DNA from: a virus
Taxonomy: Duplodnaviria > Caudoviricetes
Length of the DNA stretch: 64,000 bases
IMG/VR virus record: IMGVR_UViG_3300046463_000715
Span: 1,868-65,867 of that record
Reading direction: 5' to 3' (one strand)
This document shows positions 1 through 64,000 of the stretch, one piece after another. The notes under the pieces are model-generated. The model searched no databases and was not told the DNA's origin. It saw only the letters and a list, made by a program, of their open reading frames with translations. Made by a program: the position numbers and the translations under genes. Position 1 is the first letter of the stretch. Each line of letters begins with the position of its first letter.

Positions 1-77
1 AACTTTAGACCCTTGCTAGGAGTAGGCTTTGTGCCCTGGAGAGTTCCAGGATTTAGCTGGTCGAAGATGTCAGACAT
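1..77 (-). CDS. N-terminus of a large internal virion protein (MSDIFDQLNPG..., runs off the window)
   Basis: ATG at 77 preceded by ACTTT, 6 nt after the stop of the 581-aa ORF; open to position 1. Confidence 0.6.
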   Translation of the reverse strand, partial: MSDIFDQLNPGTLQGTKPTPSKGLK

Positions 78-83
78 AAAGTG

Positions 84-1829
84 CTAGATGGCATAACCAG
101 CACTTTTGGCTAACTGTCTCGCTTTAGCATTGTCTCCCTTGGCTTGGTCAATGAACTTCTGAGCCGTGGCGGCATCCAGAGTTTTATTCTGACCAGAGCC
201 AGCGGAGCCTTCGACGGTGCCGTTGCCGACACGAGGCGAAGTTCCAGTTGCTTCTCCTGGGAGTTCCGGAACTTGGGTCATGAGCCGTAAGGCTCTTTTC
301 TTTCCAAGTGCCAGTTCGCCGAGCGAGCGAGGTGCCTGAGTGCTCTGTATTGCTGCGCTGTGAGCTGCTTGCGCATTAAGCCGCGCTGATTCGAGAAGGG
401 CTTCTCGATGCTCGGGCAAAAGAGTCTGCCCGGACAGCGCGTGATAAAGTGGTTGCTTGATTGCGTCGATGATGTTGTGGGTGTCACCGACTAACTCCTG
501 GGTCGCTTCGTTGAATTTCGCGTTAGGAGCAAAAGTTTGTGCGTAGAGCTGCGCCAGGGTCCGGTCGTTTACGCCGGGAGCCTTCGAGGTCTTCGCGAGC
601 TCGGCCTGATGCAGCATGTTGCCGTAGGCCTTGATGACATTCTGGGCAGACTTCATGTTCTCGTCGCCAGAGATTGCCTTGTTGAGAGAGTCGACCTTCC
701 CGGCCATTTCCAGACCGGCAGGTGTAGCCATGCCGCCCCCGCCTTCGTCGCCCTCTCCAGCGAAAGGATTCGCTTTGTATTTGATGGTAGGCAGGCCGGT
801 GCTCGGGTCGACGGTCATTTCGTCCGCATACATTCCTTGAGGAGTGGAAATTCCCGAGCGTGCCCACTGCTGCATACGGTAAGCGCGGACTGCCTCGGTC
901 GGAGAAACTGTGGTCCCTCCGGGGGCTCCCTTTTGGTAACCAGCGATGACTTTTTTCTGTTCGCTCCGGGAGAGCTCATCCCACGGGGTTGAAGCATCAT
1001 GAGAAGCGGACTGCGCGGCTGCGGCAGCTGCCGAAAAAGGTTTGCCGTGAATTCCGAACTGCATTGCATCGGTGCTCGGGCCAGCGTCACCACCAGCAGA
1101 AGCACTGGAGGCAGTCGTTGCAGAAGGGATAGCGTTGAGCCGAGAAGCGGAGCCGAGGCTCGCACTGTCCGGCTGAGGAACACCAGAGCTCGGAACATCG
1201 GGCAGAGAGTTGGCTGCTTTCTGGTCGCCCTTCAGAGCGGGGATTTGCCGGTTCGGTTTCGCGAACGTGGTCTTCGGGTTGCTGGCCTTGACATCACCAG
1301 GGTGACCGGTGCCAGCTTTGAAGCCGTAAATATTGTAATCGAAACCGTTGTCTCCCTCGGTGCTCGGGGAAGTCGCGGTCTCGGTCGCATCAGATTTCGG
1401 CAGAGTGGTCGTCGACTGCGCCGAGGCCTGCTGCGGATTTTGGAAAGAGGTTGGCTCTCCAGCGGCAGCGGTCGCGCCAGCCTGGGGCGGGGGCGGAGCC
1501 TGTTCCTGGCCTACGTCATTGCCCGAGGGAACACTCTCGTCGTTTCCGAATGCGCCCTGCGGGTCGTAAGTCATCAGATGGAACTGACGCTTCGCGTTAT
1601 TCAGATTGAACTGGCCGGTCTCCTGAGCAAGGCCGGATTGAGCGTGAGTGTCCTGAAACTGTTTGTCGGCTAGCTCCTGGTTGTGCTGGCGGAACTCGTT
1701 CTCTTTTTGGATTTGGGCCTGCTGCGCGATATACTCAGGCGACTTGGACTTCAGCCAATTCTGGACAAGAGTTTGCACCCCCGTCCACTGAGGAGGGGTC
1801 GGCGTTCCGAAACCTGTAGCGCTTGCCAT
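84..1829 (-). CDS. putative internal virion / DNA-ejection protein
   Basis: 581 aa, A/G/Q/P-rich; lies after the tail genes where podoviruses keep ejection proteins. Confidence 0.55.
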   Translation of the reverse strand: MASATGFGTPTPPQWTGVQTLVQNWLKSKSPEYIAQQAQIQKENEFRQHNQELADKQFQDTHAQSGLAQETGQFNLNNAKRQFHLMTYDPQGAFGNDESVPSGNDVGQEQAPPPPQAGATAAAGEPTSFQNPQQASAQSTTTLPKSDATETATSPSTEGDNGFDYNIYGFKAGTGHPGDVKASNPKTTFAKPNRQIPALKGDQKAANSLPDVPSSGVPQPDSASLGSASRLNAIPSATTASSASAGGDAGPSTDAMQFGIHGKPFSAAAAAAQSASHDASTPWDELSRSEQKKVIAGYQKGAPGGTTVSPTEAVRAYRMQQWARSGISTPQGMYADEMTVDPSTGLPTIKYKANPFAGEGDEGGGGMATPAGLEMAGKVDSLNKAISGDENMKSAQNVIKAYGNMLHQAELAKTSKAPGVNDRTLAQLYAQTFAPNAKFNEATQELVGDTHNIIDAIKQPLYHALSGQTLLPEHREALLESARLNAQAAHSAAIQSTQAPRSLGELALGKKRALRLMTQVPELPGEATGTSPRVGNGTVEGSAGSGQNKTLDAATAQKFIDQAKGDNAKARQLAKSAGYAI

Positions 1830-1846
1830 AAAACTTTTCTCCTATT

Positions 1847-2182
1847 TTACAGACCACCACCGAGAGCCGCGCCAGCTGCTTTACCAGCCAGAGCACCAGC
1901 GGCAGCGTTAGTCCCTTGCTGGGCAGCTCCGCTGGTATTGGAGCCGCCTGGACCCCCGGCTCCGCCATCTGTGGCAGGGGGTGCGAGCGGAGCCTGATTG
2001 GCGGGAGCGACAGCGGGCTGCTGCATCAGTCCGTGCAAATAGTTCAAGAACCCGCCCGAGCCATCGGTCACCATCTTGCCTTGGGGATTGAGCTGAAGCT
2101 TAGGTTGAATGCTGCCTCCGCCGGTCGAGCCAGACATCGGGGCGTCCTTGTTTCCTTGTCCGAATCCTAGTGAGATTGCCAT
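1847..2182 (-). CDS. small Gly/Ala-rich virion protein
   Basis: 111 aa, AT-rich start context, C-terminal GALAGKAAGAALGG. Confidence 0.55.
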   Translation of the reverse strand: MAISLGFGQGNKDAPMSGSTGGGSIQPKLQLNPQGKMVTDGSGGFLNYLHGLMQQPAVAPANQAPLAPPATDGGAGGPGGSNTSGAAQQGTNAAAGALAGKAAGAALGGGL

Positions 2183-2189
2183 AAATTTT

Positions 2190-2867
2190 TTACAGGTTGC
2201 CGATTAAACTCGTGAGCCCGGACTCTTGCGCGAGCCCCGGTTTATTGTAGACAGCGGTGCTCGGTGTCGCAACCTGTCCGGTCGAAAGTCCTGAAACTAA
2301 TCCGGCCTGCGTTTGCAGCGGGCTCATGTATGCGCCTGGGACAGCTCCCAAATAACTTAGCGGGACGCCGGTTGCGGTCGCGAGCGCTTGCGGAGCCTGC
2401 GATTGCAGCTGACGTTCGGCCATGTAATTCTGGCCGATGACCTGAGCGTTCTGGCCTTGCGCCTGACCGGCAGCGGCAGCGCGGTTCGCTTCCTGGGCCT
2501 GCTGGTTCGCCGTGGAGAAGCTCATTCCGGAGCGCGCAAACTGGGAACGGATGCGGGCGTCCTGGTCTGCAGAAGCGGAGAGGGCGCGATTGTAGTTCGC
2601 GTCGAGCTGGGCCTTGAGCTGAGGGGAGCCGCTGAGGTAGCTTCCGCCAGCGGTCTTGCCAGCTTCAGCGGCAGCGGTTGCCCAGCCTGGGTCGGCTGCA
2701 GCGGTCTTGAGCCCGCCAGCGTAAGCCTGGGTGCCAGCGTTGATTGCGCCCTTGTTCTGGTCGAGCTGGCTGTAGATGTTCGAGCGCTGTTGCTGGCCCT
2801 GACCCGTCATGGTGTCCAGGACCTGCGGCTGGTCGGTATATTTCTGTGTCGAATTGCAAAAAGGCAT
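2190..2867 (-). CDS. putative DNA pilot / ejection protein
   Basis: 225 aa, Q/A-rich helical, AGGGGAG SD-like site; synteny. Confidence 0.55.
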   Translation of the reverse strand: MPFCNSTQKYTDQPQVLDTMTGQGQQQRSNIYSQLDQNKGAINAGTQAYAGGLKTAAADPGWATAAAEAGKTAGGSYLSGSPQLKAQLDANYNRALSASADQDARIRSQFARSGMSFSTANQQAQEANRAAAAGQAQGQNAQVIGQNYMAERQLQSQAPQALATATGVPLSYLGAVPGAYMSPLQTQAGLVSGLSTGQVATPSTAVYNKPGLAQESGLTSLIGNL

Positions 2868-2886
2868 AAGGCTCCCCTATTGATTT

Positions 2887-2915
2887 AAGATACCACGTTT
2901 AAGCCCTTTTGGCAA
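2887..2915 (-). promoter_or_regulatory. sigma70-type promoter
   Basis: TTGCCA-N17-TATCTT. Confidence 0.55.
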
Positions 2916-2917
2916 AG

Positions 2918-3352
2918 CTAAGAAGTGGCGTCAAAGTAATAACTGCGGTATTTCGCCTGCATCGCGAGGCAAAAGTCCATTCCGCCCACGAGGAGCGCGA
3001 CCTGGATAAAAACGTCCTGATACTGGCTCTTAATCACTTGGCTTGATAGCCGGTCCAGGGCGTTGTCCCGTTTCTTGAAGTCCTCGGACGAGACCCAAGC
3101 CAGGGACGAGCTGAAAATGACCGGCAGAAAAACTGCGCGGTGCTCCTGGTAAAACTTGTTCTGGCTGACCTCGATGAGCAGGTCCATGTTGGCGCTCACC
3201 AGCTGCGAGGCAGTCACATCCTGGTCCCGGTCGAAGAGGTCATCTTGGACCTGGACCCACACGTAAAATGCCCGCATAAAGCGGTGGGCATCTTCGTTGC
3301 CGTTCGAGATTTCCTTCAGTGCTTCGAGAACAGTCACAGTATAAGGTAGCAC
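2918..3352 (-). CDS. helical protein with a DDxxD (isoprenoid-synthase-like) motif
   Basis: VQVQDDLFDRD in a 144-aa helical protein. Confidence 0.55.
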   Translation of the reverse strand: MLPYTVTVLEALKEISNGNEDAHRFMRAFYVWVQVQDDLFDRDQDVTASQLVSANMDLLIEVSQNKFYQEHRAVFLPVIFSSSLAWVSSEDFKKRDNALDRLSSQVIKSQYQDVFIQVALLVGGMDFCLAMQAKYRSYYFDATS

Positions 3353-3362
3353 ACAAAAAGGC

Positions 3363-4088
3363 TTACGACATCTTCTGAACCGCTACTGAGTAAATCTCCA
3401 TCGGGAAGCCCGAGAGATTGCAGTGAATGTTCACCGTGTCGAAAGCGCCGGTTGCTTCGCTGGCTGCAATGGCAACTGAGTGCGTCTGCAAGGGCTCACC
3501 ATTGCTCGGAAAAGTAATCGCGCCGGTTTGGGACATAGCAAAAAGCAAGTCCGCAGTAGTTTGGTCAACGCCGGTCGAGCCGCCGTGAGCCGGAGGGTCC
3601 TGAGCCCAATGCGTCACCGTGTAGTTCGGAGTCCCTTTCAGGATGTCCACCAAAATAATCCAGTGTCTTTGCGTGCCGACACCCTGGACAGGGATGCCAG
3701 CATTCCAACCTCCGCCCAAAGAAACCGAGCTAACGGTGGTCCCGACTTTCGTAAGAGCGAAGTTGCCGCCGTTCCAATCGAAGACCGGCTGAACCCCGCC
3801 TGTTCCAGCAGCATAAAAACCTCCTATTGTTAAGGCAGACGAAGCTCCTACGAAGTTATTGGTGCTCACCATTCCATAGGTTGAGCCGATGCCAGAGCAC
3901 ATGCCGATTGTAGGCCCAGAAGGAGTCGGAGTGCTCGCTACTCCAGCAGGATTGATTGCCAACATGCAGCCGATGCGGATTTTAGTCCAGAAATTCCCGA
4001 TGGAAAGAGTGCGCGCCCATTCCTCGGTGCCGAGCTGAAGTGCGATGTCTGCGCCCGATGCAAAAGTTCTTGAGACGAATAGTGACAT
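3363..4088 (-). CDS. tail-associated beta-rich protein
   Basis: G/T/S-rich; follows the fibre gene; start inferred at MSLFVSR. Confidence 0.5.
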   Translation of the reverse strand: MSLFVSRTFASGADIALQLGTEEWARTLSIGNFWTKIRIGCMLAINPAGVASTPTPSGPTIGMCSGIGSTYGMVSTNNFVGASSALTIGGFYAAGTGGVQPVFDWNGGNFALTKVGTTVSSVSLGGGWNAGIPVQGVGTQRHWIILVDILKGTPNYTVTHWAQDPPAHGGSTGVDQTTADLLFAMSQTGAITFPSNGEPLQTHSVAIAASEATGAFDTVNIHCNLSGFPMEIYSVAVQKMS

Positions 4089-4092
4089 AAAA

Positions 4093-6231
4093 TTAAACAG
4101 AGCCTCCACCTAGTGCCACGCGCAGCGTCTGCACTCGGTTGAAGAGATTAGATAGGTCAGTGGACGACATGTTGAAATGGAAGCACGCGAACGAGAGAGT
4201 GTCCGAGCAGAAAGAGTTATTCGCCCCGTTACCGTTTTGTGCAAACACCGACATGGGGTTAGTAGCTACCGCTGTGCCGGTGAAGCTCGTTGTGTCTGTC
4301 GCATTAATCTGCGCGAAAGCGGAGCCCGTCTTCGCAAACCAGACTCGGTGGTCCGTCGAGGATGTCCGGTTGTTCGCGTAGAAGCCTATGCCTGGAGATA
4401 GGGTGCCGCCGATTAAGTTCGCGTTCGCACCATCGAAGCTGTAGAAGAAGGTGTCGCTGAACTTACAGGATAGAGTCAGACGGGAGGTTGCGCCTGCTCC
4501 GTCCCAACTACCCATAACTGCACCGTTGGACCCAGTCGCGGGCATCATGACAGCTAGGCCTATGTTGTTTGTTCCTGCGACGATGGGCTTAATCCCCGTG
4601 TTCAACCACTTATTCGAACCGTTGCCAGTGAGACCATTGACGGTCAGGTCTCCGCCCACGAAGTTAGTATTAGTCCAAGGGTCGTTGAATGCACCGACTA
4701 GCGCGCTAATCAGTGGAGTGATTGCCGCAGTTAAGCTGTCGGGGACAAAGCAGTTGCAGGACAGAATTTTATTGTCGATGGCATCGGTAGCCAGTCCGGC
4801 CATAAAAGTTTTCAGAGCAGTCACGGTGCCGCCACTCGGAGCTGCCCCGCCGTTTGCGACCACGCGCAGAGCCCAGTCGTCGACGCAATCGTTTCCAGAC
4901 AGGGTCACATAACCACCGTGAAGGTCCTTCCGCATTTGATGGACGCGAGTGAATAAGTTTGCCGACTGCCCCGAAGACAACCCGCCATGCACAGCGGCAA
5001 AGGACATTCTCCTATTACTAAAACCTGCCGGGGTTCCGTTGGCGTTCGAACCAAAGCAGTAAACCGAACGGGTTGAGCTCCTGGTCTGGTCTGAGACACC
5101 GGAACCTGTCACCAAAGTGGAGTGCGGGAAATTTGACGAACCCTTATAGACCGCATGAGCATTGGACGCAGTGCGGTTGGATGACACAAACCCAGTAGCC
5201 GCCGGATAGGCGACAGCGATACGCCCCGTCCCGGCTCCGTAAATGTCACTGTAAATATTTCCATCGCTCCAAGGAGCGTAAAGGTGGAACGAATTGACGT
5301 TGAAAGCGCTTCCCTCACAACCCAGGTCGATGATACCGCTAGTGCTTGCGGAATAGTTATAGACCGTCAGAGCTCCGTCATTGTCACTGGCGAAGGTCGG
5401 ATTGGGTAGAATGCCGGTGTCTAAATATTTAGAAGAGCCGTTGCCTTTGAGACCATTGAGGGATAGGTCGCCCAAGACAAAACTATGGTTTGTCCAAGGG
5501 CTGATACCCGTGCCCTTGATGAGAGGAGTGATTGAAGCAATGAGGCTGTCTGGCACAAAGCAGCAGACACCCTTCATCGAAGTGTAGATGCTGTCGGTGA
5601 CCAGACCGTTCATGAACGTAGTCAGAGCGGTCTGAGTTGCCCCACTAGGCGTTGCTCCACCGGCTGCAACTACCCGAGTCACCCAGTCGCTGGTGATGTC
5701 CGTGACCACACAAGCAGTCGATGTAGCTGACGCGCTGGCGGCGTCCGTTGCAATCAGGGTGTAGCTGCCGTAATCGCCTGTGCTAATACCGGTGAGAGTG
5801 AGAGTCGTAGTGGTCGCACCGGAGACAACGCCACCGTTGCTCAAGTTTACTCCATTCTTCTGCCACTGGAAAGTGACCGGCGCAGCGCCATTGATTTCAG
5901 TCGCGGTGATTATGATGTTGTCACCAGCCATCGCACCTACTGAAGCGGTGGGCTGGACAGAGAAGGACGGAGGTGTCCCTACGCCCCCTGATGCCCAGCC
6001 GAAGACGGGCAGGATAGTAGAGTTGAGTGTGCTGGTCTCGTAATTCTCGAACGCTACCAGAGCGGCGTAGGTGTAGACTACACCAGGACCGGCCCAGCCT
6101 CTTTCAGGCCCGCCATAGTCCAATCTCTGCGATTCGAAGTCCTCGAAGGCCCCGATGCTCGGGGAAGGAAATTCACCGAGAGAGAAGCGACGTTGACGCC
6201 TAAGAAAATGAATTCTTCCAAAAGTGCTCAT
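4093..6231 (-). CDS. tail fibre / receptor-binding protein with an Ig-like domain and two repeated modules
   Basis: Ig signature FQWQKNGVNL...TLTLTGISTGDYGSYTLIAT; duplicated DWxxRVVAxGGAxPS...CFVPDSL module. Confidence 0.7.
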   Translation of the reverse strand: MSTFGRIHFLRRQRRFSLGEFPSPSIGAFEDFESQRLDYGGPERGWAGPGVVYTYAALVAFENYETSTLNSTILPVFGWASGGVGTPPSFSVQPTASVGAMAGDNIIITATEINGAAPVTFQWQKNGVNLSNGGVVSGATTTTLTLTGISTGDYGSYTLIATDAASASATSTACVVTDITSDWVTRVVAAGGATPSGATQTALTTFMNGLVTDSIYTSMKGVCCFVPDSLIASITPLIKGTGISPWTNHSFVLGDLSLNGLKGNGSSKYLDTGILPNPTFASDNDGALTVYNYSASTSGIIDLGCEGSAFNVNSFHLYAPWSDGNIYSDIYGAGTGRIAVAYPAATGFVSSNRTASNAHAVYKGSSNFPHSTLVTGSGVSDQTRSSTRSVYCFGSNANGTPAGFSNRRMSFAAVHGGLSSGQSANLFTRVHQMRKDLHGGYVTLSGNDCVDDWALRVVANGGAAPSGGTVTALKTFMAGLATDAIDNKILSCNCFVPDSLTAAITPLISALVGAFNDPWTNTNFVGGDLTVNGLTGNGSNKWLNTGIKPIVAGTNNIGLAVMMPATGSNGAVMGSWDGAGATSRLTLSCKFSDTFFYSFDGANANLIGGTLSPGIGFYANNRTSSTDHRVWFAKTGSAFAQINATDTTSFTGTAVATNPMSVFAQNGNGANNSFCSDTLSFACFHFNMSSTDLSNLFNRVQTLRVALGGGSV

Positions 6232-6581
6232 GCGATGTTGTTCACGAAACCGTCGAGGTTGATGACAGCGGTAGTGTCAGCGTAGGCTTTGACGATGAGA
6301 GAGTTTTGCAGAAGCATACCGTCGAAGAGCTCGATGCGGCCAGCCTGGGCCGGTATGGTCATTTTGATTTCGTTGTCGGGCTCGGTCGTCCCTCCCCACA
6401 GAACAGTCAGGACCACGGGAGCTGTGGAGTGGTTGTAAGCATAGAGCCAAATTTCATCCAGGGCAGATGTCCCGGACACAGCGGTATGAATTGTCTGCGC
6501 GGTGCCGCTGGTGATTGCAGTCACCTTAATCTGCTTCCCGTTGGTGCTCCCACTCAAGAGTTGTTTTGTGAACGTTGCCAT
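6228..6581 (-). CDS. phage tail-associated protein
   Basis: 117 aa, beta-rich, overlaps the next gene by ATGA. Confidence 0.6.
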   Translation of the reverse strand: MATFTKQLLSGSTNGKQIKVTAITSGTAQTIHTAVSGTSALDEIWLYAYNHSTAPVVLTVLWGGTTEPDNEIKMTIPAQAGRIELFDGMLLQNSLIVKAYADTTAVINLDGFVNNIA

Positions 6582-6593
6582 AAATTAGCCCTC

Positions 6594-7481
6594 TTAAGAG
6601 AATACCTGAACCTGGAGCACATTGGTAGCGCTAAGGCTGGAAATAGTGGGAGCTGCCCAGACGGTGTCGTAGTTCGTTCCAGAGTTCTTGGTCAGCACCT
6701 CATTGGTCGCACCACCGGCAGGGACCTCGTGCGTGTCTCTCCAGACCTCGTCGTAGTTCGTCCCAGAATTTTTGCTGAGAACCTGGGCAGTCGAGCCGCC
6801 GGTAGGAACCTCGTGGACATCCTGCCAAGCCTCGTCGTAATTTGTTCCAGAATTTTTCCTCAGTGCCTGACCGGTCGAGCCGCCGGTAGGAACCTCGTGG
6901 ACATCCCTCCAGCCCTCGTCGTAGTTCGTCCCGGAGTTCTTGCTGAGCACCTGAGCGGTGGAACCACCGGCAGGAACCTCGTGGACATCCCTCCAGCCCT
7001 CATCATAGTTCGTCCCAGAATTTTTGCTGAGCACCTGAGCGGTAGAACCGCCGGTGGGAACCTCGTGGACATCCTGCCAGCTGTCATCGAAATTAGTGGA
7101 AGAGTTCTTCCGCAATGCCTGACCGGTCGTGCCCCCAGTAGGTAGACCCGAGGCGGCTGCTTGCCAGCTTGCATCGTAGTCCGTTCCAGAATTTTTGGTC
7201 AAGACCTCGCCGGATGCTCCACCAATAGGTAGCTCGTGTAAGGTCTTCCAGCTGGCATCGCCATCTGTGGAAGAATTTTTCTCCAGCGCTTGGCCGGTCG
7301 TTCCGCCGGGAGGGAGACCCGAGCCGCCGGTAGTAGACAGAGAGCGGAGGAACCGTTCAATCTGCCGAACGGTCTGCTCGGCTTGACGGGTCCATAGAGA
7401 CACATTCTGCTGATACTCCGGAAGGCTAAGAGAGCCTAGCTTCGGAGTGGGCGGCAGAATAATATTTCCGAGCTCGCTCAT
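6594..7481 (-). CDS. tail fibre protein with PTGG..QVLxKNSGTNYD..W repeats
   Basis: about 8 copies of a 28-aa fibre repeat. Confidence 0.75.
   Translation of the reverse strand: MSELGNIILPPTPKLGSLSLPEYQQNVSLWTRQAEQTVRQIERFLRSLSTTGGSGLPPGGTTGQALEKNSSTDGDASWKTLHELPIGGASGEVLTKNSGTDYDASWQAAASGLPTGGTTGQALRKNSSTNFDDSWQDVHEVPTGGSTAQVLSKNSGTNYDEGWRDVHEVPAGGSTAQVLSKNSGTNYDEGWRDVHEVPTGGSTGQALRKNSGTNYDEAWQDVHEVPTGGSTAQVLSKNSGTNYDEVWRDTHEVPAGGATNEVLTKNSGTNYDTVWAAPTISSLSATNVLQVQVFS
6655..7320 (-). repeat. 84-bp imperfect coding tandem repeat, about 8 units
   Basis: GGAACCTCGTGGACATCC recurs at 84-bp spacing (6805, 6889, 6973, 7057). Confidence 0.9.
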
Positions 7482-10087
7482 TAGTAGGTCCCTCCGGGTC
7501 GGCAGTGAATTTCAAAACTGGAAACGGCCCACTCTACGTCGGCGTCCTGAGAGAACATGCGGAGCCTGAGATAGCGACCGGCCCCGCCAGGGTTAATCCT
7601 GACGACGTCGCTGGTATTGCCCGACACACTCACAGGGAATGGGTCAGTGAATAAGATGCTGTCTTCCGGAGTGCCTAGACCGGCGCGCTGCCCCACTTGG
7701 AGATAGAGCGTGCGAGTCTGATTCGTCGCGGCAGAAATAGTTAGGCCGATGACGACCACATCGACATACTTCCAGATGTCTGGCTCGCCCAGGTCAAAGT
7801 CCTGTGTCTCGGACAGACACTTGTAGCCTCTGCCGTTTCGGTTAAAGGTATTGCCGAATCCCCAAATGACAATTTCTCCGTCGCCGAAGCCGAGCAGAAG
7901 GACTCGGTCGGTGCTCGAACCGGCGAAGCTGAGCCAGTTGAGTGTCGGGTCCATCGTGTCCCAGGTCAGAGACTCGGGCAGCGAATTCCACGGCGGGTCG
8001 ACCGAGAAGTCGACATCGGAAGCCGCGCTGATGCCCCTGACCGAGCTGTCGTAGTAGTCGAAGCTGCAGGTGTCCTCGACGTAATTCCAAATGAGAGTCT
8101 TTTGTCCACCGTTGATGGGATAGGAAATCCAGACCTCGTGCCGGATTTCTTTATGCACCATAACGATTTCGTTCAGGCGAGTGCGGTCAATTTCTTTCAG
8201 CACCTGCCGAGTGACTTGAGTAGCGATAGGCTGAGGAGAAGGCCCGCCGGTATAAAGGTAGAGCTCTTTGTGGCCGAGGAAAACAATTCGACCGTCGCCG
8301 AGATTCAGGACGGCAGTGCGCGAGAGCGCGCCCTCATCGCTGATTTCGGGATGGATGAAGAACGTCCCGGACCCCAGGCCGACATACTGGATTGACTGAA
8401 TCGAGCGCTCTTTGAAAATGTAGGCGTAGTCGCCCATCGCGATGATTTTGAAAATCTTTCCGTTCATCTTCGAGCCGACTACCCGGGTCTCCCCGGCTTC
8501 GTTCGCATCGACCGTGAAGAGCTGCTGACCGGCAGCGATAGTCAGACCAGTGGTCGTGTGTCCGGTCAGGTCTTGCAGACGAGCGGTGATGACGTTAGGT
8601 CCGGTCGCGACCGCAGTGACCTGATAGTAGTTGTAGAACTGGTTAACAGTTCCCGAACCGCGATTGTCCTGAACAAAAATAAACTGACCCACGACGATGC
8701 CAGCAGCAACTGGGTCCGTGGTAACCGGAATGGCTACAGTCGCGCCAGTGGCCGGTTGAACGTAGCCAGGGGTGTCGAGGACGAACACTGCAGAAGCAGC
8801 GGTCTGCGCGACCGGAATCCAGTTCGTGTAGTCGTCCTTGTCTGACCATTTGAGACGGTCGTCTTTCCACAGAAGGGCATGACCGAAGAAGGCTTCGACT
8901 CCGTCCCATTGCGAGTCTGCTGACGGCAGTCCCGGAATCGGCTGGCAAACATTAGGAAGGGGAGCGGTCCAATACTGCGCTGGGTTGTCGTGTTGCGCCA
9001 GGAGGATGGTGTCGAAAAAGTCTGTGGCTGTCCAGGGATAGCCTGTGGTCGGCGTAGCCCCGCTGAACAAATTCGTTGGAGTGAGGAAGAACACCCCACT
9101 AGTAAAAGAGCGGTCGAGAGATTCTACCAGACCACCGTGCGCTCCGATGAGAGGAGTCGGCACAGAGCCGATGAGGTTGCCCTGATACAAAAGAGAGTAG
9201 GCCCCGGCGTTGAACGGGAAGTCGAGGCCAGTGCCCGCATTGTAAATCGTGGTCAGCTCCGTTCCGCTCAAGACCCGATTGAAAACGGACATCGAGTCTG
9301 CCGCAACGGTCTCGGAGTTTGCAGCGTCAAAAACAGTTACCGTCTGGGGACCGGCAGCACCGAGGACTACAGAGAAAGTCGAAGCGGTGCCGTTGTTGAT
9401 TTTGAGCGTTACCGTCGCCCCATCGTAAGTCAGGGAAATGAAATACCAAGTGGCGAGAGGCATGAAGCCAGCACTAGAAAAAGTGTTGGTCACGAACCCA
9501 GCCGTAGGAGTGGACTTGAAAAAAGTTCCTCTGATGAAACCACTGACCGACTCCAGCTTTGCACCAGGGAAAGAAAAGAGAGTCGAGGTGTGAGATACCG
9601 AGCCAACGTAGAACCACCCAGCGATGGTGAAAGGCGCGCTGGCTAAATGCACGAGAGCTGGTGCCTCGGTGTGCAGAAACGGATACGAGGTGTAGCTGGC
9701 CGGGACGAAGCCGGAAAATTTCTGCGCACCTTTGCCGATTTTCCCGCCCACCTGATTGATGTGAACAATAGGAGGAACAACGTCGTCGTTGTTCCCGGGG
9801 GACTCTGCTAGGTCATAGGAATTAATGGACGCATCTATGCGTGTGCCGCTGGCCTCTTCCATGCGCCAGTGGGCCAGTAGGCCGGTCACCAGGGAGCCTA
9901 CCTGGGCCTGGGTGTAACCAGGAGCGTTCTTGGTCACTCCGTCTTCATAGCGGACATTCTGCGCGTCCGTAGCGGTGCGCTGCATGTCGCCTTGGCGATA
10001 CATGTCTGCGGACTCGTGAGGAAAGCGTGTGACTAGTCCACGCGACGGAGCCCGGACTCGGACGCTGATTGGGTCTGCGCGTCTCAT
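7481..10087 (-). CDS. tail tubular protein B / head-stabilising nozzle with an inserted LamG-like domain
   Basis: 868 aa; AQNVRY N-terminus, propeller-like motifs, C-terminal GRYLRLRM; LamG-like LLAHWRMEE...SVFNRVLSGTE. Confidence 0.7.
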   Translation of the reverse strand: MRRADPISVRVRAPSRGLVTRFPHESADMYRQGDMQRTATDAQNVRYEDGVTKNAPGYTQAQVGSLVTGLLAHWRMEEASGTRIDASINSYDLAESPGNNDDVVPPIVHINQVGGKIGKGAQKFSGFVPASYTSYPFLHTEAPALVHLASAPFTIAGWFYVGSVSHTSTLFSFPGAKLESVSGFIRGTFFKSTPTAGFVTNTFSSAGFMPLATWYFISLTYDGATVTLKINNGTASTFSVVLGAAGPQTVTVFDAANSETVAADSMSVFNRVLSGTELTTIYNAGTGLDFPFNAGAYSLLYQGNLIGSVPTPLIGAHGGLVESLDRSFTSGVFFLTPTNLFSGATPTTGYPWTATDFFDTILLAQHDNPAQYWTAPLPNVCQPIPGLPSADSQWDGVEAFFGHALLWKDDRLKWSDKDDYTNWIPVAQTAASAVFVLDTPGYVQPATGATVAIPVTTDPVAAGIVVGQFIFVQDNRGSGTVNQFYNYYQVTAVATGPNVITARLQDLTGHTTTGLTIAAGQQLFTVDANEAGETRVVGSKMNGKIFKIIAMGDYAYIFKERSIQSIQYVGLGSGTFFIHPEISDEGALSRTAVLNLGDGRIVFLGHKELYLYTGGPSPQPIATQVTRQVLKEIDRTRLNEIVMVHKEIRHEVWISYPINGGQKTLIWNYVEDTCSFDYYDSSVRGISAASDVDFSVDPPWNSLPESLTWDTMDPTLNWLSFAGSSTDRVLLLGFGDGEIVIWGFGNTFNRNGRGYKCLSETQDFDLGEPDIWKYVDVVVIGLTISAATNQTRTLYLQVGQRAGLGTPEDSILFTDPFPVSVSGNTSDVVRINPGGAGRYLRLRMFSQDADVEWAVSSFEIHCRPGGTY

Positions 10088-10791
10088 TAGAGTCTGATGA
10101 TAAAGTTAGAACCGAAGGACGGCTGCAAGTTCGTGTGCGAAGCAGCGTCGGCCTTCAGCTTGACGTTGGTGACGCCGGTCCCCGAGCCGTCGCCAAAGTT
10201 GTGTGCGTTCACGATTAGTTTTTCGAGAGACACACGACCACCGGTCTGTGCATCACCGTCGTCTTCCTCGATATTAATGTCCAAGCTGCCCTGCTGACTC
10301 GGAGACAGAGTGACAGAATCTACACCGGCTGAATCGCCGAGGGCAGCGATAGCTGGGGTTCGGCCCGCTCCACCGTCGAGGCCAACGGCAACACGACCGC
10401 GCCGGTCCGGGACATTGAAGTGACTCGCGCCCCCGGAATTTCCGTAGGTCGTCGCGATGACTGCGAAGAGCGCGGCATACGTCGGGTCAGTCCCGTCGTA
10501 GTTGGCTCCATCGCACAGAACATAGTTGGTGGGAGCTGCAGAGCCTGCAAACTCCAGGACAGCCCCTGTAGGAACCTGGAACAGTGTGCCTACACCGGCA
10601 GTGAGCTTGGCGGGCGTGACGGTTGCGTCGACGAGAGCCGCGCCGGTCACCACGTTGTTCTTGAAGGTGCCGTCGTCATTCAGAAAAACGCTGAAGATGA
10701 CATTGAGAGCCGTCTTGACAGCGCGAATCGCCGAGGCCCCGAGTTTTACTGGGTCTGTGTCGGCTGGAATTGAGTCGGGAAAAAGAGCCAT
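10087..10791 (-). CDS. tail collar domain protein
   Basis: PTGAVLEFAGSAAPTNYVLCDG...LFAVIATTYG...FNVPDRRGRVAVG...HTNLQP. Confidence 0.85.
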   Translation of the reverse strand: MALFPDSIPADTDPVKLGASAIRAVKTALNVIFSVFLNDDGTFKNNVVTGAALVDATVTPAKLTAGVGTLFQVPTGAVLEFAGSAAPTNYVLCDGANYDGTDPTYAALFAVIATTYGNSGGASHFNVPDRRGRVAVGLDGGAGRTPAIAALGDSAGVDSVTLSPSQQGSLDINIEEDDGDAQTGGRVSLEKLIVNAHNFGDGSGTGVTNVKLKADAASHTNLQPSFGSNFIIRL

Positions 10792-10795
10792 AATT

Positions 10796-11458
10796 TTACA
10801 TCCTATTTTCTCTGCCGGTTGTGTCTTTGTAAGCGTCCTGGCGCATAGCAACTCCGAACTGCTCTCCGAAGAGCTGCTCGGTTTGACCAGCGGCTGGGTC
10901 GTTGATTCGGTTGAAAGCTTTTGTCTTCGCCTTGAGCTCGACCATTTCAGGATACTGAATCATGAACTGGTTCGTGTCGTTGTCGTTGACGAGGTCCGGG
11001 AAAAATCTGTAGTAGCGGACATTGAAAACCAAGTCCTGCGTGCCAGGGATGACGATGCCGAGGGTCTTGACCTGCGTGCCGTAAGTGGTGAGGTCGCTCT
11101 CCTCGGTGAGGAACACCGACATAAGAGGGAACATCGTGATGTCGAAGTTCCAGGCGGAGCGCACCTGCTCGGACTCGGTGACGACATTGACCGGCTTGGC
11201 GACAGCTCCACCAGGGACGGCAGGGTCTTGAATCGCCAGGGTGACTGCGGGCCGGACGTTCTGGAGCTCCTTGTAGTCAGCTGGGAGCGCGACAGAAGTC
11301 TGACCGGCGAGAAGTGTGACCGTGGCCCGGGTCCGCATGAAGGACCACGAGCGGCGATTTTGGATTTCGCGGAGAGCGGCGTTAACGAATCCGTCGTAGG
11401 ACAAATCGTTGCGGAGAACACCTTGCTTTACCGCTGCCTGCATGTCAGCGAAGTTCAT
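10796..11458 (-). CDS. tail tubular protein A / head-tail adaptor
   Basis: 220 aa, VNAALREI...WSF...LPADYKEL; follows the capsid operon. Confidence 0.7.
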   Translation of the reverse strand: MNFADMQAAVKQGVLRNDLSYDGFVNAALREIQNRRSWSFMRTRATVTLLAGQTSVALPADYKELQNVRPAVTLAIQDPAVPGGAVAKPVNVVTESEQVRSAWNFDITMFPLMSVFLTEESDLTTYGTQVKTLGIVIPGTQDLVFNVRYYRFFPDLVNDNDTNQFMIQYPEMVELKAKTKAFNRINDPAAGQTEQLFGEQFGVAMRQDAYKDTTGRENRM

Positions 11459-11473
11459 ACAATACTATAACGC

Positions 11474-11511
11474 AAAAAACCGAGAAGCGCTACTTGCATA
11501 GCACCTCTCGG
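11474..11511 (-). terminator. intrinsic terminator after the capsid operon
   Basis: CCGAGAGGTGCTA/TAGCGCTTCTCGG hairpin followed by T6. Confidence 0.8.
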
Positions 11512-11544
11512 CGATGAAAACTGTCTTCAGAGGCGCGTGGCCAC

Positions 11545-11709
11545 TTAATGGAGGTCCGAGGGACCCCGCTTCACGGAATTCTCTTTCTCGATTGCTTCGA
11601 CGGCTTTCTTGTCAGGGATACCGTCCAGGACTTTCGAGGCATAGGTTTCGTGGTCGAGGCCAGATTTTACATCTGCCTTCGCGAACGTGGGCTTAACATT
11701 GTCGGCCAT
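11545..11709 (-). CDS. small hypothetical protein (54 aa, MADNVKPTF...)
   Basis: GAGAGAAAAATT-ATG start; fills the gap; below the ORF track cutoff. Confidence 0.55.
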   Translation of the reverse strand: MADNVKPTFAKADVKSGLDHETYASKVLDGIPDKKAVEAIEKENSVKRGPSDLH

Positions 11710-11721
11710 AATTTTTCTCTC

Positions 11722-12021
11722 CTACTTTGCTGGGACTTCCACCACACCATAACCGGCGGGTAGCTGTCTCAAATTTTCTGCTAACTTTTCGTCTTCGGTG
11801 ACAATCTCAGAAGACGGACTAAAGGTCCGGTCCTGGCGATGTCTCAGAGGGAACGTAAACGCGCTCCCGTCCTTGAAAACAAGCTCCTGTCCTACACAGT
11901 GCAGCTTCGCAAACTTCCATCGAGGCTTTTGCTCGACGGCTGGTGGGCTAACCAGCTCTTCTCTTTCTGGAGAGGCTGGGGTCGCCAGCTTCTCCGCCCT
12001 TACAATTCTCTTAGCCTCCAT
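11722..12021 (-). CDS. hypothetical protein downstream of the capsid gene
   Basis: 99-aa ORF in the operon. Confidence 0.55.
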   Translation of the reverse strand: MEAKRIVRAEKLATPASPEREELVSPPAVEQKPRWKFAKLHCVGQELVFKDGSAFTFPLRHRQDRTFSPSSEIVTEDEKLAENLRQLPAGYGVVEVPAK

Positions 12022-12026
12022 TGGGC

Positions 12027-13286
12027 TTAGGTGATTTTCTGCAGCGACTGCGCGTAGCCGAAGGCGTTCGCGAAGCGGAGCTTCAGACCGAGCTTAGCCC
12101 GGAACTGCTCCTTGTAGCTGTCCTGGCCCGGGGTCTGGATGTTGGGTTCCAGGAACAAGGGCTCCATAGTTTTCTGCATGACGTGCGCCAAGTCCACAAC
12201 GAACATCCAGTCGACGAAGGTCGGGATTTCTTTGAGGAGCGGGTGGAACGCGAGGTCGAGCTCACCGAAGGGAGTGTTGACCACGGTGATGTTCATACCG
12301 AACACAGTTTCCTGGTTCATGATACGGAACCCGTTGGCCGCGCTGTTGGCGAAAGTGCTGAACACGCTGTAAGCGGTCGGGCCGCAGAGAGCGAGCTTCG
12401 CGTCCGAGCCGACAGTCATGAACGAGTTCAACCAAGCATTGACGTTCGCGAGCGAGGTGCCCGAGCCGCCGTTACCGTTGAGTGCGTTGACCGTGAGGCC
12501 AGCAGCGTCGACTGCATTCTTGATGCCGCCGGTGAAATATTCGTAGCCGCCGGAAGCGCCGGTTGCGCGCCGTTTCAGGCCGAGCAAGAAGCTGCCTTCG
12601 ATGTCCTTCGAAATACGTTCGAGGGCCTGGATGCGCCGAGCCTTCAGAGGACCGGCTTGGTCGGAGCGGAGCTTGTTCGCTTTGAAAGCGTTCGAGAGCT
12701 CGATGACCGAGTTGAAAGTCTGCACGTAGTTCGTGAGAACCGTGGGCTCTTCGTAGGAACCGCGAGAAGGAACCACGCCCTCTTCTTTACCAGCAGTAAC
12801 GATGCTCCAGGTGTCGTCGATGTTGATGACGGTCGCACCGGTAGGCGCGGCGTCAATCGACCGAGCCACGGTGACCGTGTTGGTCGTCGGGGTCGCGGTC
12901 ACTTCGATATACTCGCCGGTCCGCGCATTGCGCAGAATGTGACCCTGAATGAGGTAGGGCCAAGCATCGACCGAGGAGCCGCTGGCGGCTGAGAAAACGA
13001 TTGTGCCAGAAACGCCCTGAGAGACAGGGGGAACGGCGTTTGCGCCGGACGTATGGTCGGCGAAGATTTCCCGCTTCACTGGGTCGCGTTCGAACCAGTT
13101 GAATTCGGTGTTTTCGGCGGGCTCGGCTTTCAACCGGGACATCAGCCCGAACAGCGTTGAACCGGCATTCATGCCTTTGCTGTTACGGACCAAGATGCTC
13201 TCCTGGTATTCACCGACGAGGTCGCCCTTATTGTCCAACGAATTGCTTACGTTGGTTTGAGAAAGTAATCCTGCTACTGCGCTCAT
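12027..13286 (-). CDS. major capsid protein
   Basis: 419 aa; EFNWFE, NYVQTF, FTGGI, TPFGEL motifs of podoviral HK97-fold capsids; follows the scaffold. Confidence 0.9.
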   Translation of the reverse strand: MSAVAGLLSQTNVSNSLDNKGDLVGEYQESILVRNSKGMNAGSTLFGLMSRLKAEPAENTEFNWFERDPVKREIFADHTSGANAVPPVSQGVSGTIVFSAASGSSVDAWPYLIQGHILRNARTGEYIEVTATPTTNTVTVARSIDAAPTGATVINIDDTWSIVTAGKEEGVVPSRGSYEEPTVLTNYVQTFNSVIELSNAFKANKLRSDQAGPLKARRIQALERISKDIEGSFLLGLKRRATGASGGYEYFTGGIKNAVDAAGLTVNALNGNGGSGTSLANVNAWLNSFMTVGSDAKLALCGPTAYSVFSTFANSAANGFRIMNQETVFGMNITVVNTPFGELDLAFHPLLKEIPTFVDWMFVVDLAHVMQKTMEPLFLEPNIQTPGQDSYKEQFRAKLGLKLRFANAFGYAQSLQKIT

Positions 13287-13343
13287 GAGTTATGTCCCCT
13301 TGTTAGGTTGTTTCGATTGGACGAAGGTCGTCCTTACACTGGA

Positions 13344-13372
13344 AGAATAGCCTGATTAAAACGCATTGGCAA
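13344..13372 (-). promoter_or_regulatory. capsid promoter
   Basis: TTGCCA-N17-TATTCT. Confidence 0.6.
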
Positions 13373-13417
13373 ATGGTTGGGATTTTATGTCTGCAGAAAA
13401 TGGTTTTGAATCTGGGC

Positions 13418-13456
13418 AAAAAGAAGCCCCGCAGGCGAAGGTTAACCTGCGGGGTT
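13418..13456 (-). terminator. intrinsic terminator after the scaffold gene
   Basis: CCCCGCAGG/CCTGCGGGG stem followed by CTTCTTTTT. Confidence 0.8.
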
Positions 13457-13492
13457 GTGATGATGACCGGAGCGGGAGCTCCGTCTTTGCGA

Positions 13493-14611
13493 CTAGTCTT
13501 GCAAATCTTTTGCCACGCTTTTGTGGAAGTCGGGCGTAGAGCCAGCCGCGATAGCAGCCGGTGAATTTCCAGAAGGAGCTTGAACCCGGGGCTTAGCTGG
13601 CGCGGCGGGCGCGGCGGCAGCGGCAGGTGCGGGAACGACTGCGGCGGGCGCGGCGGCAGCGGCAGCTGCTACATCGCGGGCGGCTTTCTCTCTCCAGGTG
13701 TCGGTAGCAGTGGGAAACCACCGCTTGTATTCGGTCTGCAGCATGGAGTCGACTTGAGCGGCGACTTCCTTGCCGAACTGGTCCTGAGACATCGCGGCGA
13801 CTTGCTGCGGGAACTGCGCTTCGAGGCCTTGCGCGATTTCTCGAACGAGGCTCATGTGCGGCTTGAGGTCCGGGAAGGCTGAGCTGAATTGCGTCTCAGC
13901 AGCAACGCGAGCGATGTCCTGGTGGTTGGTTAGGAGCGGGGTCAGCGTGGTCTGCAGATTCTGAATCATCGGCTCCAGGTCTTCATACATCGACTTGCGA
14001 GCGAGGAGCGCCGTGCGGGCAGAAACTGTTGCGAGCTTCTGGCCGAAGAGTTCGACAGCACCCTTGCCGCCGGACAGAATGGTTTCCATTTCGTCTTCGG
14101 TGACGGGGAAGCTGATGGCTTCTTTCTTGATGAAGCTGTTGACCCAGGCTTCCTCGCGCTGTGCGACGTCGGCCTTCGAGGCAGCAATCTCCTCGGGAGT
14201 CGGTTGACGCTGAGCAGCAGGAGCTGCGGGCGCGGCTGCGGGTTTCGGTGCGGGCGCGGGAGCCGCCGGTTTCGCAACCAGGGCTTCGAGCTCTTTGACG
14301 GTGTATTCCTTGTCGCCGATTTTGACTTTCTCGGGCGCGGCAGGAACAGCAGGTTTTGCAGGAGCCGCCGGGGTAGCCGGTGCGGCAGCAGCTGCGGGCT
14401 TCGATGCAGGAACGGTCTCGGTGGGCTCTGCAGGTTTCGCCGGTTCCGCTGGCTTCGAAGGTTTCGGGTCCAGAGAAGTTTCCAGTCCTAGCGCGCTGGC
14501 CGGGACGGTTAACTTAGCGGGAGGGTCGGGAATTCCAACGGGGAGATTCGGTGTAGCAGCAGGTGATGGTATAACCGCTGCGGGCGTTTCGAGTGTAGCT
14601 GCGTCTGCCAT
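13493..14611 (-). CDS. capsid scaffolding protein
   Basis: P/A-rich ends, helical core, VKIGDKEYTVKEL; lies between portal and capsid. Confidence 0.75.
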   Translation of the reverse strand: MADAATLETPAAVIPSPAATPNLPVGIPDPPAKLTVPASALGLETSLDPKPSKPAEPAKPAEPTETVPASKPAAAAAPATPAAPAKPAVPAAPEKVKIGDKEYTVKELEALVAKPAAPAPAPKPAAAPAAPAAQRQPTPEEIAASKADVAQREEAWVNSFIKKEAISFPVTEDEMETILSGGKGAVELFGQKLATVSARTALLARKSMYEDLEPMIQNLQTTLTPLLTNHQDIARVAAETQFSSAFPDLKPHMSLVREIAQGLEAQFPQQVAAMSQDQFGKEVAAQVDSMLQTEYKRWFPTATDTWREKAARDVAAAAAAAPAAVVPAPAAAAAPAAPAKPRVQAPSGNSPAAIAAGSTPDFHKSVAKDLQD

Positions 14612-14613
14612 AA

Positions 14614-14883
14614 TTATTTTTCCTTCAGTTTGTTGATAAGTTCGGACATTGCGGGTGCGACTGTCGTTCGGGCGAGGAATTCTCTGCTCCTGCGAGCTTC
14701 TGCAATTTCTCCCTGGACTCTTGCGAGCCCCTCGGGCGTAACGTTCTCAAGCGAACGAACCAATTCGGCGATTCGCTGGTCGAAGTGTGCCAGGAGAAAT
14801 GAGTTGATTGATGAGTCACGAAAAACGCACCAGCGTGATTCGACCTCATTCTTAATGCCTTCAAGATGAAACCTCGTTTCCAC
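14614..14883 (-). CDS. small helical head-assembly protein
   Basis: 89 aa between portal and scaffold, LARVQGEI. Confidence 0.55.
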   Translation of the reverse strand: METRFHLEGIKNEVESRWCVFRDSSINSFLLAHFDQRIAELVRSLENVTPEGLARVQGEIAEARRSREFLARTTVAPAMSELINKLKEK

Positions 14884-14892
14884 TTACACACC

Positions 14893-14922
14893 AATATAGC
14901 CCGATACCTCTTTAATTGTCAA
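14893..14922 (-). promoter_or_regulatory. sigma70-type promoter
   Basis: TTGACA-N18-TATATT. Confidence 0.6.
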
Positions 14923-14927
14923 ACAGC

Positions 14928-17066
14928 TCAAGTGTTAGACGGCTTCGGCTGCGGAGCCGCAACGCGAGGAAGCGTTAACGGCGGGAGCTCGGGAGCGGCG
15001 ATACCTTGCGGGGTCGGTCCAGGTGCTTGAGCCGCCGGTTGAACCGGGAGAGCCGGTGCGCCAGCCATTGCGGGACTGCCTGCAGGACCAGCAGGTGTTC
15101 CGCCGGGAGGCCCGCCAGGAGCCCCACCCTGTGCAGCTGCGAGCTGGTCTGGAGTGTAGACGAAATTTTCGACAGAGACACCGGACGCTTTCGCGGCAGC
15201 GAAGATAAGCAGGCGTGGGTCGAGGTTGCCAGGAGCCGGTTGAAACACCTGCGGAAACGCTGTCGCCGCTTCGAGCAGACGAGTAATAGCCGCGACCTTG
15301 CGACCGTCAGGCCCAGGTAGCGCTCCGTCGTGCGCGATGAAATCAAACTCACCTTCGATTGTGTCTCGGGAAATATTAATGGCGTAGGCATTCGCTAAAG
15401 CTGGAGGAAGATTTTCGACGTTGGTCGATTTGAATTTAACCATCTGGGCATCGTTCATGAACTGTTGAAAGTTCGAAACGAACTGCTTGGTCTGAGGCAC
15501 GAGGCCCTGGACAGAGAGGAGACGAGCGAGCGCAGTCATGCGTCCGGCACTCATTTGCTGGGTGCCTGCATATTCGGTCGCGCTCTGGTCACCAGAAGGT
15601 GTAACCCCCTGCATGTTGGAATTTGCAGCGGTGACGGACTCGGACCATTTTACGAAGTCCATCGCTTCCTCTAAAAAGTTTTCGGTAAGGTCCTTGATGG
15701 GGACCTGCGTGAACACGTCACTGATTTTCTTCCCGGCGGCTTCGGGGCGCAGAGAAATAAGCAGCCCTTCCTTGTCGGGGTTCATGAAGTCGGAGACGTC
15801 CACACATGCGGGGTCATAGACAAAGATGTTGCCCACGGTCCGGCTCAGTGCTTCCTGGTGTCGGTTTTTCAACCAGTCAACGTAGTCTTGAATGCCTTTC
15901 AGCATAAAAACCCACCCAGGAGAAAACTGGAAGTGCGCGTTAGGCCGACCTTCCGCAACAGAATATGGATACATCCCGTGCGCGTAGGTTGACTCGGTCA
16001 TGGATAAGAGGACATCACCACCAGAAATAAGAATCTGGAAAATTACAGGCTCGTCACCCACGTCATCAGCGTAAATCTCGTTGTCGCGAGGCACGAGTCG
16101 CACCCACAGCTCCCAACATTCAACGTTCCCAGTGTCGTTCTTGTCGGCTTGAGACGCGCCTGTAGGCTGTAGTGCGCGGGTGCGCTCATACGCAGTGCGC
16201 GAGAGGCGAATCTCTGCAGGGTTAGGTAGAACGCCAGGAAGAGAGGGAACAGCGGCGTCAGCTTGCGCGACACCTTTCTTGGCCTTCTCGACGAGTTCGG
16301 TGACTGCGGATGGTAGAACATATTGTGGATGGTCTGGAGAAAGTTTTGCGCGCCTGCGGAGCTCGGTCACGGGAATGACTGTGCGGTGACCGGCGAAGCG
16401 CATTTCCTGCATACGCCAGAGAGGAAGAGCGGGGTCGCAAATCCAGTCGTAGGGAGAGACGAGCTCCATGTTGTTATAACCGCCGACTTCGACATTCGTC
16501 CGTCGAGTGCGCGGGTAGGTCTTCGGTTTCGACTCGCCGGTCTCGGGGTCGGTCTCGGTTTCGTCGGGGATGGGCACATCTTCCTGCACCATCTGCGGAC
16601 GGAAAATCGGTCTCCAAGAATTGTAGAAGATGCCACGGTTAACCGCGAGAGCGTCCTTAGTCCAGAGGTAGCCCATCTGATACGAGCCCCCAGGCTGCTG
16701 CTCAGAATTCCAGCGAAGGAGCTGGTTCACAAACTCGGCAGGAATTTCGTCTTCCGGTCGTCGGCCTTCCACTGCATTGGGCGTAGCCTGACCGAAGAGC
16801 ACTTGCGAGACGTAAGTTGTCATCGTCTCGATTTGCGTCGAGGTCATCGGCAAAATGTAACGCTTCGGACTGCCGCGCTCCAGGGCGTCCATGTCCTTCT
16901 TCGTGAGAGGGGCGTAGACGTTCAGGATGTCGTAAGCGACGTCGAATTCATTCGACCAATACGCGAGTGCGTCTCGGCCCAGGCGCAAGTAATCCTTCGC
17001 GAGCTTGACCATCTTCGCTCGGAAATCCTTGTCCTTCTCAATCCGCCTTGCGAGTAATAAGTCCAT
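14928..17066 (-). CDS. portal protein
   Basis: 712 aa; VSPYDWICDP, YPY, MQG...SATE motifs; P/A-rich tail; synteny. Confidence 0.85.
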   Translation of the reverse strand: MDLLLARRIEKDKDFRAKMVKLAKDYLRLGRDALAYWSNEFDVAYDILNVYAPLTKKDMDALERGSPKRYILPMTSTQIETMTTYVSQVLFGQATPNAVEGRRPEDEIPAEFVNQLLRWNSEQQPGGSYQMGYLWTKDALAVNRGIFYNSWRPIFRPQMVQEDVPIPDETETDPETGESKPKTYPRTRRTNVEVGGYNNMELVSPYDWICDPALPLWRMQEMRFAGHRTVIPVTELRRRAKLSPDHPQYVLPSAVTELVEKAKKGVAQADAAVPSLPGVLPNPAEIRLSRTAYERTRALQPTGASQADKNDTGNVECWELWVRLVPRDNEIYADDVGDEPVIFQILISGGDVLLSMTESTYAHGMYPYSVAEGRPNAHFQFSPGWVFMLKGIQDYVDWLKNRHQEALSRTVGNIFVYDPACVDVSDFMNPDKEGLLISLRPEAAGKKISDVFTQVPIKDLTENFLEEAMDFVKWSESVTAANSNMQGVTPSGDQSATEYAGTQQMSAGRMTALARLLSVQGLVPQTKQFVSNFQQFMNDAQMVKFKSTNVENLPPALANAYAINISRDTIEGEFDFIAHDGALPGPDGRKVAAITRLLEAATAFPQVFQPAPGNLDPRLLIFAAAKASGVSVENFVYTPDQLAAAQGGAPGGPPGGTPAGPAGSPAMAGAPALPVQPAAQAPGPTPQGIAAPELPPLTLPRVAAPQPKPSNT

Positions 17067-17072
17067 AAATCG

Positions 17073-17900
17073 TTAAACAAACCCACCACCCAAAGAAGTT
17101 CTCAGAGCCTGCACCGCTGCGTAGAGCGTGCCGCTGTCCGTAGCGTTCATGCCGGTAGTGACGGCTGCGAACGAATAGATGCGCCCCAGTGCCTCGCCGA
17201 ATGTCCCGTCTGTGTTCATTCCGATACCCATTGAAAAGTTGAGGTTCGAAATGTCCCCGGTCTCGGCTGTAGCGATGCTACCGATAGATGCGTGAGCGCT
17301 GCCGCTGTTGGCAAAATACATGTTGAGGCTGGTGCTACCCGTGCGCTGGCAGGAGTAGAAGCCGTTAGCTCCTGCGCCAGCTACGGTGAGGAGCACTTTC
17401 CCGATTTGAGTTTTTTTATTCCCAGAAGCGGTGCCGAAGTAGAGCCCGTCACCGGTCGCAACGTGGAGGGCTCCGAAGTCTATAGCGTGCTGAGGGTCAG
17501 CGGCGATGTCGTAGCCATAGAGCACTACGCCCGCACTGTTAAACGACAGGCCAGAAAGCGACGGCTGAATAATGCCAACAAGTGTCGGGTCTCCGACAAT
17601 GTTGAGTGCCCAGCCGTTCAATCCGCTTCGACCGTCGTAGTTGTCATGAGCTAGATTGTCCCAAGGGTCGACACCACTTGGACCGACGATGAGAGGAGTC
17701 CGGGCGGCAATCACACTGTCCGGAGCAAAGAAATTGCACGCAACGATTTGGCTCCTGATGTCCCTGATTGCCAGATTGAATGACGCCAGTGCTGTGAGCG
17801 TGTTACCGCTCGGCATGGGTCCACCGTTCACCACAACTCGACGAGCCCATTGGTCGCCGAGAGCCATGAACGGAAGGTCGTTGACAGATTGCGTAATCAT
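17073..17900 (-). CDS. fibre/spike-like protein, paralogue of the modules in 4093-6231
   Basis: WARRVVVNGGPMPS...CNFFAPDSVIAARTPLI...VQALRTSLGGG. Confidence 0.65.
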   Translation of the reverse strand: MITQSVNDLPFMALGDQWARRVVVNGGPMPSGNTLTALASFNLAIRDIRSQIVACNFFAPDSVIAARTPLIVGPSGVDPWDNLAHDNYDGRSGLNGWALNIVGDPTLVGIIQPSLSGLSFNSAGVVLYGYDIAADPQHAIDFGALHVATGDGLYFGTASGNKKTQIGKVLLTVAGAGANGFYSCQRTGSTSLNMYFANSGSAHASIGSIATAETGDISNLNFSMGIGMNTDGTFGEALGRIYSFAAVTTGMNATDSGTLYAAVQALRTSLGGGFV

Positions 17901-19012
17901 TACGGTTGAGCCGCGAAGACCGCGACGATGTCGGTTTCAGCGGTGCCGTAACAAGTGAGCGAGAGCACCGCGATTTTTCCACTCGCGAGCGTGACGCCTG
18001 CAGAGTAGTCAGCCCCGAGCCATTTCCAACTCGCGTTGAAAGAGAGTGCTCGGCTAGAGCCGTTCGAGTCAATCCGGATGCTCTTGAAGAGACCGTTCGC
18101 TCGGTTGGCAGTAGAGAAGGTCGGCGCGCCGGTTAGGACCACCCTGTCAAACTCTTTGCCCGGGGTGAGGTCGATGGCGATTGCGCCGGTCGTGGTCGTC
18201 TCGGTTCCGCTTCCGAGGAGGTTGACGAAGCTCGCGTCGAAGTTGGTGCCGGAATTTTTCTTAACGACCTGACCAGCCGTGCCGCCGGTCGGCAGGGTGC
18301 CGCTGTTCAAACGAAGGATTTCCTCGATGCGGTCAAACTCTGCATCCGCCTGAAGGCCGAAGAAAACTCCGGTGATTGCGACCGTGGTGTTGACGTTGAT
18401 GTTGACCTGGGAGAAATCACCCTGGTCGGCTTCGAGATAAATGGTGTGGGAGCCGCTGACATACGCGCCCTTGATGGGGTCGGTGTCGAGGACGTTCGGG
18501 TGCAAGAAGACGCGCCGGACTCTATTCCAACCGGCATTGAGCTGGACCGCTTCAGACAGAATGTCAGCAGCGAGGGTGCCGCCAGCGTAGACATTGCTTT
18601 TCGCGATGCGAACACCGAAGGTCCCAGCGATAGACGAGTAGGCGAAAAAGTTGAGCTCGACGATTTGATTCGACAGAGCCTTCGGCGAAGCGTTCACAAC
18701 CTGAGTGACCTGAGCGAAGCCGGTGCGTGCAACGCCAGGGGCGCGCAGCGGGCCGGACTCCAGGTCGATAAGCAGAAGAGAATCACCGATGACTTCCGCA
18801 GGGGGCTCGGTCACTTTGCTCGCGGCCACTGCGGCGGCAACGCCGATGTTGCGGATGCGAATATATTTGTTCGTCCCGACATCGGTCTCGTCCACGTTGA
18901 GTGCCCAGGAGCCGACAAGGTCTGTCGAGGTTGCGACTGTGCCCGCACCGTTACCGACTTTGACGTCGAGGGTGCCGGTGCGAAAGTCGCCGGTTGCGAG
19001 TAAGTTTCTCAT
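17900..19012 (-). CDS. virion fibre-like protein
   Basis: beta-rich; one LPTGGTAGQVVKKNSGTNFD repeat. Confidence 0.6.
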   Translation of the reverse strand: MRNLLATGDFRTGTLDVKVGNGAGTVATSTDLVGSWALNVDETDVGTNKYIRIRNIGVAAAVAASKVTEPPAEVIGDSLLLIDLESGPLRAPGVARTGFAQVTQVVNASPKALSNQIVELNFFAYSSIAGTFGVRIAKSNVYAGGTLAADILSEAVQLNAGWNRVRRVFLHPNVLDTDPIKGAYVSGSHTIYLEADQGDFSQVNINVNTTVAITGVFFGLQADAEFDRIEEILRLNSGTLPTGGTAGQVVKKNSGTNFDASFVNLLGSGTETTTTGAIAIDLTPGKEFDRVVLTGAPTFSTANRANGLFKSIRIDSNGSSRALSFNASWKWLGADYSAGVTLASGKIAVLSLTCYGTAETDIVAVFAAQP

Positions 19013-19021
19013 AAAAGTCCT

Positions 19022-19660
19022 TTAGTCTCTGGAGAAGCCCCAGACGAATTGTAGTGCGCCGACAGCGTAAGTTGGGGTTGAGCCGGTCGAGGCGATGACG
19101 GCAGCGTAGAGGTTGTTGCCGCCAGAAGATTTCAAAGAGGTTCGAAGGTTCGACTTCACAGCGACAGCTTCGCTGGCAACCGTGACGTAGTCGCCGGTCG
19201 CGATAGATACGCGAGCGATGACCTTGAGGTCGTCCGTCGAGAATACGAAGGCGGAATTGTCCGTGATGGTCGCAGCGGCTGGACTCGATTCGAAAATCAA
19301 AACGTCGAGAGCGACTTTTTGGTTGGACTTGTCGAGCAGCACGAGGGACTCCAGAAGACCGCTACCGTTCGGGGTAAGCGCGCCTGTGAGGGTCTGGGCC
19401 GGTCCGACAGAGTCGCCGACAGAATACGGAGTCGTGGTGATGACCGGCACGACTTTGATGACGGTCTCGGTCCGAGTAAACTTGGAGAGGATGCCCTTGA
19501 GCAGAGCAACCACTGACCAGGACGAAGTGGTGTTCGTCGCAGCGGCATCGGCCAACGCACCTTGCGTCACGTCTGCGCCGTCGAGAACGGTTTCCGCCAT
19601 TGTCCCGATGGTGATGTCACTCGGGTTTGTAACCTCTACTTTTAAAATTACGTCCTGCAT
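19022..19660 (-). CDS. putative virion structural protein
   Basis: 212 aa, T/V/A-rich. Confidence 0.5.
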   Translation of the reverse strand: MQDVILKVEVTNPSDITIGTMAETVLDGADVTQGALADAAATNTTSSWSVVALLKGILSKFTRTETVIKVVPVITTTPYSVGDSVGPAQTLTGALTPNGSGLLESLVLLDKSNQKVALDVLIFESSPAAATITDNSAFVFSTDDLKVIARVSIATGDYVTVASEAVAVKSNLRTSLKSSGGNNLYAAVIASTGSTPTYAVGALQFVWGFSRD

Positions 19661-19663
19661 AAA

Positions 19664-20014
19664 TTATTGTCCTGGTTGACCAGCGTTCTGCTGCTTGCCC
19701 GCATTGATGGCAGAAATTACTTTCACGACTGGCCCGGGCGAGCCGTCCGGCTTGTTGAGGTGCATCAGAATCGAGCCGTCTTCCTGAGTCACTGCCGTGT
19801 ATTGCGGCAAAACATTCTGCGGCCCGGGCGGCAACAGTCCAGGCTGGCCCGGGTTGCTCACAGGAGTCGACTGCTGGATTGCAGCAGCGAGGTTCGGAGC
19901 GATAGTGCCTCGGCCTTTGATTGCGCCCATAGCGTCAGCCGATTGGCTGGCTCCGGGGACAGCTGAGGGCATCGTGTTCGCTCCAGTTCCGGAGCCTAGA
20001 TAATTGAGGGCCAT
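19664..20014 (-). CDS. hypothetical protein
   Basis: AATTT-ATG start, in operon. Confidence 0.55.
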   Translation of the reverse strand: MALNYLGSGTGANTMPSAVPGASQSADAMGAIKGRGTIAPNLAAAIQQSTPVSNPGQPGLLPPGPQNVLPQYTAVTQEDGSILMHLNKPDGSPGPVVKVISAINAGKQQNAGQPGQ

Positions 20015-20017
20015 AAA

Positions 20018-20395
20018 TTAGCTCTCCAGGTCCTTCGCACTCGCGCCGGGGGCTGGTTTGTTTTCTTTCGTGGGGCGCTTATACCCCAAAATCTTTTCCT
20101 CGTCGCCGCTGTCAGCGGGCTCTTCACCCTCGTCAGCGGGCTCTTCGGACTCTTGCGCGGGTGTCTCGCTGTTCTCTTCCTCGGCGGAGCCCTCGGGGGC
20201 GATTGGGCCGGTAGCTTCGAGGCGGATACTCGGGCCGGATTGCTCGCTGTGGGACTTCGAAACGACTTTGAAATCTCCGGAGATTCGGCAAGTGTGGCCC
20301 ACGTCGTAATCCATGAAGGGTTCGGCTTGGTCACCGTCGAGCATGAGTGACGGCTTAATTTCGGGCGCTTCGGCTGGCATTGATAAATCGGGCAT
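20018..20395 (-). CDS. acidic hypothetical protein
   Basis: AAGGAG SD-like site, 125 aa. Confidence 0.6.
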   Translation of the reverse strand: MPDLSMPAEAPEIKPSLMLDGDQAEPFMDYDVGHTCRISGDFKVVSKSHSEQSGPSIRLEATGPIAPEGSAEEENSETPAQESEEPADEGEEPADSGDEEKILGYKRPTKENKPAPGASAKDLES

Positions 20396-20414
20396 AGAAA
20401 ATTCTCCTTAACTC

Positions 20415-20443
20415 AATATACGCAGGTTTCCAGATTCTGGCAA
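20415..20443 (-). promoter_or_regulatory. sigma70-type promoter
   Basis: TTGCCA-N17-TATATT. Confidence 0.6.
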
Positions 20444-20445
20444 CC

Positions 20446-21987
20446 TCAGTAATACCGTTTAGCCCGATTTGGGGTCGGCTTCACGTCGAGCGGACCGGTT
20501 AAACCCTTTTTCCCCTCGACCTCGGCGCGGATAAGTTTCAAGCAGTTGAACTTGCCGTAGCGCGATGCGTCCGCGATATGGTCGAAGTTGCCGCCGGACG
20601 GTCCTTTGAGCGGCTCGTCTCCTCCGAAGCCCGCCTCACCCTCGACAGGATACCGGTAGCCGCCCAGGCTCGCGACGTAAAGCATCGGGCAGCACTCCTT
20701 GTCGATTTGATAAATGTGGTTGCCCCACGAGTCTTTCTTTTCGAGGAGCCGGTTGTAGACGGCGATTGACTCCGAGAGACCCATCCGCATGAAGCCAGGA
20801 TAAATTTCGTAGGTGCTCAGCACTTTGATGTTGGAGCCGAGGGAGGTCTTGGCGTTGCCCGCTGGGTCGCAATAATCCTTCACACCGTTGCAGACGGAGC
20901 GGTCATTCCAGAAAGGGAAAACTGTGTTCGTGATTTCGAGGACGGCTTTACACTGCCGGTCGGTGTCGGACTGCATCGAGAATTGTTCCGCGAGGTCCCA
21001 CCAGTATTCGTCCTTGCCCACGGTCCAGTAGGCGGAGAAGACACACGAGTTGGTCGCACCGAAGTCCCACGAGCGAATCAGATATGCGCCCTTGGGCCAC
21101 GGCAAATCTTTTTTCGAGTGCGGCTCCTCGAAGGCGTAGAACACGGGGGTGCCGTTGAAGGCCTCGGCGTATTCTCCGAGCACCATCCGCTTATACATCG
21201 CAGCGTTCTTGCGGTATTGCCGCTCCAGGTCCTGGACGTAGTTGGGCGGGAGGTTGTGTGCGTTTTCTTTTGTCGGGATGTGCCAGAAGCGAACAGCGAC
21301 GTCGTCCTTGGTCTCCTCTTCATACGATGCAATCCAGTGGCGCGGAGAAGGAGGATTTGTGTCGAGGATGACGCAGGTGTCTTTGATGAAGCCACGGGGG
21401 TCACACGTCTCCGGGTCCGCGCCCTTCCATCGCAAGCAGGCGACTCCGAGGTCGAGGTCACCACGCGAGAGCTGGTCGGCTTCGACGAAGATGAGCATTG
21501 AGCACTCGTAACCCCTGAACCGTGTTGCGGAGTAGCGCTCCTCGGGGACACCGGCGAATTGAATCCAGCTGCAGAACTTATTGCCGACAGCTTCGAACCA
21601 TTGGAGGATTGCACTCTTCGGCGCGGCTGGGTTCATCGCCTTCCATGCGTTGAAGAGCTCGACGGCTTTCTTCGACGGGATGCGATAAGTTTTTCCACCG
21701 TCGATTTTCTTGAAGAGCGAGACACCTGTGTCCATGTATGCGGTGCCGAGTTTCGGGAACACTTGCTTTTCAAAAGTTTCGAGAGTCGTGTCTTCGTTCG
21801 AGTCCTGAGTCTTCCGGAGAATGTAAATTTTGCCGCCAGCATTCCAGAAGCCGTGGCCGACTGCTTCCATCGCAATCGCTGTGGTTTTTCCAGTTCCACG
21901 ACCACCGATGAGAGCGCGCACACGGCACTTGGTCGCGTGGAATTCTTTGATTGAGTTACCTGGAAAATACCACTCAGCTGTCTGCAT
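20446..21987 (-). CDS. terL: terminase large subunit
   Basis: Walker A GGRGTGKT, Walker B IFVEADQ, TNP coupling motif, nuclease WDFG, DPAG, DHIADA. Confidence 0.92.
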   Translation of the reverse strand: MQTAEWYFPGNSIKEFHATKCRVRALIGGRGTGKTTAIAMEAVGHGFWNAGGKIYILRKTQDSNEDTTLETFEKQVFPKLGTAYMDTGVSLFKKIDGGKTYRIPSKKAVELFNAWKAMNPAAPKSAILQWFEAVGNKFCSWIQFAGVPEERYSATRFRGYECSMLIFVEADQLSRGDLDLGVACLRWKGADPETCDPRGFIKDTCVILDTNPPSPRHWIASYEEETKDDVAVRFWHIPTKENAHNLPPNYVQDLERQYRKNAAMYKRMVLGEYAEAFNGTPVFYAFEEPHSKKDLPWPKGAYLIRSWDFGATNSCVFSAYWTVGKDEYWWDLAEQFSMQSDTDRQCKAVLEITNTVFPFWNDRSVCNGVKDYCDPAGNAKTSLGSNIKVLSTYEIYPGFMRMGLSESIAVYNRLLEKKDSWGNHIYQIDKECCPMLYVASLGGYRYPVEGEAGFGGDEPLKGPSGGNFDHIADASRYGKFNCLKLIRAEVEGKKGLTGPLDVKPTPNRAKRYY

Positions 21988-21992
21988 AAAGT

Positions 21993-22027
21993 AAAAAGGG
22001 GTCTCCCAGTGCTAACCGAGAGACCCC
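21993..22027 (-). terminator. intrinsic terminator directly upstream of terL
   Basis: GGGGTCTC/GAGACCCC stem followed by T5, 5 nt before the ATG. Confidence 0.7.
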
Positions 22028-22046
22028 GTCCCCTTGATTTCCCCAA

Positions 22047-22232
22047 TTACCTCCCGGCCTTGTGTGCGGTGTGAATGAAGTCTTTTGTGTTCTTGTCGCC
22101 CTCGGAGTGCATGACGGCAAGAGCGGAGCCGATTGCTTTGCCCTTAGTGGCATGGCGGCTCATAATTTTTCCCGTGGCGCGATTTTTCTTCGCCCACTGG
22201 CCGGACGGGAGTTTCACAATGTCATACGGCAT
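22047..22232 (-). CDS. small basic hypothetical protein
   Basis: MPYDIVK...HATKGKA, 61 aa. Confidence 0.55.
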   Translation of the reverse strand: MPYDIVKLPSGQWAKKNRATGKIMSRHATKGKAIGSALAVMHSEGDKNTKDFIHTAHKAGR

Positions 22233-22237
22233 AGATT

Positions 22238-22314
22238 TGGGTGCAGGAGCTGGATTTGAACCAGCGACCTTCTGGTTATGAGCCAGACGAGCTACCTAGC
22301 TGCTCCATCCTGCA
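22238..22314 (-). tRNA. tRNA-Met(CAT), initiator-like
   Basis: TGCAGGA/TCCTGCA acceptor, GAGC/GCTC D stem, TCTGG-CTCATAA-CCAGA, GCTGG-TTCAAAT-CCAGC, encoded CCA. Confidence 0.93.
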
Positions 22315-22820
22315 GAAAATTGTTACGGGGTCATCAGGTCGCCGCGAGGATTGTCGCTGGTCGAGCCACTTGAGCCCTTGCGGTCTTCCTGGTTCACCGG
22401 CTGGGAGCGCGAATCACTCGGAGAGAATTCGGCCACTCGCGGAGCCTGCTTGGCTTCGGTGCCGGGGCGCTGTTCGTCAGTTTGTCGCATGTCACTCATA
22501 CGTTAGTTCCTCGGGGTTCGAGACCCGTTCTTTGCGGAGCAATACTCAGCAAGGCGTTTGGCCCGCTGGTCTCGCTCGTTTTTCTGTTTCCGCCCAGCGA
22601 CGGCTTTTCCTTCAGGAGAAGCTGCCCAGGCGTTAATAGCACGAATTGATTCGAGTCCACCCATAATGCTTCAATATACCACGACTCTTTGGGTTTGGCT
22701 ACCGCTTCGTGGCGAACCGGACGACGACGCAGGCGGCAAAGGTGTAGATGGCAACCTTCGCCAGAAAGGCGACGGCGCTGATTGCTAGGACGAATTCGAT
22801 TGGCATGATGGTGACTTTGG

Positions 22821-23042
22821 TCATGCGCGATGGGCTTCGATAACAGCGTTGAATGCTCGCGCACAAGCAAACTGTTTCCTGGTTCCGAAAGGTCTCCACA
22901 AAACTGTGGTCCCTCCGCCCTGGATTGGGATTGTGACTTCGGTGTGAGTCGAGGACATACGGACGATGTTCGACGCGCCTTGAGCTCGGAGAGCCCTGGC
23001 TTGCTTTGCGCTGGTCGCAATAAGAATCTCTTCCTTCATCAC
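22821..23042 (-). CDS. hypothetical protein
   Basis: 73 aa; TTGACA-N18-CATATT immediately upstream. Confidence 0.45.
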   Translation of the reverse strand: MMKEEILIATSAKQARALRAQGASNIVRMSSTHTEVTIPIQGGGTTVLWRPFGTRKQFACARAFNAVIEAHRA

Positions 23043-23077
23043 TATAATATGAGCCGAGGTCGGCTAAATTGTCAAAT

Positions 23078-23145
23078 CCAGGGGTTTCCCCGGGGCTCGG
23101 ATTAGTAAGATATTTGTTGACACCTAACCGGTGAGGGTATACCGT
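23078..23145 (+). promoter_or_regulatory. 31-bp conserved element plus promoter
   Basis: CCAGGGGTTTCCCCGGGGCTCGGATTAGTAA, then TTGACA-N17-TACCGT. Confidence 0.6.
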
Positions 23146-23151
23146 ATCCCC

Positions 23152-24231
23152 ATGAACGAACGACAGAGCAGAATGGAAGAGCTGAAGGCGAAAATCGCCG
23201 AGCTGAGCAAGGCCCTCGAAGCCTCCTTTAACGCTGCCCAGAACGACGAGCTGGTGAAGGCCGACGATGAATTCTACCAGCTGTCCCTCGAAGAGGAACG
23301 TGCCTTCCGCGCCCCTCACAACCCCTCGAATTTCCATCCAGAAGACTACGAAGTGGTCGAATACCTGGACAACCAGCCGCCCCGTCTCGCGAGCTTCTGC
23401 GCGCCCCTGAGCTCCTTCTCGGACCACCAGCGCTCGGTTGAGGCTCACCAGCGGATGATGGACGCCTGGAGGAAGGAAATGGACTTCTTCTTCCCGAACC
23501 GTCGCGAGCACAAGCCCTCCATCCACCAATGCACCCACTGCGGGAACACCAGGGTCCGCTACATCGTGGCCTGCCTGCACAAGCCCTCTGGCCAGCACGT
23601 CGTGTTCGGCTCGGACTGTGTCGAACGCCTCGGCTTTGCCAACCAGTCGTCCTTCAAAGCCGCCCAGATTCGCTCCCGCGCCGAAGCTGGCAACGCCCGC
23701 ATGGCTGCTTTTGTAGCGCGCCAGAAGTTCCTCGCTGCGAACCCGAACGTCGCTGCCGCGATTAATGACCTGACCTCTAATGTCGAGCTCCACAAGCGGA
23801 ACAATTTCGCCCACGACATCCTGGCGAAGTTCAATAAATACGGGAACATGAGCGAGCCCCAGCAGTATCACTTTGTGAAATCCCTGGAGCGCGACCACGA
23901 GTTTGCCGCCCGCCGTGCCGCCGAAGACGCTGTGCCGAAGGGTGAATTCCCCAGCGGTCGCATCCAGTTCACCGGCGAAGTCATCAGCGTCAAACAGCAG
24001 GAAAGCGATTTCGGCATCCAGATGAAGTGCCTCCTGAAAATCATTTCCGAGGTCGGCACCGGCTGCAAAGTCTGGATGACCCTCCCCTCCGGAGCTGGCG
24101 AGGTCTCCCGTGGTGACCGTATCGTGGTGAAGGCCGGACTGGAAGTCTCGAAGGACGACAAATCCTTCGGATTCGGGAAGCGCCCGCACTTCGTGTCTAA
24201 AATTGAAAACACCCCGGCAGTTGCCGCTTGA
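23152..24231 (+). CDS. Zn-binding protein with a possible C-terminal OB fold
   Basis: CTHCG...FGSDC motif; strong C/G-ending codon bias; start inferred at MNERQ. Confidence 0.7.
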   Translation: MNERQSRMEELKAKIAELSKALEASFNAAQNDELVKADDEFYQLSLEEERAFRAPHNPSNFHPEDYEVVEYLDNQPPRLASFCAPLSSFSDHQRSVEAHQRMMDAWRKEMDFFFPNRREHKPSIHQCTHCGNTRVRYIVACLHKPSGQHVVFGSDCVERLGFANQSSFKAAQIRSRAEAGNARMAAFVARQKFLAANPNVAAAINDLTSNVELHKRNNFAHDILAKFNKYGNMSEPQQYHFVKSLERDHEFAARRAAEDAVPKGEFPSGRIQFTGEVISVKQQESDFGIQMKCLLKIISEVGTGCKVWMTLPSGAGEVSRGDRIVVKAGLEVSKDDKSFGFGKRPHFVSKIENTPAVAA

Positions 24232-24263
24232 CAGTCCGCCGGGAGTAGATTAAATATAAGCCT

Positions 24264-24533
24264 ATGAATTCGACGTTTGGATTTCACGGTCTCCTGAAGG
24301 ATGCCATAAGCGAAGCCCGCAAGCTGGCAGTAAAATACGACGAGTCGATTAGGGTCTGGGACATCGCCAGCAAAAAGGACCCGGACTGCGAGGTCCAGGG
24401 CGTGGCGAAGTCTTACACCCTGGCAACAGACGAGGCCGACAGAAGGGTCAGCGGTATAATGGTCGCGAGGGTGTGGCCGGGAGGGACCTTGGATGTCTAT
24501 TCAAAGCGGTTTGCAGAAAGAAACGGACTGTGA
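24264..24533 (+). CDS. hypothetical protein
   Basis: 89 aa; TTGACA at 24228 upstream. Confidence 0.55.
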   Translation: MNSTFGFHGLLKDAISEARKLAVKYDESIRVWDIASKKDPDCEVQGVAKSYTLATDEADRRVSGIMVARVWPGGTLDVYSKRFAERNGL

Positions 24534-24887
24534 AAAAGAAACCGATTAAAATCCGCCGGACTTGGGGCACGCTCAAGCCGGTCACCAGGGTCAAGGGTTC
24601 AAAGAAAATCTACCGGCGCGACAACCGGCCCCCGGCGGAGTGATATTATGCTACTCATATTCGTCAGCTTTTGCATCGGCCTGTGTTTGCTCTTCACCGC
24701 AATCGGTGCGGCCTGCCTCGTCGCCAAGTGGGCCTGGGAGAAGCTGGTCGACCTTATTCAGGTCATCTTCCAGCGGTAAGCTCCAAAGCTGGACGCACCG
24801 CAGCAGGTAGAAGTAATTCCCCTTCGGGTCTTTCTTGAGATACCGCTTCAGCCGGTGCGGGTTACAGCAGAGCAGGGTCACAAAAAC

Positions 24888-25015
24888 TCAATCGCGCCCG
24901 GGAATCGAACCCAGTCCTCTCGGTAGGCAGTGGCAATTTTCCCACGGCAACCCAAGTGTGTCGAAGCCACCTGAAGCGAGCGCTCGCCCAGGACGCACAA
25001 CACTGACGCGATTGA
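24888..25015 (-). ncRNA. tRNA-like RNA with extended D and anticodon arms, no CCA
   Basis: TCAATCGCGT/GCGCGATTGA closing stem, CTGGG-TTCGATT-CCCGG T arm, AGGA variable loop. Confidence 0.7.
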
Positions 25016-25186
25016 TAAACTCATGGTCGAGGGTCGATGGTGCTGAAGGCGCATCTGCACCGCTCACACCCGACAAAATTCTGGCCCCACTGCCGCCAAG
25101 TAATGTGGTGGTGCTTGCGGTGGGCCACGCGACACCATAAAATCGCGAGGCGTAATTTGAACAGCTTCATGTCAATTCAATTGATT

Positions 25187-25480
25187 TTACGTCGACTCAA
25201 TTGATTTTACCGAGTCAACGTCTCCCGTTACGATTTTCCTCCAGCGCTTCGCGATGTCGAGCGGTCCCGGTTCGCTGTGCTTGCCGTCGCTGTTGTCGTA
25301 ACCCAGGACCTTGTTCATGTCCAGAATCGACTGGCCCCGGCTGGAGATTTCGACGTCCATGAGCTCGATAATTTCTCGGAGCCTTCTCTCCCGAATGTCG
25401 TCGGGATGAAAACAGTCGTCGATTAATTGCGAAGCCTCTTCGGCGAGCGGGCTGAGCTCGTAACCTATTGGACCTTTCAT
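25187..25480 (-). CDS. hypothetical protein
   Basis: start-stop overlap with the upstream ORF. Confidence 0.5.
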   Translation of the reverse strand: MKGPIGYELSPLAEEASQLIDDCFHPDDIRERRLREIIELMDVEISSRGQSILDMNKVLGYDNSDGKHSEPGPLDIAKRWRKIVTGDVDSVKSIEST

Positions 25481-25713
25481 GATTTTGTTCTGTAGGAGTT
25501 GCAGCCGAACGGTCGGCCAATTAGTGTTGAGATTGAGTGACACGTCGTGCAGGGCCTGGACGAAAACTGGTGCGGGTCTTTCTCCGTCAGTTCCAGGGCG
25601 ACTTCCAACTGAGCGGAGCGCGCTGCCGATTTCAGAAGCTGAGTCTGGGCCTTGAGCTCGTTCTCAAGCTCTTCAATCCGGTCGTTCATCGCTGCCCATT
25701 CCGAAGCGCTCAA
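25477..25713 (-). CDS. coiled-coil + CxxC protein
   Basis: 78 aa, RPCTTC. Confidence 0.5.
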   Translation of the reverse strand: MSASEWAAMNDRIEELENELKAQTQLLKSAARSAQLEVALELTEKDPHQFSSRPCTTCHSISTLIGRPFGCNSYRTKS

Positions 25714-26207
25714 TTAACGTTCCCCCGGCTAGGGTCGGTGCAAAGGTCGCACTCGCACTTGTAGGTGTGCTTGATTTCGGGGAGGTTCTTGACCTCGGGG
25801 ACGGGGAATCCAACAAGAGCTTCTCGGCAGTGCTTACAGTTCGGGTCGTAGGCCTTGTGGTCACGGATGTGGCGCAGCCTGCGGCCTTCAGCTCGGACAG
25901 CATCACCGTGAGCTCGTGCCTTCTCCCGTTTGGCAGCACGCACCAGGGGGACCGCGAGAACAACCCAGGTCGTGTTAGCAATCACCAGGGCGACTCCCCC
26001 GGCGAAGCTGGCCCACTGCCCGAGCTGAGGGTAGTAGAATAAATTCCAGAAGCCCCACGCAGAGAAGAAAGCTGAGACTCGCCAATCGACTCCCTGGACG
26101 CTGCGGTCGCGCAGAAGGCGTTTGACGTTTAGCCAGCAAACAACTCCGCCGGTCAGTTCGAAGGCACCGTTAACGAGGTCGGGTATGTTAATCATTCCAA
26201 TGTTCAT
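25710..26207 (-). CDS. PQ-loop/SemiSWEET-like membrane protein with a Cys-rich tail
   Basis: three TM helices, LLRDRSVQGV loop, YYPQ. Confidence 0.6.
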   Translation of the reverse strand: MNIGMINIPDLVNGAFELTGGVVCWLNVKRLLRDRSVQGVDWRVSAFFSAWGFWNLFYYPQLGQWASFAGGVALVIANTTWVVLAVPLVRAAKREKARAHGDAVRAEGRRLRHIRDHKAYDPNCKHCREALVGFPVPEVKNLPEIKHTYKCECDLCTDPSRGNVN

Positions 26208-26364
26208 TGAGGATTTTGACTAGCTTGCGGACGTCCTTGTCCACTTCTTTGTGGTCGACGTCATCGTAGTCGATTTGAATTGCGAGGCTGCAGTTGTCCG
26301 GGGCGACGATGTCCAGCTCTTTGCCCCAGCTGCCGATGCCTTCTACTTTGAATTTACTGCTCAT
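26188..26364 (-). CDS. hypothetical protein
   Basis: IDYDDVDH; start inferred at MSSKF. Confidence 0.45.
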   Translation of the reverse strand: MSSKFKVEGIGSWGKELDIVAPDNCSLAIQIDYDDVDHKEVDKDVRKLVKILNEHWND

Positions 26365-26497
26365 GGTTTTTTGTATTGCTCCCGAATCATCCACCAGAGA
26401 AGAATCATCCACCAGAGAATGAGGACGAGGCAGATTGCGTCGACCAGGAGGTTAAACGGAAAGGTGTCACTCAGGCGAGACCAAAAGTCTTGAGGGT

Positions 26498-26701
26498 TCA
26501 TTTCCGGATGCTCGGGTATTTGTTCTTGTGCTTGGTGAAGCTCAGGCCGATGCGGGCGCTCCCCTGACCGAAGTTGATGAAGACCCTCGCGCCTTTCTTA
26601 GCGGTCAGGCCCAGGCGCGCTACTCGGAGAATCTCTTCGCTGGTCTCGGTAATGAGCTCGACATTGAAGTCGTCGTCATACTCGGTGAATTCGATTTTCA
26701 T
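26498..26701 (-). CDS. hypothetical protein
   Basis: ATGA overlap; start MKIEF. Confidence 0.45.
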   Translation of the reverse strand: MKIEFTEYDDDFNVELITETSEEILRVARLGLTAKKGARVFINFGQGSARIGLSFTKHKNKYPSIRK

Positions 26702-27036
26702 TCGTCGGAGAGTTTGATTGAGATTTGGTTGCTGACGTGGGGAGTGATTTCCAAAGGCCCGCAGCCGTAGCCGGTGACTTCGATGCGGTCTCCGCTCAGG
26801 TTGACGCAAATCTTGCGACCGTTGTCGAGCTCGAAGTAGACTCGGTCGTCCTGAATATATTTTCGCTCGTCATTGAGCGGAGCCCAGAGCGAGACCTTCG
26901 AGGGAGTCTGACTGTCGAGATACTCCTTCAGTCGCTGCTCGGCGTTAAAGCGGAGCCCGTTGATAAGCTGGATGTGTTTCTGAGCCCAGGCCGGGAGCTT
27001 CAAAACCATTTCGGCGCTGACTTGTTTTTGTTTCAT
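26698..27036 (-). CDS. hypothetical protein
   Basis: KLPAWAQ...LEITPHVSN. Confidence 0.55.
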   Translation of the reverse strand: MKQKQVSAEMVLKLPAWAQKHIQLINGLRFNAEQRLKEYLDSQTPSKVSLWAPLNDERKYIQDDRVYFELDNGRKICVNLSGDRIEVTGYGCGPLEITPHVSNQISIKLSDE

Positions 27037-27593
27037 TCGAGAGGGGTGACTCGGTTTGCTTTGGCCCAGGCGCAGTGTGCCTCGGCCACGGGGTAAAAAT
27101 CTTGCTTCGCCGGACCGTTCAGGTCTCGCTTGAAGTCGTCGAGAGCGCGCACCGTGTAACCGTATTTTACGAACGGCTGGTGACGCTTCAGGTAATACCG
27201 CAGGAGCGGAGCCGAGGTCCGGTCGTCCGGATTTGAGTTGAACCAGGAGACGAGCTCGGGAACAGAAATGACTTCGCCGAGGTCCAGGGCGTCCTCTCCA
27301 CCTCTGAATTCCTTGTCCTGCTTGTCGATTCTGGTCACGATGAGCTTGGTCGCAGGCCGACCGATTTCGGTCTTCACGTCCGGCAGCTCCTCGACGACTT
27401 GCGTGATGCCTTCTTCGAGCCGAGAAATTTGCTCCTCGGGGAGTTTGAAGGTGAAGAGAGGCGAGAGCAGCCCATTCGCATCCAGGACGAAAAGGAGAAC
27501 AGAAGAAAGCTTGCTCGGGACGGTCTCCGCCTGGACTGTCGCGGGAGTTTGGGCGGGCTTCGCTTGGGGCGCTCGGTCTTGTGCTTTAATCAT
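27033..27593 (-). CDS. hypothetical protein
   Basis: overlapping start/stop chain; start inferred at MIKAQ. Confidence 0.5.
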   Translation of the reverse strand: MIKAQDRAPQAKPAQTPATVQAETVPSKLSSVLLFVLDANGLLSPLFTFKLPEEQISRLEEGITQVVEELPDVKTEIGRPATKLIVTRIDKQDKEFRGGEDALDLGEVISVPELVSWFNSNPDDRTSAPLLRYYLKRHQPFVKYGYTVRALDDFKRDLNGPAKQDFYPVAEAHCAWAKANRVTPLE

Positions 27594-27801
27594 TGGAGGG
27601 TAATAGTTGAACTTTTTTATTTGATACCGGCTGAATGCAAACCCACTTTTCTGGGTTGCCGGGAAACTGGTCACGGCGGAGCTTGCAAATCTTTCGAGCG
27701 AGCGTAGCCCACCCGGAACCGATTAGGTTCAGCTCACCACCTGCGAGAATCTCGACCACCCCGGAGTTGGGGTAGGTGACTTTGTAAAAGGTCGGCTTCA
27801 C
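27586..27801 (-). CDS. hypothetical protein
   Basis: 71 aa, in the chain. Confidence 0.45.
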   Translation of the reverse strand: MKPTFYKVTYPNSGVVEILAGGELNLIGSGWATLARKICKLRRDQFPGNPEKWVCIQPVSNKKVQLLPSND

Positions 27802-27938
27802 TTCTCCCCGAGCAGGGCTCGCGCCTGTTTGACCTTCTCCCTGCGCTTGCGTTGCGCTGCGCTCATGTTCTTGCGAGTCTGTTCCTCCCGCTCCAGGATG
27901 GCGCGAGCCTCTGCTTCGGTCATTGTCTGTTCAGTCAT
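27798..27938 (-). CDS. small basic helical protein (46 aa, MTEQTMTEAE...)
   Basis: directly after TTGACA-N17-TATATT (27950-27978). Confidence 0.5.
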   Translation of the reverse strand: MTEQTMTEAEARAILEREEQTRKNMSAAQRKRREKVKQARALLGEK

Positions 27939-27979
27939 GCTTACACAACAATATATGCACAGGTATTCCGGATGTCAAA

Positions 27980-28780
27980 TAGACCGGCCCCGGATGTGCA
28001 TTGCGGCGGGAGGAGAAGGGGAGGGGGGGGGAGTATATACTTATTATTTTTTCTTTTTCTTAAAGAATATAAAAAATAAGTAATAGGTAGGTAGAGTATT
28101 GTCTGTCTATCGCCGAGCTCGGGCGGAGCCCGTTTTCTGTAAAGCCCGCTTCCGGCAAATTCGGTTGTGTTAAGCCGTCCGGCCACTTTTCTGCACATCG
28201 CCGAAAACATCGACGGTCGACACCCGCCAGGGGAGGTCCGGCCAAAAAAATCAAATGGGGGGAGGGGGAGTAACGAGCCTGTGTGTTCCCCACCCCGGCC
28301 CCGTTGACACCCCTGAATGGGACCCAAAAGGCCTAAGTTGAGATAAGCACCTCGAAGGCAAGCACTTGCGCTACGCCCGGGGGATGGTCCACCCTCCTCA
28401 GCTCCCATGCCACTCGCAGCTGGTCGCGCTCCGCTCTAACTCATTGTCTCTTATAGTCTTAGCATCGAAGCGAAGCCCAATTGAATATAACTATTATTGT
28501 GCGAAGCGGGGCGACTAAGGTGCTGTGAATCAATGGGTTAGGCGGAGCGCGGGTTGGCACGGGACCTGGAGGCGGGTAGCCCGGGGGGTTGGTCGTCGAC
28601 TGTGGCAGTGCTAACCGGCCCTCCTCGGACCCACTACAGGTTGTATGCGCTACGCCTAGACCCCAAGCTATAGACACTCGGGCTCCGCTTGGAATACTAC
28701 AGTAAGACGCTAGAGATACTCAGGTGCCTACCATAGTAACATGAGCAAGTTACTCATGATTGAAACTCTCCGGATGTCGG
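27980..28780. other. non-coding region, candidate packaging site / genome terminus / origin
   Basis: no credible ORF; G-runs, AT-rich tract, four GCGGAGC[CG]CG motifs, IHF consensus at 28528-28540; adjacent to the TerS-like gene. Confidence 0.5.
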
Positions 28781-28782
28781 GC

Positions 28783-29496
28783 TCAGCTGGCTGGCTCGCC
28801 TGGAAGGCCTGCTGGCGGCTCTGGCGTGCCCGGGGGCGAGCTTTCTGGCTCTGGACGCAGGTCGATGACCGGACCATTCCCTTGGGGCAGGATGCGCTCT
28901 CCTCGCGGAGCCCCGATTGCGGTCGGCAAGATGATGGTGATTGCCTGCTGCGGGCTGTTCGTGGCGCTGACCTCGGCCCGACGCTCTTGTCCATCGGCTG
29001 CGGCGTCACCGAGGGCTCGGTAGGCCAAGTCTGCCAGGGTCCGGGCGTAGGTGCCGATGTTCACGAGGTCTGCTGGCCCTGGTGCTGCCTCGACCCAGAC
29101 CGGTCCAACCTTGGGGACACTGATGTGCTTGCCGACTCTGTAGGTCCCTTCCTTGATGCCTTGCAGGATTCTGTCGAGCTCCTCGCCCATGCGAACGGCC
29201 CGCTGGTATTGCTGCTCTCGGTTCTGTTTGATGAGGGCGAGGCGCGCTCTAATCTCTGGCGGCAGAAGCTGGTTGTTGGCTTCGAGCTGGCTCACCGGCC
29301 CTGAGTTGCTGTCGGTCGTGACCAAGGCCCTGGACTGCGCCAGGATTTTCTCTCGCATCACTAACCACTTCTCGTCGATGCTGCGCCTCTTGACCGACTC
29401 AGGTGGGATTCCGAAGACCGCTGCGACCTCATCGAGTGTGCTGCCGCCGACGTATGCCGTGAATGCTGCGGCCCAATTGTGCTGTGCGATTGCCAT
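28783..29496 (-). CDS. terS: putative terminase small subunit
   Basis: N-terminal HTH (AFTAYVGGSTLDEVAAVFGI...RRSIDEKW), helical core, ITIILP tail. Confidence 0.55.
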   Translation of the reverse strand: MAIAQHNWAAAFTAYVGGSTLDEVAAVFGIPPESVKRRSIDEKWLVMREKILAQSRALVTTDSNSGPVSQLEANNQLLPPEIRARLALIKQNREQQYQRAVRMGEELDRILQGIKEGTYRVGKHISVPKVGPVWVEAAPGPADLVNIGTYARTLADLAYRALGDAAADGQERRAEVSATNSPQQAITIILPTAIGAPRGERILPQGNGPVIDLRPEPESSPPGTPEPPAGLPGEPAS

Positions 29497-29518
29497 AGAT
29501 TAAATATACCACACACAG

Positions 29519-29857
29519 CTACGGCTGTCCCTCGAATAGGTCGCAGGCTTCCTCGAAGTCTTCGAACTTAAAGTCATTCCAACTCGGCTTGTCCGGCCAG
29601 CTCTTCATGTAACGCCAGTTCCCGAACATCACCAGTTTTTTGTCACGCTCTCGTTGTGCCTTCAGAGATTCTCTGACCGGTCGCCTGCGCCATCGGTGCA
29701 TTAAGTCGCCCCGCCTCAGAGATTCTGTGTCGAACTTCTGGCCGCATTCGTTGCAGTTACTCAGCTGGTGACCTTGGCTGGCTCCGCACCAGCAATAGGG
29801 TCCATCAATTGATTGCTGCAGCCATTCTAGGGCGCTCTGGACTTTGCTATTCATCAC
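29519..29857 (-). CDS. Zn-ribbon hypothetical protein
   Basis: CWC...CNEC. Confidence 0.45.
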   Translation of the reverse strand: MMNSKVQSALEWLQQSIDGPYCWCGASQGHQLSNCNECGQKFDTESLRRGDLMHRWRRRPVRESLKAQRERDKKLVMFGNWRYMKSWPDKPSWNDFKFEDFEEACDLFEGQP

Positions 29858-30135
29858 ACGCTCATGTGCAGCGAGTCCAAGCTGTCGTCGTAATGCACAC
29901 CGCAGCGAACGAGCTCGTCGACTTGGTCCTGAGTGATACCGGCCTTCTCAAGTTGCTCTGGGTCGACAGCCAGCCAGATTTCATCGTGCTCCGCCGCGCT
30001 CACCATGTCAGCTGTTCCCGGCACGAGCTGATTGATAAGGTTGAAGGCCAGCAGGTCCTGCCGTGCCTCGGGTTTCACATAGGGACGACCAAGCCAGCGC
30101 TCGGTTGCTTCTTCGAACATTGCTTTGATAGTCAT
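29854..30135 (-). CDS. hypothetical protein
   Basis: SAAEHDEIWL...ELVRCGV. Confidence 0.6.
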   Translation of the reverse strand: MTIKAMFEEATERWLGRPYVKPEARQDLLAFNLINQLVPGTADMVSAAEHDEIWLAVDPEQLEKAGITQDQVDELVRCGVHYDDSLDSLHMSV

Positions 30136-30141
30136 ATCGGC

Positions 30142-30414
30142 TCATTCAATCGCGTAGAGCATCCCCTCGAACAGTTTGATTTTGCTCCACCGCTTGCCGC
30201 GCACCAGCAGCGCAATCCATTTGCTCGGCACAACGGTGCAGAACTTCTTAATCTCTTCGACACGTCTCTTCGGTATGTCGTAGTGGTCGACATGAAACCA
30301 GCAGCGTTTAATCTGCAGCAGCCTCGCCATTTGGTGCAGGTTGTCGACGCTGTAGGGAATGCACACGAGGTGCCTGCTCTCGTCGCAGAAGAACTTCAGT
30401 GGCTGTTGACTCAT
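30142..30414 (-). CDS. DUF4031-like protein
   Basis: HL...LHQMA...KRCWFH.DHYDI signature. Confidence 0.65.
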   Translation of the reverse strand: MSQQPLKFFCDESRHLVCIPYSVDNLHQMARLLQIKRCWFHVDHYDIPKRRVEEIKKFCTVVPSKWIALLVRGKRWSKIKLFEGMLYAIE

Positions 30415-30605
30415 GATAGATTGTGGACCCTGCCTTCGACGCACGCGAAGAGAATGCCAGGGCGAAACACCCAGCGCTCGCTCTGCGCTCGCTCTGCGAT
30501 TTCCTTGAGCTCTTTCATGTTACCGAAACTCGCGTTAATCACGAGGCTGATGACGATGGGCTGGCCCTTATGGTCCGCTTCCAGTAAGTAGATGTCGGCT
30601 CTCAT
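30411..30605 (-). CDS. hypothetical protein
   Basis: ATGA-coupled chain. Confidence 0.45.
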   Translation of the reverse strand: MRADIYLLEADHKGQPIVISLVINASFGNMKELKEIAERAQSERWVFRPGILFACVEGRVHNLS

Positions 30606-30889
30606 GGTGTCAGTCTTCGAAAATTCTTTTCCCAAAGTTCTTTGGCAATCACCGTCGCGACCTCGCCCACCACTTCCTCGCGCAGGAAGCAAAACTCCCG
30701 GTGCAGAAGCTCGTGGATGAGTGTGTCCATGTAGTGCAGAGAGCTCAACCTCGGGTCAATCTCGATGGCTCCTGTGTTGAACGAGTCGCAGTGGCCCCAC
30801 ACCGTGTCCTTCCCTTTGTAAGGGTCACGACTGAGATTGCGCTCGACGACCGGCGCGAACTTCTTCGATTTATTTGGTGATACTCTCAT
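30602..30889 (-). CDS. HExxH zincin-like mini-metallopeptidase
   Basis: WGHC...IEIDPRL...TLIHELLH...EE. Confidence 0.65.
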   Translation of the reverse strand: MRVSPNKSKKFAPVVERNLSRDPYKGKDTVWGHCDSFNTGAIEIDPRLSSLHYMDTLIHELLHREFCFLREEVVGEVATVIAKELWEKNFRRLTP

Positions 30890-31242
30890 AAGAACTGTGC
30901 TCCCCAGATTAATGCCTCGGCTGCGTTGGCAAAGGCTGGCCTGCGCTTCGCCTTGATTGCAGCGAATCTTTTGCTCAGCTCCTCGTCGCCCATTTCACTG
31001 AGTGTCTCGCTCAGATAGCCGAACGCTGTCCGCTCTTCGGGGTCTCGGGTGTTCTTGTCGGCCTCGGCGCGCAGAGCATCGCAATCGTTGCAGGTCTTGT
31101 AGCGAGCTGGCTCGTGGTCCCAGATGCCAGAGACACGGTGATACTTCTCACCCTCCATGATTAAGCCGCCGCACTCACAGCACTTATGCCGCTTGCGCGC
31201 CTTGGGCTCCGCTTCGGTTATACACGATGGCAGCTCACACAT
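30886..31242 (-). CDS. Zn-finger protein
   Basis: ARKRHKCCECG...GEKY...TCNDC. Confidence 0.65.
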   Translation of the reverse strand: MCELPSCITEAEPKARKRHKCCECGGLIMEGEKYHRVSGIWDHEPARYKTCNDCDALRAEADKNTRDPEERTAFGYLSETLSEMGDEELSKRFAAIKAKRRPAFANAAEALIWGAQFL

Positions 31243-31489
31243 AAATTCTTGGGGCGATTGGGTTCAGGATTGGTTCGCTATTGCCGAGCACCATCGCAAC
31301 TCGGCAGACTTCCTTCGGCTCGGTGCGCCACCGGTAGCAGTGACAGATGACGCAGAGACCGGCGCTCACCTTCATGATGCTCTCGCAGTTGTCGCACACC
31401 TTGCAGGCCTCTGGGTTCGCAATAATCTTCTGGGCCTGGGCTAATCGTTCTTTGTTCATGATGGGTTCTGTAATTTCCTCTCGTGGCAC
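31235..31489 (-). CDS. Zn-finger protein
   Basis: KVCDNCES...CVICHCYR. Confidence 0.55.
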   Translation of the reverse strand: MPREEITEPIMNKERLAQAQKIIANPEACKVCDNCESIMKVSAGLCVICHCYRWRTEPKEVCRVAMVLGNSEPILNPIAPRIYV

Positions 31490-31655
31490 TCATCCCAGGC
31501 GCGCTTTCGAAATTGGCAGTGCAGCTCGCTGTCGGTGAACATCGCGATGTGGGGAACGTCCCCGCTCTTGATGCCCACTTTGCCAAGCAGCCATTGCCAA
31601 GTCTTGGGCGGGCATTGCCCCTTCACTGCATAGCTTCGGCCTGTTATGCTTAAGT

Positions 31656-31868
31656 TCATGAGTTAAAGCGTTTCAGAATGTTGCCCAGCTCCATCGCGTC
31701 CTGCAGTGTCTGCCCAATCTGCTGTAGCGTCTTCAGCTCGTGCTCGATTAGGCTCAGGCTGGCCTTGCGCACGAGGTTGGTGCTGCTCTTGAGGTCCTGC
31801 TGCTTGCGATAGAGCTCGTCGCATTTCCAGTTAATCCACTGCAGTTGTTCTTGTATTTTGTTCATCAT
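31656..31868 (-). CDS. hypothetical coiled-coil protein
   Basis: 70 aa, in the chain. Confidence 0.45.
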   Translation of the reverse strand: MMNKIQEQLQWINWKCDELYRKQQDLKSSTNLVRKASLSLIEHELKTLQQIGQTLQDAMELGNILKRFNS

Positions 31869-32128
31869 TGTTCTTCGGGGTTTGTTATTGCTTTGAACGG
31901 CGGGAGCTTGCTCGGGACACCTATGGCAATCGCTTCCCAGCGGAGAATCTCTTCGTCGACCGGCGCTGACTTCATTTCGCTCAGCTCCCAGCTCGCCTTG
32001 TTGGCCCAGCGTTTGAGGTCGAGGTAGTAGACCGTGCCCAAGCTGCCTTCGGCTGGGAACACGATGATGTCTTTCTTGAAAGGCTCCTCGGTGCCTCTGA
32101 AGTAGCGGGGAAAAGTTTTCGGGGGCAT
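31865..32128 (-). CDS. hypothetical protein
   Basis: 87 aa, FPRYF start. Confidence 0.5.
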   Translation of the reverse strand: MPPKTFPRYFRGTEEPFKKDIIVFPAEGSLGTVYYLDLKRWANKASWELSEMKSAPVDEEILRWEAIAIGVPSKLPPFKAITNPEEQ

Positions 32129-32705
32129 ATTAGCGGTCTCGGTTTAAGTTCCGGTATTTACAAAAAGCGTTTGAGAATTCAATGTGTGCAGCGCGGATGT
32201 CGTCGACTGCAGAAATGATAGAGGCCCAGGCGAGTCGTTCCTTCTTCTGGGCTCGTGCGCAGGCCTTGTAAGGATGATTGGGGCGTTCGAGGCGCAGGAG
32301 CTTCTCTTCGGCTGCCTCTTTGATTTCAGATGCGGTCATGGGACAATTTTGTGTGCTGCTAGTTGTGCTGTCGGCCAAGTGGTCTCCCAGTCGCTGTTGG
32401 TGCGCTTAAACTCCTGGAAGACCACGCTCTCGGATTTGCTGAACTGAATCGAGCTGCCGTTGTTCCGCCATACCTTGCGGATTTCCACCAACTGAATTGC
32501 GGCCTCTCGAAGTGTCATCTTATTTACGTGGTTGCGACTAGGGTTTGTTCGGCAGTGGAGCGCAGGCCCGCCCGTTGCGGCCTCGGTGCTGCGTTCCAGC
32601 GGCGTTTGTTTTCCAGGTAGAGTGAGCGGTGCGCACTCTGGCCTGTTCCAGTGCCGTGCCCCGAATACTTTCGCAGTAGCTTTGCAGTTTTTCCATTCAT
32701 GTGTT

Positions 32706-33320
32706 TTAAATACCGTAGACCGATTTGCTGATTGCGCCGAGTGTGTCGATTAAGCTAGTGGTCCGGCTCTCGGCCTGATTAATGTAGCGCAGGGCTGTCT
32801 CGTGCCGTGACTCGTCGGGGTGCTTGCTCGCGACCGCGAAGAGCAGCTCGTTGTAGAGCTCCTGAACACTTCGGCCCTCGTTCACTGCCTCGGAGCCAAT
32901 GATTTCACAAGCTCGCTCGTGTGTGATGGGCTTGTAAACGTGTGCCCACTCTTTGACGTGCTCGACCATCGAGCGGTCATCCGCACACGGGCACCATCTG
33001 TTCGCCCTGTCCGACCACAGGAACCCAAAGCATCGCTCGCTGTTCGAGCGATACACAACGTCTCCGTTGAGCCAGAAGAGAGGGAATGACACCACCGGCA
33101 CTTCTAACTTGCGTCGGCGAGGTCTCCAGTGCGTGAGTAAAGGCTTGCCAGCTTTGGTCTCTTCCTTGGCCCAGCCTTGCCTCTGTCGCCAGACCTCGTC
33201 GGTGCCGATGATTATTTCGAAGGGTTCGAGGAGCCTGTAGCCTACCCCGGGCTCCGCTTGTTCGATACGATACTGAGCTCGCCGAGGAGCTGAGTGTGTC
33301 ACTGTGCTTACGTTCATCAT
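32706..33320 (-). CDS. hypothetical protein
   Basis: C-terminal YNELLFAVASKHPDESRHETALRYI motif. Confidence 0.55.
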   Translation of the reverse strand: MMNVSTVTHSAPRRAQYRIEQAEPGVGYRLLEPFEIIIGTDEVWRQRQGWAKEETKAGKPLLTHWRPRRRKLEVPVVSFPLFWLNGDVVYRSNSERCFGFLWSDRANRWCPCADDRSMVEHVKEWAHVYKPITHERACEIIGSEAVNEGRSVQELYNELLFAVASKHPDESRHETALRYINQAESRTTSLIDTLGAISKSVYGI

Positions 33321-33559
33321 AATTTTGCTAACAGTTCTGCTTTGGTTTTTGCTGCGCGCTCTGCCGGGACCCAGGTCAAATCGTCGTCCCGGCTGGTCTT
33401 GTTTCCTACCTGATACTCCACCTTCGGAGTCTCAGGAGTCGCCCCAGCATAGCGGGCAGTTTGTCTGACCCGGACTTCGATAATATTCAGCAGCTTGACT
33501 TGGTTGTCAAGTAGGAAGTAGCCAGCGCTTCCTGCATCCATTTCAGTTTCGATGTTCAT
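33317..33559 (-). CDS. hypothetical protein
   Basis: 80 aa, TKAELL tail. Confidence 0.55.
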   Translation of the reverse strand: MNIETEMDAGSAGYFLLDNQVKLLNIIEVRVRQTARYAGATPETPKVEYQVGNKTSRDDDLTWVPAERAAKTKAELLAKL

Positions 33560-33575
33560 TGTGCTTCGGAGTTGA

Positions 33576-34565
33576 TTATAGTTTCCTGGTAGACGCTCGG
33601 GCCATTCGCCAGAAGTTTCTGATAGAACTCTGATAGAACTGCGCGAACCCTACCACTGTGCCGTTGAGAATCTGTTTCGAAAACTCATCGAACAGCCGCT
33701 GCTTAATCCAGTCGGTCTCCTCGGCCAGGATGTCGGCCTGAATCTCTCTGCAGAGCGGGCCAATGTCCTTGTTCTCGTTCGTCAGCTTACCGGCTTCGCG
33801 CAGGTGCTGAATAGCCTTGAGCCAGCGTGCCTCGGTGCGCAAACAGTTCGTGAGCTTCTCGACAATCTCTTTCGCTCCGTCCTTGCCTGGGTTGCCAGGG
33901 ATAGTTGCGCGCTTCTCTTTGAAAGCAGGCGCGACGATTTTAGCAGTCATCGGGGCCTTCGCTAACCTGTGGTCGAGCGGTGTCGAGCTCTCGGATTCGG
34001 GGTGAACCTTCGAGTAGTTCTTCACCACCACACCCTCGACCTTTACACCACCGAGCTGAGACTCGCGGGAGTGATACTCGCCGAAGCTGTCGAAGTTCGT
34101 AGTCACCGGAAGGTAGCCCTGGTAAAAGACCTGGACCGCTTCGATGCCGAGCTCTGCTGCCCACATTTCACGCGCACCGCGACCGGCGTAGGAGCCATCC
34201 GGCAGTCGGACATCGAACAGCACGAGGTTGTTCTTCGGCACGCGAGAGTAGGCCAGGATGTTGTGCTTCGGCTTCGCGAGATACTCGCATTGAAAGATAA
34301 GGCCTTCGAGGCTGACGGTGTGACTGCTTCTGTAGAGCACCATCTGCACCGCGCCCACGGCGTTGCTGAAGGCCAGCTTAAACATGCCCGGGTCGTTGGG
34401 GTCAATCGGCTGGCCCTTGCTGCGGCACTCAATCTTGCCGTTGACGACACCGAAGCTGAATTGCGAGCCGTCGATTTTCTCCTCGACCTGGACGAGGTCT
34501 TCGAAGATGCAGCTGTTGTGGCGCTGACCTAGCGCGTAGATTTTCGGAATGCTTGGGAGGTTCAT
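33576..34565 (-). CDS. ATP-dependent RNA ligase (Rnl2-like)
   Basis: motif I EEKIDGSQF, III FQCEY, IIIa VLFDV, IV EGVVVK, V AKIV, helical C-domain. Confidence 0.85.
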   Translation of the reverse strand: MNLPSIPKIYALGQRHNSCIFEDLVQVEEKIDGSQFSFGVVNGKIECRSKGQPIDPNDPGMFKLAFSNAVGAVQMVLYRSSHTVSLEGLIFQCEYLAKPKHNILAYSRVPKNNLVLFDVRLPDGSYAGRGAREMWAAELGIEAVQVFYQGYLPVTTNFDSFGEYHSRESQLGGVKVEGVVVKNYSKVHPESESSTPLDHRLAKAPMTAKIVAPAFKEKRATIPGNPGKDGAKEIVEKLTNCLRTEARWLKAIQHLREAGKLTNENKDIGPLCREIQADILAEETDWIKQRLFDEFSKQILNGTVVGFAQFYQSSIRNFWRMARASTRKL

Positions 34566-34568
34566 GAT

Positions 34569-34766
34569 TTATTCTGGTTTGATGTTCTCGCTCTTGAGCC
34601 TTCGGCTCATCACAACTTTATACGCTGCGGCCTCGGTGGTCCCGTGACCGCTGATTTCTTGCGCCTCGCAGTTTCGGTGCGGGCAGTAGACCGTGATACC
34701 GTCGTTCGGGTCCAGTGACGAGCCTCTCTGACTCGCCATCGGTTGTTTGCAGACTGGGCAGTTCAT
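34569..34766 (-). CDS. Zn-ribbon protein
   Basis: CPVC...CPHRNC. Confidence 0.55.
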   Translation of the reverse strand: MNCPVCKQPMASQRGSSLDPNDGITVYCPHRNCEAQEISGHGTTEAAAYKVVMSRRLKSENIKPE

Positions 34767-35065
34767 TTATTGACAAGCCCGTGGTCAACGTCGAGAGCGA
34801 ACTGCACGATACTGAACGAGTCAGCGTATTCCTTGGACGCTTTCGCGCTGGGCATAGCAGCCTCGGCCAGCTCCCGCGAAGAGTAGATGCCGAAGATTGA
34901 GAAGCCTTCGTAGTCGTAGCCAATCTCAATTACGAAAACCTGGGGACCAGAGCGCTCCAGGCGCACGGCTTCGGCCTCGGCTGCAACAGCTGCATCGCGC
35001 AGGGCCTTAGCCTCGGCGAGTTTCTCGTCTTTGAGTTGGCGGAGGGTTTTTTCAGAGTTGTCCAT
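34763..35065 (-). CDS. hypothetical protein
   Basis: GIYSSRELAE motif; start inferred at MDNSE. Confidence 0.55.
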   Translation of the reverse strand: MDNSEKTLRQLKDEKLAEAKALRDAAVAAEAEAVRLERSGPQVFVIEIGYDYEGFSIFGIYSSRELAEAAMPSAKASKEYADSFSIVQFALDVDHGLVNK

Positions 35066-35250
35066 AGTTTTTATAGTTTTGAGACCAGCACCGACAGCTC
35101 GTGACCGATGTAGGCCAGCTCCACGGCGATAACCAGGAGCAGGGTGAGTGCGGTGCAATCGTTGAGCTCTCTAAGCATTTCACGAATTTTGTTCACGCCC
35201 TACAATCGCACCGCACAAGCCACGTCGCAAGTTTTATTTCGTCCGCAGTT

Positions 35251-36057
35251 TTACTGAGGGCTACCCAGGGGTTCCCTGGTGCTCTCCGCCGGGAGGTGCG
35301 CAACGTGGCCCGGGTCAATCGCAGGGTCGACCTCGCGCAGCAGTCCGCAGATGATTCGAGAGAATACCCGAGGGGCACTGTCTGCAGCGAGCTGTGCAGA
35401 AGACTCGCCGTCGATGTTCGGCATGAGCTTCGCGAAGTCCACACCCTCGACAAGTCTGGTGATGACATCGGCCAGAGAGTCGAGAGGGATGCGGTAACCC
35501 TTCTGGTAATACTTCAGCACGCGCAGCATCGAACCACCAGCGTCTTCGTTGCGAACTGGGTTGCGGTAGATGAGCCGCTTCCCAGCAACGTCGCAGTAGA
35601 AACGCTCGTCGCACACTGAGTGCCAGTCGGTGCCGGTCCAGCTGAACGCAGCGCAGCAGCAGGTGAAGTCGAAGCTGTCGGCCACGCTCCGGTCCGAGCC
35701 GAAGCTCCAGCGGTGGATGATTTGAATGGTTGGCTTGAAGGCCAGCAACGTGTAGGCGTTGTCGGTCGTCCAGATTCGGTTCAGCTTTTTGCCGTCTTCA
35801 GCGGTGAACTCGTCGCTGCTACTGTCGGGCAAGTCGAAGAGCTCGGCGTTGAGCGTCATCGCCAGGAGCAAAGCCGTCTGCTTGTCCGGGCAGAAGACGT
35901 CGATGTCGTTGATTGGGTCCCCGGCGACGATGGAGCGGAGGAAGCCCCCGCCGACAAAGATTTTGTTAGCCCACTCCGGGCGCTTCATTATTGTCAGAAG
36001 CTGCTTCGGGGTTCGGAGGAGTGCAAACTGCAGGTCGTGATACGTTAGACTGTTCAT
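35251..36057 (-). CDS. CCA-adding / poly(A) polymerase-type nucleotidyltransferase
   Basis: FVGGGFLRS...DIDVF, SFDFT, RVLKYYQKGY. Confidence 0.8.
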   Translation of the reverse strand: MNSLTYHDLQFALLRTPKQLLTIMKRPEWANKIFVGGGFLRSIVAGDPINDIDVFCPDKQTALLLAMTLNAELFDLPDSSSDEFTAEDGKKLNRIWTTDNAYTLLAFKPTIQIIHRWSFGSDRSVADSFDFTCCCAAFSWTGTDWHSVCDERFYCDVAGKRLIYRNPVRNEDAGGSMLRVLKYYQKGYRIPLDSLADVITRLVEGVDFAKLMPNIDGESSAQLAADSAPRVFSRIICGLLREVDPAIDPGHVAHLPAESTREPLGSPQ

Positions 36058-36219
36058 GCTTTTTTGTTTCTTGGTTAAGTGCTTTCTCTAAATCTTCGAT
36101 GATTACTTCGAGCATCGCGCCAAGGTGCCGGAAGCTGTGCAGCTGCCTCATGGTGATGACGCGCTCCGCTCGGTGAACCCGACCGTCTCTAACTTCCTGG
36201 TAGGTTAGGCGTAATGTTC

Positions 36220-36621
36220 TCATACCAGTCCCTCCTCTTTGAGGTAGCTCTCGAAGTCTGCCGTGGCGACTCCGCACCAGCTTGCCTCGCGATACATGGT
36301 CTTGTAAAAGTCCTGAATCATTTCCCACTCGTCGGTGTCCGGCTGCGGGTCCCGAGGGACACAGATGAGACGGTGAAAGGTCCAGTGCTCTCCGCTCACG
36401 ATGCTGTTGCTCAGTGTCGCGAAGCGAATGTCGAGCTCGCCATTGTCTTGGCTGAGGTCGCGCACCCAAAGCGCGCTGCGCTTGCCCTGCATGAGCACAG
36501 CATCGCGCATCGTCTTCTGGACATCGTCGGGCACGAACTTGGTCGTCTCATCGTTGTTGGCCTCGATGATGTGGGTCGCATTGCCCTGCTCGCTGCGGGA
36601 GCTTAGGCTTCGGAGAGACAT
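36220..36621 (-). CDS. hypothetical protein
   Basis: 133-aa ORF. Confidence 0.45.
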   Translation of the reverse strand: MSLRSLSSRSEQGNATHIIEANNDETTKFVPDDVQKTMRDAVLMQGKRSALWVRDLSQDNGELDIRFATLSNSIVSGEHWTFHRLICVPRDPQPDTDEWEMIQDFYKTMYREASWCGVATADFESYLKEEGLV

Positions 36622-36911
36622 GAGGGGCCTGTGACGTAAACCGAGTTGCGGGTGCGGAAGCCCTCGGGCGAAACCTCCAGGACCTTCGATGTCTGGAAGA
36701 TGCCGTCAGCCTTTTGTCCGTTGCGCCGGTCGCGGAACACCAGGACGCTCTCGCCCACCTTGATAGGTCCGGCCAGCTCGCCCTCGATTTCGTATTCAAC
36801 CGGCAGAGATAAGCCGTCCCCGTGGTCGCCGATGCCAGCGACGTGGTCAGCAGCCTCTCGCGCCAGGGCTCCGCCCGGACTCGCAGAGATTTTCTTGATT
36901 TTTATTCGCAT
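36603..36911 (-). CDS. hypothetical protein
   Basis: GIFQTS.V...FRTRNSVY motif. Confidence 0.55.
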   Translation of the reverse strand: MRIKIKKISASPGGALAREAADHVAGIGDHGDGLSLPVEYEIEGELAGPIKVGESVLVFRDRRNGQKADGIFQTSKVLEVSPEGFRTRNSVYVTGPSCLSEA

Positions 36912-37159
36912 GATTCGATTAGCTTTCCTGTTCCTTGGCACACATAGCAAGGCACGGTCAGACTGCCCTGCGGCAGCTCTCCGTAGCCTTCGCACTCGGT
37001 GCATTGAAAAGTTTTGGGCTCCGCTGGTTTCGCAGGCGCGGACTTGGACCGCTTTTTACCGAAGATTCTGTCGTAGCCCGCTCGATATACTTTCGTCGAG
37101 ACGTTGGACTCCGGTCGAGAACCTTTACCTGCTCTTGTTGTGATGTCGGTGTATGCCAT
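36902..37159 (-). CDS. protein with DnaJ-type CxxCxGxG repeats
   Basis: CTECEGYG...CYVCQGTG; YRAGYDRIFGKK. Confidence 0.6.
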   Translation of the reverse strand: MAYTDITTRAGKGSRPESNVSTKVYRAGYDRIFGKKRSKSAPAKPAEPKTFQCTECEGYGELPQGSLTVPCYVCQGTGKLIESCE

Positions 37160-37172
37160 TAGTTTTAGTATT

Positions 37173-37412
37173 TCATTTTAGTATGGTGTCCCATTGAACT
37201 ACCTTGCCTACGTTCCAGTGTCCGCGAAGCATTGTCTTCAGCTGTTCCGGGGTGTTGACCCAACGTCCGAGGTCCTTGCCCGAAAGGGGCGCGTTCCACA
37301 GGACGAGAAAGCCGTCCTTGTAGCGGAATATTTTGAGGAGCTCATTTTCTTGGGTGCCGTCGACCGGAAGGTCTGCAGCTTGGTCAATCCACCACGGGTC
37401 TGGTTGTTGCAC
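37173..37412 (-). CDS. hypothetical protein
   Basis: GTG 5 nt after TTGACA-N17-TATATT (37418-37446). Confidence 0.55.
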   Translation of the reverse strand: MQQPDPWWIDQAADLPVDGTQENELLKIFRYKDGFLVLWNAPLSGKDLGRWVNTPEQLKTMLRGHWNVGKVVQWDTILK

Positions 37413-37442
37413 AATTAAATATACGGAGACTTTTGTTTACTG

Positions 37443-37640
37443 TCAACTGCGAGCGAAATCTGCTGCTGTCGTTTCGTGCTGCTCTTTACCTCTCGGCGTC
37501 CAGTAAAAGTGGAAGCCGTCGAATTCCATGTAGCCCTGCCGCCGGTTCCAACCCATGAGCCCGAGGTAGTCGTAAAACTCCTCCAGGCTCATGCTGTCGG
37601 CAGCGTGGATGCTCCTGGCGCAACCGGCTCGTCGTTTCAT
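37443..37640 (-). CDS. hypothetical protein
   Basis: ATGA overlap. Confidence 0.4.
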   Translation of the reverse strand: MKRRAGCARSIHAADSMSLEEFYDYLGLMGWNRRQGYMEFDGFHFYWTPRGKEQHETTAADFARS

Positions 37641-37879
37641 GCGAAGAGCGCTTCGGCGTAACGGTTGCGGATGTTCTGGTCAGTGGTCGACCACCACTTG
37701 GTGATGAACCGCTTCGCTTTCCCGCCCACCAGGAAAACGGTGTTACGGAACTTAGCGGAGTGAACCACGACGCCGTGCATCGGGTCACCCTGCCAGGAGC
37801 ATTCCCGGTTGTGGTTGTCTTCGACCTTCACGCGACAGGCGCGTTCGTTCATTGCGATGATACCTTGGAGTGAGTGCAT
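37637..37879 (-). CDS. hypothetical protein
   Basis: 80 aa, A-rich start context. Confidence 0.55.
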   Translation of the reverse strand: MHSLQGIIAMNERACRVKVEDNHNRECSWQGDPMHGVVVHSAKFRNTVFLVGGKAKRFITKWWSTTDQNIRNRYAEALFA

Positions 37880-37916
37880 TTTATGTGTTCCTTTCGATAA
37901 CTGTGTTTTATGTGCT

Positions 37917-38183
37917 CTAGCCCACGTAGGCCACTAGCTCGTAGCGTCCGCTGTCGAGACGGGTGATGACGACGTGGAAATATTTCTTGGTCGGGCGGTT
38001 CTTGAAAAGGGCAATCGCGAAGTGGGCTCGGCGCTGCTCCCCGTAGTTCATGGAACGCTCAAGGCCTTCGAGAGCCGAGGCGTTCTCGTCCGAGAGAATC
38101 GGGAGGACAGCCTTCGAGATTACCGCTTCAGCAAATGCGCCCTGGACCGCTGCACCGAGAGTTTCAAAATACGGACTGTTCAT
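37917..38183 (-). CDS. hypothetical protein
   Basis: RLDSGRYELVAY tail; own promoter at 38190-38218. Confidence 0.6.
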   Translation of the reverse strand: MNSPYFETLGAAVQGAFAEAVISKAVLPILSDENASALEGLERSMNYGEQRRAHFAIALFKNRPTKKYFHVVITRLDSGRYELVAYVG

Positions 38184-38713
38184 ACCGATACCTTCTCACA
38201 AGCCACAACACTTGTCAAATTTTTATTTACGCATACCGGAAGATTAATAGCACCAGGGCGTTGCAGCTTCGGGGTGACCTCGAAGGCATACCGCACACGG
38301 CGATTTAAATTGGTGCGCGCATCGCAGAGCCTGCCGTCGACAACTGCCATCGCGTGGCCCGAGACCGTAATAAGATACCGCTTGCCGTGGTCGCAGGCCC
38401 GCAGGAAGGTTTTGACGGTCATTCCGGCGCGCCTTCCGTTCCAGACCCCGCTCTCGTTGTAGAGCCACTTCGCCTCGACGACCGTGCCATAGGGCTTGAC
38501 CAGATTGTGACCGGCGATTTTCCAGGTCGAGAAGCCCTTCTTCCGCTTTCTGCCCATGCGTTTTAACAGGGCCTGGGCCTCGTCCCAGAGAATGTTCAGC
38601 GCGTAAGCGGTCGCTGTGACCGTGCAGCAGTTGCAATCGTCCAGGTCGGTGATTTTCTTCTGCCCGCTGCTGAGGCAGACGTGCAGCTGAGGGTCTGGGA
38701 AAAATACGCTCAT
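38180..38713 (-). CDS. putative Cys/His papain-like protein
   Basis: NCCTVTATAYAL...GHAMAVVDG; start inferred at MSVFF. Confidence 0.55.
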   Translation of the reverse strand: MSVFFPDPQLHVCLSSGQKKITDLDDCNCCTVTATAYALNILWDEAQALLKRMGRKRKKGFSTWKIAGHNLVKPYGTVVEAKWLYNESGVWNGRRAGMTVKTFLRACDHGKRYLITVSGHAMAVVDGRLCDARTNLNRRVRYAFEVTPKLQRPGAINLPVCVNKNLTSVVACEKVSV

Positions 38714-39072
38714 ATTCTGTTGTATTTCGAACGGTCCAGGGACTTGTGGTTGTCGTCGGCCCGATTGAACCAGACGGTCTTTACGAAGGCCTCTGAGCCC
38801 ACCGGCGCGCCCAGGACCATGACGAGGTCGAGCTCGTCGCTGTAGGGGAAGCGAGCCACACCCCAAACGGGTTTGCCGTCTTCCATTGTAACCTCGACGA
38901 TGTCGCCGACTTCAAACTCGGCTGAGCCGAACTGCTCGGCGCGTCCGTAGCGGTCAATGTCTGCCTCTTTTTGTGCATGGTATCCCCAGCGCAGGCTGAG
39001 CTTGCTGGCCCAGAGCTGAGCCGCCCCGGCGGGTAGCCCGAGCAGCTTGTGGTAACGTCCGTTTTTAATCAT
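38710..39072 (-). CDS. hypothetical protein
   Basis: VKTVWFNRADDNHKSLDRSKY tail; first gene of the leftward unit. Confidence 0.6.
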   Translation of the reverse strand: MIKNGRYHKLLGLPAGAAQLWASKLSLRWGYHAQKEADIDRYGRAEQFGSAEFEVGDIVEVTMEDGKPVWGVARFPYSDELDLVMVLGAPVGSEAFVKTVWFNRADDNHKSLDRSKYNRI

Positions 39073-39077
39073 GCCTC

Positions 39078-39146
39078 AGCTTACACCCTGGCGCTCCGCA
39101 CGCAAGCCGGAAAATCTACTAACCGTGGCCCCGGGGCTTCCCCTGG
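39078..39146 (-). promoter_or_regulatory. leftward promoter with the 31-bp element
   Basis: CCAGGGGAAGCCCCGGGGCCACGGTTAGTAG-N10-TTGCGT-N16-TAAGCT. Confidence 0.65.
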
Positions 39147-39179
39147 TAGAGGGTCCGTAATCGCTCTGTAAAATAAAGT

Positions 39180-39208
39180 TCGACAACCGGCTTGCCCGGG
39201 CCTATTGT
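39180..39208 (+). promoter_or_regulatory. rightward promoter of the ncRNA cluster
   Basis: AAATAAAG UP-like tract, TCGACA-N17-TATTGT. Confidence 0.6.
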
Positions 39209-39230
39209 GCTCACAGTTCTTTGAGAGTTT

Positions 39231-39421
39231 GAAGTCGGTTGAGGGCAAATCCTCTGCGGGTCAAGCCCGCTAGCATCCGGACCCGTCAGTCCGGAAGGGT
39301 GATGAGCTCAATGTAAATACGCTGCAATGCTGCTGTGGTTTGAGTCCCGCTTGACACCGGGGCAGAGGGCGAGAGCAGAGGGCAGCGGGGAAAAGCAGGG
39401 GATAAGCCCTCAGCCGATTTT
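39231..39421 (+). ncRNA. structured ~190-nt RNA of unknown family
   Basis: 16-bp plus 9-bp closing helices, GGAA-capped hairpin, potential GTCAAG/CTTGAC pseudoknot, flanking T-tracts. Confidence 0.7.
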
Positions 39422-39545
39422 TTCGCCTCAATCGAGGAACCGGTGCCTTGCCTTCAATGGTGACGCAACGAGACAGAAACGGGAGCCGAAAGCTCACGAA
39501 ATTTCTTGGCCGGTTTGCAGGTCGGTAACTGCGGGCGAATTTTAT

Positions 39546-39649
39546 GGTCCCGATAGGCTGAGGCCCGAAACCGCTACACTGGCGGCTGCGACCGAGGGAA
39601 CCGGAACAGGTAGTGCTGACCGGGAGAGGGTTTGAATCCCTCCGGGACT
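39546..39649 (+). ncRNA. tRNA-like RNA with an extended anticodon arm, no CCA
   Basis: GGTCCCG/CGGGACT acceptor, GAGGG-TTTGAAT-CCCTC T arm. Confidence 0.65.
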
Positions 39650-39658
39650 TTTGATTTT

Positions 39659-39793
39659 ATGGCACACAAACGAAAAGACACATTGGTCGCTCCGAAGCAG
39701 TGGTGGAAGCACCTGCGCGACTGGAAGCGACCGCAGAACAAGGCCGAGAGGCGGGCAGCGAAACTAAAATTTGACAAGCAAAACGACCTGTGA
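39659..39793 (+). CDS. small basic protein (44 aa, MAHKRK...WWKHLR...)
   Basis: TTTT-ATG start directly after the tRNA-like element. Confidence 0.55.
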   Translation: MAHKRKDTLVAPKQWWKHLRDWKRPQNKAERRAAKLKFDKQNDL

Positions 39794-39804
39794 GAAGTTC
39801 AGGC

Positions 39805-40011
39805 ATGGAAAATAAGTTTTATAGGCGGGTGGACAAGTTCGTCTACCACCGTCTCTGGCTCGTGAGGCCGGACACCGGCAGCACCTGGACCTGGGAATGG
39901 AACGGCGGCTTCTGGGAGCGCGCTACGCCCGACTTCGACCTGTTCAACGAGAAGGTCTCCAGGCCTCTGACGGTCGAGCGCTTGAAAATCGAAATCAAAC
40001 ACCGCTTATGA
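39805..40011 (+). CDS. hypothetical protein
   Basis: ATG 5 nt after TTGACA-N17-GAAGTT. Confidence 0.55.
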   Translation: MENKFYRRVDKFVYHRLWLVRPDTGSTWTWEWNGGFWERATPDFDLFNEKVSRPLTVERLKIEIKHRL

Positions 40012-40181
40012 GAATTGTGCGAGTCAGAATCAGTGGCTGGGCTATCCAGGAAGGTGACCGGTGGTTGTGTTGGTCAATTCCGCCGCACTTTGGTTGGACT
40101 GAATACCCTGAGCTGGCCCACGTTTTCAAGCGGCTCTCCGAGGCCGAGGCCTGGGTGCTCAATAATTCCAAGAAAGATTAA
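40008..40181 (+). CDS. hypothetical protein
   Basis: ATGA overlap. Confidence 0.45.
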   Translation: MRIVRVRISGWAIQEGDRWLCWSIPPHFGWTEYPELAHVFKRLSEAEAWVLNNSKKD

Positions 40182-40315
40182 CATGATTGCAACTGTGGAC
40201 GGATTCGAATGTTTGAACAGTATGCCCTGGCTCGTGCCAGTCGGCCTGCTCGTAATTGTGCTGGTCGTAAAAGTCCTGCTTGACTTCTTGTTCGACTAGT
40301 GCGAAAGGTATCAGC

Positions 40316-40651
40316 ATGAAAGTAAAAATTGGCGAAATCTTCCGAAGGTCCTGGGGCTACGACCAGACCAACGTCGACTACTTCCAGGTGGTCGCTCTCA
40401 AGGCGAAGACGGTTGTCGTTCGCGAAATCAATCACCGTGAAGTCCCGGGCTCGAACCAGGGCGGCATGAGCTGCAACGTCGTCCCGGTGAAGGACAGCTT
40501 CGACGAGAGCAAGCTGCCTCGTCAGGTCCGTATCGCTGTCGGCCACGAGGGCTCGCCGGTGCTCGTCGTCGGACCGAGTAAATGGGCGCAGCTCGTGCCC
40601 GCAAACACCGATGGAACCTACCCCCATTCCTATTGCTCCTGGTATGCTTAA
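40316..40651 (+). CDS. hypothetical protein
   Basis: SWGYDQTNVDYFQV motif. Confidence 0.7.
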   Translation: MKVKIGEIFRRSWGYDQTNVDYFQVVALKAKTVVVREINHREVPGSNQGGMSCNVVPVKDSFDESKLPRQVRIAVGHEGSPVLVVGPSKWAQLVPANTDGTYPHSYCSWYA

Positions 40652-41213
40652 CACCAACGACGTGGACCCGTTCCAAAATATCGCGTCAGACTATCTGACC
40701 TCCTGCTTCATCGACTTGAACGCGAAGGTCGAGTTTGCGGTCGAGAAATTAAAGCCCGACGCAGGCCGGTTCGATGCAATCGTAGTCCGGGGAGTTTCTG
40801 GCCTGCTGGTCGGACCGATGGTCGCCTCGCGCCTGGGCAAGCCCTGGTGCATTGTCCGCAAGCCAGGGGACGGCACGCACTCGGACCACAAGGTGGTCGA
40901 GGGCTGGTATAATTTCAAGAGCTACATCATCGTCGACGACTTAATCGCGACCGGCGGGACCATTAAGCTCATCCAGAAAACGCTTCACGAGCACGGGAAA
41001 GCCTACCGTGAAGAGTGGCAGCTCGGTGTTCCCGAGTGTGTCGGCTACTACCTCTTCAACCACGACGAGCTGGTGTGGCGCGGCGACGGTAAAAATTATT
41101 CCTTCCATGACAAATATTTCCTCTTTCAAGAAATTCCTGCACGACCAAGTGTGTCCGAACAAATCTTTGCGGCAGCTAGTTCGAGACCGCTCCTTGCTGA
41201 GACTAATCCTTGA
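40644..41213 (+). CDS. type I phosphoribosyltransferase
   Basis: PRPP-binding IIVDDLIATGGT, RGVSG, VRK. Confidence 0.85.
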   Translation: MLNTNDVDPFQNIASDYLTSCFIDLNAKVEFAVEKLKPDAGRFDAIVVRGVSGLLVGPMVASRLGKPWCIVRKPGDGTHSDHKVVEGWYNFKSYIIVDDLIATGGTIKLIQKTLHEHGKAYREEWQLGVPECVGYYLFNHDELVWRGDGKNYSFHDKYFLFQEIPARPSVSEQIFAAASSRPLLAETNP

Positions 41214-41240
41214 ACTGGCAGTCCTCTCCATTTTATTTTT

Positions 41241-41558
41241 ATGAACCATCAAGCACCAAAACTCCTCCCGACTCTCGTGGCCTTGTGGCCCGGAGACGAA
41301 AACAACAAAGTGGTAGTTCGAATCACTGCGACCAATCGAATCTACTGTGTCTACAAAGGTCTCACCGCATTCCCCTACATCGCCGGGAGCTCGGAGCTGA
41401 AATATGACGTTTCAGATTTCGTGCTGCCAGAGGGGGCTACGGCTCAACTCAAAAAACTGCTCATGAAGCAAATCCAGGTGCGCATGAGTCCCGGCTACCG
41501 GCGAGACCTGGAAGACGAGAACAACAAAGAACTGTGGCAATACACTGACGAAGTATGA
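41241..41558 (+). CDS. hypothetical protein
   Basis: T-rich start context. Confidence 0.55.
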   Translation: MNHQAPKLLPTLVALWPGDENNKVVVRITATNRIYCVYKGLTAFPYIAGSSELKYDVSDFVLPEGATAQLKKLLMKQIQVRMSPGYRRDLEDENNKELWQYTDEV

Positions 41559-41764
41559 ATCATATCCTATACCTGAACCAGAGCGCTGTGCGCAAACTGG
41601 TCAAAGAAAACGGCAAGCGGTGCTCGGGGGAATTCCTCCTGGCCCTGGACGACCTCGTCCGGAGCCGAGTAGTCGCCGCTGCCAAAATCCATAACGGCGG
41701 GCGGGTTACACTCGACGCATCTGTCCTGGGACACGTCTCGGGAGCAAGGCTGCACAATGCCTAA
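41555..41764 (+). CDS. small protein, possibly histone-fold-like
   Basis: SAVRKLVK..GKR.S.EF..ALD..V...A...G.VTL resembles prokaryotic histone folds. Confidence 0.45.
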   Translation: MNHILYLNQSAVRKLVKENGKRCSGEFLLALDDLVRSRVVAAAKIHNGGRVTLDASVLGHVSGARLHNA

Positions 41765-42083
41765 GCTAGTCAGAGCTCTAACGTTCCGGGCTGCGCTTGA
41801 CCAAAAGCTGGTCACGATTGCCCGGGCCTTTGGCTCTGCTGCTGAGGGGGCGCGGCAGTGTGGGGTAACTTATCGGTGCTTCGCTAGGTGGAAGACCGGT
41901 TTCCCCGCTGCCGCGCTGCTTCAGAAAATCGACGACGTCTACGCGATGGCTGTCGAGCTTCTGAACGACCCGGAGCTGATGAGGAAACGCCGAGCGACCT
42001 CGAAGAAAATCGTCAGCCTCGCCATAAAGCTGAGGCTGAGCCGGAAAACAGTTCAGCTGCTCCAGGAGCAGGGACTCTATTGA
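41757..42083 (+). CDS. HTH DNA-binding protein
   Basis: ARQCGVTYRCFARWKTG. Confidence 0.55.
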   Translation: MPKLVRALTFRAALDQKLVTIARAFGSAAEGARQCGVTYRCFARWKTGFPAAALLQKIDDVYAMAVELLNDPELMRKRRATSKKIVSLAIKLRLSRKTVQLLQEQGLY

Positions 42084-42118
42084 ATTGACGCTTGTTGTGA
42101 ACCGAGCTATATTGCTAC

Positions 42119-42349
42119 ATGGCAAAGGCAAAGCTATCGAGACAGCAGAAGTGGCAGGCAGCGCGCAGAGCTCAAGGGCTCTGCATTCGCTGCGGTGCCG
42201 AACCCCTAATAAATAAAAATCATGGAAAAAGGTGTGCAGAGAAGCAACGCGAGCATATGCGCAAAGTTACCGGAGCGAAAATTCGCTACAAGAGTGCCGG
42301 GAGCTACGCGAAACTGGCAACCAGTGACCAGAAACGAGTTCGCCATTGA
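42119..42349 (+). CDS. basic Zn-finger-like protein
   Basis: GLCIRCG; TTGACG-N17-TATATT 5 nt upstream. Confidence 0.55.
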   Translation: MAKAKLSRQQKWQAARRAQGLCIRCGAEPLINKNHGKRCAEKQREHMRKVTGAKIRYKSAGSYAKLATSDQKRVRH

Positions 42350-42809
42350 GGGAGACCTCGTCTGGATTAAGCTCACTCAGGGACAAGAAACCTGTGTCGA
42401 CCTGGACGATTGGCCGAAGGTTGCACCACACCGCTGGCATGCGGACAAGAACACCAGCGGGGGATTCTATGCGAGGTGCAGGAAGACAGGCATCCTACTT
42501 CACATCGCCTTGTCGGTCTACTTAGAAGTGGACCACAAAGATGGAAACGGGCTCAACAACAGGGGTAGCAATCTCCGTGACGCAACCCACCAGCAGAACT
42601 GCAGAAACCGGAGAAGCGCGGGCCTCTACAAAGGGGTGTCCCGGGACGGTAAACTTTGGAGAGCCAGAATCTGTGACGGGACAATGAAAAATGCCTGCAC
42701 CTATCTCGGAGCCTTCGAGACCGCTGTCGAAGCAGCAAAAGCATACGATGAAAAAGCTAAAGAATTATTTGGCGAGTTTGCTCGCCTCAACTTTCCGGAA
42801 GGGGAATGA
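42324..42809 (+). CDS. HNH endonuclease with AP2 domain
   Basis: VDHKDGNGLNNRGSNLR; YKGV...WRARI...LGAF...AAKAYD...FGEFARLNF. Confidence 0.9.
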   Translation: MTRNEFAIEGDLVWIKLTQGQETCVDLDDWPKVAPHRWHADKNTSGGFYARCRKTGILLHIALSVYLEVDHKDGNGLNNRGSNLRDATHQQNCRNRRSAGLYKGVSRDGKLWRARICDGTMKNACTYLGAFETAVEAAKAYDEKAKELFGEFARLNFPEGE

Positions 42810-42956
42810 CTTTCAACCTCATCGAGCTGCGAAGTCTGTTGTGGTTTTCCGCAACCCGAGGGCACAAGCAGACAGCTCGGGCTCTTCTGGACGCAATCCA
42901 AAAAGAGCGAGCACGGTTAAATTCACAACCAACGGCTACAACGAAATCATCGAACC

Positions 42957-43151
42957 ATGAGCGCATTTTGGAAAGACCCTGAAATCTCGCTCGGACAGAG
43001 GAAGCGTGGCAGGCCTAAAGGTCCGGCAAAGGTCCGGCTCCAGACCTGGGTCCTGCCTGAGACGCTCGACGCGCTCCGCAAGAGAGCTTTTGCAAAGGAC
43101 ACCAACCTGGGAGCGTTCCTGGATTGGCTGCTTGGCCGGAAGAAACAATAG
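42957..43151 (+). CDS. AT-hook / ribbon-helix-helix-like DNA-binding protein
   Basis: KRGRPK followed by a strand-helix-helix pattern. Confidence 0.5.
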   Translation: MSAFWKDPEISLGQRKRGRPKGPAKVRLQTWVLPETLDALRKRAFAKDTNLGAFLDWLLGRKKQ

Positions 43152-43221
43152 ACTATAATAATTATTTATTTTTTTAACTGAAAGAATTAAAAAAATAAAA
43201 GAGAAGAGAGACAACAATACA

Positions 43222-43500
43222 ATGAAGACAATACAGAAACTGCAGAAGGCCGCGAGACGCATACCCCGTTTGAAGCGGAAGTTCGAACAAATCATCGCCA
43301 AGGGTCGGCGCGGCGGGCATGTGCTCACCGATGACGCCATCGGCTTCTACAACGTCCGAATCCTCGCCTGCGAGAACGCGCTCCGCCTTCTGGCCCTGGA
43401 GCTGTTCAATCGGAAGGTCGGACAGCCGCCGGTCCGCGATGCTCGACCTCTCAAGGTCCAGCGTCAGCTCGGCTTAATCCCCGCCGTCTTCGTATCATGA
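43222..43500 (+). CDS. hypothetical protein
   Basis: 92 aa, ATGA overlap with the next gene. Confidence 0.5.
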   Translation: MKTIQKLQKAARRIPRLKRKFEQIIAKGRRGGHVLTDDAIGFYNVRILACENALRLLALELFNRKVGQPPVRDARPLKVQRQLGLIPAVFVS

Positions 43501-44072
43501 GCGTCATCGACTACGAACGCCGCTACATCCGGACGCACAGCGACGGCAAGTTCTTTGCCCTGGAGCCCGAGCACGGCGACATCCGAATCGACGACATCGC
43601 CCACGGCTTAGCGAATAACTGTCGCTGGGGCGGGCAGTGCAAATACTGGTATCCGGTCGCGGCTCACGCAATCTGGGTCTCGCTCCTGGTGCCGAAGCCG
43701 TTCAAGCTCTGCGCTCTCATGCACGACAGCAGCGAGGGCCTGGGTCTGGCCGACATCGCCTCTCCGTTCAAGGCCTTTCTGCCGGACTACAAGAAAATCG
43801 AAGACAGCGCCATGAGCGGCATCGCCCGCAAGTTCGGCTTCGAGTGGCCGGTTCCTCCCGAGGTGAAAAAGGCCGACATGCTCGCTCTCTATCACGAGAG
43901 GGTCGCCCTTTTCGATTCTCACCACTCCGTCGACAAGGCAACCATTCCGATGCAGGCCTTGCCGAAAGGCTGGAAGCTTCCTACCTGGAGTTACAAGGGC
44001 TGGACACCAGAGAAGGCGAAGAGGCTCTTCCTCGCATACTTCGACGTCTACACCCACGGCGAATTCGCCTAA
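43497..44072 (+). CDS. HD-domain phosphohydrolase (5'-deoxynucleotidase-like)
   Basis: DIAHGLA..CRWGG...VAAH...ALMHDSSE...VKKAD. Confidence 0.85.
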   Translation: MSVIDYERRYIRTHSDGKFFALEPEHGDIRIDDIAHGLANNCRWGGQCKYWYPVAAHAIWVSLLVPKPFKLCALMHDSSEGLGLADIASPFKAFLPDYKKIEDSAMSGIARKFGFEWPVPPEVKKADMLALYHERVALFDSHHSVDKATIPMQALPKGWKLPTWSYKGWTPEKAKRLFLAYFDVYTHGEFA

Positions 44073-45460
44073 TGGACCTGACCGGGACATTGCCCTGGCA
44101 ACCTCCACACATTGCAGCGCTCCTCGCAGCGTTGCAAAAGTATGGGAGTGTGCTCGATGCCTCAGACACGGGGACAGGCAAGACCTTCTGCATTCTCATC
44201 ATCTGCAGAATCCTCGGCATCACCCCGCTCGTGGTTGGCCCGAAGGCTGCGCGAGCGGGCTGGGAAGACGCTGGGAAAATCCTCGGGGTCGAATTCGAGT
44301 ATATCAACTACGAGAAGTGCCGCCCCCGGCTCGTCAAGCAGACCGAGGAAGAATTCACCGCGAACGGTTTCAACGAAAAGCGCGAGAGCGAATACACCAT
44401 CGAAGTCCCGTGGGGCAAGGGCTCTTTCGTGAAGTGGCGCAACAGCTACGAAATGGTTATCTTCGATGAGGCCCACCGTCTCGGCGGCACGACCTCTCTC
44501 AATTCGAAGCTCGGCATCGCTGCGAAGCGTCAGGCGAAGTATGTCGTCGCGCTCTCCGCCACTGCCGCTGACGACCCGAGGCAGATGAAGGCCCTCGGCT
44601 ACATTCTTGGAATTCACGGCTTGAACACAATCAAGTGCGAGACCAAGCTGAACTGGATGAACTGGCTGCTGCGCCACGGTGTGAAGCCCGGGCACTTCGG
44701 CGGCTGGGACTTCACGAGCGACGAAGACAAGCAGAAAAAATCCTTCACGAAAATCCACGGCGAAATTTTTCCCCGGCACGGCTCGCGGATGCGCAAGTCC
44801 GAAATCCCTGGTTTCCCTCTGACCGAGGTCCTGGTGAAGATGCTCGACGACGAGACCGGCAAGGCTAAAAAAATTACCGAGGAGCTCCACGAGTTGAACG
44901 AGGAGGGCGGCAACCAGCTCGCGGCGACTGTCGAGTGTCGGCAGAAGCTGGAGAAGCTGATGATTCCCCACTTCGCGGGCTTCGCAGAGGATTCTGTCGC
45001 GCAGGGCTCGAAGGTCGTTTTCTTTCTCAACTTCACAGACCCACTTTTTGAACTTTATGAAAAACTCCAAAAGCAGTTTGGTAACGGTCGAGTTGGCTAC
45101 ATTTCTGGACGGCAGACGGGTCCTAACGGGGAGAGCGAGCGAAGAGCTTTCGTGTCCAACTTCCAGCGTAACCGGCTCGATGCTCTGTGCGTTAACATCT
45201 TCGCTGGGGGAGAGTCTGTTAATCTGCACGATGAAATCGACCAAGTCACCAGGGACACATTCTCCTCGCCGTGCGAGAGCGGTCGCCAATACAAACAGCA
45301 ACTCGGGCGCGTCAATCGAGCGAAGGGCGGCTTCTCGAACCAGTATCTCTGTTTCTTTGCGGGCACGCGACAGGAAGTGGTTGCAGACCGTATGAGACAC
45401 AAGGGATTGTGCATTGACCTTTTTAACGATGCCAGCTGGGACCGCAACTTGGTGGTCTAG
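44072..45460 (+). CDS. superfamily 2 helicase
   Basis: DTGTGKT, DEAH, SAT, QQLGRVNR. Confidence 0.88.
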   Translation: MDLTGTLPWQPPHIAALLAALQKYGSVLDASDTGTGKTFCILIICRILGITPLVVGPKAARAGWEDAGKILGVEFEYINYEKCRPRLVKQTEEEFTANGFNEKRESEYTIEVPWGKGSFVKWRNSYEMVIFDEAHRLGGTTSLNSKLGIAAKRQAKYVVALSATAADDPRQMKALGYILGIHGLNTIKCETKLNWMNWLLRHGVKPGHFGGWDFTSDEDKQKKSFTKIHGEIFPRHGSRMRKSEIPGFPLTEVLVKMLDDETGKAKKITEELHELNEEGGNQLAATVECRQKLEKLMIPHFAGFAEDSVAQGSKVVFFLNFTDPLFELYEKLQKQFGNGRVGYISGRQTGPNGESERRAFVSNFQRNRLDALCVNIFAGGESVNLHDEIDQVTRDTFSSPCESGRQYKQQLGRVNRAKGGFSNQYLCFFAGTRQEVVADRMRHKGLCIDLFNDASWDRNLVV

Positions 45461-45489
45461 TTGACAGAAAAAACTTATCCGCGTATCTT
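45461..45489 (+). promoter_or_regulatory. sigma70-type promoter
   Basis: TTGACA-N17-TATCTT. Confidence 0.65.
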
Positions 45490-45500
45490 TAACTGTTAGC

Positions 45501-46781
45501 ATGAGTGAATTAAAAACATTAAACACAGCAGTCGACGTCACGAAGCCCGCGAAGCTCCACCATAAGTTCGGACCCTCCCGCCTCAACTATCTCGACGAGT
45601 GCGCTGCCTTTACCTCGAAGCCCGGAACTACCGAAGCCGCTGAAGAGGGAACCTTCATGCACGACCTGATGGAGAAATTCGTCAAGCTCGTCGTCGCGAA
45701 GAAATACAAAACCACTCTCGAACAGGTTGCCCTCGCTGCGAAAGAACACGAGCTCGATGACCTCCAGGTCTCGCTGTTGCGCTTCGCCTGCAAACGTGTC
45801 GACGTCTACCTCGCGAAAAATCCCGAGAGCATCTACGTCGAATTGAACGTCCGGGTCCGCAACTACGACGGCTCGGAATTCAATCACGGCACACTCGACC
45901 TTCTGCTCATCTTCAAGGGCGGCATCGGTGTCCTCATCGACTACAAATTCGGTGGACAGCCGGTTCGTTTCGCTGTCGACAACCTCCAGGGTTTCAACTA
46001 CGTCGTCGGCGCGTTTCAGAACATCGAGAAGCTGACGAAAATCTGCTGCGAGTTCATCCAGCCGAAGCTCAACGTCATTACCAATTTCATTTTCACGAGG
46101 GACAAAGTTACCGCGCTCTTCGACCGCATCGCTGCAGTCGTCCAGCAGTCAATCTTTGTCCAGTCCCACCAGGAGGAAGCGCAGAAGTTCACGAAGGTCG
46201 GAACCTACTGCAAATACTGCGAGCTGGCGGGCGAGTGCTCGGCACTGAACAACTCCCGAGCACTTGCCGTCAGCAAGCACGAGGGCCTGCCGTTGCCGAA
46301 ACATTTTTCTGGACTGAAGCTCAAGTCCCCCGAAGACTTTGCCCTGGCGCGCTACTACGTCGACATCATCGAACAGGGCTTCGAGAGCCTGAAGCAGCGC
46401 GCCTACGAGGTCGCTGACGAGAACGGCGGAGAAATTCGCTGCACTCTCCCGAACGGCAAAGAGGTGCTCTACGAAGTCGCCGAGCGCTCAGCTGACCGTG
46501 TCCTGGGAGAGGCCGCGCTAGTCGCTGACGCCCTCAAGGAAGTCTTGACCGAGGCCGAGGTGCTCGGAGCTGCGAAGCTCAACATCGGAGCTCTTGAGAC
46601 CGTCTCAAAGAACGCGATGGTCGAGAACGCGAAACTGCGCGGCGAGAAAATTACGAAGAAAGCCGCCTGGGAGTCGATTACCTCGATTCTCGAAGCCAAT
46701 GGACTTTTGAGCAGGCCGGACACTAAAGTCCGCTACCTGCGACTCAAAAAACAACAAGAACAACTGGAAGACAAAAAGTAA
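45501..46781 (+). CDS. Cas4-like PD-(D/E)xK exonuclease (DUF2800-type)
   Basis: GPS..C, AEEGT..H, GTLD, IDYKFG, Q...Y, C..C...C. Confidence 0.8.
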   Translation: MSELKTLNTAVDVTKPAKLHHKFGPSRLNYLDECAAFTSKPGTTEAAEEGTFMHDLMEKFVKLVVAKKYKTTLEQVALAAKEHELDDLQVSLLRFACKRVDVYLAKNPESIYVELNVRVRNYDGSEFNHGTLDLLLIFKGGIGVLIDYKFGGQPVRFAVDNLQGFNYVVGAFQNIEKLTKICCEFIQPKLNVITNFIFTRDKVTALFDRIAAVVQQSIFVQSHQEEAQKFTKVGTYCKYCELAGECSALNNSRALAVSKHEGLPLPKHFSGLKLKSPEDFALARYYVDIIEQGFESLKQRAYEVADENGGEIRCTLPNGKEVLYEVAERSADRVLGEAALVADALKEVLTEAEVLGAAKLNIGALETVSKNAMVENAKLRGEKITKKAAWESITSILEANGLLSRPDTKVRYLRLKKQQEQLEDKK

Positions 46782-46782
46782 T

Positions 46783-47814
46783 ATGGTTAAAGCATCACTC
46801 CGAAACGCCAACGCTGGCAGCGCGACTAAATCGCCAGCAACGAATAAACCCGTGGTCGACGTAACTGCTACGGTCACCACCAGCGCTCCCGCGACCAGTC
46901 ACACGGTCGAGGAAGCCAATGTCGACAACGTCCTGGCTGACATCGCGGAAGCCGCGCAGCTGAACGCTGCCGAAGAGGTTCCCGAAACCGCTCCCGCGAC
47001 TACCGCTGTGGCGACTCGGCCCACCAACACCGCTGTCGGTCGCCCCGTGCAGCACGAGGAAGGCTTCGAAGGCGACTGGGGCAAGGAAGACCTCAAGTTC
47101 CCGCAGCTGAAGCTCGTCCAGGGCTCTGGCCCGCTCTCGCAGCGGTTCAACAACGGGACCATCATCTTTGACGACGAAAAGCTGTTGCCAGCTCCGAACG
47201 TCGAAGAGGGCGCGGACAATCCGCTTATCACCTTCGTGCCTCTCATCATCACGAAGCAATACCGCGAGAAGCTCTCGCAGGAAGACATCGACGACGGAGC
47301 CCTGCCCCGCATTGCGAGCGGCATCGCTGAAGTCGAGGAGCTCGGCGGCACGACCCGCTACGTCAACAACGAACGACCGGACAATTACTGGGAGCCCAGC
47401 TCTCGGTGTATTTTCCTCATCGAGCGTCCGAACCACGACGCAGCTGCGGAACACCCGGGCTTCAACGAAGTCTTCGACGGCAAGGAATTTGCCGTGGCAG
47501 TCTACTACGCCGCTGGCGCAGCCTTCACGGCTTGCCCGAAGGTGATTTACAACACCTATCGGAAATCTCTGTTCATGCCGATTCTCGGCGCGGACAAGAC
47601 CCCGCTCGTGGTCGACGGTCGCATCCAGAAGCGTCCGTGCATCTACAAAAACTACTGGAGCCTGGGCTTCGCAAAGGTCAAGGCCGGTAAGTTCAACCCC
47701 TGGCGTCCGTATGTCCGGCTGCAAAAAGTCGAGACCGGCCCCGAGGTTCGCGAGTATTGTGCAAACCTGCTCCAAGTGGCTCCGCAGGCTCCGCACGATG
47801 ACGACGCAGTATAG
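46783..47814 (+). CDS. putative ssDNA-binding / recombination protein
   Basis: DLKFPQLKLVQ motif, acidic C-terminus; sits between nuclease and primase. Confidence 0.55.
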   Translation: MVKASLRNANAGSATKSPATNKPVVDVTATVTTSAPATSHTVEEANVDNVLADIAEAAQLNAAEEVPETAPATTAVATRPTNTAVGRPVQHEEGFEGDWGKEDLKFPQLKLVQGSGPLSQRFNNGTIIFDDEKLLPAPNVEEGADNPLITFVPLIITKQYREKLSQEDIDDGALPRIASGIAEVEELGGTTRYVNNERPDNYWEPSSRCIFLIERPNHDAAAEHPGFNEVFDGKEFAVAVYYAAGAAFTACPKVIYNTYRKSLFMPILGADKTPLVVDGRIQKRPCIYKNYWSLGFAKVKAGKFNPWRPYVRLQKVETGPEVREYCANLLQVAPQAPHDDDAV

Positions 47815-47909
47815 TTTCCCATAAGGCAACCAGAACGTCCTGGCTGTAGACGTGACTTCGGTCGTTCAGAGTAACGACCCTCGTTTTAATTTTTTTTCAT
47901 GAAAGCCTT

Positions 47910-50072
47910 ATGGAATTCCGAGAAGACTCAGACAAATTTCTGCCGCTCTATGTCGCCAAGAACTTGGTCGACCCAGAGCTGACCGTAGCGAAGCCCTGGA
48001 ACTGGATTGTCAATAACACCTTTGACGGTGTGGACAAAAAGCTTCGCCGCAAAATCATGCTCGACCCCGAGTGTGACTGGTTAGCGTATAGTGGCTTCCG
48101 CGCACAAGTCCCCACTGCCCGTATCTCGAAAGAGAACCCCGGCATTGCGATGCGCGCAATCGTCATTGACTACGACTCACGCACCAGCCCCGAGGATGCG
48201 GAGCGCCTCATTAACGAAAATCTGCCGCCCGAGCTCCGCCCGAACCTCATGGAAATTTCCTTGAGCGACAAGCTGCGGCTGGTCTGGTGTCTGCAGCGCG
48301 AGGTGCTGTTCATGTCTCCCGCTCACCAGCAAGAAATCATCGCTACCTTCAAGAGGAAGCTGAAGCTCGACACACTCCTGGCCGGTTACGACGAGAACAG
48401 CGAGAAGCCGTCCGAAATGTGGACCGCTGGCAAAGAATGGTTTTACCTCGACAAGCAGGAGCCCCTGGCGGAGTCAATCATCGCCGGAATTCAGATGCAG
48501 GCCGGTAAGAAGACCTCGCTCTACAATCACGCGGACGTGCCCCTGGCCGACATCGCAAAAGAGCTCGAAGCACGCTTCCCCGGTCGCTGGGCAGGCGACT
48601 TCAAACTCGACGCTGTCGGTGTGCGCTTCTGGGACTCGGATGCCGACAACACCTCTGGCTGTCAGGTTAAGCCGGATGGTATGCTCTGCTTCACCGGCAC
48701 CGTGCCCTTCATGAAGTGGGACCAAATTTTCGGCAAGGTCTGGTGCGACGAAAAGCGAATTCTTAAACTCGGCAACGGTGCGAAGGGCATGTATACCGAT
48801 GGCAAAACTTATTTCGAAGTCGTCAACGGTATGCAGGTCGATTCGAACAAGGACGCAATCATCACCCGATTGAAGTCTGCCGGTCTCTCGGACAAAGTCG
48901 AGAAGGGCCAGACGCAGAGCGAAATCGGCGAGCTCTTGAACTACATTCAGACTGTCAACCGTGTCCTGGGCGCGGCCCCGATGATTAACTATCCCCCGGG
49001 CATCGTAGAAATCGAGAACGAGCGCATTCTGAACCTGTCGGCGCTCAAGCCGGTCCAGCCGGTCAAGCCCCCTCGCTCTTTCAAGGAAGACGCACCGTTC
49101 CTGCACTGGTTTTTCGTCGAGCACAAGTGTGTCGGAGAGGGCACGGACCACTTGCTCTTTTGGACTCTGCGCAGTTCGCAAAATTACCGCTACTACCGGC
49201 GAGAGCTCGGCCAAGCAATCTTCATCTGCGGTCCGGTCAATTCCGGCAAGACACTTCTGAACATGCGAATCCTGGCTCCGCTCCTGGGCGGGAAGACATC
49301 GGACCCGATGAAATATCTCATGGGAGAAACGGGTTTCACCGATGATTTATTCTCTGCTGGACTCCTGGCAGTGAACGACAGCGACTATCCGAAAAACGAA
49401 GCCCTCCGCCTCAAGGTTCTCCAGGGCTATAAGGACTGGGTCGTAAATCCGAAGCACGTCTACCATCCCAAGTTCCAGAAAAAGCTCTCCATCGAAAGCG
49501 TAAGCCGTATCTGCGCTACTCTGAACGACAGCGCCGACGCTGCCGGTGCTCTGCCCGAGGTGAATATCTCGACGCAGGACAAGTTCATGTTCTTCCGAAT
49601 GAAGGCAGTCCCGGCTGGGACCTTTCCTTCGAAGACCGAGCTCGAAGCGACAATCGCCCGCGAGCTGCCCTACTTCATCTGGTGGTTAGAGAATGAGTGG
49701 CAGTGCCCACCAGAAATTCTTCTGCCGGACGGAGAACGCACCGGCTGCACGAGCTACTACGACCCGTTCATTTTGAAGATGTCGCAGACTCAGACCTACA
49801 GCTCGAACCTCCTCGAAATTCTGAACCTGTTTATTTCGGTCCACGAAGACTTCCAGGACGGTGCCTGTGGTTTCTTCGAGGGCTCGCCTACCGACATCTT
49901 GTCCGCTCTCCAGCGGTGCAACGAGACCGCGACAATATCAAAAGAGTGGAAGCAGCAAATGATGGCTCGTAACTTACTCGGGCTCTCTAAAATCAAAGGC
50001 TCCGGGGTTTCCCTGGCGCGAGACGAGAGCGGTCGGTATTTCAGAATCGTTCCAGCAACAAATGAGAGTTAA
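47910..50072 (+). CDS. primase-helicase (AEP-like N-terminus + SF3-like ATPase)
   Basis: IDYD; Walker A GPVNSGKT. Confidence 0.75.
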   Translation: MEFREDSDKFLPLYVAKNLVDPELTVAKPWNWIVNNTFDGVDKKLRRKIMLDPECDWLAYSGFRAQVPTARISKENPGIAMRAIVIDYDSRTSPEDAERLINENLPPELRPNLMEISLSDKLRLVWCLQREVLFMSPAHQQEIIATFKRKLKLDTLLAGYDENSEKPSEMWTAGKEWFYLDKQEPLAESIIAGIQMQAGKKTSLYNHADVPLADIAKELEARFPGRWAGDFKLDAVGVRFWDSDADNTSGCQVKPDGMLCFTGTVPFMKWDQIFGKVWCDEKRILKLGNGAKGMYTDGKTYFEVVNGMQVDSNKDAIITRLKSAGLSDKVEKGQTQSEIGELLNYIQTVNRVLGAAPMINYPPGIVEIENERILNLSALKPVQPVKPPRSFKEDAPFLHWFFVEHKCVGEGTDHLLFWTLRSSQNYRYYRRELGQAIFICGPVNSGKTLLNMRILAPLLGGKTSDPMKYLMGETGFTDDLFSAGLLAVNDSDYPKNEALRLKVLQGYKDWVVNPKHVYHPKFQKKLSIESVSRICATLNDSADAAGALPEVNISTQDKFMFFRMKAVPAGTFPSKTELEATIARELPYFIWWLENEWQCPPEILLPDGERTGCTSYYDPFILKMSQTQTYSSNLLEILNLFISVHEDFQDGACGFFEGSPTDILSALQRCNETATISKEWKQQMMARNLLGLSKIKGSGVSLARDESGRYFRIVPATNES

Positions 50073-50856
50073 AATCCTCCTCGCAGTCCCGGACGAAAAA
50101 TCTTACGGTCCTTGCACACTGGTGCTGGACACAATCCGGACAGGCTACCCGAACGCCTTCGTTACCGTCTACATTAACCCCATCGGGGACGTCCACGAAG
50201 ACCTCCGCGACGACCTCGTGCATCGGGCCACTTTGAAGGAGTGCCGAGTCGTGCAGCTGTTCGGCGACAACAGCCACGCCCGCTGGATTTTCAACCAAGT
50301 CATAGCGCACTCCGAAGACCTGGGGGACCAGGAGCCGCTTATCATTCTCGACGGCGACATCCTGTTCCATTCCTCGTGCGAGGGCTGGCAATTTGACAAC
50401 TCATTTCTTGCGGGGTATTATACCCCGACGATGTTCAGCGACTTTACCCAATGCCCCGCACTTGCGCGCCTGCACACGTCTCATCTTTGGTTCACTCAGC
50501 CTCGCACGATGGTCCGAGGCATCCCTAAAGTCTTCCCCGCAGCGGCTGCGGCACGGTCAGACCTGTGCCCGCTCGACCTCTTCAGTCCGAGCGTTAACTT
50601 CGTCAATGGTGTCCCCTACTTCTGGGACAGCTGCTGCGGCCTCTATCAAATGTTCGGCGGCAAAGAATTCGGCCCCGAGCACCTAGCCTGCTACGAGCAC
50701 CTGACGAGCTCCTCAGCCTACGAGCTGAAGAAACACTTCGCGCCAAACCCGGACGCGACCGAGTGGCTGCACACCGAGGGTTACAAACACCCCGAGCTCC
50801 TGAAGGGCAAGCTCTGGGAAGCAATCAATCAATACTACAAAGAAAGAGCACTGTGA
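50062..50856 (+). CDS. GT-A glycosyltransferase-like protein
   Basis: IILDGDILF (DxD); N-terminal Rossmann-like strand. Confidence 0.5.
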   Translation: MRVKILLAVPDEKSYGPCTLVLDTIRTGYPNAFVTVYINPIGDVHEDLRDDLVHRATLKECRVVQLFGDNSHARWIFNQVIAHSEDLGDQEPLIILDGDILFHSSCEGWQFDNSFLAGYYTPTMFSDFTQCPALARLHTSHLWFTQPRTMVRGIPKVFPAAAAARSDLCPLDLFSPSVNFVNGVPYFWDSCCGLYQMFGGKEFGPEHLACYEHLTSSSAYELKKHFAPNPDATEWLHTEGYKHPELLKGKLWEAINQYYKERAL

Positions 50857-52643
50857 AAGACGTTATTATCGACTTCGAAACCTACTACGACGGGGAGACC
50901 TCCGTCACGGCGCAGGGCAACCGAAATTATACTCGCGATGCTGACGCCTACATTGTCGCGGCCACGATTGACGACGATGTCCACTGCGGGACCATTCCCG
51001 AAATGGGTCCTGCCCTGGAACAGATGGCAGACGACCCGCAGCTGCAGCTCTGGGCAGCGAATTCGAACTTCGACCAGGGCTTCTTTGAGAAGCACACCGG
51101 TAAGAAAGCGCGCAACCCCTGGCAGTGCATTCTCGACCTCGGCTCGTTCAATCAGTGCCCTCGGGACTTGGCCGGATTGGCGAAGACCGTTCTGAGGGTC
51201 GAAATGGACAAGAGCACACGCGACCAGATGAAGGGCGTTCACTACGAGGAGCTCAACGAGGCCGCGAAGGAGAAGGTCCAGCAATACTGCCTGGACGACG
51301 TTATTCACGCCCGGGACATTCTCGCGCAGCTCCCGCGCATGACTCCCGGCGAGCAGGCAATTTCTGAATACACCAGGATGACGAACCGGCGCGGCATCTG
51401 TGTCAACGTCGACCTCGTCGAGGAAGACAAGACCCGCCTTGCAGAAATGAACTTCTGCGCGCTGAAGGCAATCCCCTGGCACAACGATGCAGCTCCGCTC
51501 AGCTACCGGCAGCTGCAGCAGTGGTGCGCTACGCAAGGTCTCCCGTGTCCGAAGAGCACCTCGAAGAAAGACGAAGAGTGCCAGGAGCTCATGAGCGAAA
51601 ATCCGAAGCTCAACGAAATGCTCGGCACAATGCGCAGGCTCCGCCAATCGAACATGATGCTGAAAAAGCTGGAGTCGATGATGCTGCGAATCGGTGACGA
51701 CAACGTCATGCCTCTCGACCTGATTTATTGCGGAGCCCCGCACACTCGCCGCTGGAGCTCGCAAGGCTTCAACATTCAGAACCTCGACAAAGAGCCGGTG
51801 AAGGTCCACAACGCTGCGAACGAGACCGTGTGGACACGCAACTGGCTCGTGCCCCGCCCTGGTAAAAAGTTTCTCATCCTGGACTTCGCGCAAATCGAGC
51901 CACGCTGTTTGAACTGGCTCGCGGGCAATGCTCCGCTCCTCGAAGCGATGCACGCTGGCTTCAGCTACTACGAAGCGTATGCCTCGGCAGCGCGCAACTG
52001 GAAAGGCGCAGCCGGTTCCCTCAAGGCCGAATACGGCAAGCAGAAATACACTCTTCTGAAGAACGAGTGCCTGGGCCTGGGTTACGGCATGGGCTGGGAA
52101 AAATTCATCGGCTACAATGCGCAGTCCGGCTCAATCGTGACTCCCGAAGACGCGAAGAAAACCGTTGCGATGTTCCGGACCAACAACAAATGCGTCACTG
52201 ACTTCTGGGCCTTCCTGGACGAGCAGCTGACTCGCGGAATTCGCGACAAAGAAAAGCACCTCGCGATTGACTTGCCGAACGGCGAGCCGATTCACTACTT
52301 CAACATGGCCCGCACCGCGAAGGGCGCAATCGGCTTCGTCATCAAAGGTGACCGCTCGCACCTGAGCAAGTCTTACCTGTGGGGCGGGGTCGTGACAGAA
52401 AATCTTTGCCAGCGCATGAGCCGGGACCTCCTGGCGACTGCAATACCCAAGCTGGAGAGCGCCGGTCTGCCGGTTATCTTCTCCTCGCACGACGAAGTCA
52501 TCATCGAAGTCGAGGCCGACACCGACAGCCAGAAACTCGAAGCGAAGACTAACGCGCACAGAATTCTCTGCACCCCGCCGGACTGGGCCGAGGGCTTGCC
52601 TCTCCAGGTCGAGGGCGACTTCGCTGACTCCTACTGCAAATGA
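50853..52643 (+). CDS. polA: DNA polymerase family A with 3'-5' exonuclease
   Basis: ExoI DFETY, ExoIII YCLDD, motif A DFAQIEPR, motif B K...LGLGYG, motif C HDE. Confidence 0.92.
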   Translation: MKDVIIDFETYYDGETSVTAQGNRNYTRDADAYIVAATIDDDVHCGTIPEMGPALEQMADDPQLQLWAANSNFDQGFFEKHTGKKARNPWQCILDLGSFNQCPRDLAGLAKTVLRVEMDKSTRDQMKGVHYEELNEAAKEKVQQYCLDDVIHARDILAQLPRMTPGEQAISEYTRMTNRRGICVNVDLVEEDKTRLAEMNFCALKAIPWHNDAAPLSYRQLQQWCATQGLPCPKSTSKKDEECQELMSENPKLNEMLGTMRRLRQSNMMLKKLESMMLRIGDDNVMPLDLIYCGAPHTRRWSSQGFNIQNLDKEPVKVHNAANETVWTRNWLVPRPGKKFLILDFAQIEPRCLNWLAGNAPLLEAMHAGFSYYEAYASAARNWKGAAGSLKAEYGKQKYTLLKNECLGLGYGMGWEKFIGYNAQSGSIVTPEDAKKTVAMFRTNNKCVTDFWAFLDEQLTRGIRDKEKHLAIDLPNGEPIHYFNMARTAKGAIGFVIKGDRSHLSKSYLWGGVVTENLCQRMSRDLLATAIPKLESAGLPVIFSSHDEVIIEVEADTDSQKLEAKTNAHRILCTPPDWAEGLPLQVEGDFADSYCK

Positions 52644-52782
52644 AGACCAAAATTGCCATAGTCAGATGCCCGGACGGCACTGCCTATGTCTGCAGTCCAA
52701 CCAAGCAGCAGCTCGAAAGAGCTAGACGAGCGTTTCAAAAACTTGCACACTTAAACAAATCGAGTTAAATTAGAATTACCTT

Positions 52783-54036
52783 ATGGCATCACACTGGACA
52801 GACTCTGAAATCAAACTCCTCGGCACAAAACCTGACAACGCACTAGCAGCCCAACTCGGGCGGAGCTATACCAGCGTCAGAGTGGCGAGAATGCGTCGGG
52901 CAATCCCGGCTTTTAACTCCCAAGACTCTTCGAAGGAAACAACCTTCGAGCAGGACCGAAACGCTGTCGACACTCAGGTGTGGCGTTCGCGCTACGCTCA
53001 GCTCGAACGGAAATACACGAAGGCCCTGCAGGAAAATTCTGTTGTGGCTCAGCTCGTCGCTGAAATCAAGGACTGCGCTCCGCAAAGTTACAGCCCGCTC
53101 CCGCCGGTCAAGTTCGAAAAGCGCAGCTCAAGCTCGGGCCAGAGCGCCGTGCTTCAGTTCTCCGACACTCACGCTGGCAAGGTCGTCTCTCCGGAGCAGA
53201 CACTCGGCTTCGGCGGCTACAACTTTCCCACCTTCCTGGCGCGCCTCAAATACCTGGAGAATTCCATGCTCTCCATCTGCACGAATCACTCGACGGTGCC
53301 GATTGACGAGCTCGTAATTGCGATGCTGGGCGACATGCTCGACGGCAATTTGCAACACGCAGTCGAGGCCGGTCAGCGGAACACACTCTTCTCCCAATAC
53401 TTCAACGCCGGTCACGCAATCGCGCAGATGTTCCGGAACGTCGCCGCGCACTTTCCGAAGGTTCGGGTGAAGACCTGCGTCGGCAATCACACACGCTGGG
53501 CTAATCAGAGAAAGATGCCCACCGAGAACCGGTTCTCGAACCTCGACCAATTTCTGTATGCCCTGGTGCAGGCCCTCGTCAAGGACATCCCGAACATCGA
53601 GTTTGACCTGGATGCGCAACCCTTCGCCCTCTTCGACGTCAAGGGATTCGTCTTCCACGCTGCGCACGGTGACCACTGGCGCGGAGGAGACAAGAACCTC
53701 GGCATTCCGAACCACGCAATCGGGCGTGAGATTTCCACGAAGGTCCAGCTCTTCGCCAAGAACGGCAGGAAGGCCCCGGACTTTTATTTGGTCGGGCATC
53801 TGCACCGCGAAATCACCATCCCGCACGCGACCGGCTCGGTTCTCATTAACGGCGGCTTCCCCGGGCTCGACAATTACGCCCTGGCGGAGAACTTCAATCC
53901 GGTTGACCCCACTCAGAAGCTTTTCTTCGTCCACCACAAATACGGGAAGACAGCGGAGTATTCTCTGTCGCTCAAGTTCGCCAAGGTCACGAGCGAAGCG
54001 CCCTACACCCTGCCCCCTAACTTCACAGTCGAATAA
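52783..54036 (+). CDS. calcineurin-like metallophosphoesterase with N-terminal HTH
   Basis: SDTH, GD, GNH, HG, GHLH motifs. Confidence 0.85.
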   Translation: MASHWTDSEIKLLGTKPDNALAAQLGRSYTSVRVARMRRAIPAFNSQDSSKETTFEQDRNAVDTQVWRSRYAQLERKYTKALQENSVVAQLVAEIKDCAPQSYSPLPPVKFEKRSSSSGQSAVLQFSDTHAGKVVSPEQTLGFGGYNFPTFLARLKYLENSMLSICTNHSTVPIDELVIAMLGDMLDGNLQHAVEAGQRNTLFSQYFNAGHAIAQMFRNVAAHFPKVRVKTCVGNHTRWANQRKMPTENRFSNLDQFLYALVQALVKDIPNIEFDLDAQPFALFDVKGFVFHAAHGDHWRGGDKNLGIPNHAIGREISTKVQLFAKNGRKAPDFYLVGHLHREITIPHATGSVLINGGFPGLDNYALAENFNPVDPTQKLFFVHHKYGKTAEYSLSLKFAKVTSEAPYTLPPNFTVE

Positions 54037-54042
54037 TCCAAA

Positions 54043-54231
54043 ATGAACATCTTCGACAAAATTTTCGGGGTAATGTGCATGCTAGCGGGAGCCGGAATAC
54101 TAATCCTTGGACTAGCCGCTGTTTGGGCTATACGGCACACCAATCCGCTGGCTCCGCTGCTTGGTATAGTCATTTGCGGAGCAGGATTCTTACTTTTTTC
54201 TGCAGGCCACGTTAGCTTCACAAACGAATGA
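54043..54231 (+). CDS. small 2-TM membrane protein
   Basis: two hydrophobic helices. Confidence 0.5.
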   Translation: MNIFDKIFGVMCMLAGAGILILGLAAVWAIRHTNPLAPLLGIVICGAGFLLFSAGHVSFTNE

Positions 54232-54527
54232 AAGCATCTGACGAAACACGCTCAAAAATCACCGCACTGTTTGAACAGTTCAAACCAGCACTCGATGGCT
54301 ACCACGACTACGCGCAGCGGGTCACCGCACTCTCAGAAGAATACCATAAGGCACGCTTTGCTGAGAGCTTTTCTACTCCCGTCGAGGAGCTCACCCTTTT
54401 GGCGCAACTCCACGCCCATCAAACACCGAAGACGCTGGACGAATTTCTGGCGAAGCTTCCGGCAGGTGTGGCAGTCAAACGCATTATCCACGACCGCAAA
54501 AATTACACTTACTATATCTATGTCTGA
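54228..54527 (+). CDS. hypothetical protein
   Basis: ATGA overlap. Confidence 0.5.
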   Translation: MKASDETRSKITALFEQFKPALDGYHDYAQRVTALSEEYHKARFAESFSTPVEELTLLAQLHAHQTPKTLDEFLAKLPAGVAVKRIIHDRKNYTYYIYV

Positions 54528-54981
54528 CGCAAAAATTCCCGACACCGCAAACCCCAAAGACGCGCAGGCGCGCAAAAAAGTCCCCATCGGTCTCGTCCCT
54601 CCAGCCCTCGTCATTGGCGCGGCTGAAGCACTCGCAGACGGAGCCCGGAAGTATGGGGCTTACAACTGGCGCGACATCGCGATTCAGTATTCGGTCTACA
54701 TCGAAGCGATTGAGCGGCACACCCTGGCGCTCAAAGACGGCGAAGACATCGCAGCTGATTCTCTGATTCACCACGTCAAGCACATCGCTGCCGGTTGCGC
54801 CATTATCCTGGACGCCCTCGGGCACGGCAACCTTATCGACGACCGCAAGCCCGGACCTGGGGCTAAGCTCCTCGCCGAGGCCCACCAGAAGCGTCTGCAG
54901 GCCCTCCAAGCAGCTCCGCCCGCCCCGAAAGCCGTTGAAACGGTCCAGGGCAAGACCTTCGACAGCGGAGAAGGCTGGTAA
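54520..54981 (+). CDS. dATP/dGTP diphosphohydrolase (DUF5664-like)
   Basis: NPKD...LVPP...GARKYGAYNWR...RH...GED...H..H. Confidence 0.85.
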   Translation: MSDAKIPDTANPKDAQARKKVPIGLVPPALVIGAAEALADGARKYGAYNWRDIAIQYSVYIEAIERHTLALKDGEDIAADSLIHHVKHIAAGCAIILDALGHGNLIDDRKPGPGAKLLAEAHQKRLQALQAAPPAPKAVETVQGKTFDSGEGW

Positions 54982-55054
54982 CCCGTTGACGAGTCAAAAT
55001 AATCGAGCTATCTTATGGTGTGGGAGCACACTCCTGCACCATAGGAGTTGTTTT

Positions 55055-55273
55055 ATGCCCAATTTACTAGATTTTCTCGAACGTCGACCGATGGTCGGCA
55101 CGGTCACGAGTGTATTCACCAGTTCCCTCGGCTGGTTCCTGGCGCACCTCAGTGCAATCACCGGGGTCCTCGGCTTCTTCTCAGCCTGTTTCGGTATCGG
55201 AGTAGGCTACCTCACATTCAGAATTCAGCTCAAACGTTGGTTAGAAATCCGCAAGTTCAAAAACGACAAATGA
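55055..55273 (+). CDS. putative holin
   Basis: 72 aa, two TM segments, basic C-terminus; promoter at 54986-55014. Confidence 0.6.
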   Translation: MPNLLDFLERRPMVGTVTSVFTSSLGWFLAHLSAITGVLGFFSACFGIGVGYLTFRIQLKRWLEIRKFKNDK

Positions 55274-56226
55274 AAAAATTACTGGCCCTCATTCCTCTCC
55301 TCCTCGCCCTCACCGGCTGCTCCATCGTCCCTCACATTCCGATTCTGAAAAGCATCTACTCCGGTCCAACGACCAGGGAGACTCGTGCTGTCACGAAGGC
55401 GCAGGACAAGACCGACAAAGAACGTGCGCAGCTCGAAGGGGCTCAGGCCAAGTTTGACGCGAAGTTCTCCGCCCTGGAATCGAACAAAGTCCAGACGGGC
55501 TCCGCTTTTGTTTATGGGACCGGCAAGGCCCTGGAGCGCGCTCCGCAGGATGACCCAGCAGTGAAGCTCGCGCAGAATCTAAACGACGTCTCGCAGCAGG
55601 CCCTCCCTAAGCCTTCGACCTCGGACACGATTGCGATGGACAGAGCCGTGGCCGATTCTTTTGGGACTAACTCGGTGCGAGGAGCAAAAGAAATTACCGC
55701 TTTGCGAGAGCGCTTGGCGAAGACCGAGGGCCAGCTTGCCTCGACTCAGGCGCACTACACCAAAGACGTTGCCGATTTACAGAGCGACGTCGACAAAGCG
55801 ATTGCCAAAGAACGGGCCACGAGCTCGAAGGTTGCCGTCAAGGCCAACAAATTCGATGAAGCAAACTCTCTCTGGGGCTCGACCAAGTTATTTTTCTCGA
55901 ACGGAGTCCACGTCGTTTTCTCTCTGCTCATCTTCGGCGTCATCGGCTGGGTTGTGTGGAAGGTCGGCAAGATTGCAGCTGCGATTTACTGCCCGCCGGT
56001 CGCCCTCGGCATGAACAGCGTCGAAGGCCTGACCTCTCACGAGGTCGCTGCGGGCTTCGCTCAAGTCGTGAGTGGGGGTAAGAATTTTCTGGCTGCGGTT
56101 GAGAAAAGCAACATACTGCCCGAGACCAAGGCCAAAATTTCCGAGCTGTTCGCATCGGCCCACAAGGAAGCGCAAGACCTGCACATCCAGGACGCTGTGA
56201 AAAAATTAATCCAGCCCCATGCCTGA
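55270..56226 (+). CDS. lipoprotein with coiled coil and C-terminal TM (spanin-like)
   Basis: lipobox LTGC; TM VVFSLLIFGVIGWVVW. Confidence 0.6.
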   Translation: MKKLLALIPLLLALTGCSIVPHIPILKSIYSGPTTRETRAVTKAQDKTDKERAQLEGAQAKFDAKFSALESNKVQTGSAFVYGTGKALERAPQDDPAVKLAQNLNDVSQQALPKPSTSDTIAMDRAVADSFGTNSVRGAKEITALRERLAKTEGQLASTQAHYTKDVADLQSDVDKAIAKERATSSKVAVKANKFDEANSLWGSTKLFFSNGVHVVFSLLIFGVIGWVVWKVGKIAAAIYCPPVALGMNSVEGLTSHEVAAGFAQVVSGGKNFLAAVEKSNILPETKAKISELFASAHKEAQDLHIQDAVKKLIQPHA

Positions 56227-56579
56227 CGCTTACTACTGGTTCCCAAAAAAGGAACAGGTGAACACCCCCGGCTGGGAAGGCTGGGTCATCGTTTCAAATG
56301 CGTGCCCGAACCAAAAAATCTATCGTCGGCTCACAAGAGCAGAGCGTCTCTCGTATGAGAAAGTGGCTCGCCGGACTACTGGTCTGGCTTTTGCAAGGGG
56401 TCCTCGGGGCTGACAGTCAAGAGGGTCCTGTCCTGGACGGGATTCGCTGTTCCCGCTGCACAAACTTTTTCTGGATTACGGACGCCCACCTTGAGTCTCC
56501 CACCTTCTGCCCCTACTGCGGGGTGAGGTTCACCGGCCACAAAGCCGTCTCTGACTTCAACGACCTGGGTCACTGATGT

Positions 56580-56648
56580 CCAGGGGAACCCCCGGGGCCA
56601 CGATTAGTAGTTTTCCTGGGTTGCACTCGTTTCGCCTGGGTGTATGCT
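56580..56648 (+). promoter_or_regulatory. promoter with the 31-bp element
   Basis: CCAGGGGAACCCCCGGGGCCACGATTAGTAG-N10-TTGCAC-N16-TATGCT. Confidence 0.65.
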
Positions 56649-56654
56649 CTCCCC

Positions 56655-57041
56655 ATGAGAATGATAAGCGAAAACGAACAAGAGCACCTCGACCACGTCG
56701 CGGGCTCCGCAAGTGAAGCCCAGAACTGCCTCTCCGAGGCTCGTTCCTCCCTCTCCGCACACAATGCCGGTTCCCTGGCGCGCATTAACCGCGCCCTGCA
56801 GTCGGGTGCCTACGTCGTGGTCTCCAGGGGTGCGTGGTATTGCAAGGCCACAGACGGGCTCGCTGGCGAGGCAATCGACATCGAAGCCGTCCGAGACGAC
56901 CGAGCGGAGGCCGGTATCCTGGCCCGGGAGCTCGGCGAGCGCTTCCAGGGCGAGCTGGACGTGTATGTCCTCCCCCGGTTTTCGGACCCGTCCGAGCTGG
57001 TTCTGCAATCTCCTGTTGACAACGACGAATGCCCGTTTTAA
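56655..57041 (+). CDS. hypothetical protein
   Basis: ATG 6 nt after the -10 box. Confidence 0.55.
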   Translation: MRMISENEQEHLDHVAGSASEAQNCLSEARSSLSAHNAGSLARINRALQSGAYVVVSRGAWYCKATDGLAGEAIDIEAVRDDRAEAGILARELGERFQGELDVYVLPRFSDPSELVLQSPVDNDECPF

Positions 57042-57051
57042 GGTAACACCC

Positions 57052-57429
57052 ATGAACAACGTTTTAAATATCTCGGCCAAGCTGGTAAACCACTACGGCA
57101 ACCTCAACAGCGGCATCATGGCGCAGACACTGCCCAAGCCGGACGCCAAGGTAGGCGATGAGGCCACAATCCTTCGCGGTCGCGACCGTGACCCTGCGCG
57201 CATCGTCGAAATCGTCCTGGCGAAGAACGGCAAGGTCAAGGCCTACGTGCTCCAGGCCTTCCAGTGGGTCATCGACAACAAGACCGAGGGCTACGCCAAA
57301 GAGATTCGCTGGGACCACCCCGAGGGCTCCCCGAGCACCCACGAGGTTATCGTTCGCGGGAACCGGAAGGGCACTGTCCGCGATGCCCTTATCGGCCACG
57401 CCTCGGCATTCTACGACCGGAGCTTCTGA
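57052..57429 (+). CDS. hypothetical protein
   Basis: TTGACA-N17-TAAGGT 7 nt upstream; VGDEAT...D..., YDRSF tail. Confidence 0.65.
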   Translation: MNNVLNISAKLVNHYGNLNSGIMAQTLPKPDAKVGDEATILRGRDRDPARIVEIVLAKNGKVKAYVLQAFQWVIDNKTEGYAKEIRWDHPEGSPSTHEVIVRGNRKGTVRDALIGHASAFYDRSF

Positions 57430-57785
57430 TGAACGACCGGCAGCTTTTGAGAGCCGTCCAGAAGAGTCTCACCCCGGACCTTCTGGTCGGTCGCTGGCAG
57501 AAGCAGTCGCACCCTTTGGAGGGTCACTGCTACGTGGCTGCAGAGGCCCTTTATCACCTTGTGGGACCGGCCTGGAAGCCGTGCTGCGCCAGTTACCAGG
57601 ACGAAGGCGGGCGCGCTACGCACTGGTGGTTGGAACATCGAGAGACAGGCAAGAGGCTTGACCCTACTCGCGAGCAATACGGGGAAGAGCTCCCTCCGTA
57701 TCACCTGGGGAAGGGCTCTGGTTTTCTGACCAGGAAGCCCAGTCGGAGAGCGCAGATTGTTTTGGACCGAGTGAAAAATTTATGA
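57429..57785 (+). CDS. Cys-His-Asp (transglutaminase/papain-like) protein
   Basis: GHCYVAAEALYH...THWWL...LDPT. Confidence 0.6.
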   Translation: MNDRQLLRAVQKSLTPDLLVGRWQKQSHPLEGHCYVAAEALYHLVGPAWKPCCASYQDEGGRATHWWLEHRETGKRLDPTREQYGEELPPYHLGKGSGFLTRKPSRRAQIVLDRVKNL

Positions 57786-58030
57786 GCTTATTTTCTGAAC
57801 CCGACTTAGCTTGGCTGCGGCAGAAGTTCGAGCGAATGACTAAACCCGAGGTCAACTCTGAGACACATCTTTGGATGCAGAAAGTTGTCCGGGGTTTCAC
57901 TCGCGAGACCCTGGCTCAGCTCTTTGCCGCGAACATACGGTGGTTATCGAACATGGCGAACGATGAAATTCGCGTCCGCGAGGGAATGGCCCCGGTGCCA
58001 GTCCCTGGCTGGTATGGGAGCAGTCTATGA
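57782..58030 (+). CDS. hypothetical protein
   Basis: ATGA overlap. Confidence 0.5.
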   Translation: MSLFSEPDLAWLRQKFERMTKPEVNSETHLWMQKVVRGFTRETLAQLFAANIRWLSNMANDEIRVREGMAPVPVPGWYGSSL

Positions 58031-58353
58031 AGAGATTTAAAAAGGTCTACGGCATGGGTCACCCGTGCAGCGGTGGCTTTCGCGTCAACGTCGAGGGTAT
58101 CATGAAGGTGTGTGTCGAAGCCATCGTGCTTACTGGCTACCACAACGAGCGCAAAGAAGCCCACCTCGTGAAACCGGGCTACCTATTCTACTCGCACTTC
58201 GGGTTCGGGGCCTGGACAGACGTCATTCCTGTGTGGCAGTGCAAAAAAGAAGAGGCCTTCGCTTTCGTGTCCAGGTATGGCGACAGCGGGGACGCTCGTG
58301 AGCGGAAGAACAAAAAATTTATCGTAGCGAAAGTCGACCACCGAGATTTATGA
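58027..58353 (+). CDS. hypothetical protein
   Basis: ATGA overlap; last plus-strand gene. Confidence 0.5.
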   Translation: MKRFKKVYGMGHPCSGGFRVNVEGIMKVCVEAIVLTGYHNERKEAHLVKPGYLFYSHFGFGAWTDVIPVWQCKKEEAFAFVSRYGDSGDARERKNKKFIVAKVDHRDL

Positions 58354-58959
58354 TGAACTGGGAAGACTCTGAATGGTTTGCGGTGTGGCTTGCACTGGCG
58401 CGGCACGAGGCTTACGACGCTTCCGCTTTTCGACGACAGGCGGCTGCATTAACTGCTGACGCGCTTCGGGACCTTGCAGAAGAAACCACGTCGCCAGGAG
58501 AATAGCGTCGGCAGTGTTGTGGTCCTTTTCTCTTTGTAAATATGGCTGCGCGTAATGTGGGAAGAGTCTGGATGCGATGCTCGGAGAGTGGAAAGCTACG
58601 CTTTTGTCCACCCCCATTTCCGAACGGAAGAAGTTTTGCCATTTCAATGGTGCTACTTCCAGTAGGGGAGCCGTCTTCGCGAGCGCTAGAAATAACGCTC
58701 CAAAGGCCACTCCGGTGGCCTTCCCAAAAGTGAACATCGAGACCACCCCTTGCCCTGGCATCGCGTGAACGTTCTCGATGATGCCGTAGTCGCAGCCTCG
58801 TGCGAGGTCGGCAATGGCGAGGGCGATTGACTGAAAGTCTTTGAAGTCGCGCCGGACATCGAAGGAGCCTTTCCCGATACGGACGACAGCGCCGGACTTG
58901 CCTGGGTCTACGCCAATCACCTGGACCGGCGCGCCGACAAGAATCTTCTCGGTCATCAT
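58348..58959 (-). CDS. ruvC: RuvC-like Holliday junction resolvase
   Basis: IGVDPGKSG, IIENVHAMPGQG, FG, P..W, ADAILLA. Confidence 0.85.
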   Translation of the reverse strand: MMTEKILVGAPVQVIGVDPGKSGAVVRIGKGSFDVRRDFKDFQSIALAIADLARGCDYGIIENVHAMPGQGVVSMFTFGKATGVAFGALFLALAKTAPLLEVAPLKWQNFFRSEMGVDKSVAFHSPSIASRLFPHYAQPYLQREKDHNTADAILLATWFLLQGPEARQQLMQPPVVEKRKRRKPRAAPVQATPQTIQSLPSSS

Positions 58960-59186
58960 CGCGCAGCCTGTGCTTCTTTGAAGGCCTTATGCTCGTCTTC
59001 AGAGATTTCCTGCAGCTGCTTCCATCCGCCGGGGAGTAGCCGCGCCAGCTTTCTGTGGTGAGGGTTGCGCCGGTCGACGTTCAGGGGAGTCGTCTCGGGC
59101 GCGTGCTGCGGATTCGTGGGCTCCGCTCCTGGCTCGGCAACGGGGATTGGCCCGATACCTTCCATTGCCTTCTTCATCGTTTCCAT
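58956..59186 (-). CDS. hypothetical protein
   Basis: ATG 5 nt after TTGCCG-N17-TATATT. Confidence 0.5.
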   Translation of the reverse strand: METMKKAMEGIGPIPVAEPGAEPTNPQHAPETTPLNVDRRNPHHRKLARLLPGGWKQLQEISEDEHKAFKEAQAAR

Positions 59187-59199
59187 AATTTAATATACA

Positions 59200-62100
59200 T
59201 CAGAACGGCTCTTCCGGCAATCGCCGCGCACGGTAGTTGATAAGCTTAGGCGCGGGCTCCTCGGCCTTGGGCGGGCTCGGCAGTCGCTGCGGCAGTGGTC
59301 CGTTACCGCGCTTCTTCGCGCTTTCAAACTCCCGCTTCATCCGAGCGATTTCTTCCGAGGTCACCAGCTCCTGCTGGTTCTCTGAGGTAGCCTCGGCGGC
59401 AGCGCGCTTCGCAGCGGCAGCTCCGTGGTTGGCCTTCGAATTCCACTTCTCGAATTCGGCAACGAGTTGCTTCTGCGCTTCGTCGCGAGTGATTTCACCC
59501 TTCTCGGCCTTGGCCCAGATAGTTTCAAAAGGTCCGACAGAGCCCTTCTCGAAGGCTTTCTTCTGCGCGTCCTGCACCATGCGCTTCGCAGCGGGATTCA
59601 GTTCCTTGCGCATTTGCTCCCAGACGATTGACTGCAGCTCTCGCGGCAAGATGCCGTTCTTCTGCGCGACCTTTTCATAGGCATCCTGGTAGACAGGGTA
59701 GACCCCGTTGATACCGGTATTCTTATGGTTCGGGTTGCCGAAGTTCGAGGTCACGGCTTTGTCGCTCCCGCCGTAGGGGTAGAGGTTACCGGCAGCGGTC
59801 GCGTGCGTGTCGATGGTCGTCCAGAGAGGGCTCGACGGGTCGACGTGGTTATTGTAGAACGAGCGGACCTTGTGGTTTCCACCGAGCAACTTGTTGACGT
59901 TCTCGAACGACGGGTTGCGGTAGATGTCGACGACATCGGCGAGGTCCTGGAAAGGCTTAGACCACTTCAGGTAGTCACCAGGGATGCGCTTGAGATTGTG
60001 GTCATGGAGCGGAGAGCGCGCTGCATAGAGCTCGTTGTGAGAGCGCATGAACATCCCGGCCTGGAGGGTGTCGAGCTCGGACATCTTGTCCCCGACTTTC
60101 ATTCCGGCCAAGGCTTCGAGCTGCTTGTTCTCCAGGTTCAGCGACTGAGTCGTCCGAGGAGCTTCTTCTGTGCTCTCGGGTTTCGTGATTTTGGCTTTCA
60201 GAAATTCGAGGTCGGCCTGCGTGACGGTCGGGTCCTTCTTAATTGTGTCGAGGGCTCGACGAGTCAGCGTGACGTTGTTGTTCCACTCCATCTGTGGAGA
60301 AAGGCGCGCATTAATTGCGGAGACGACGTCACCGTGGACACCGTATTCTTTTCCCCACCGATGAGACATGTCGTGCGCGAAGTCATACCACTGCTTCCAC
60401 AGGGCTCGGTCTTCGGGCGTTGCACGGTCGAAGAGAAACTGCAGGTTGTGCTGAACTCGATTGTTAATTTCATCTATTGCCTTGTTGGTGTCGCTTCCGT
60501 CGATGTCTCGGAACCCGGGCTGGGTCCGGAACTGCTCGACGACTTTTTTTCGATAGCCTTCCATGTCCGGAGCCGCTTTAATAGCGTCTAGGCTAAGGTG
60601 CTGGGACTCCTGGACGGTGCGGACACGTCCCTTAGAGTTGTCTGTGCCCTCGGGGAGAGCGGCTGCAACCGGCCCGCGAACTTCACCCTGCGGCAGCTCT
60701 TGAGTTTTATTGAAGCTGGCCTTCGCCTGGGGGACGCGCTCCAGGGCAGGAGGCATGTTCTCCATCGGCTCACCGTTGCCGCTGGTCTTAACTTCCTGCT
60801 GGCCTTTGATGTCCCAGTAGGCTTTCTGGTTGAACATTTCTGCAGCGTGCTTCGCGATGTTCTCGTTCGGCGCGATGTAGCTGACGTCCAGATAAGTCTT
60901 GCCGGACTCCTTGTCGTTCCAGGTGCCGATTACGTGGTCGGGCTGCGCCAGGAGGTCGGCGTTCTTTTGTGCGAAGCCTTTGATTGCCTCGGGAGTGAGC
61001 TCACCCTTTTCGACGAGCTGCGTGCGGTCAGGATACAGAGAAGTTGCGAAGCCCTTTGTCGGGGCCTTGCCGCTGGTGACATCGAAGCTGGCTCCGCCGT
61101 TTTTCTCGGTCAGTGCTGCGATGCGCGAGGCGTAGCGGTCCAGAGATTTGTCATCCGGCATTTCACGAGGAAGGTCCGGGCTCTGTGAAGGAGTCACATC
61201 GGTCGGAGTGAACTTCGCCGCGACCTTCGCACTCTTGTTGACGTAGCCCTCGTAACCGGCGTCCTTGATTTTTTTCTCGAAGAGAGTGACAGCTGCGCGC
61301 TGGTCGAAGGGAGCGAAGCCGCTTTTCTCCAACTCTTCCCTTCCCGGGTAGAGGCCCTTCGGGTCGGATTCGAAATCGTAAAGGGCCTTGGCCGGGACCT
61401 TGGCCTTGTATTTATTCTCGCCCAATCCGGGCTCTTTCTCGTAGCCCTTCATGCCGAAGTAGGTTCGAGGCTGATAGAGTTCGGGGTAGTCCCTCATTCG
61501 CTTCGCTTCGGCTCCGAGCAAGCCAGTGCCGTGCTTCTCTGGGTCGAGTGTCTTCAGGCCTTCCTCCTGGCTCCAGTGCGTGAGGTCCGGGCTAAGTTGC
61601 GGAGCACTCTCCGGAAGACTTGCACCGTAAATTTCTTTCGCGCCACGCTTCATTTTCTGCAGGTCAGCAGAAGGAGCGGCAGCAGCGGCTTCGACTTTCG
61701 GGGCCTCGGCCTTGGGCAGCTCGAACTTGTAGCCTTTGCTCTCAAGAGAAGGTCCGTAGGTCGTGGTGTGCTTCGTGAAGCCCGGGGCCTCGTCGAGCAT
61801 GGTGATTTGAGGGACCTTGCCTTTTCCGATTGCAGAAAAGTCCTGGTCTCCGTCGTAGGTCGCTTTGTATTTTTTCCCGTCCGGCCCAGTGACCTCGATT
61901 GGTTTCTTCAAGTCGGGGCTGAGGTTCTTAACCTGCTTCGAGTAGTCGGGCTTGGAGAATTCGGTCTCGTGCGGAGCGAGTGTCTCCATGCGGTCCATGC
62001 GGTAGCTGCGGACAATACCTTGGGCATCGCTCCCGCGCATTCCGGCGCGAAGAGGGTTGGCCTTCTCCCAAGTGACGTTCTTGCCAACGAGGAACGCATT

Positions 62101-64000
62101 GATGGCGTTTTTCTTTTCGTTGCCGATGCCGGTGTCTCCTGAGAGACCCTGCTTATGGTTGTCCAAATACTTTGCGACGTCGTCTTTGAATTCTTTGACG
62201 TTGCCGTCCCACAGGTCGAGGCTGAGGTCACCGTGACGACCGGCCCACACCTGGGCCTTGTCATTAAATGCACCGAGGCTGTAGTTGCGGACCAAAATAT
62301 TCCCGGCCTTGTCGACGTGAAAGTTGATAGGCAGAAATTGTTTGTGCTGCGCCGAGACGTTGCCGGTGTCGCGAGACACAGAACCTTTCCAGTCCGGACC
62401 TTCGCCAATTTGCTGATACCAGCCCTGGCGCGCTTCGCCGTTCGCGATGGCGCTCTCCAGGTCATGGGCCTTGGCTTTTGTGTCGTCGTTAATCGTGCGG
62501 AGCTTGTCGAAGTCCGCACCGAGCGTGGTGCCGCTGCGTTCCGAGAGACCCGAGGGGGTCTTGCGCCATTGCAGTTTCGGGTCCTGCGTAAGCGGGGCCT
62601 CAGTTTGAGGTAGAGGATACGCAGCGTTCACCTCGGCTCGACGGCTTGCGACGATTTTGCGGATGTCCTTTTTCGGACGTGCCGTGGCCTGCCCAGAAGC
62701 AGACTGGGACATAAAGTCGTTACCCAGTTCGCCGTTCGGCAGAACGTGGACCGGCGCGCCTGGGTGATTGCCCAAGGTCTCGGGAGTAATCTTCACACCC
62801 TGCGGCTCGGGCTCGTCGATACCAGGACGGTGCTCCTTCATCGCTCTGAGCAAAGAGTAGGTCGACTTGCGGAGCTCGGGGCTCGTGATTGTGTCTTCGA
62901 AGTTCGGGAGGATGGTCCTGCCGTTCTGACCTTCGTTGAACTTCACACCGAGGCCTTCGAGCAAGTTCTTGCTGCCCTGGACAACTCGGGACGACAGAGA
63001 AGGGTCGATGATGTCGGTGACGAGGTTCTTGCCCTTCATCGCTTTCATACCGGCCTCCGCCATGAGCTCAGAATAAATCCAGTGGTTCGGGTCGCTGTGA
63101 ATTGCCTGGGAGCCTTTGTCCATGCGGTCAATGTATTGGGTGACAGCGCGGTCGAAGTCGTCTCGGTTGGTGAAGCCCTTCTCGCCTACGATTTGTTCGA
63201 CGTAGTCGCGCTTCGCTTGGTCGAGCGTTTTTCCAGTGCGCTGAAGAGAAGAATCAATTTGCGCCTTAAGCTCCGGGCGATTCGCGACCACAGAATCGAA
63301 GAGAGGATGGGTGAGCTCATGCAAAAGGGTTGTGTCGGCTCCTCGGCCAGAGTCGGCATTCAGATAAATTGTTCTAGCGGTCGGGTCCCAGAAACCAGCC
63401 GATTGCGCCGAGGCATCCGACTTGGTCGCTTGTTCAGCAAACTGTCCGCTCTCTCCATCGAGGAACCGGACCTTGACATCACCGAACATTTTCTGCGCAG
63501 CGGCAGCGTTCATCATCGTCGAGTCATCAACTTTCTTGAGGGTTTCGGGCGACACACCTTCGCTGACGTGCTGGTGATAGAGCTCAGCAGCAGCGTCTGA
63601 CATCTTCTGCATGACACGGGCTCTGTTCTGCGCCGGTAAGGTCAGAGCACGAGCGGCTCCGCCGAACCCGCCCATCTGTCCAACGCTCTGTCCAAACTCT
63701 TCGGGGGTGTCGGCATTAGCAGAACCGAGAGCGGCTCCGATAGCTGCGCCGTGAAGGGTGCCAGCGGCGACATCGCCAACTGCGCGAACGGCAGGGGCTG
63801 CGGCTTTGACTAGGCGAGAGGACGCAGCGTAGCGCATCCACTCCGGGGCATCAGAATCTTTCGCCAGGGCAGCGAGACGACCAAAAGGATTGTTGCGGTC
63901 GGCCTCGGCCAAGGCCACAGAAGCCTCACCAGCACCCTGCAAAGCTTTACCAGCGCGCTTTGCGCCTTCGAGACCGGCCATAACCATTTCAGGTGCTCCG
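59200..64000 (-). CDS. large multidomain internal virion (polyvalent) protein, 5'-truncated
   Basis: frame open to the window edge; zincin HELTH, several globular domains separated by SPDL linkers. Confidence 0.75.
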   Translation of the reverse strand, partial: GAPEMVMAGLEGAKRAGKALQGAGEASVALAEADRNNPFGRLAALAKDSDAPEWMRYAASSRLVKAAAPAVRAVGDVAAGTLHGAAIGAALGSANADTPEEFGQSVGQMGGFGGAARALTLPAQNRARVMQKMSDAAAELYHQHVSEGVSPETLKKVDDSTMMNAAAAQKMFGDVKVRFLDGESGQFAEQATKSDASAQSAGFWDPTARTIYLNADSGRGADTTLLHELTHPLFDSVVANRPELKAQIDSSLQRTGKTLDQAKRDYVEQIVGEKGFTNRDDFDRAVTQYIDRMDKGSQAIHSDPNHWIYSELMAEAGMKAMKGKNLVTDIIDPSLSSRVVQGSKNLLEGLGVKFNEGQNGRTILPNFEDTITSPELRKSTYSLLRAMKEHRPGIDEPEPQGVKITPETLGNHPGAPVHVLPNGELGNDFMSQSASGQATARPKKDIRKIVASRRAEVNAAYPLPQTEAPLTQDPKLQWRKTPSGLSERSGTTLGADFDKLRTINDDTKAKAHDLESAIANGEARQGWYQQIGEGPDWKGSVSRDTGNVSAQHKQFLPINFHVDKAGNILVRNYSLGAFNDKAQVWAGRHGDLSLDLWDGNVKEFKDDVAKYLDNHKQGLSGDTGIGNEKKNAINAFLVGKNVTWEKANPLRAGMRGSDAQGIVRSYRMDRMETLAPHETEFSKPDYSKQVKNLSPDLKKPIEVTGPDGKKYKATYDGDQDFSAIGKGKVPQITMLDEAPGFTKHTTTYGPSLESKGYKFELPKAEAPKVEAAAAAPSADLQKMKRGAKEIYGASLPESAPQLSPDLTHWSQEEGLKTLDPEKHGTGLLGAEAKRMRDYPELYQPRTYFGMKGYEKEPGLGENKYKAKVPAKALYDFESDPKGLYPGREELEKSGFAPFDQRAAVTLFEKKIKDAGYEGYVNKSAKVAAKFTPTDVTPSQSPDLPREMPDDKSLDRYASRIAALTEKNGGASFDVTSGKAPTKGFATSLYPDRTQLVEKGELTPEAIKGFAQKNADLLAQPDHVIGTWNDKESGKTYLDVSYIAPNENIAKHAAEMFNQKAYWDIKGQQEVKTSGNGEPMENMPPALERVPQAKASFNKTQELPQGEVRGPVAAALPEGTDNSKGRVRTVQESQHLSLDAIKAAPDMEGYRKKVVEQFRTQPGFRDIDGSDTNKAIDEINNRVQHNLQFLFDRATPEDRALWKQWYDFAHDMSHRWGKEYGVHGDVVSAINARLSPQMEWNNNVTLTRRALDTIKKDPTVTQADLEFLKAKITKPESTEEAPRTTQSLNLENKQLEALAGMKVGDKMSELDTLQAGMFMRSHNELYAARSPLHDHNLKRIPGDYLKWSKPFQDLADVVDIYRNPSFENVNKLLGGNHKVRSFYNNHVDPSSPLWTTIDTHATAAGNLYPYGGSDKAVTSNFGNPNHKNTGINGVYPVYQDAYEKVAQKNGILPRELQSIVWEQMRKELNPAAKRMVQDAQKKAFEKGSVGPFETIWAKAEKGEITRDEAQKQLVAEFEKWNSKANHGAAAAKRAAAEATSENQQELVTSEEIARMKREFESAKKRGNGPLPQRLPSPPKAEEPAPKLINYRARRLPEEPF

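What the first reader, a model, noticed from the sequence alone, without database searches (positions are those of the whole stretch)
24888..25015. 128-nt tRNA mimic with hypertrophied D and anticodon arms
Seen on the minus strand: closing/acceptor stem TCAATCGCGT/GCGCGATTGA, then a 2-nt CA linker. The D-position arm is about 50 nt (GTGTTG/CGACAC enclosing CCTGG/TCAGG and a terminal GCGAG/CTCGC hairpin). The anticodon-position arm is about 38 nt (CTTGG/CCGAG ... GTGG-GAAAATTG-CCAC). An AGGA variable loop precedes a canonical T arm CTGGG-TTCGATT-CCCGG. There is no CCA. The cloverleaf order is exact but the arms are too long for decoding. Inference: it keeps the acceptor/T surface read by RNase P/Z, CCA enzymes or EF-Tu, and may act as a decoy or processing signal.
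Basis: partly seen in the sequence, partly recalled or inferred. Interest (0 to 1): 0.8.

Follow-up and report, generated by a model that had tools for sequence, protein, structure and literature searches.

The report
Remodelled phage mini-tmRNA-like RNA element
A soil phage carries a 128-base element that folds like a bloated tRNA but is most likely a remodelled, non-chargeable copy of the tRNA-like end of tmRNA, a kind of small gene that turns out to be common in phages.

Summary
Window 25015..24888 (minus strand) folds into the described four-way cloverleaf (-57.9 kcal/mol, z -2.64). ARAGORN and Rfam do not call it, and it has no CCA. The window is a 65.9-kb metagenomic tailed phage. The element lies between convergent genes and is followed by a U tract.

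Only one other copy was found, in a close relative (L002). Its 8 substitutions and 1 indel break none of the 42 pairs (simulated chance 1.5%). No anticodon register is shared by the two copies, so it does not decode.

It is closer to tmRNA than to tRNA. GGCUUCGAC (the tmRNA D-loop-analogue motif), a capped helix, GGAC and the T arm occur in the same order and spacing as in a family of about 82-nt "tRNA-like-domain-only" mini-tmRNAs. I found 102 typical copies among 117 pattern matches in viral contigs. A profile of 57 of them aligns to the element from that motif to the T arm (nhmmer E 2.7e-4).

The element lacks the GGG...UCCA(CCA) alanine acceptor end, has a new 10-bp closing stem, and pairs the motif into a long helix. 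The covariance models do not recognise it as a full member. Best reading: a derived, non-chargeable mini-tmRNA, possibly an SmpB decoy. It could also be a relic. Expression is untested.

The parts
24888..25015 (-). The whole 128-nt element (element position p = 25016 - window coordinate)
   Evidence: Fold. Conserved block in L002:863-989 between two indels. R1 scores 159 and 154 bits.
25006..25015 (-). 5' strand of the 10-bp closing stem (UCAAUCGCGU). The inner 7 bp would be the acceptor-like helix.
   Evidence: U5-A124 becomes U5.G124 in L002.
24958..25003 (-). D-position arm, positions 13-58. Irregular long hairpin, identical in both haplotypes.
   Evidence: Pair probabilities 0.91-1.0. No variation, so no covariation test is possible.
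24960..24968 (-). GGCUUCGAC, positions 48-56. Matches the tmRNA / mini-tmRNA D-loop-analogue motif. Here it is predicted to be paired.
   Evidence: Rfam tmRNA consensus GGaUUCGAC printed. Family listing. nhmmer alignment. Forcing it open costs +10.5 kcal/mol.
24919..24956 (-). Anticodon-position arm, equivalent to helix 2 plus a cap (positions 60-97). Its apical part (68-89) holds 7 of the 9 differences from L002, including one compensatory G-C to A-U change.
24898..24918 (-). AGGA junction plus the T arm CUGGG-UUCGAUU-CCCGG
   Evidence: R2 local hit 24914-24898. The family has GGAC before the T stem.
24888..24897 (-). 3' strand of the closing stem (GCGCGAUUGA). GCGCG is shared with the bona fide mini-tmRNA in L082, which continues UCCACCA.
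24882..24886 (-). U tract one base after the closing stem (UUUUU; UUUU in L002)
   Evidence: The terminator scan did not call it, because the structure is not a simple hairpin.
25187..25543 (-). Upstream gene on the same strand (118 aa; 82 aa in L002). The element follows its stop codon, after 31 nt in L002.
25022..25170 (-). 49-aa Cys/His-rich ORF just upstream of the element. Present only in the window haplotype.
24648..24779 (+). Convergent 43-aa hydrophobic ORF. It is the last gene of a plus-strand cassette (23131-24231, 24264-24533, 24648-24779). In L002 its stop codon abuts the element.

Best explanation
The element is an evolutionary derivative of a phage 'mini-tmRNA', a roughly 82-nt gene that keeps only the tRNA-like domain (TLD) of tmRNA.

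What it retains, in order:
- the D-loop-analogue motif (U)GGCUUCGAC
- a helix-2-like stem closed by a cap
- GGAC
- the T arm

What has changed:
- The alanine acceptor end (5' GGG..., G3.U70, 3' UCCA-CCA) has been replaced by a new 10-bp closing stem.
- An added 5' segment now pairs with the motif to form a long arm.

How it would be made (inferred): it is transcribed as the last part of a minus-strand operon and ends at the U tract that follows the closing stem.

What it does (inferred):
- It cannot be charged or decode.
- If functional, it most likely acts as a stable, non-chargeable TLD mimic that binds the tmRNA partner SmpB and so dampens host trans-translation. It may also bind other readers of the T-arm/acceptor surface.

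Shown here: the structure, its strand, its conservation in one relative, and its likeness to the mini-tmRNA family. Inferred: transcription, the RNA ends, SmpB binding and any effect on the host.
For: Structure and strand
-.
- Four G.U pairs in the window copy, and one more in L002, would be A.C mismatches on the other strand.

Conservation
- L002 keeps the element at 93% identity, while 140-nt and 105-nt indels cut exactly at its borders.
- 0 of 42 pairs are broken by 8 substitutions plus 1 indel. One change is compensatory and two are wobble-preserving. In simulation, 1.5% of random placements break no pair.
- The 1-nt indel shifts every reading frame, and the substitutions show no third-position bias, so the element is not coding.

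Not decoding
- In every possible register, the 7-nt 'anticodon loop' differs between the two haplotypes and has a pyrimidine at position 37 (read).

Link to tmRNA
- The exact 20-mer covering the T loop, the 3' T stem and GCGCG recurs in L082. There Rfam tmRNA aligns an 82-nt TLD-only molecule (34.9 bits, E 6.5e-11), and R2 scores it at 52.5 bits.
- Of the 117 matches other than the window, 102 have a 5' GGG and a 3' YCCA.
- 5 of 5 loci tested (of the 117) pass Rfam's tmRNA gathering score as 81-83-nt matches (58-76 bits against 47).
- Control: 1 of 159 ARAGORN tRNAs in the same loci has the motif upstream of its T loop.
- An HMM of 57 family members finds the element as the best hit in the window (E 2.7e-4), aligned continuously from the motif to the T arm.
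- Bona fide members with an equally long cap and the same GGCUUCGAC variant exist (L148/L170, gap 46 against 47 here).
- One TerL relative (G023, 56% TerL identity) carries a canonical TLD-only gene (31.7 bits).

Literature
- Hudson et al. 2014 (PMC4131195, passages read) list mycobacteriophage DS6A as 'TLD only'.
- The same passage says a similar molecule, chargeable or not, strongly inhibits tmRNA, perhaps by titrating SmpB.
Against: - Rfam's tmRNA model does not reach E<=10 on the element.
- The family covariance model R2 aligns only the T arm (15.3 bits, E 0.059 in the window; 17.7 bits in L002).
- The element has no 5' GGG, no G3.U70 and no UCCA/CCA.
- The family was collected with a pattern taken from the element's own two motifs, so the nhmmer hit is partly circular.
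- The motif is predicted to be paired (probability >0.99). Opening it costs 10.5 kcal/mol, which may prevent a TLD-like fold and SmpB binding.
- Only two haplotypes are known. Positions 1-67 do not vary, so the long arm has no covariation support.
- No RNA data exist.
- 0 of 8 complete relatives carry the element.
- No SmpB gene is encoded by the phage, so any partner would be the unknown host's.
Confidence: 0.5

Rival explanations
1. Relic. The element is a decaying mini-tmRNA gene, or now serves only as a bulky terminator or barrier between convergent operons. Its RNA has no trans-acting role.
For: - It has lost every feature needed for charging.
- It is confined to two near-identical haplotypes. 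It is absent from 47 related records and from 29 loci around homologues of the neighbouring gene.
- It sits exactly between convergent genes and is followed by a U tract on the correct strand in both haplotypes.
- The surrounding region is very plastic.
Against: - All 8 substitutions preserve pairing (1.5% by chance).
- A new, fully complementary 10-bp closing stem exists and is kept through a U-A to U.G change.
- The flanking indels spare the element precisely.
- A simple hairpin would be enough for a terminator.
Confidence: 0.25
2. It is a tRNA-derived mimic, unrelated to tmRNA, that keeps the acceptor/T surface for RNase P/Z, the CCA enzyme or EF-Tu. It would act as a decoy for tRNA-targeting factors or as a processing signal.
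For: - Cloverleaf order, 7/5-compatible acceptor/T stack and a canonical T loop.
- The base of the D stem, G13-C58 and U14-A57, resembles G10:C25 and Y11:R24. A12 resembles A9 and G100 resembles G46 (reading; the tRNA numbering is recalled).
- The phage also encodes an RNA ligase (PF09414) and a real tRNA-Met.
- A relative (L045) has odd tRNA-like genes.
Against: - There is no tRNA-model match, even at E<=10.
- There is no U8, A14 or G18G19 in a D loop.
- The GGCUUCGAC...GGAC...T-arm layout fits the mini-tmRNA family. GGNTTCGAC in the 25-55-nt range upstream has a chance probability of about 5e-4 (my calculation: 31 positions x 4^-8), and 1 of 159 tRNAs shows it.
- The three extra closing pairs and the missing CCA do not favour RNase P or EF-Tu (inference).
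Confidence: 0.15
3. A DNA-level site, for example an attP or ssrA fragment left by integration into a host tmRNA gene, or another protein-binding or recombination site.
For: - Phages often integrate into ssrA and carry its 3' end (passage in PMC9004378).
- One 20-mer hit (L081) lies at the edge of a provirus.
- Indels flank the element.
Against: - There is no tyrosine integrase in the CheckV-complete record.
- The element holds both the 5' and the 3' TLD motifs only 47 nt apart, which an ssrA 3' fragment would not.
- It lacks the UCCACCA end needed to restore ssrA.
- G.U pairs and the asymmetry between strands argue for RNA.
Confidence: 0.03
4. An ordinary decoding tRNA interrupted by short introns or insertions.
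For: - ARAGORN with introns at an 80% threshold gives tRNA-Ser(cga) with a 24-nt intron.
- A relative has an ARAGORN -i tRNA-Asn with a 14-nt insert.
Against: - The low-threshold call has mispaired acceptor and D stems and a 4-bp T stem.
- Default thresholds give nothing.
- The anticodon would differ between haplotypes in every register.
- No bulge-helix-bulge motif is present, and the insert is far too short for a bacterial group I intron (established knowledge).
Confidence: 0.02

Closest known systems
TLD-only tmRNA-like genes of phages. Mycobacteriophage DS6A is listed as 'TLD only' in Hudson, Lau & Williams 2014 (PMC4131195, passages read). The same kind of gene was seen here in at least 102 viral-contig copies.
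   Same: - (U)GGNUUCGAC motif
- short helix 2 closed by a cap
- GGAC
- T arm GGGUUCGAUUCCC
- no tag reading frame
- phage-borne, in a genome that also carries a tRNA gene
- shares a 20-mer with member L082
   Different: - no 5' GGG, no G3.U70 and no UCCA(CCA) acceptor end
- a new 10-bp closing stem made with a strand 37 nt further upstream
- the motif is paired into a 46-nt arm
- 128 nt rather than about 82 nt
- not recognised as full length by R2 or by Rfam tmRNA
tmRNA (Rfam RF00023)
   Same: The two halves of the tRNA-like domain, in the same order, with a helix-2-like stem between them.
   Different: - no mRNA-like domain, pseudoknots or tag
- no alanine identity and no CCA
- no Rfam match at E<=10
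Bacterial Y RNA YrlA (RF02553; Chen et al. 2014, PMC4201824, passages read)
   Same: A non-decoding RNA with a tRNA-like module. Some copies are phage-borne.
   Different: - YrlA is circularly permuted, with its ends in the anticodon-stem equivalent
- YrlA has a Ro-binding stem with a GNCGAA motif and lies next to rsr
- here there is no TROVE gene, no Rfam match and the topology is not permuted
mascRNA / MALAT1 3' tRNA-like structure (RF01684)
   Same: A tRNA-like fold at the 3' end of a longer transcript. It was the only Rfam model that aligned across the 3' half.
   Different: - 16 bits against a gathering score of 42.5, E 2.7
- a eukaryotic family
- likeness of shape only
Mitochondrial tmRNA of jakobids, reduced to the tRNA-like domain
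   Same: A natural tmRNA reduced to its TLD.
   Different: It is organellar and chargeable, and it keeps the acceptor end.

Membership tests
Phage TLD-only mini-tmRNA (as defined here from 57 aligned copies, A5) | (U)GGNUUCGAC motif 25-55 nt upstream of the T arm GGGUUCGAUUCCC | tested here: met
   Element positions 48-56, with a gap of 47 nt. Note that this feature was used to collect the family.
Phage TLD-only mini-tmRNA | Helix between ...GAC and GGAC..., closed by a short cap | tested here: met
   Stem 60-64/93-97 with a 28-nt cap. The junction is AGGA, one base shorter than the family's GGAC+NN.
Phage TLD-only mini-tmRNA | Acceptor stem 5' GGG... / ...UCC with G3.U70, discriminator A, and (C)CA | tested here: not met
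   The closing stem is UCAAUCGCGU/GCGCGAUUGA followed by GUUUUU. 102 of the 117 other matches have GGG and YCCA.
Phage TLD-only mini-tmRNA | Full-length significant match to the family model | tested here: inconclusive
   CM R2 aligns the T arm only (15.3 bits, E 0.059). The sequence HMM aligns positions 11-72 of 84 (E 2.7e-4).
tmRNA (RF00023) | Rfam model match; tag reading frame; ARAGORN tmRNA call | tested here: not met
   No match at E<=10. ARAGORN -m finds nothing.
tRNA (RF00005) | Detection by ARAGORN or Rfam; 7-nt anticodon loop with U33 and a purine at 37; D loop with G18G19 | tested here: not met
   The loops are 8 and 7 nt and differ between haplotypes.
tRNA (RF00005) | T arm with G53-C61 and UUCRANY loop, stacked on a 7-bp acceptor helix | tested here: met
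YrlA / bacterial Y RNA | Neighbouring rsr (TROVE) gene; permuted tRNA-like module; Rfam RF02553 match | tested here: not met
   No TROVE domain in the whole record. No Rfam match. The topology is not permuted.
Intrinsic terminator | GC-rich hairpin directly followed by a U tract | tested here: inconclusive
   A U tract lies 1 nt after a 10-bp stem whose strands are 108 nt apart. The consensus scan does not call it.
SmpB-binding RNA | Binds SmpB | not testable with these tools
   No RNA-protein test is available, and the host is unknown.

The most novel reading that the evidence does not exclude
A lytic soil phage has converted a chargeable mini-tmRNA into a closed, non-chargeable four-way-junction RNA. 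The SmpB-binding motif is masked by an added arm, and the helix-2 cap evolves fast (7 of 22 positions differ between co-occurring haplotypes, with pairing kept). On this reading it is a dedicated inhibitor of trans-translation, perhaps one that can be switched, or a new tRNA-scaffolded regulatory RNA. It would be one visible tip of a large, largely undescribed family of phage mini-tmRNAs.
Probability: 0.25. Interest if true: 0.65.

Novelty: new variant of a known kind. Interest (0 to 1): 0.45.

Why it matters
Phage tRNAs and tRNA mimics are now seen as tools against host defences. A phage RNA aimed at the tmRNA-SmpB ribosome-rescue system would be a different line of attack.

The element itself is a lineage-restricted oddity with no expression data. 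Tracing it did expose a family of about 82-nt TLD-only mini-tmRNA genes that is common in viral contigs:
- often inside tRNA clusters
- in 40 loci checked, ARAGORN's default mode made a tmRNA call over only 2 of the matches (both longer genes), and most matches got no call

In the papers I could search, I found only one phage example named (DS6A). If the derived form binds SmpB without being chargeable, it would be a natural version of the TLD inhibitor reported in that literature.

Tried and rejected
More homologues of the element
- Seven pattern scans found only L002 or nothing: viral contigs; genome contigs; metagenome contigs. The window's own record may be left out of these scans.
- R1 found nothing beyond weak T-arm-driven hits in 48 TerL loci, in 29 loci around homologues of the 366-aa neighbour, or in 47 whole related records.
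- blastn against isolated phages found nothing.

Expression
- No RNA holder was listed among the 24 sequencing runs.
- Four DNA runs, laid as contigs, showed only the two known haplotypes.

Antisense-loop idea (recalled analogy to the P1/P7 C4 RNA)
- No target that co-varies between the window and L002 was found.

Internal promoter
- The TCGACA-17-GAAAAT match inside the element is destroyed in L002.

Small protein
- The frames are shifted by the 1-nt indel.

Paralogues
- None in the window.

Low-threshold ARAGORN call
- The tRNA-Ser call with an intron has poor pairing and was rejected.

Neighbouring genes
- The 496-aa minus-strand ORF next to the element is spurious. It has 1 fragment hit in 1.8 billion proteins, and the substitution phase fits the plus strand.
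- The fold of the real 366-aa neighbour gave only generic OB-fold matches, with E >= 1.3e-3. I draw no link to the element from it.

Other
- allo-tRNA and tRNA-Sec-like readings were rejected because there is no long variable arm and no anticodon loop (passages of PMC5389517).
- Relatives cannot be drawn for a virus record.

Full report
**Setting**

The window is bases 1868-65867 of a 65,867-bp IMG/VR virus record that CheckV rates complete. GC content is 56.7%.

It is a tailed phage. It encodes:
- a large terminase at 20446-21987 (-)
- a family-A DNA polymerase, a helicase, a PD-(D/E)XK nuclease, an RNA ligase (PF09414, 33576-34565 -) and a MazZ-like domain
- one tRNA-Met with an encoded CCA

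It has no tyrosine integrase, no TROVE/Rsr gene and no SmpB gene.

The closest isolated phages share only 21-35% TerL identity (9 records). DNA runs that hold the stretch are labelled soil or rhizosphere metagenomes.

**The observation**

In element positions the parts are:
- a 10-bp closing stem
- a CA linker
- a 46-nt irregular arm (13-58)
- A59
- a 38-nt arm (60-97)
- AGGA
- a canonical T arm
- then G-UUUUU, with no CCA

The fold is stable: -57.9 kcal/mol, z -2.64, and 2 of 200 shuffles as good. It is strand-specific, since the plus strand gives -41.4 kcal/mol and z -1.22. It survives in a 221-nt context.

ARAGORN does not call it in default mode, with introns or in tmRNA mode. Rfam has nothing at gathering score. 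At E<=10 there is only mascRNA at 16 bits.

**Gene context**

The long minus-strand ORF beside the element (22699-24189) is not a gene.
- It has one 44-aa fragment hit among 1.84 billion representative proteins.
- Between the window and its relative, 27 of 37 substitutions in 23131-24189 fall on the third codon position of the plus-strand frame.
- The plus-strand 366-aa protein has 40 homologues.

So a plus-strand cassette (23131-24231, 24264-24533, 24648-24779) converges on the element. The element follows a minus-strand gene (25187-25543).

**The one close relative**

L002 (TerL 99% identical) holds the element at 863-989.

L002 lacks the 140 nt upstream of the element, which in the window hold a 49-aa ORF, and the 105 nt downstream. 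There the element fills the gap between the two convergent stop codons.

Contigs of four DNA runs showed only these two haplotypes, and both occur in two of the runs.

The copies differ by 8 substitutions and one 1-nt indel.
- None of the 42 pairs is broken.
- One pair changes G-C to A-U. Two pairs change between Watson-Crick and wobble.
- Random placement of the same substitutions leaves all pairs intact in 1.5% of 200,000 trials.
- Positions 1-67 are identical, and 7 of the 9 differences lie in positions 68-89.
- The indel shifts every frame, so no peptide is conserved.
- In every register a 7-nt "anticodon loop" would read a different anticodon in the two haplotypes, with a pyrimidine at position 37.

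The element is therefore a maintained, non-coding, non-decoding structure. The sample is two sequences, and the long arm has no covariation support.

**Search for further copies**

Nothing further turned up.
- R1 hit only 2 of 49 sources, the window and L002.
- R1 hit 0 of 29 loci around homologues of the 366-aa protein.
- R1 hit 0 of 47 whole related records at E<=0.01, 8 of them at least 90% complete.
- Seven pattern scans gave only L002 or nothing.
- The flanking genes themselves have no homologues in the other TerL loci, so the region is highly mosaic.

**The turn to tmRNA**

The exact 20-mer covering the T loop, the 3' T stem and GCGCG occurs in four other viral contigs. ARAGORN calls a (doubtful) tRNA in only one of the four.

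In L082, Rfam's tmRNA model aligns an 82-nt molecule with the whole 296-nt body deleted (34.9 bits, E 6.5e-11, below the gathering score of 47). From 5' to 3' it reads:
- GGGCGCA
- a linker
- GGUUCGAC
- a helix with a cap
- GUAC
- the T arm
- CGCGUCC-ACCA

The element has the same landmarks in the same order: U-GGCUUCGAC (positions 47-56), a capped helix, GGAC, the T arm and GCGCG.

Of the 117 matches outside the window:
- 102 have a 5' GGG and a 3' YCCA
- 6 are cases where the first motif is itself a T arm
- 9 are other, one of them cut by a contig end

Further checks on this family:
- I tested five of the 117 loci, and all five pass Rfam's tmRNA gathering score as 81-83-nt matches (58.2-76 bits).
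- In 40 loci checked, ARAGORN's default mode made a tmRNA call over only two matches, as longer genes: one permuted, one with an atypical tag. Many copies sit inside tRNA clusters.
- As a control, 1 of 159 ARAGORN tRNAs in these loci has the motif upstream of its T loop.

This is a family of TLD-only "mini-tmRNAs".

**Is the element a member?**

I aligned 57 of the 80 distinct typical copies. The 23 I left out had longer caps or were near-duplicates.
- The sequence HMM finds the element as the best hit in the window (17.1 bits, E 2.7e-4). It aligns continuously from the motif to the T arm, with a 12-nt insertion in the cap.
- The covariance model R2 scores L082 at 52.5 bits. On the element it aligns only the T arm (15.3 bits, E 0.059; L002 17.7 bits).
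- The family was gathered with the element's own two motifs, so the HMM hit is partly circular.

Independent points in favour:
- the U before GG
- the helix placed between GAC and GGAC
- the 20-mer shared with L082
- members with the same GGCUUCGAC variant and an equally long cap (L148/L170)
- a canonical TLD-only gene in one TerL relative, at another place in that genome (G023, 31.7 bits)

Points against:
- the defining acceptor end (GGG, G3.U70, UCCA-CCA) is absent
- the closing stem uses a strand 37 nt further upstream
- the motif is paired with probability >0.99, and forcing it open costs 10.5 kcal/mol

I therefore call the element a derivative of this family, not a member in good standing.

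**Mechanism**

Shown: the structure, its strand, its maintenance between two haplotypes, its position at the end of an operon with a U tract, and its likeness to the family.

Inferred: it is transcribed by read-through from the upstream genes. No conserved sigma-70 promoter is present, and the one consensus match inside the element is lost in L002. The transcript would end at the U tract.

For function I rely on one passage of Hudson, Lau & Williams 2014 (PMC4131195). It says the DS6A phage sequence is little more than the TLD. [quoted passage not shown] That passage cites Mao et al. 2009, which I did not see.

On that basis the most likely role is a non-chargeable SmpB decoy. The masked motif lowers my confidence in this. 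A relic that survives as a bulky terminator is the main rival.

The YrlA reading fails on topology, on the missing neighbouring gene and on the model match (passages of PMC4201824). The attP/ssrA-fragment reading fails because both TLD halves are present 47 nt apart and there is no integrase.

**Novelty**

TLD-only tmRNA-like genes in phages are in print for DS6A. My library searches turned up no other phage example. Subscription journals and supplements were not searchable, so I do not claim the family is unpublished.

The element is a new variant: closed, non-chargeable and with an added arm.

Interest is moderate. The element is lineage-restricted and unproven. The family it led to may be the more useful result.

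Noticed in passing
Loci L092-L208 (e.g. L098:13090-13171 -, L096:2455-2538 +, L100:6683-6766 +, L144:3630-3712 -): A large family of about 82-nt TLD-only mini-tmRNA genes in viral contigs. Layout: GGGG... acceptor with G3.U70, GGUUUCGAC, short capped helix, GGAC, T arm, ...CUCCA-C(CA). Many lie inside tRNA clusters. In 40 loci checked, ARAGORN's default mode made a tmRNA call over only 2 of the matches, both as longer genes. Rfam tmRNA scores 58-76 bits in the 5 loci tested.
   Followed up: partly
window 22699-24189 (-) versus 23131-24231 (+): The 496-aa minus-strand ORF is spurious. The real gene is a plus-strand 366-aa protein with 40 homologues. Its model (pLDDT 85.9) has an N-terminal coiled coil, a CxxC...C zinc-ribbon-like stretch and a C-terminal OB fold (weak Foldseek matches to IF1, RPA and the LysRS anticodon-binding domain, E >= 1.3e-3). 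It is followed by an 89-aa ORF and a 43-aa hydrophobic ORF.
   Followed up: partly
L045:1885-1974 and L045:2937-3250: A distant TerL relative (45% identity) carries odd tRNA-like genes. One is an ARAGORN -i tRNA-Asn(gtt) with a 14-nt insert in the anticodon loop. Beside its tRNA-Met lies an array with a sub-threshold YrlA-like match (23.4 bits against 69) and two sub-threshold tRNA matches.
   Followed up: partly
window 25022-25170 (-) and 24780-24884: A 49-aa Cys/His-rich ORF and a 105-nt segment flank the element in the window haplotype only. The short (L002-type) and long haplotypes co-occur in contigs of two DNA runs (X7, X14).
   Followed up: partly
window 25177-25187 and 25197-25207 (-): Direct repeat AAATCAATTGA, two copies 20 nt apart (start to start). 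One overlaps the end of the upstream gene. It shares TCAAT/ATTGA with the ends of the element's closing stem. 4 matches at up to 1 mismatch, against 0.79 expected.
   Followed up: no
L082:3818-3944 (-): The bona fide mini-tmRNA in L082 is preceded by a 47-nt leader. Its start (GUGGGCGC) repeats the mature 5' strand and can close a 127-nt cloverleaf like that of the element. This gives two mutually exclusive folds.
   Followed up: no
window 33576-34565 (-), 52783-54036 (+), 54271-54981 (+): The phage encodes an RNA ligase (PF09414), a calcineurin-like phosphoesterase and a MazZ-like dATP/dGTP diphosphohydrolase N-terminal domain. Together these hint at RNA repair and nucleotide-pool manipulation.
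   Followed up: no
L144:5916-6012 (-): A Pistol ribozyme match above gathering score (50.7 bits against 34.5) in a viral contig that also carries a mini-tmRNA.
   Followed up: no
L209:1501-1590 (-) (= G023:C1:25662-25751): A TerL relative (56% identity) has a canonical TLD-only gene with GGUUAAC in place of GGUUUCGAC. Its acceptor is GGGAGGG/CCCUUCC-A-C.
   Followed up: partly

Follow-up and report, generated by a model that had tools for sequence, protein, structure and literature searches.

An element of about 190 nt at positions 39231–39421 (+) of a soil phage genome, termed E1, is predicted to fold so that its two ends pair into a terminal stalk of ~25 bp. The window, i.e. the whole stretch of DNA analysed here, covers 64 kb of an IMG/VR virus record 65.9 kb long, which CheckV rates as 100% complete. 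E1 is read tentatively, with a confidence somewhat short of even, as the opening module of an early leader that is accessory and non-coding; on this reading the stalk is the selected part and most probably releases a small RNA that evolves fast. What was computed directly is the promoter-like site, the stalk and its strand bias, the non-coding character of the element, the retention of a stalk where the letters differ, and which relatives have or lack the RNA cluster. Transcription, cleavage, release and any trans function of E1 are what we infer from the analysis. The labels E1, E2, E3, P1 and P2 were coined in this analysis.

Genome and locus

Phage genes in the record include terminase, an SU10-type portal, a family A DNA polymerase and a PD-(D/E)XK nuclease. 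A tRNA-Met is the sole tRNA in the window (default ARAGORN and Rfam scan). E1 sits in a 585-nt gap that separates two divergent operons, and the AT skew switches sign at this gap. The left-hand gene (38710–39072, −) is a member of phrog_24108, and on the right-hand side small open reading frames start at 39659.

The divergent left-hand operon encodes an RNA ligase (PF09414, positions 33576–34565, −) and a protein of the Gad2 family, which is nucleotidyltransferase-like (35251–36057, −; precomputed PF26128 assignment, Atlas score 0.97). This protein gave no match in local Pfam/NCBIfam copies or PDB sequences, and the Gad2 family is absent from the local Pfam copy. An initial guess that it is a CCA-adding enzyme was dropped in favour of the Gad2 assignment. 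Gad2 is described in a review as a nucleotidyltransferase counteracting Gabija (PMC13728456). Together, the Gad2-family protein and the RNA ligase mark the region as early and of anti-defence type. The neighbourhood of the cluster is thus early, accessory and anti-defence-type, and this is context rather than functional evidence.

A 33-nt stretch at 39697–39729, inside the small open reading frame at 39659–39793 (peptide KQWWKHLRDWK), is matched with 2–3 mismatches by other, more abundant contigs in all four of the soil runs described below, and the flanks of these contigs are unlike those of the window. This points to a short conserved basic-peptide motif common to other elements.

The features of the gap are as follows, L002 being a related phage locus described below.

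39180–39208 (+): sigma-70-like early promoter TCGACA-N17-TATTGT (promoter-motif scan)
39215–39230 (+): conserved single-stranded 5′ leader AGTTCTTTGAGAGTTT (16 nt identical, window and L002)
39231–39246 (+): P1, 5′ strand of the E1 stalk (pairing with 39406–39421)
39249–39257 (+): P2, 5′ strand (pairing with 39395–39403)
39258–39394 (+): variable interior of E1 (unalignable to L002)
39348–39364 (+): conserved motif CGCTTGAC(A)CCGGGGCA (L002 180–164, −)
39395–39403 (+): P2, 3′ strand (fold and pair probabilities)
39406–39421 (+): P1, 3′ strand, running into a T6 tract (sequence and fold)
39422–39539 (+): E2, second stem-closed module (fold; absent from L002)
39546–39650 (+): E3, tRNA-like module (L002 131–27, −; fold and conservation)

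Promoter and leader

The promoter named in a reading of this DNA made from the letters alone (the sequence-only reading) is borne out: TCGACA-N17-TATTGT is the only promoter-like site on either strand between 38600 and 40400. E1 is the first element after this site, which agrees with its earlier placement at the head of the rightward transcript. At the matching place in L002, the sequence TTGCAT-N17-TAATCT was read by eye. The regulatory region at 39076–39230 shows 70% identity with L002 (z 14.7), and the leader AGTTCTTTGAGAGTTT lies between the −10 box and the stalk, where a role at the DNA level or at the RNA level is possible.

A pattern scan of viral contigs with the 16-nt leader yielded 96 matches, which were judged to be chance (inspection and blastn). 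The leader is also found at positions 7393–7408 (−) of locus L072, in the spacer of an unrelated phage tRNA array and ~30 nt upstream of a tRNA-Thr. Given the 96 matches in the collection, this copy is probably a chance match as well.

The terminal stalk of E1

The two helices proposed in the sequence-only reading were recovered in full. P1 forms 16/16 pairs (probabilities 0.66–1.0) and P2 forms 9/9 (probabilities 0.83–1.0), with an AA/AA (2×2) loop between them. G·U pairs make up 3/16 of P1 and 1/9 of P2 (4/25 in total), and A·C oppositions number 0. The segment 39225–39430 folds at −101.8 kcal/mol (z −5.64), and 0/200 shuffles were equally stable. When 206-nt windows on both strands of the genome were scanned (3,200 folds), E1 in its exact frame had a GC-adjusted residual of about −4.65 sd, as compared with −4.38 sd for the best grid window (41721–41926).

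A second very stable fold was observed at 41721–41966 (+) (−118.3 kcal/mol, z −4.94, 0/200 shuffles equally stable). It contains GCGCTTGACC and lies inside or overlaps an unannotated open reading frame at 41757–42083.

The antisense of E1 gives −79.2 kcal/mol (z −3.61), so that the sense strand is lower by 22.6 kcal/mol. When the stalks of both phages are pooled there are 6 G·U wobbles versus 0 A·C, a pattern that fits the + strand only. The earlier claim that the structure is an RNA on the + strand is upheld by both comparisons. The interior of E1 (39258–39394) folded alone gives a z of only −1.81, with 10/200 shuffles equally stable, and the fold signal therefore resides in the terminal stalk. 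From these energy calculations, the statistical signal is an RNA-type terminal stalk and not an intricate fold.

The predicted stalks reach the length of at least ~20 bp of coaxial dsRNA that is expected of an RNase III substrate, i.e. 16 + 9 bp over the 2×2 loop in the window, and a predicted 14 + 2 + 3 + 7 bp with small loops in L002. No intrinsic terminator was called at P1 by the terminator scan, the loop being too large. The element had been described as bounded by T-tracts; a U6 tract does follow P1 in the window, but the 3′ tract is not kept in L002, where A-rich sequence is found instead.

The interior of E1

Two hairpins are predicted in the interior, at 39276–39295 (p ~0.99) and at 39344–39363, the latter with the loop CUUGACAC. 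Purine-rich direct repeats GCAGAGGGC are present at 39362–39370 and 39375–39383 and are not kept in L002. The only interior stretch common to both phages is the 17-nt motif CGCTTGAC(A)CCGGGGCA, also written CGCUUGAC(A)CCGGGGCA, which is positioned at the 3′ top of the stalk. Its CGCTTGAC part was considered as a repeated site in this genome and rejected, as near-matches of the 9-mer core in the window equal expectation (26 found, 26.1 expected) and show no enrichment.

The finer interior structure of the sequence-only reading fared less well than the stalk. The GNRA-capped hairpin it had drawn (39284–39304) is disfavoured, with pair probabilities of ~0.002 and an energy 3.9 kcal/mol worse than that of the competing hairpin at 39276–39295. 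For the suggested pseudoknot, GTCAAG (39260–65) and CTTGAC (39350–55) are indeed located where they had been placed, but GUCAAG is absent from L002 (by eye), which leaves the pseudoknot without a partner there. When GUCAAG:CUUGAC is forced as a nested helix the cost is 12.7 kcal/mol, the pseudoknot itself being outside this energy scoring. The suggestion of a ribozyme or an elaborate scaffold finds no support: the interior is not unusually stable, nor is it conserved, since 37/37 interior pairs of the E1 model fall in gaps in L002.

A kink-turn was defined by a C-stem, a 3-nt bulge, tandem G·A/A·G and an NC-stem, kept in both phages. L002 has a consensus-type candidate (289–272 and 176–162, −), GCCCCGG-AGU-GA-UAGCG with CGCU-U-GA-CCGGGGC, in which the conserved motif is on top of P2, with a 7-bp C-stem and a 4-bp NC-stem. 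The motif in the window shows no canonical equivalent, and looser candidates there also occur in 56–71 of 500 shuffles.

The sequence GGTTTGAGTCCC in E1 (39337–39348) is 92% identical to the E3 T-loop sequence GGTTTGAATCCC (39629–39640). It is outside any T-arm-like stem and has no counterpart in the L002 E1.

E1 is non-coding, as had been stated earlier; no open reading frame over E1 is common to the window and L002. The sequence-only reading had recognised no RNA family, and the Rfam comparison agrees with this, giving no match to E1 of the window or of L002 at gathering thresholds or at E ≤ 10. With Rfam 15 the whole window yields only the tRNA-Met at gathering thresholds, and at E ≤ 10 the regions 38800–40000, 39209–39440 and L002 1–480 yield only sub-threshold chance matches. 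The GUCAGUCCGGAAGG stretch, which we presumed at one point to resemble SRP RNA, was dropped as an SRP-like element, having no Rfam SRP match and no L002 equivalent.

Downstream modules E2 and E3

E2 ends in a terminator-like hairpin (39513–39536). In L002 this module is missing, and E1 is directly followed by E3.

E3 displays a 7-bp acceptor-like stem and a T-arm-like hairpin, GAGGG-UUUGAAU-CCCUC. Its conserved loops are a 7-nt YACACUR and a larger loop with CAGGUAGUGCUGA. Identity with the L002 module is 66% (z 8.1), and 6/23 consensus pairs are changed on both sides. A reading of E3 as a decoding tRNA was rejected. ARAGORN does not call it at default settings, and at relaxed thresholds calls it with inconsistent identities. 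There is no match to the Rfam tRNA model, and there is no canonical anticodon loop, YACACUR being without U33 (by eye). A search of 158 kb of loci with the E3 model gave no additional copy, and in four related viral records there was one match (E 0.119), apparently in coding sequence.

Comparison with related phages

Relatives of the neighbouring protein are found in other assemblies at 65–98% identity (P0001–P0008; 65–86% for P0002–P0008). Alignment-based scans yielded 17 loci (8 metagenome, 8 viral and 1 genome). Among these, L002 alone carries the RNA cluster, and the E1 comparison is therefore based on one homologue. Scanning viral contigs with three neighbouring proteins, one at a time, gave no relatives, and blastn against INPHARED phages gave no match. 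Pattern scans of the viral contigs at the DNA level yielded 0 matches for the 22-nt hairpin, 18 for the motif and 5 for the E3 loop pattern, and these were judged to be chance (inspection/blastn). The identical sequence is present in low-depth contigs of four soil/rhizosphere DNA runs, and no RNA run was listed as containing it. These contigs show no variants in the element and no joints; being identical, they add no evidence on covariation or expression.

In L002 the neighbouring protein is 61% identical, and promoter, leader and a stalk-closed element of 175 nt occupy the same slot. The L002 element folds at −77.3 kcal/mol (z −4.0, 0/200 shuffles equally stable), and its interior alone gives z +1.09. 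Its antisense has a z of −4.41 as against −4.0 for the sense strand, which is still 6 kcal/mol lower. The L002 stalk has 2 G·U and 0 A·C and differs in sequence from the stalk of the window. Over E1 as a whole the two phages show 49% identity, which is at the level of chance (z 0.75; 66/300 shuffles score as high). E1 is thus 49% identical amid flanks that are 70% identical, which would mean either that the helix survived saturating divergence or that the element was replaced.

A covariance model built from the MFE structure of the window E1 aligns the L002 element end to end, with a weak score of 10.4 bits. The match has an E-value of 0.33 in 86 kb (rank 3, behind short hairpins) and 0.017 in 4.5 kb. 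Because this match is weak, the homology of the L002 element rests on synteny and one motif. In the covariance-model alignment the stalk pairs compare as follows.

P1 (16 pairs): 10 changed on both sides, 5 unchanged, 0 changed on one side, 1 broken
P2 (9 pairs): 5 changed on both sides, 3 unchanged, 1 changed on one side, 0 broken

The counts of pairs changed on both sides are inflated, as the alignment was fitted to the structure and the sequences are otherwise unalignable; an alignment of E1 by MAFFT and RNAalifold was poor. P1 and P2 are kept in L002 with different letters; the interior pairs are not. From the two sequences, the comparison shows a helix persisting in the same slot, and it falls short of classical covariation.

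Another relative, L003 (57% identity), has no RNA cluster (L003 3760–3920, −), although its promoter region and downstream genes are retained. The cluster is therefore accessory, and on this comparison of sequences it appears to behave as an insertion or deletion cassette. In more distant relatives the neighbouring gene is found in co-directional arrays, or the upstream gaps fold at chance level (L017, z −1.33; L004, z +0.64).

Proposed role of E1 and alternatives

In the tentatively preferred reading, the leader would be transcribed rightward from the early promoter at 39180–39208. The part under selection would be the stalk at the RNA level, ~25 bp formed by the module ends (P1 of 16 bp, the 2×2 loop, P2 of 9 bp). 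It would enclose a fast-evolving insert of ~120–140 nt, in which one 17-nt motif is kept next to the 3′ strand of the stalk. The stalk may be a double-stranded stem for processing or stability, at which a host enzyme of RNase III type cuts; a host enzyme would be needed, as no phage-encoded RNase III domain or dsRBD was found in the record. The tRNA-like E3 may be a second processing signal, of RNase P/Z type, and the stalk and E3 together would cut the leader into discrete small RNAs and fix the 5′ end of the early mRNA. Once freed, the E1 body might bind proteins in trans as an accessory RNA and so serve host takeover or anti-defence. A trans-acting role is weakened by an interior that is structured no more than expected by chance. 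A counterpoint to the processing stem is the U6 after the stalk of the window, with which the stalk could be no more than a transcription terminator.

Four other explanations were weighed. It is unlikely, though a serious alternative, that the element acts only in cis, the stalk being a 5′-UTR stability element, an RNase III control site, an attenuator or an antitermination element, with the interior as a spacer and no trans RNA. Such a leader would account for a stalk that alone is conserved and unusually stable, for the position between the promoter and the first genes of the early right operon, and for the U6 after the stalk of the window and the terminator-like hairpin that closes E2. It fits poorly with L003, where the same promoter region serves the same operon although the element is missing, and with the lack of the U-tract in L002, the conserved 17-nt interior motif and the modular cluster with its conserved tRNA-like unit. 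A repeat acting at the DNA level (operator or protein-binding site, origin or cruciform, invertible segment or MITE-like insertion) appears quite improbable. The location at a divergent switch where the AT skew changes sign, the inverted arms around a 137-bp spacer, the presence in some relatives and absence in another, and the two short direct repeats GCAGAGGGC would all suit it. As plain Watson–Crick DNA, however, the inverted repeat is 26 nt with only 81% complementarity and is ordinary among the inverted repeats of 16–30 nt in the window (n = 18), whereas with G·U allowed 25/25 positions pair and every wobble favours the + strand. No serine/tyrosine recombinase or reverse transcriptase is found in the genome (resolvase, integrase and reverse transcriptase: PF00239, PF00589 and PF00078, 0 matches each in the record). 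There is no second copy of E1 in the window and no clear target-site duplication at its flanks (by eye), and the direct repeats are not kept in L002. The wobble asymmetry, the ordinary Watson–Crick complementarity and the lack of recombinases thus disfavour the DNA-level repeat.

It is very unlikely that the cluster is a Y-RNA-like or tRNA-mimic RNP cassette, i.e. decoys that bind a host RNA-surveillance or defence protein. The 5′/3′ stems, the variable interiors and several RNAs per precursor are in its favour, as are the T-arm and 7-bp acceptor-like stem of E3; bacterial Y RNAs with such traits, and 22 phages carrying them, have been described (Chen et al. 2014, PMC4201824). A Ro60 (TROVE) gene within ~4 kb is given there as a mark of Y RNAs. 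Against this, the whole phage record shows no match to the YrlA model (RF02553) at E ≤ 10, and none to TROVE/Ro60 (PF05731) at E ≤ 1 over the 65.9 kb of the phage genome. Nor do the 5′ regions of E1 and E3, in either the window or L002, show the motif GNCGAAN0-1G (by eye). A bolder proposal, which we regard as a long shot, is that the locus represents a new class of phage RNA cassette. The constant leader and the constant tRNA-like module would frame exchangeable stalk-closed RNAs. Independent of Ro but otherwise resembling Y RNAs, these would serve as decoys for host proteins of RNA surveillance or of tRNA-targeting defence, and the early region around them also has an anti-defence gene of Gad2 type. 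Least of all is it to be expected that the structure arose by chance or is neutral and functionless. The interior does fold like shuffles and the sequence is not conserved, but in neither phage do any of the 200 shuffles reach the observed energy, the element tops the genome scan, and a stalk is present in the same slot of a relative whose flanks have diverged to 70% identity.

If E1 is expressed and processed as in the preferred reading, it would be a phage small RNA that evolves fast and lends itself to study. If the stalk is only a processing or stability stem, it would be an ordinary feature of early phage transcripts. At this locus a stalk-closed RNA changes in sequence but keeps its stalk; the promoter, the leader and the tRNA-like unit on either side of it stay constant, and genes of anti-defence type lie nearby. 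The accessory functions that phages carry out through RNA have been mapped far less than those carried out by proteins; phage tRNAs that defeat PARIS, Septu or retron defences are known examples (reviewed in PMC13728456).

Comparison with known systems

The stalk of E1 has parallels in RNA processing. RNase III processing stalks include the hairpins of T7 early mRNA, the lambda N-leader and the stalks of rRNA precursors. E1 resembles them in having a predicted ~25 bp of imperfect dsRNA with an internal loop in an early phage transcript and, as in rRNA precursors, the stalk is formed by sequences flanking an insert. It differs in that the insert is 120–140 nt and the phage is without an RNase III of its own.

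The antitermination RNAs of HK022 (put) are ~70 nt in length, with two stem-loops, and lie immediately downstream of an early promoter. E1 is likewise a structured RNA directly 3′ of an early phage promoter; unlike put, it is a 190-nt stalk-closed element and is dispensable in the relative L003. The stable RNAs C and D of phage T4 are small structured RNAs in a tRNA cluster, with no function assigned. Likened by description only, the present cluster also has small structured phage RNAs beside units of tRNA type, but E3 is not a decoding tRNA.

E3 is similar to mascRNA/MALAT1 (RF01684) in that an acceptor-like stem and a T-arm lie directly downstream of another non-coding RNA. The family is eukaryotic, however, and the match is sub-threshold (18.2 bits, E 1.1) and far below the gathering score of 42.5, so that the resemblance is one of shape only.

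In the Y RNAs YrlA/Yrn1, the 5′ and 3′ ends form a stem around an interior that varies, a tRNA-like domain is present, and one precursor yields several RNAs (Chen et al. 2014, PMC4201824). The E1–E3 cluster likewise combines an end-formed stem and a variable interior with a tRNA-like module next to it that has a T-arm; it differs from YrlA in that the closing stem of E3 extends the acceptor stem instead of replacing the anticodon stem.

Follow-up and report, generated by a model that had tools for sequence, protein, structure and literature searches.

The window analysed here is a 64,000-nucleotide stretch (bases 1868–65867) of a 65,867-bp IMG/VR virus record, with a G+C content of 55–59%. Its genes include those for a large terminase, a family-A DNA polymerase, a helicase, nucleases, an RNA ligase and a single tRNA-Met, and its capsid, adaptor and portal proteins match SU10 families. 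Cultured phages are distant (the best identity for the DNA polymerase is 27%), and near-identical DNA is found in 24 runs from soil and rhizosphere, all of them DNA runs and none RNA. The gene blocks diverge, one running leftward from 39072 and the other rightward from 39659, and the tRNA-like element described here occupies the right edge of the 586-bp spacer between them. The same spacer also holds a T-loop-like remnant, GGTTTGAGTCCC, at 39337–39348. The features of the locus, together with a second element elsewhere in the window, are as follows.

39073–39545, no strand assigned: divergent intergenic leader, non-coding by the gene map and by single-base indels in a related strain
39180–39208: promoter-like site within the intergenic leader
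39513–39536, plus strand: terminator-like hairpin directly before the element, ending in a GAATTTTAT tail
39543–39876, no strand assigned: strain-variable cassette, comprising the element, the small ORF and 83 nt
39546–39552, plus strand: 5′ acceptor strand GGTCCCG, 7 of 7 positions paired with 39643–39649 (pair probability 0.72–1.0 for the 104 nt folded alone)
39556–39565, plus strand: hairpin GGC-TGAG-GCC at the D position, 3 bp with a 4-nt loop, not a canonical D arm (probability 0.84–0.85, folded alone)
39566–39625, plus strand: non-tRNA core, which the minimum free energy (MFE) structure folds into two hairpins, 39566–39590 and 39601–39623
39626–39642, plus strand: T arm GAGGG-TTTGAAT-CCCTC (pair probability 0.91–0.92, folded alone)
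39643–39649, plus strand: 3′ acceptor strand CGGGACT, directly abutting the T arm
39650–39658, plus strand: discriminator T and U-rich 9-nt trailer, TTTGATTTT, reaching the ORF start codon
39659–39793, plus strand: 44-aa basic ORF of the MAHKRKDTL..WWKHLR family, starting 9 nt past the acceptor stem
24891–25012, minus strand: other tRNA-like element, acceptor ATCGCGT/GCGCGAT, T arm CTGGG-TTCGATT-CCCGG

A preliminary description of this DNA had proposed that the 104-nt element at 39546–39649 is a tRNA mimic, and the acceptor stem, the adjoining T arm, the D-position hairpin and the end without CCA that it listed are all present in the sequence as described. The 7-bp acceptor stem, in which G1:T72 is the sole wobble among the seven pairs, is stacked, as in a tRNA, on a T stem of 5 bp whose loop of 7 nt (T54...A58), TTTGAAT, has a T where C56 is usual. 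The element lacks an anticodon arm (5 bp, 7-nt loop, U33) and a G18G19-type D loop, and the MFE structure contains a triloop hairpin and the 3-bp/4-nt D hairpin, not tRNA-style arms. The 3′ trailer of the element, TTTGATTTT (39650–39658), contains neither CCA nor a Shine-Dalgarno-like motif.

The helices of the element are beyond chance. We scanned the window with a descriptor that called for a T stem of 5 wobble-free pairs, a T loop matching T[TG][CT][GA]A.. and, 30–200 nt upstream, a fully paired (7/7) acceptor with at most one wobble. It found two sites, the true tRNA-Met and the element at 39546–39649, whereas 100 dinucleotide-preserving block shuffles gave a mean of 0.02 sites per window (any site in 2 of 100). 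The element is thus tRNA-like and non-random, as had been claimed, and a chance match is unlikely. Its total folding energy is unexceptional: the MFE of the 104 nt is −41.0 kcal/mol (z = −1.10), with 32 of 200 shuffles folding equally well or better.

The elongated arm that was said to replace the anticodon arm (GCTAC/GTAGT, CTG/CAG, CGG/CCG) is not supported by folding. Its bases can be paired on paper, but a structure containing it reaches −31.5 kcal/mol against the MFE of −41.0 kcal/mol, a penalty of 9.5 kcal/mol, and its pair probability is 0.01. Nor does the interior motif CGAGGGAACCGG stand out, with 12 matches at up to 2 mismatches against 8.8 expected.

In longer transcripts (200–590 nt) the acceptor probability drops to 0.08–0.33 and that of the T arm to 0.19–0.36, and in these long folding contexts a shifted hairpin with a U-run rivals the T arm. 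This hairpin (39620–39646, then ACTTTTGATTTT) could be read as an intrinsic terminator or attenuator that would stop or tune transcription on its way into the rightward operon, the tRNA look being incidental ancestry. In favour of this are the energy of the alternative hairpin (−13.9 kcal/mol), the U-run that follows it after 2 nt, its rivalry with the tRNA-like fold and a second terminator-like hairpin just upstream at 39513–39536. Against this, it is no stabler than shuffles (z = −0.48; 62 of 200 fold equally well or better), a consensus terminator scan did not call it, and the matching 5′ acceptor strand some 90 nt upstream is left unexplained. We therefore regard a terminator as a highly improbable explanation of the element.

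No known RNA class accommodates the element. Across the window, ARAGORN at default settings calls only the tRNA-Met at 22238–22314, and Rfam at gathering scores matches only this tRNA-Met, in agreement with the earlier view that the element is not a decodable tRNA. The covariance-model search that had been suggested as a check returned no match to the Rfam tRNA model (RF00005) in 38800–40400 even at E up to 10. The best Rfam score for the element is to mascRNA-menRNA (RF01684; E = 1.5), and its 18.2 bits fall below the gathering score of 42.5, so membership of that family was rejected. Around the element, the other element and a look-alike in locus L063, Rfam gave sub-threshold noise only. A tmRNA was likewise rejected, as neither ARAGORN (including -m -ps80) nor Rfam finds one.

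When introns were allowed and thresholds were lowered to 80%, ARAGORN did model 39546–39650 as a tRNA-Ala(ggc) with a 23-nt insert and the other element as a tRNA-Ser(cga) with a 24-nt insert, as might be expected if these were non-canonical but real tRNAs, for example with an insert in the anticodon loop. The same setting also called controls with shuffled interiors (238 of 300 for the element and 300 of 300 for the other element); the relaxed models therefore carry no information, and we rejected them. By inspection only, no bulge–helix–bulge was seen around the putative insert. With the default ARAGORN and Rfam results above, this leaves very little room for a real tRNA.

The ends of the element do have a recognizable source. 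We scanned the genomes of 185,579 species for exact matches to the 21-mer at 39628–39648, which covers T arm and 3′ acceptor strand, and found eight loci, all in Bacteroidota metagenome-assembled genomes (MAGs); all eight are the 3′ end of a tRNA-Arg(ACG) gene, identical at 21 of 21 positions. The 5′ acceptor strand is identical at 6 of 7 positions (GGTCCCG in the element, GGTTCCG in Bacteroidota tRNA-Arg(ACG)). The bacterial gene has the sequence GGTTCCG...GGGGG-TTTGAAT-CCCTC-CGGGACC, after which come A and C and no CCA. Over the 24 stem positions the element departs from it at three, each with pairing kept (T:G to C-G, G:T to A-T and G-C to G:T). The unusual TTT start of the T loop is common to the element and Bacteroidota tRNA-Arg(ACG); two tRNA-Arg(ACG) genes of phage arrays share it in the form TTTGATT. 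Since CCA is not encoded by the nearest true tRNA-Arg genes either, the CCA-less end loses its value as a distinguishing mark, and the 3′ end of the element resembles an ordinary substrate of RNase Z and the CCA-adding enzyme.

In a score over 33 end positions (9 + 24), the element agrees with the eight tRNA-Arg(ACG) genes at 28. The 241 other tRNAs among the 249 compared score at most 24, the next best being tRNA-Arg tct (24/33) and tRNA-Arg tcg (23/33). A looser search, with a 24-mer at up to 3 mismatches, matched 6 of 401 sampled Bacteroidota genomes: one Arg(ACG), three tRNA-Lys(CTT), one tRNA-Asp and one tmRNA. As the tRNA-Lys(CTT) genes lie within 2–3 mismatches of the 24-mer, the tRNA-Arg assignment is not exclusive. 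The 73-nt interior cannot be aligned to a tRNA; in a real tRNA-Arg, about 23 nt separate the D arm from the T arm. Because its ends match tRNA-Arg(ACG) at 21/21 and 6/7 positions, we take the element, judged by its sequence, to be derived from a tRNA gene, closest to tRNA-Arg(ACG), without the D/anticodon/variable core. The eight MAG loci do not identify the host, because they have no phage genes in common with the window beyond one weak 26% match and their G+C is much lower (35–50%, against 57% for the phage).

A 21-nt identity to a tRNA 3′ end is also the look of an attP core, which would make the element an integration site. We rejected this: Pfam and PHROG scans of 32, 24 and 38 ORFs, which took in a part of the small ORFs, turned up neither an integrase nor a recombinase family, the structural genes belong to the lytic SU10 type, and an attP-type copy of a tRNA 3′ end would not include the 5′ acceptor strand. 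Taken together, a non-canonical real tRNA, an attP-type copy and a chance match (0.02 descriptor sites per shuffled window) amount to a reading that deserves hardly any weight.

Conservation of the acceptor and T helices in related phages had been named as the test on which the mimic would stand or fall, and here the result goes against it. Neither the element nor the small ORF is present in three related phage records, complete or near-complete (G001, G002 and G003, the last two more distant); G001 is 77% identical to the window in the major capsid protein, 69% in the portal, 70% in the terminase and 53–54% in the helicase. In one run (X24), a 21,244-nt contig with 90–95% identity on both flanks, representing a strain about 94% identical, carries 450 other letters in place of the 334 at 39543–39876, and no element is recognizable there at 80% likeness or more. 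The region just to the left, 39419–39542, which holds the terminator-like hairpin, shows three differences in this strain, and single-base indels between the strains indicate that the leader left of the cassette is non-coding. The left breakpoint of the cassette, 39542/39543, falls 3 nt ahead of the element, and a boundary so placed encloses both element and ORF, which therefore travel together. From this comparison of sequences the cassette appears to be accessory and mobile, and whatever the element does is dispensable.

Other searches were less productive. The DNA of the region has no similar counterpart in GenBank phages, nor in IMG/VR when searched with two exact patterns. Locus searches with the 228-aa neighbour protein and the helicase found no close relatives. 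With the 228-aa protein, tblastn gave one weak Pseudomonas phage match; helicase relatives reach 76–89% identity in the protein database, 54% at best in IMG/VR and 58% in metagenomes among the matches listed.

The 44-aa ORF is more widespread. Thirty-two homologues of 40–73 aa share 55–95% identity with it and an almost invariant MAHKRKDTL...WWKHLR core; no family name was found in Pfam, PHROGs, GenBank phages (two queries) or the protein atlas, and a full-text literature search (open-access articles, main text) gave no description of the family. IMG/VR holds 123 relatives, and we examined the loci of 80. In 10 of these 80, a genuine same-strand tRNA ends 17–23 nt before the ORF (eight Cys, one Gln and one Arg(ACG)). 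At least three tRNAs lie within 2.5 kb of the ORF in 16 loci, at least one in 23 and none in 57, so the ORF does not need a tRNA. Even so, tRNA density is 185 per 0.371 Mb around the ORF against 48 per 1.93 Mb in helicase-anchored loci, and the family is thus enriched about 20-fold in tRNA neighbourhoods of uncultured phages, often wedged between tRNAs. In three loci (L197, L216 and L206), a further tRNA begins 10–14 nt past the ORF. Such an ORF, with tRNAs on both sides, is a tRNA-punctuated cistron, whose mRNA must be cut out by tRNA processing.

The array tRNAs directly upstream of the same ORF family (in L188, L189, L195, L197, L199–L201, L203, L216 and L253) have the same acceptor and T-arm architecture as the element, and the one in L253 is a tRNA-Arg(ACG) with a TTTGATT loop. 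They are canonical in length (71–78 nt), have an encoded CCA and are followed by a Shine-Dalgarno-like aaggag ahead of the ORF, whereas the element has 104 nt, no anticodon arm, no CCA and a spacer of only 9 nt. From this ORF context, the arrangement in the window is therefore best seen as the array motif of a tRNA followed by the small ORF, with the tRNA shrunk to its acceptor/T-arm shell. Among the other loci, L186 alone has what may be a degenerate tRNA-like element; it lies 14 nt ahead of the ORF, with 6 of 7 acceptor pairs. In a related 74-kb contig (L182), the ORF lies elsewhere, behind an exonuclease gene and without a tRNA-like element.

We consider the most satisfactory single explanation to be that the element is a processing signal, because of the features that were kept and the habit of the ORF of lying between tRNAs. 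By analogy with the t-elements of plant mitochondria, a pseudo-tRNA derived from tRNA-Arg would here provide a minihelix that RNase P and RNase Z can recognize; we hold this view tentatively, at a little short of even chances. The kept features are those read by tRNA end-processing enzymes: the 12-bp acceptor/T stack, the T loop and a U-rich trailer without CCA. Possibly, G-A in the D-like loop also lies opposite the T-loop U. The mechanism that we envisage begins with a small mobile unit, headed by the element, in which the basic 44-aa ORF follows a tRNA as it does in tRNA arrays elsewhere. This cassette would be transcribed along with the rightward operon, and the acceptor/T-arm minihelix would still be recognized by the tRNA-maturation enzymes of the host. 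The cut by RNase P would fall at 39545/39546 and that by RNase Z, or by another 3′ endonuclease, just past the discriminator at 39650. A tRNA-like RNA of about 105 nt, able to receive CCA, would be released, and the mRNA of the small ORF would be left with a short U-rich 5′ leader, amounting to a tRNA-type punctuation of mRNA like that by a plant-mitochondrial t-element. Transcription, cleavage, CCA addition and a benefit to ORF expression are all inferred.

Nearly as likely as this processing signal is a neutral relic, although we would not call it probable: a cassette tRNA from a phage with a tRNA array would have been inactivated by internal rearrangement and would now be decaying, its intact helices reflecting recency. 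The absence of the element from related phages and the replacement of its segment in the ~94%-identical strain fit this well, as do interior tRNA features that are not beyond chance and an unremarkable fold energy. The remnant GGTTTGAGTCCC at 39337–39348 suggests that tRNA debris builds up in the spacer, and in 57 of 80 loci the ORF has no tRNA at all. On the other hand, gradual decay should strike the 31 helix and T-loop positions as much as the interior, yet 21 consecutive nucleotides equal those of real tRNAs and 12 of 12 helix pairs are intact around an interior that is wholly unalignable. The second element, which repeats both the layout and the 9-nt U-rich spacer ahead of a start codon, is also awkward for a relic. 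The earlier conclusion that the element reflects selection rather than decay is not shown by these results. One argument for constraint remains: both helices are perfectly kept, whereas the 73-nt interior cannot be aligned to a tRNA.

That second element, at 24891–25012 on the minus strand, is most likely the other mimic of the preliminary description, which had argued from two independent mimics of one design in a single genome. It has the same layout and is followed by a 9-nt U-rich spacer and a GTG start codon at 24881; neither ARAGORN nor Rfam calls it, and no homologue of the ORF behind it was found. At its ends it most resembles a phage tRNA-Trp (26 of 33 positions). A second element of similar layout thus exists, but independent invention does not hold for the element at 39546–39649, as its ends belong to a lineage of real tRNAs. 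Two shells in 64 kb, where 0.34 would be expected under relaxed criteria, are consistent with array tRNAs having been lost repeatedly or with both shells serving as punctuation.

The reading originally offered, a selected mimic or decoy acting in trans, would have the minihelix RNA, with or without the 44-aa protein, titrate a host factor that recognizes the acceptor/T-arm ends of tRNAs; a defence nuclease aimed at tRNAs and a nucleotidyltransferase toxin are candidates. In its favour, this 66-kb genome has two tRNA-like elements that lack anticodon arms, where chance would give about 0.02–0.34. An RNA ligase (PF09414, 1.2e-15) and a nucleotidyltransferase-like gene 3.5–6 kb away also speak for it, as they would fit host defences that damage RNA. 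Phage tRNAs have moreover been proposed to counter tRNA-targeting defences (PMC10264068). Set against these points are the lack of conservation in relatives, the lack of a matching known family (the best, mascRNA, reaches 18.2 bits against 42.5) and the fact that ordinary tRNA ancestry and linkage to a tRNA-array ORF explain its presence without a new function. We regard such a mimic as quite unlikely.

Less likely again, and to be entertained only as a long shot, is that the minihelix RNA and the 44-aa protein form a functional pair of an undescribed kind. The protein would be a small phage factor that binds tRNA ends and normally sits inside tRNA arrays, and a phage without an array would keep a dedicated, non-decoding tRNA-like partner for it. 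The pair would protect or hijack tRNA 3′-end metabolism (RNase Z, the CCA-adding enzyme) or blunt a defence that attacks acceptor ends, and 24891–25012 would be a further instance of the design. Whether or not the minihelix is cut, the unannotated 44-aa family is a testable candidate for a tRNA-related phage function and a more promising lead than the element itself. A further lesson, for annotation, is to set any 'tRNA mimic' spotted by eye against the ends of real tRNAs before anything else: here, a supposed convergent mimic became a tRNA derivative.

How does the element compare with known tRNA-like RNAs? A full-text search of the literature (open-access articles, main text) gave no description of this type of element in phages. 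The tRNA-like domain of tmRNA and the tRNA-like module of the bacterial YrlA Y-RNA (PMC4201824) resemble it in that each mimics the acceptor and T arm, has a cut-down D region and carries a different helix where a tRNA has its anticodon arm. Unlike tmRNA, the element has no G3:U70 pair, no ARAGORN tmRNA call and no Rfam match. The mascRNA/MEN-beta RNAs, to which belongs the only Rfam model that touches the element, also have an acceptor and T arm that are recognized by RNase P and RNase Z and receive CCA without decoding; this family is eukaryotic, and the element is not a member. The small stable 'species 1/2' RNAs of the phage T4 tRNA cluster are tRNA-derived and non-decoding yet transcribed and processed. 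Pseudo-tRNAs and look-alikes such as Bacillus cereus tRNA-Other are described in much the same terms, as tRNA-derived, non-decoding and still transcribed and processed (PMC3399842). The element in the window is a tRNA-derived, non-decoding, tRNA-like element of the pseudo-tRNA or tRNA-like processing kind, which is how we describe it, rather than as a demonstrated mimic.

The closest functional parallel is with the t-elements of plant mitochondria. There, tRNA-like elements with a conserved T arm and a non-canonical cloverleaf are documented as RNase P/Z processing signals for mRNA ends (PMC1920247). The likeness extends to a T arm and acceptor stem beside an mRNA end or ORF, and the phage element shows the same combination of a tRNA-like fold, a conserved T arm and a place next to a gene, the ORF starting 9 nt past the acceptor stem. 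For the t-elements, cutting by RNase P and RNase Z has been proposed and partly shown, and the released RNA receives non-encoded C/A (PMC1920247). The two belong to different domains of life and have no sequence relation; the analogy concerns how the element may work, not membership of a class. Should RNase P and RNase Z still cut the minihelix, the element would be a phage counterpart of the organellar t-elements, and would show that phages can retain no more of a tRNA than a shell competent for processing, with which to punctuate an operon.

Besides the element itself, the tRNA-derived acceptor/T-arm shell at 39546-39649 (+), further tRNA-like shells were found in the window and at helicase-anchored loci of other phages:

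24891-25012 (-): second tRNA-like shell in the window, with a 7-bp acceptor and the T arm CTGGG-TTCGATT-CCCGG
L063/L155 15484-15589: acceptor-plus-T-arm element of 106 nt in a distant helicase relative
L034 4802-4914: acceptor-plus-T-arm element of 113 nt in a distant helicase relative

The second shell of the window was not called by any tool. Its ends are closest to those of a phage tRNA-Trp, and on its 3′ side a U-rich 9-nt spacer leads to an orphan ORF of 76 aa that starts with GTG. Neither of the elements in the distant relatives was called by ARAGORN (nor, for L063, by Rfam), and both are followed by an ATG within ~17 nt.

The window also encodes the following nucleotide- and RNA-metabolism proteins:

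33576-34565 (-): RNA ligase (PF09414)
35251-36057 (-): nucleotidyltransferase-like protein (PHROG hits only)
54271-54981 (+): ORF whose product carries the dATP/dGTP diphosphohydrolase N-terminal domain (PF18909, 2.4e-24)

The first two are RNA-repair-type genes, in a phage that carries one tRNA and two tRNA-like shells; the domain match of the third hints at a modified-base DNA pathway. Of the 58 putative gene starts in the whole window, only 15 are preceded by a Shine-Dalgarno-like tetramer, and many have A/T-rich leaders instead; this pattern is insufficient to name a host.

The small ORF downstream of the element belongs to a family that is widespread among uncultured phages, with 123 relatives in IMG/VR, and that is ~20-fold enriched in tRNA neighbourhoods:

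39659-39793: unannotated 44-aa basic protein (MAHKRKDTL..WWKHLR family), with relatives in the 80 fetched loci L182-L261

Within this ORF, 33 nt (39697-39729) are 81-97% identical at the DNA level in most of the 80 loci. The same stretch also finds matches in high-depth foreign contigs of the soil runs.

The cassette that contains the element and this ORF, which is replaced in a ~94%-identical strain, ends on the right exactly where the second copy of a short repeat does; the repeat's alignment score was reached in 27 of 1000 shuffles and its significance is thus marginal:

39559-39573 and 39863-39877: 15-nt direct repeat, 13/15 identical

Two features lie in the non-coding spacer between the leftward and rightward gene blocks:

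39232-39257 / 39395-39420: 26-nt inverted repeat, 81% complementary, enclosing 137 nt of non-coding leader
39337-39348: T-loop-like motif GGTTTGAGTCCC, sharing the unusual TTT of the element, without pairing stems

In the ~94% strain both arms are identical to ours, and many substitutions and 1-nt indels fall between them; repeat and enclosed leader (39232-39420) may form a structured leader RNA. The T-loop-like motif may be what is left of an older, decayed tRNA, in the spacer that also holds the element. Finally, the closest complete relative (G001, the record behind L002) has direct terminal repeats inside its counterpart of this spacer; phages of this group may therefore have their physical genome ends close to where the element lies.
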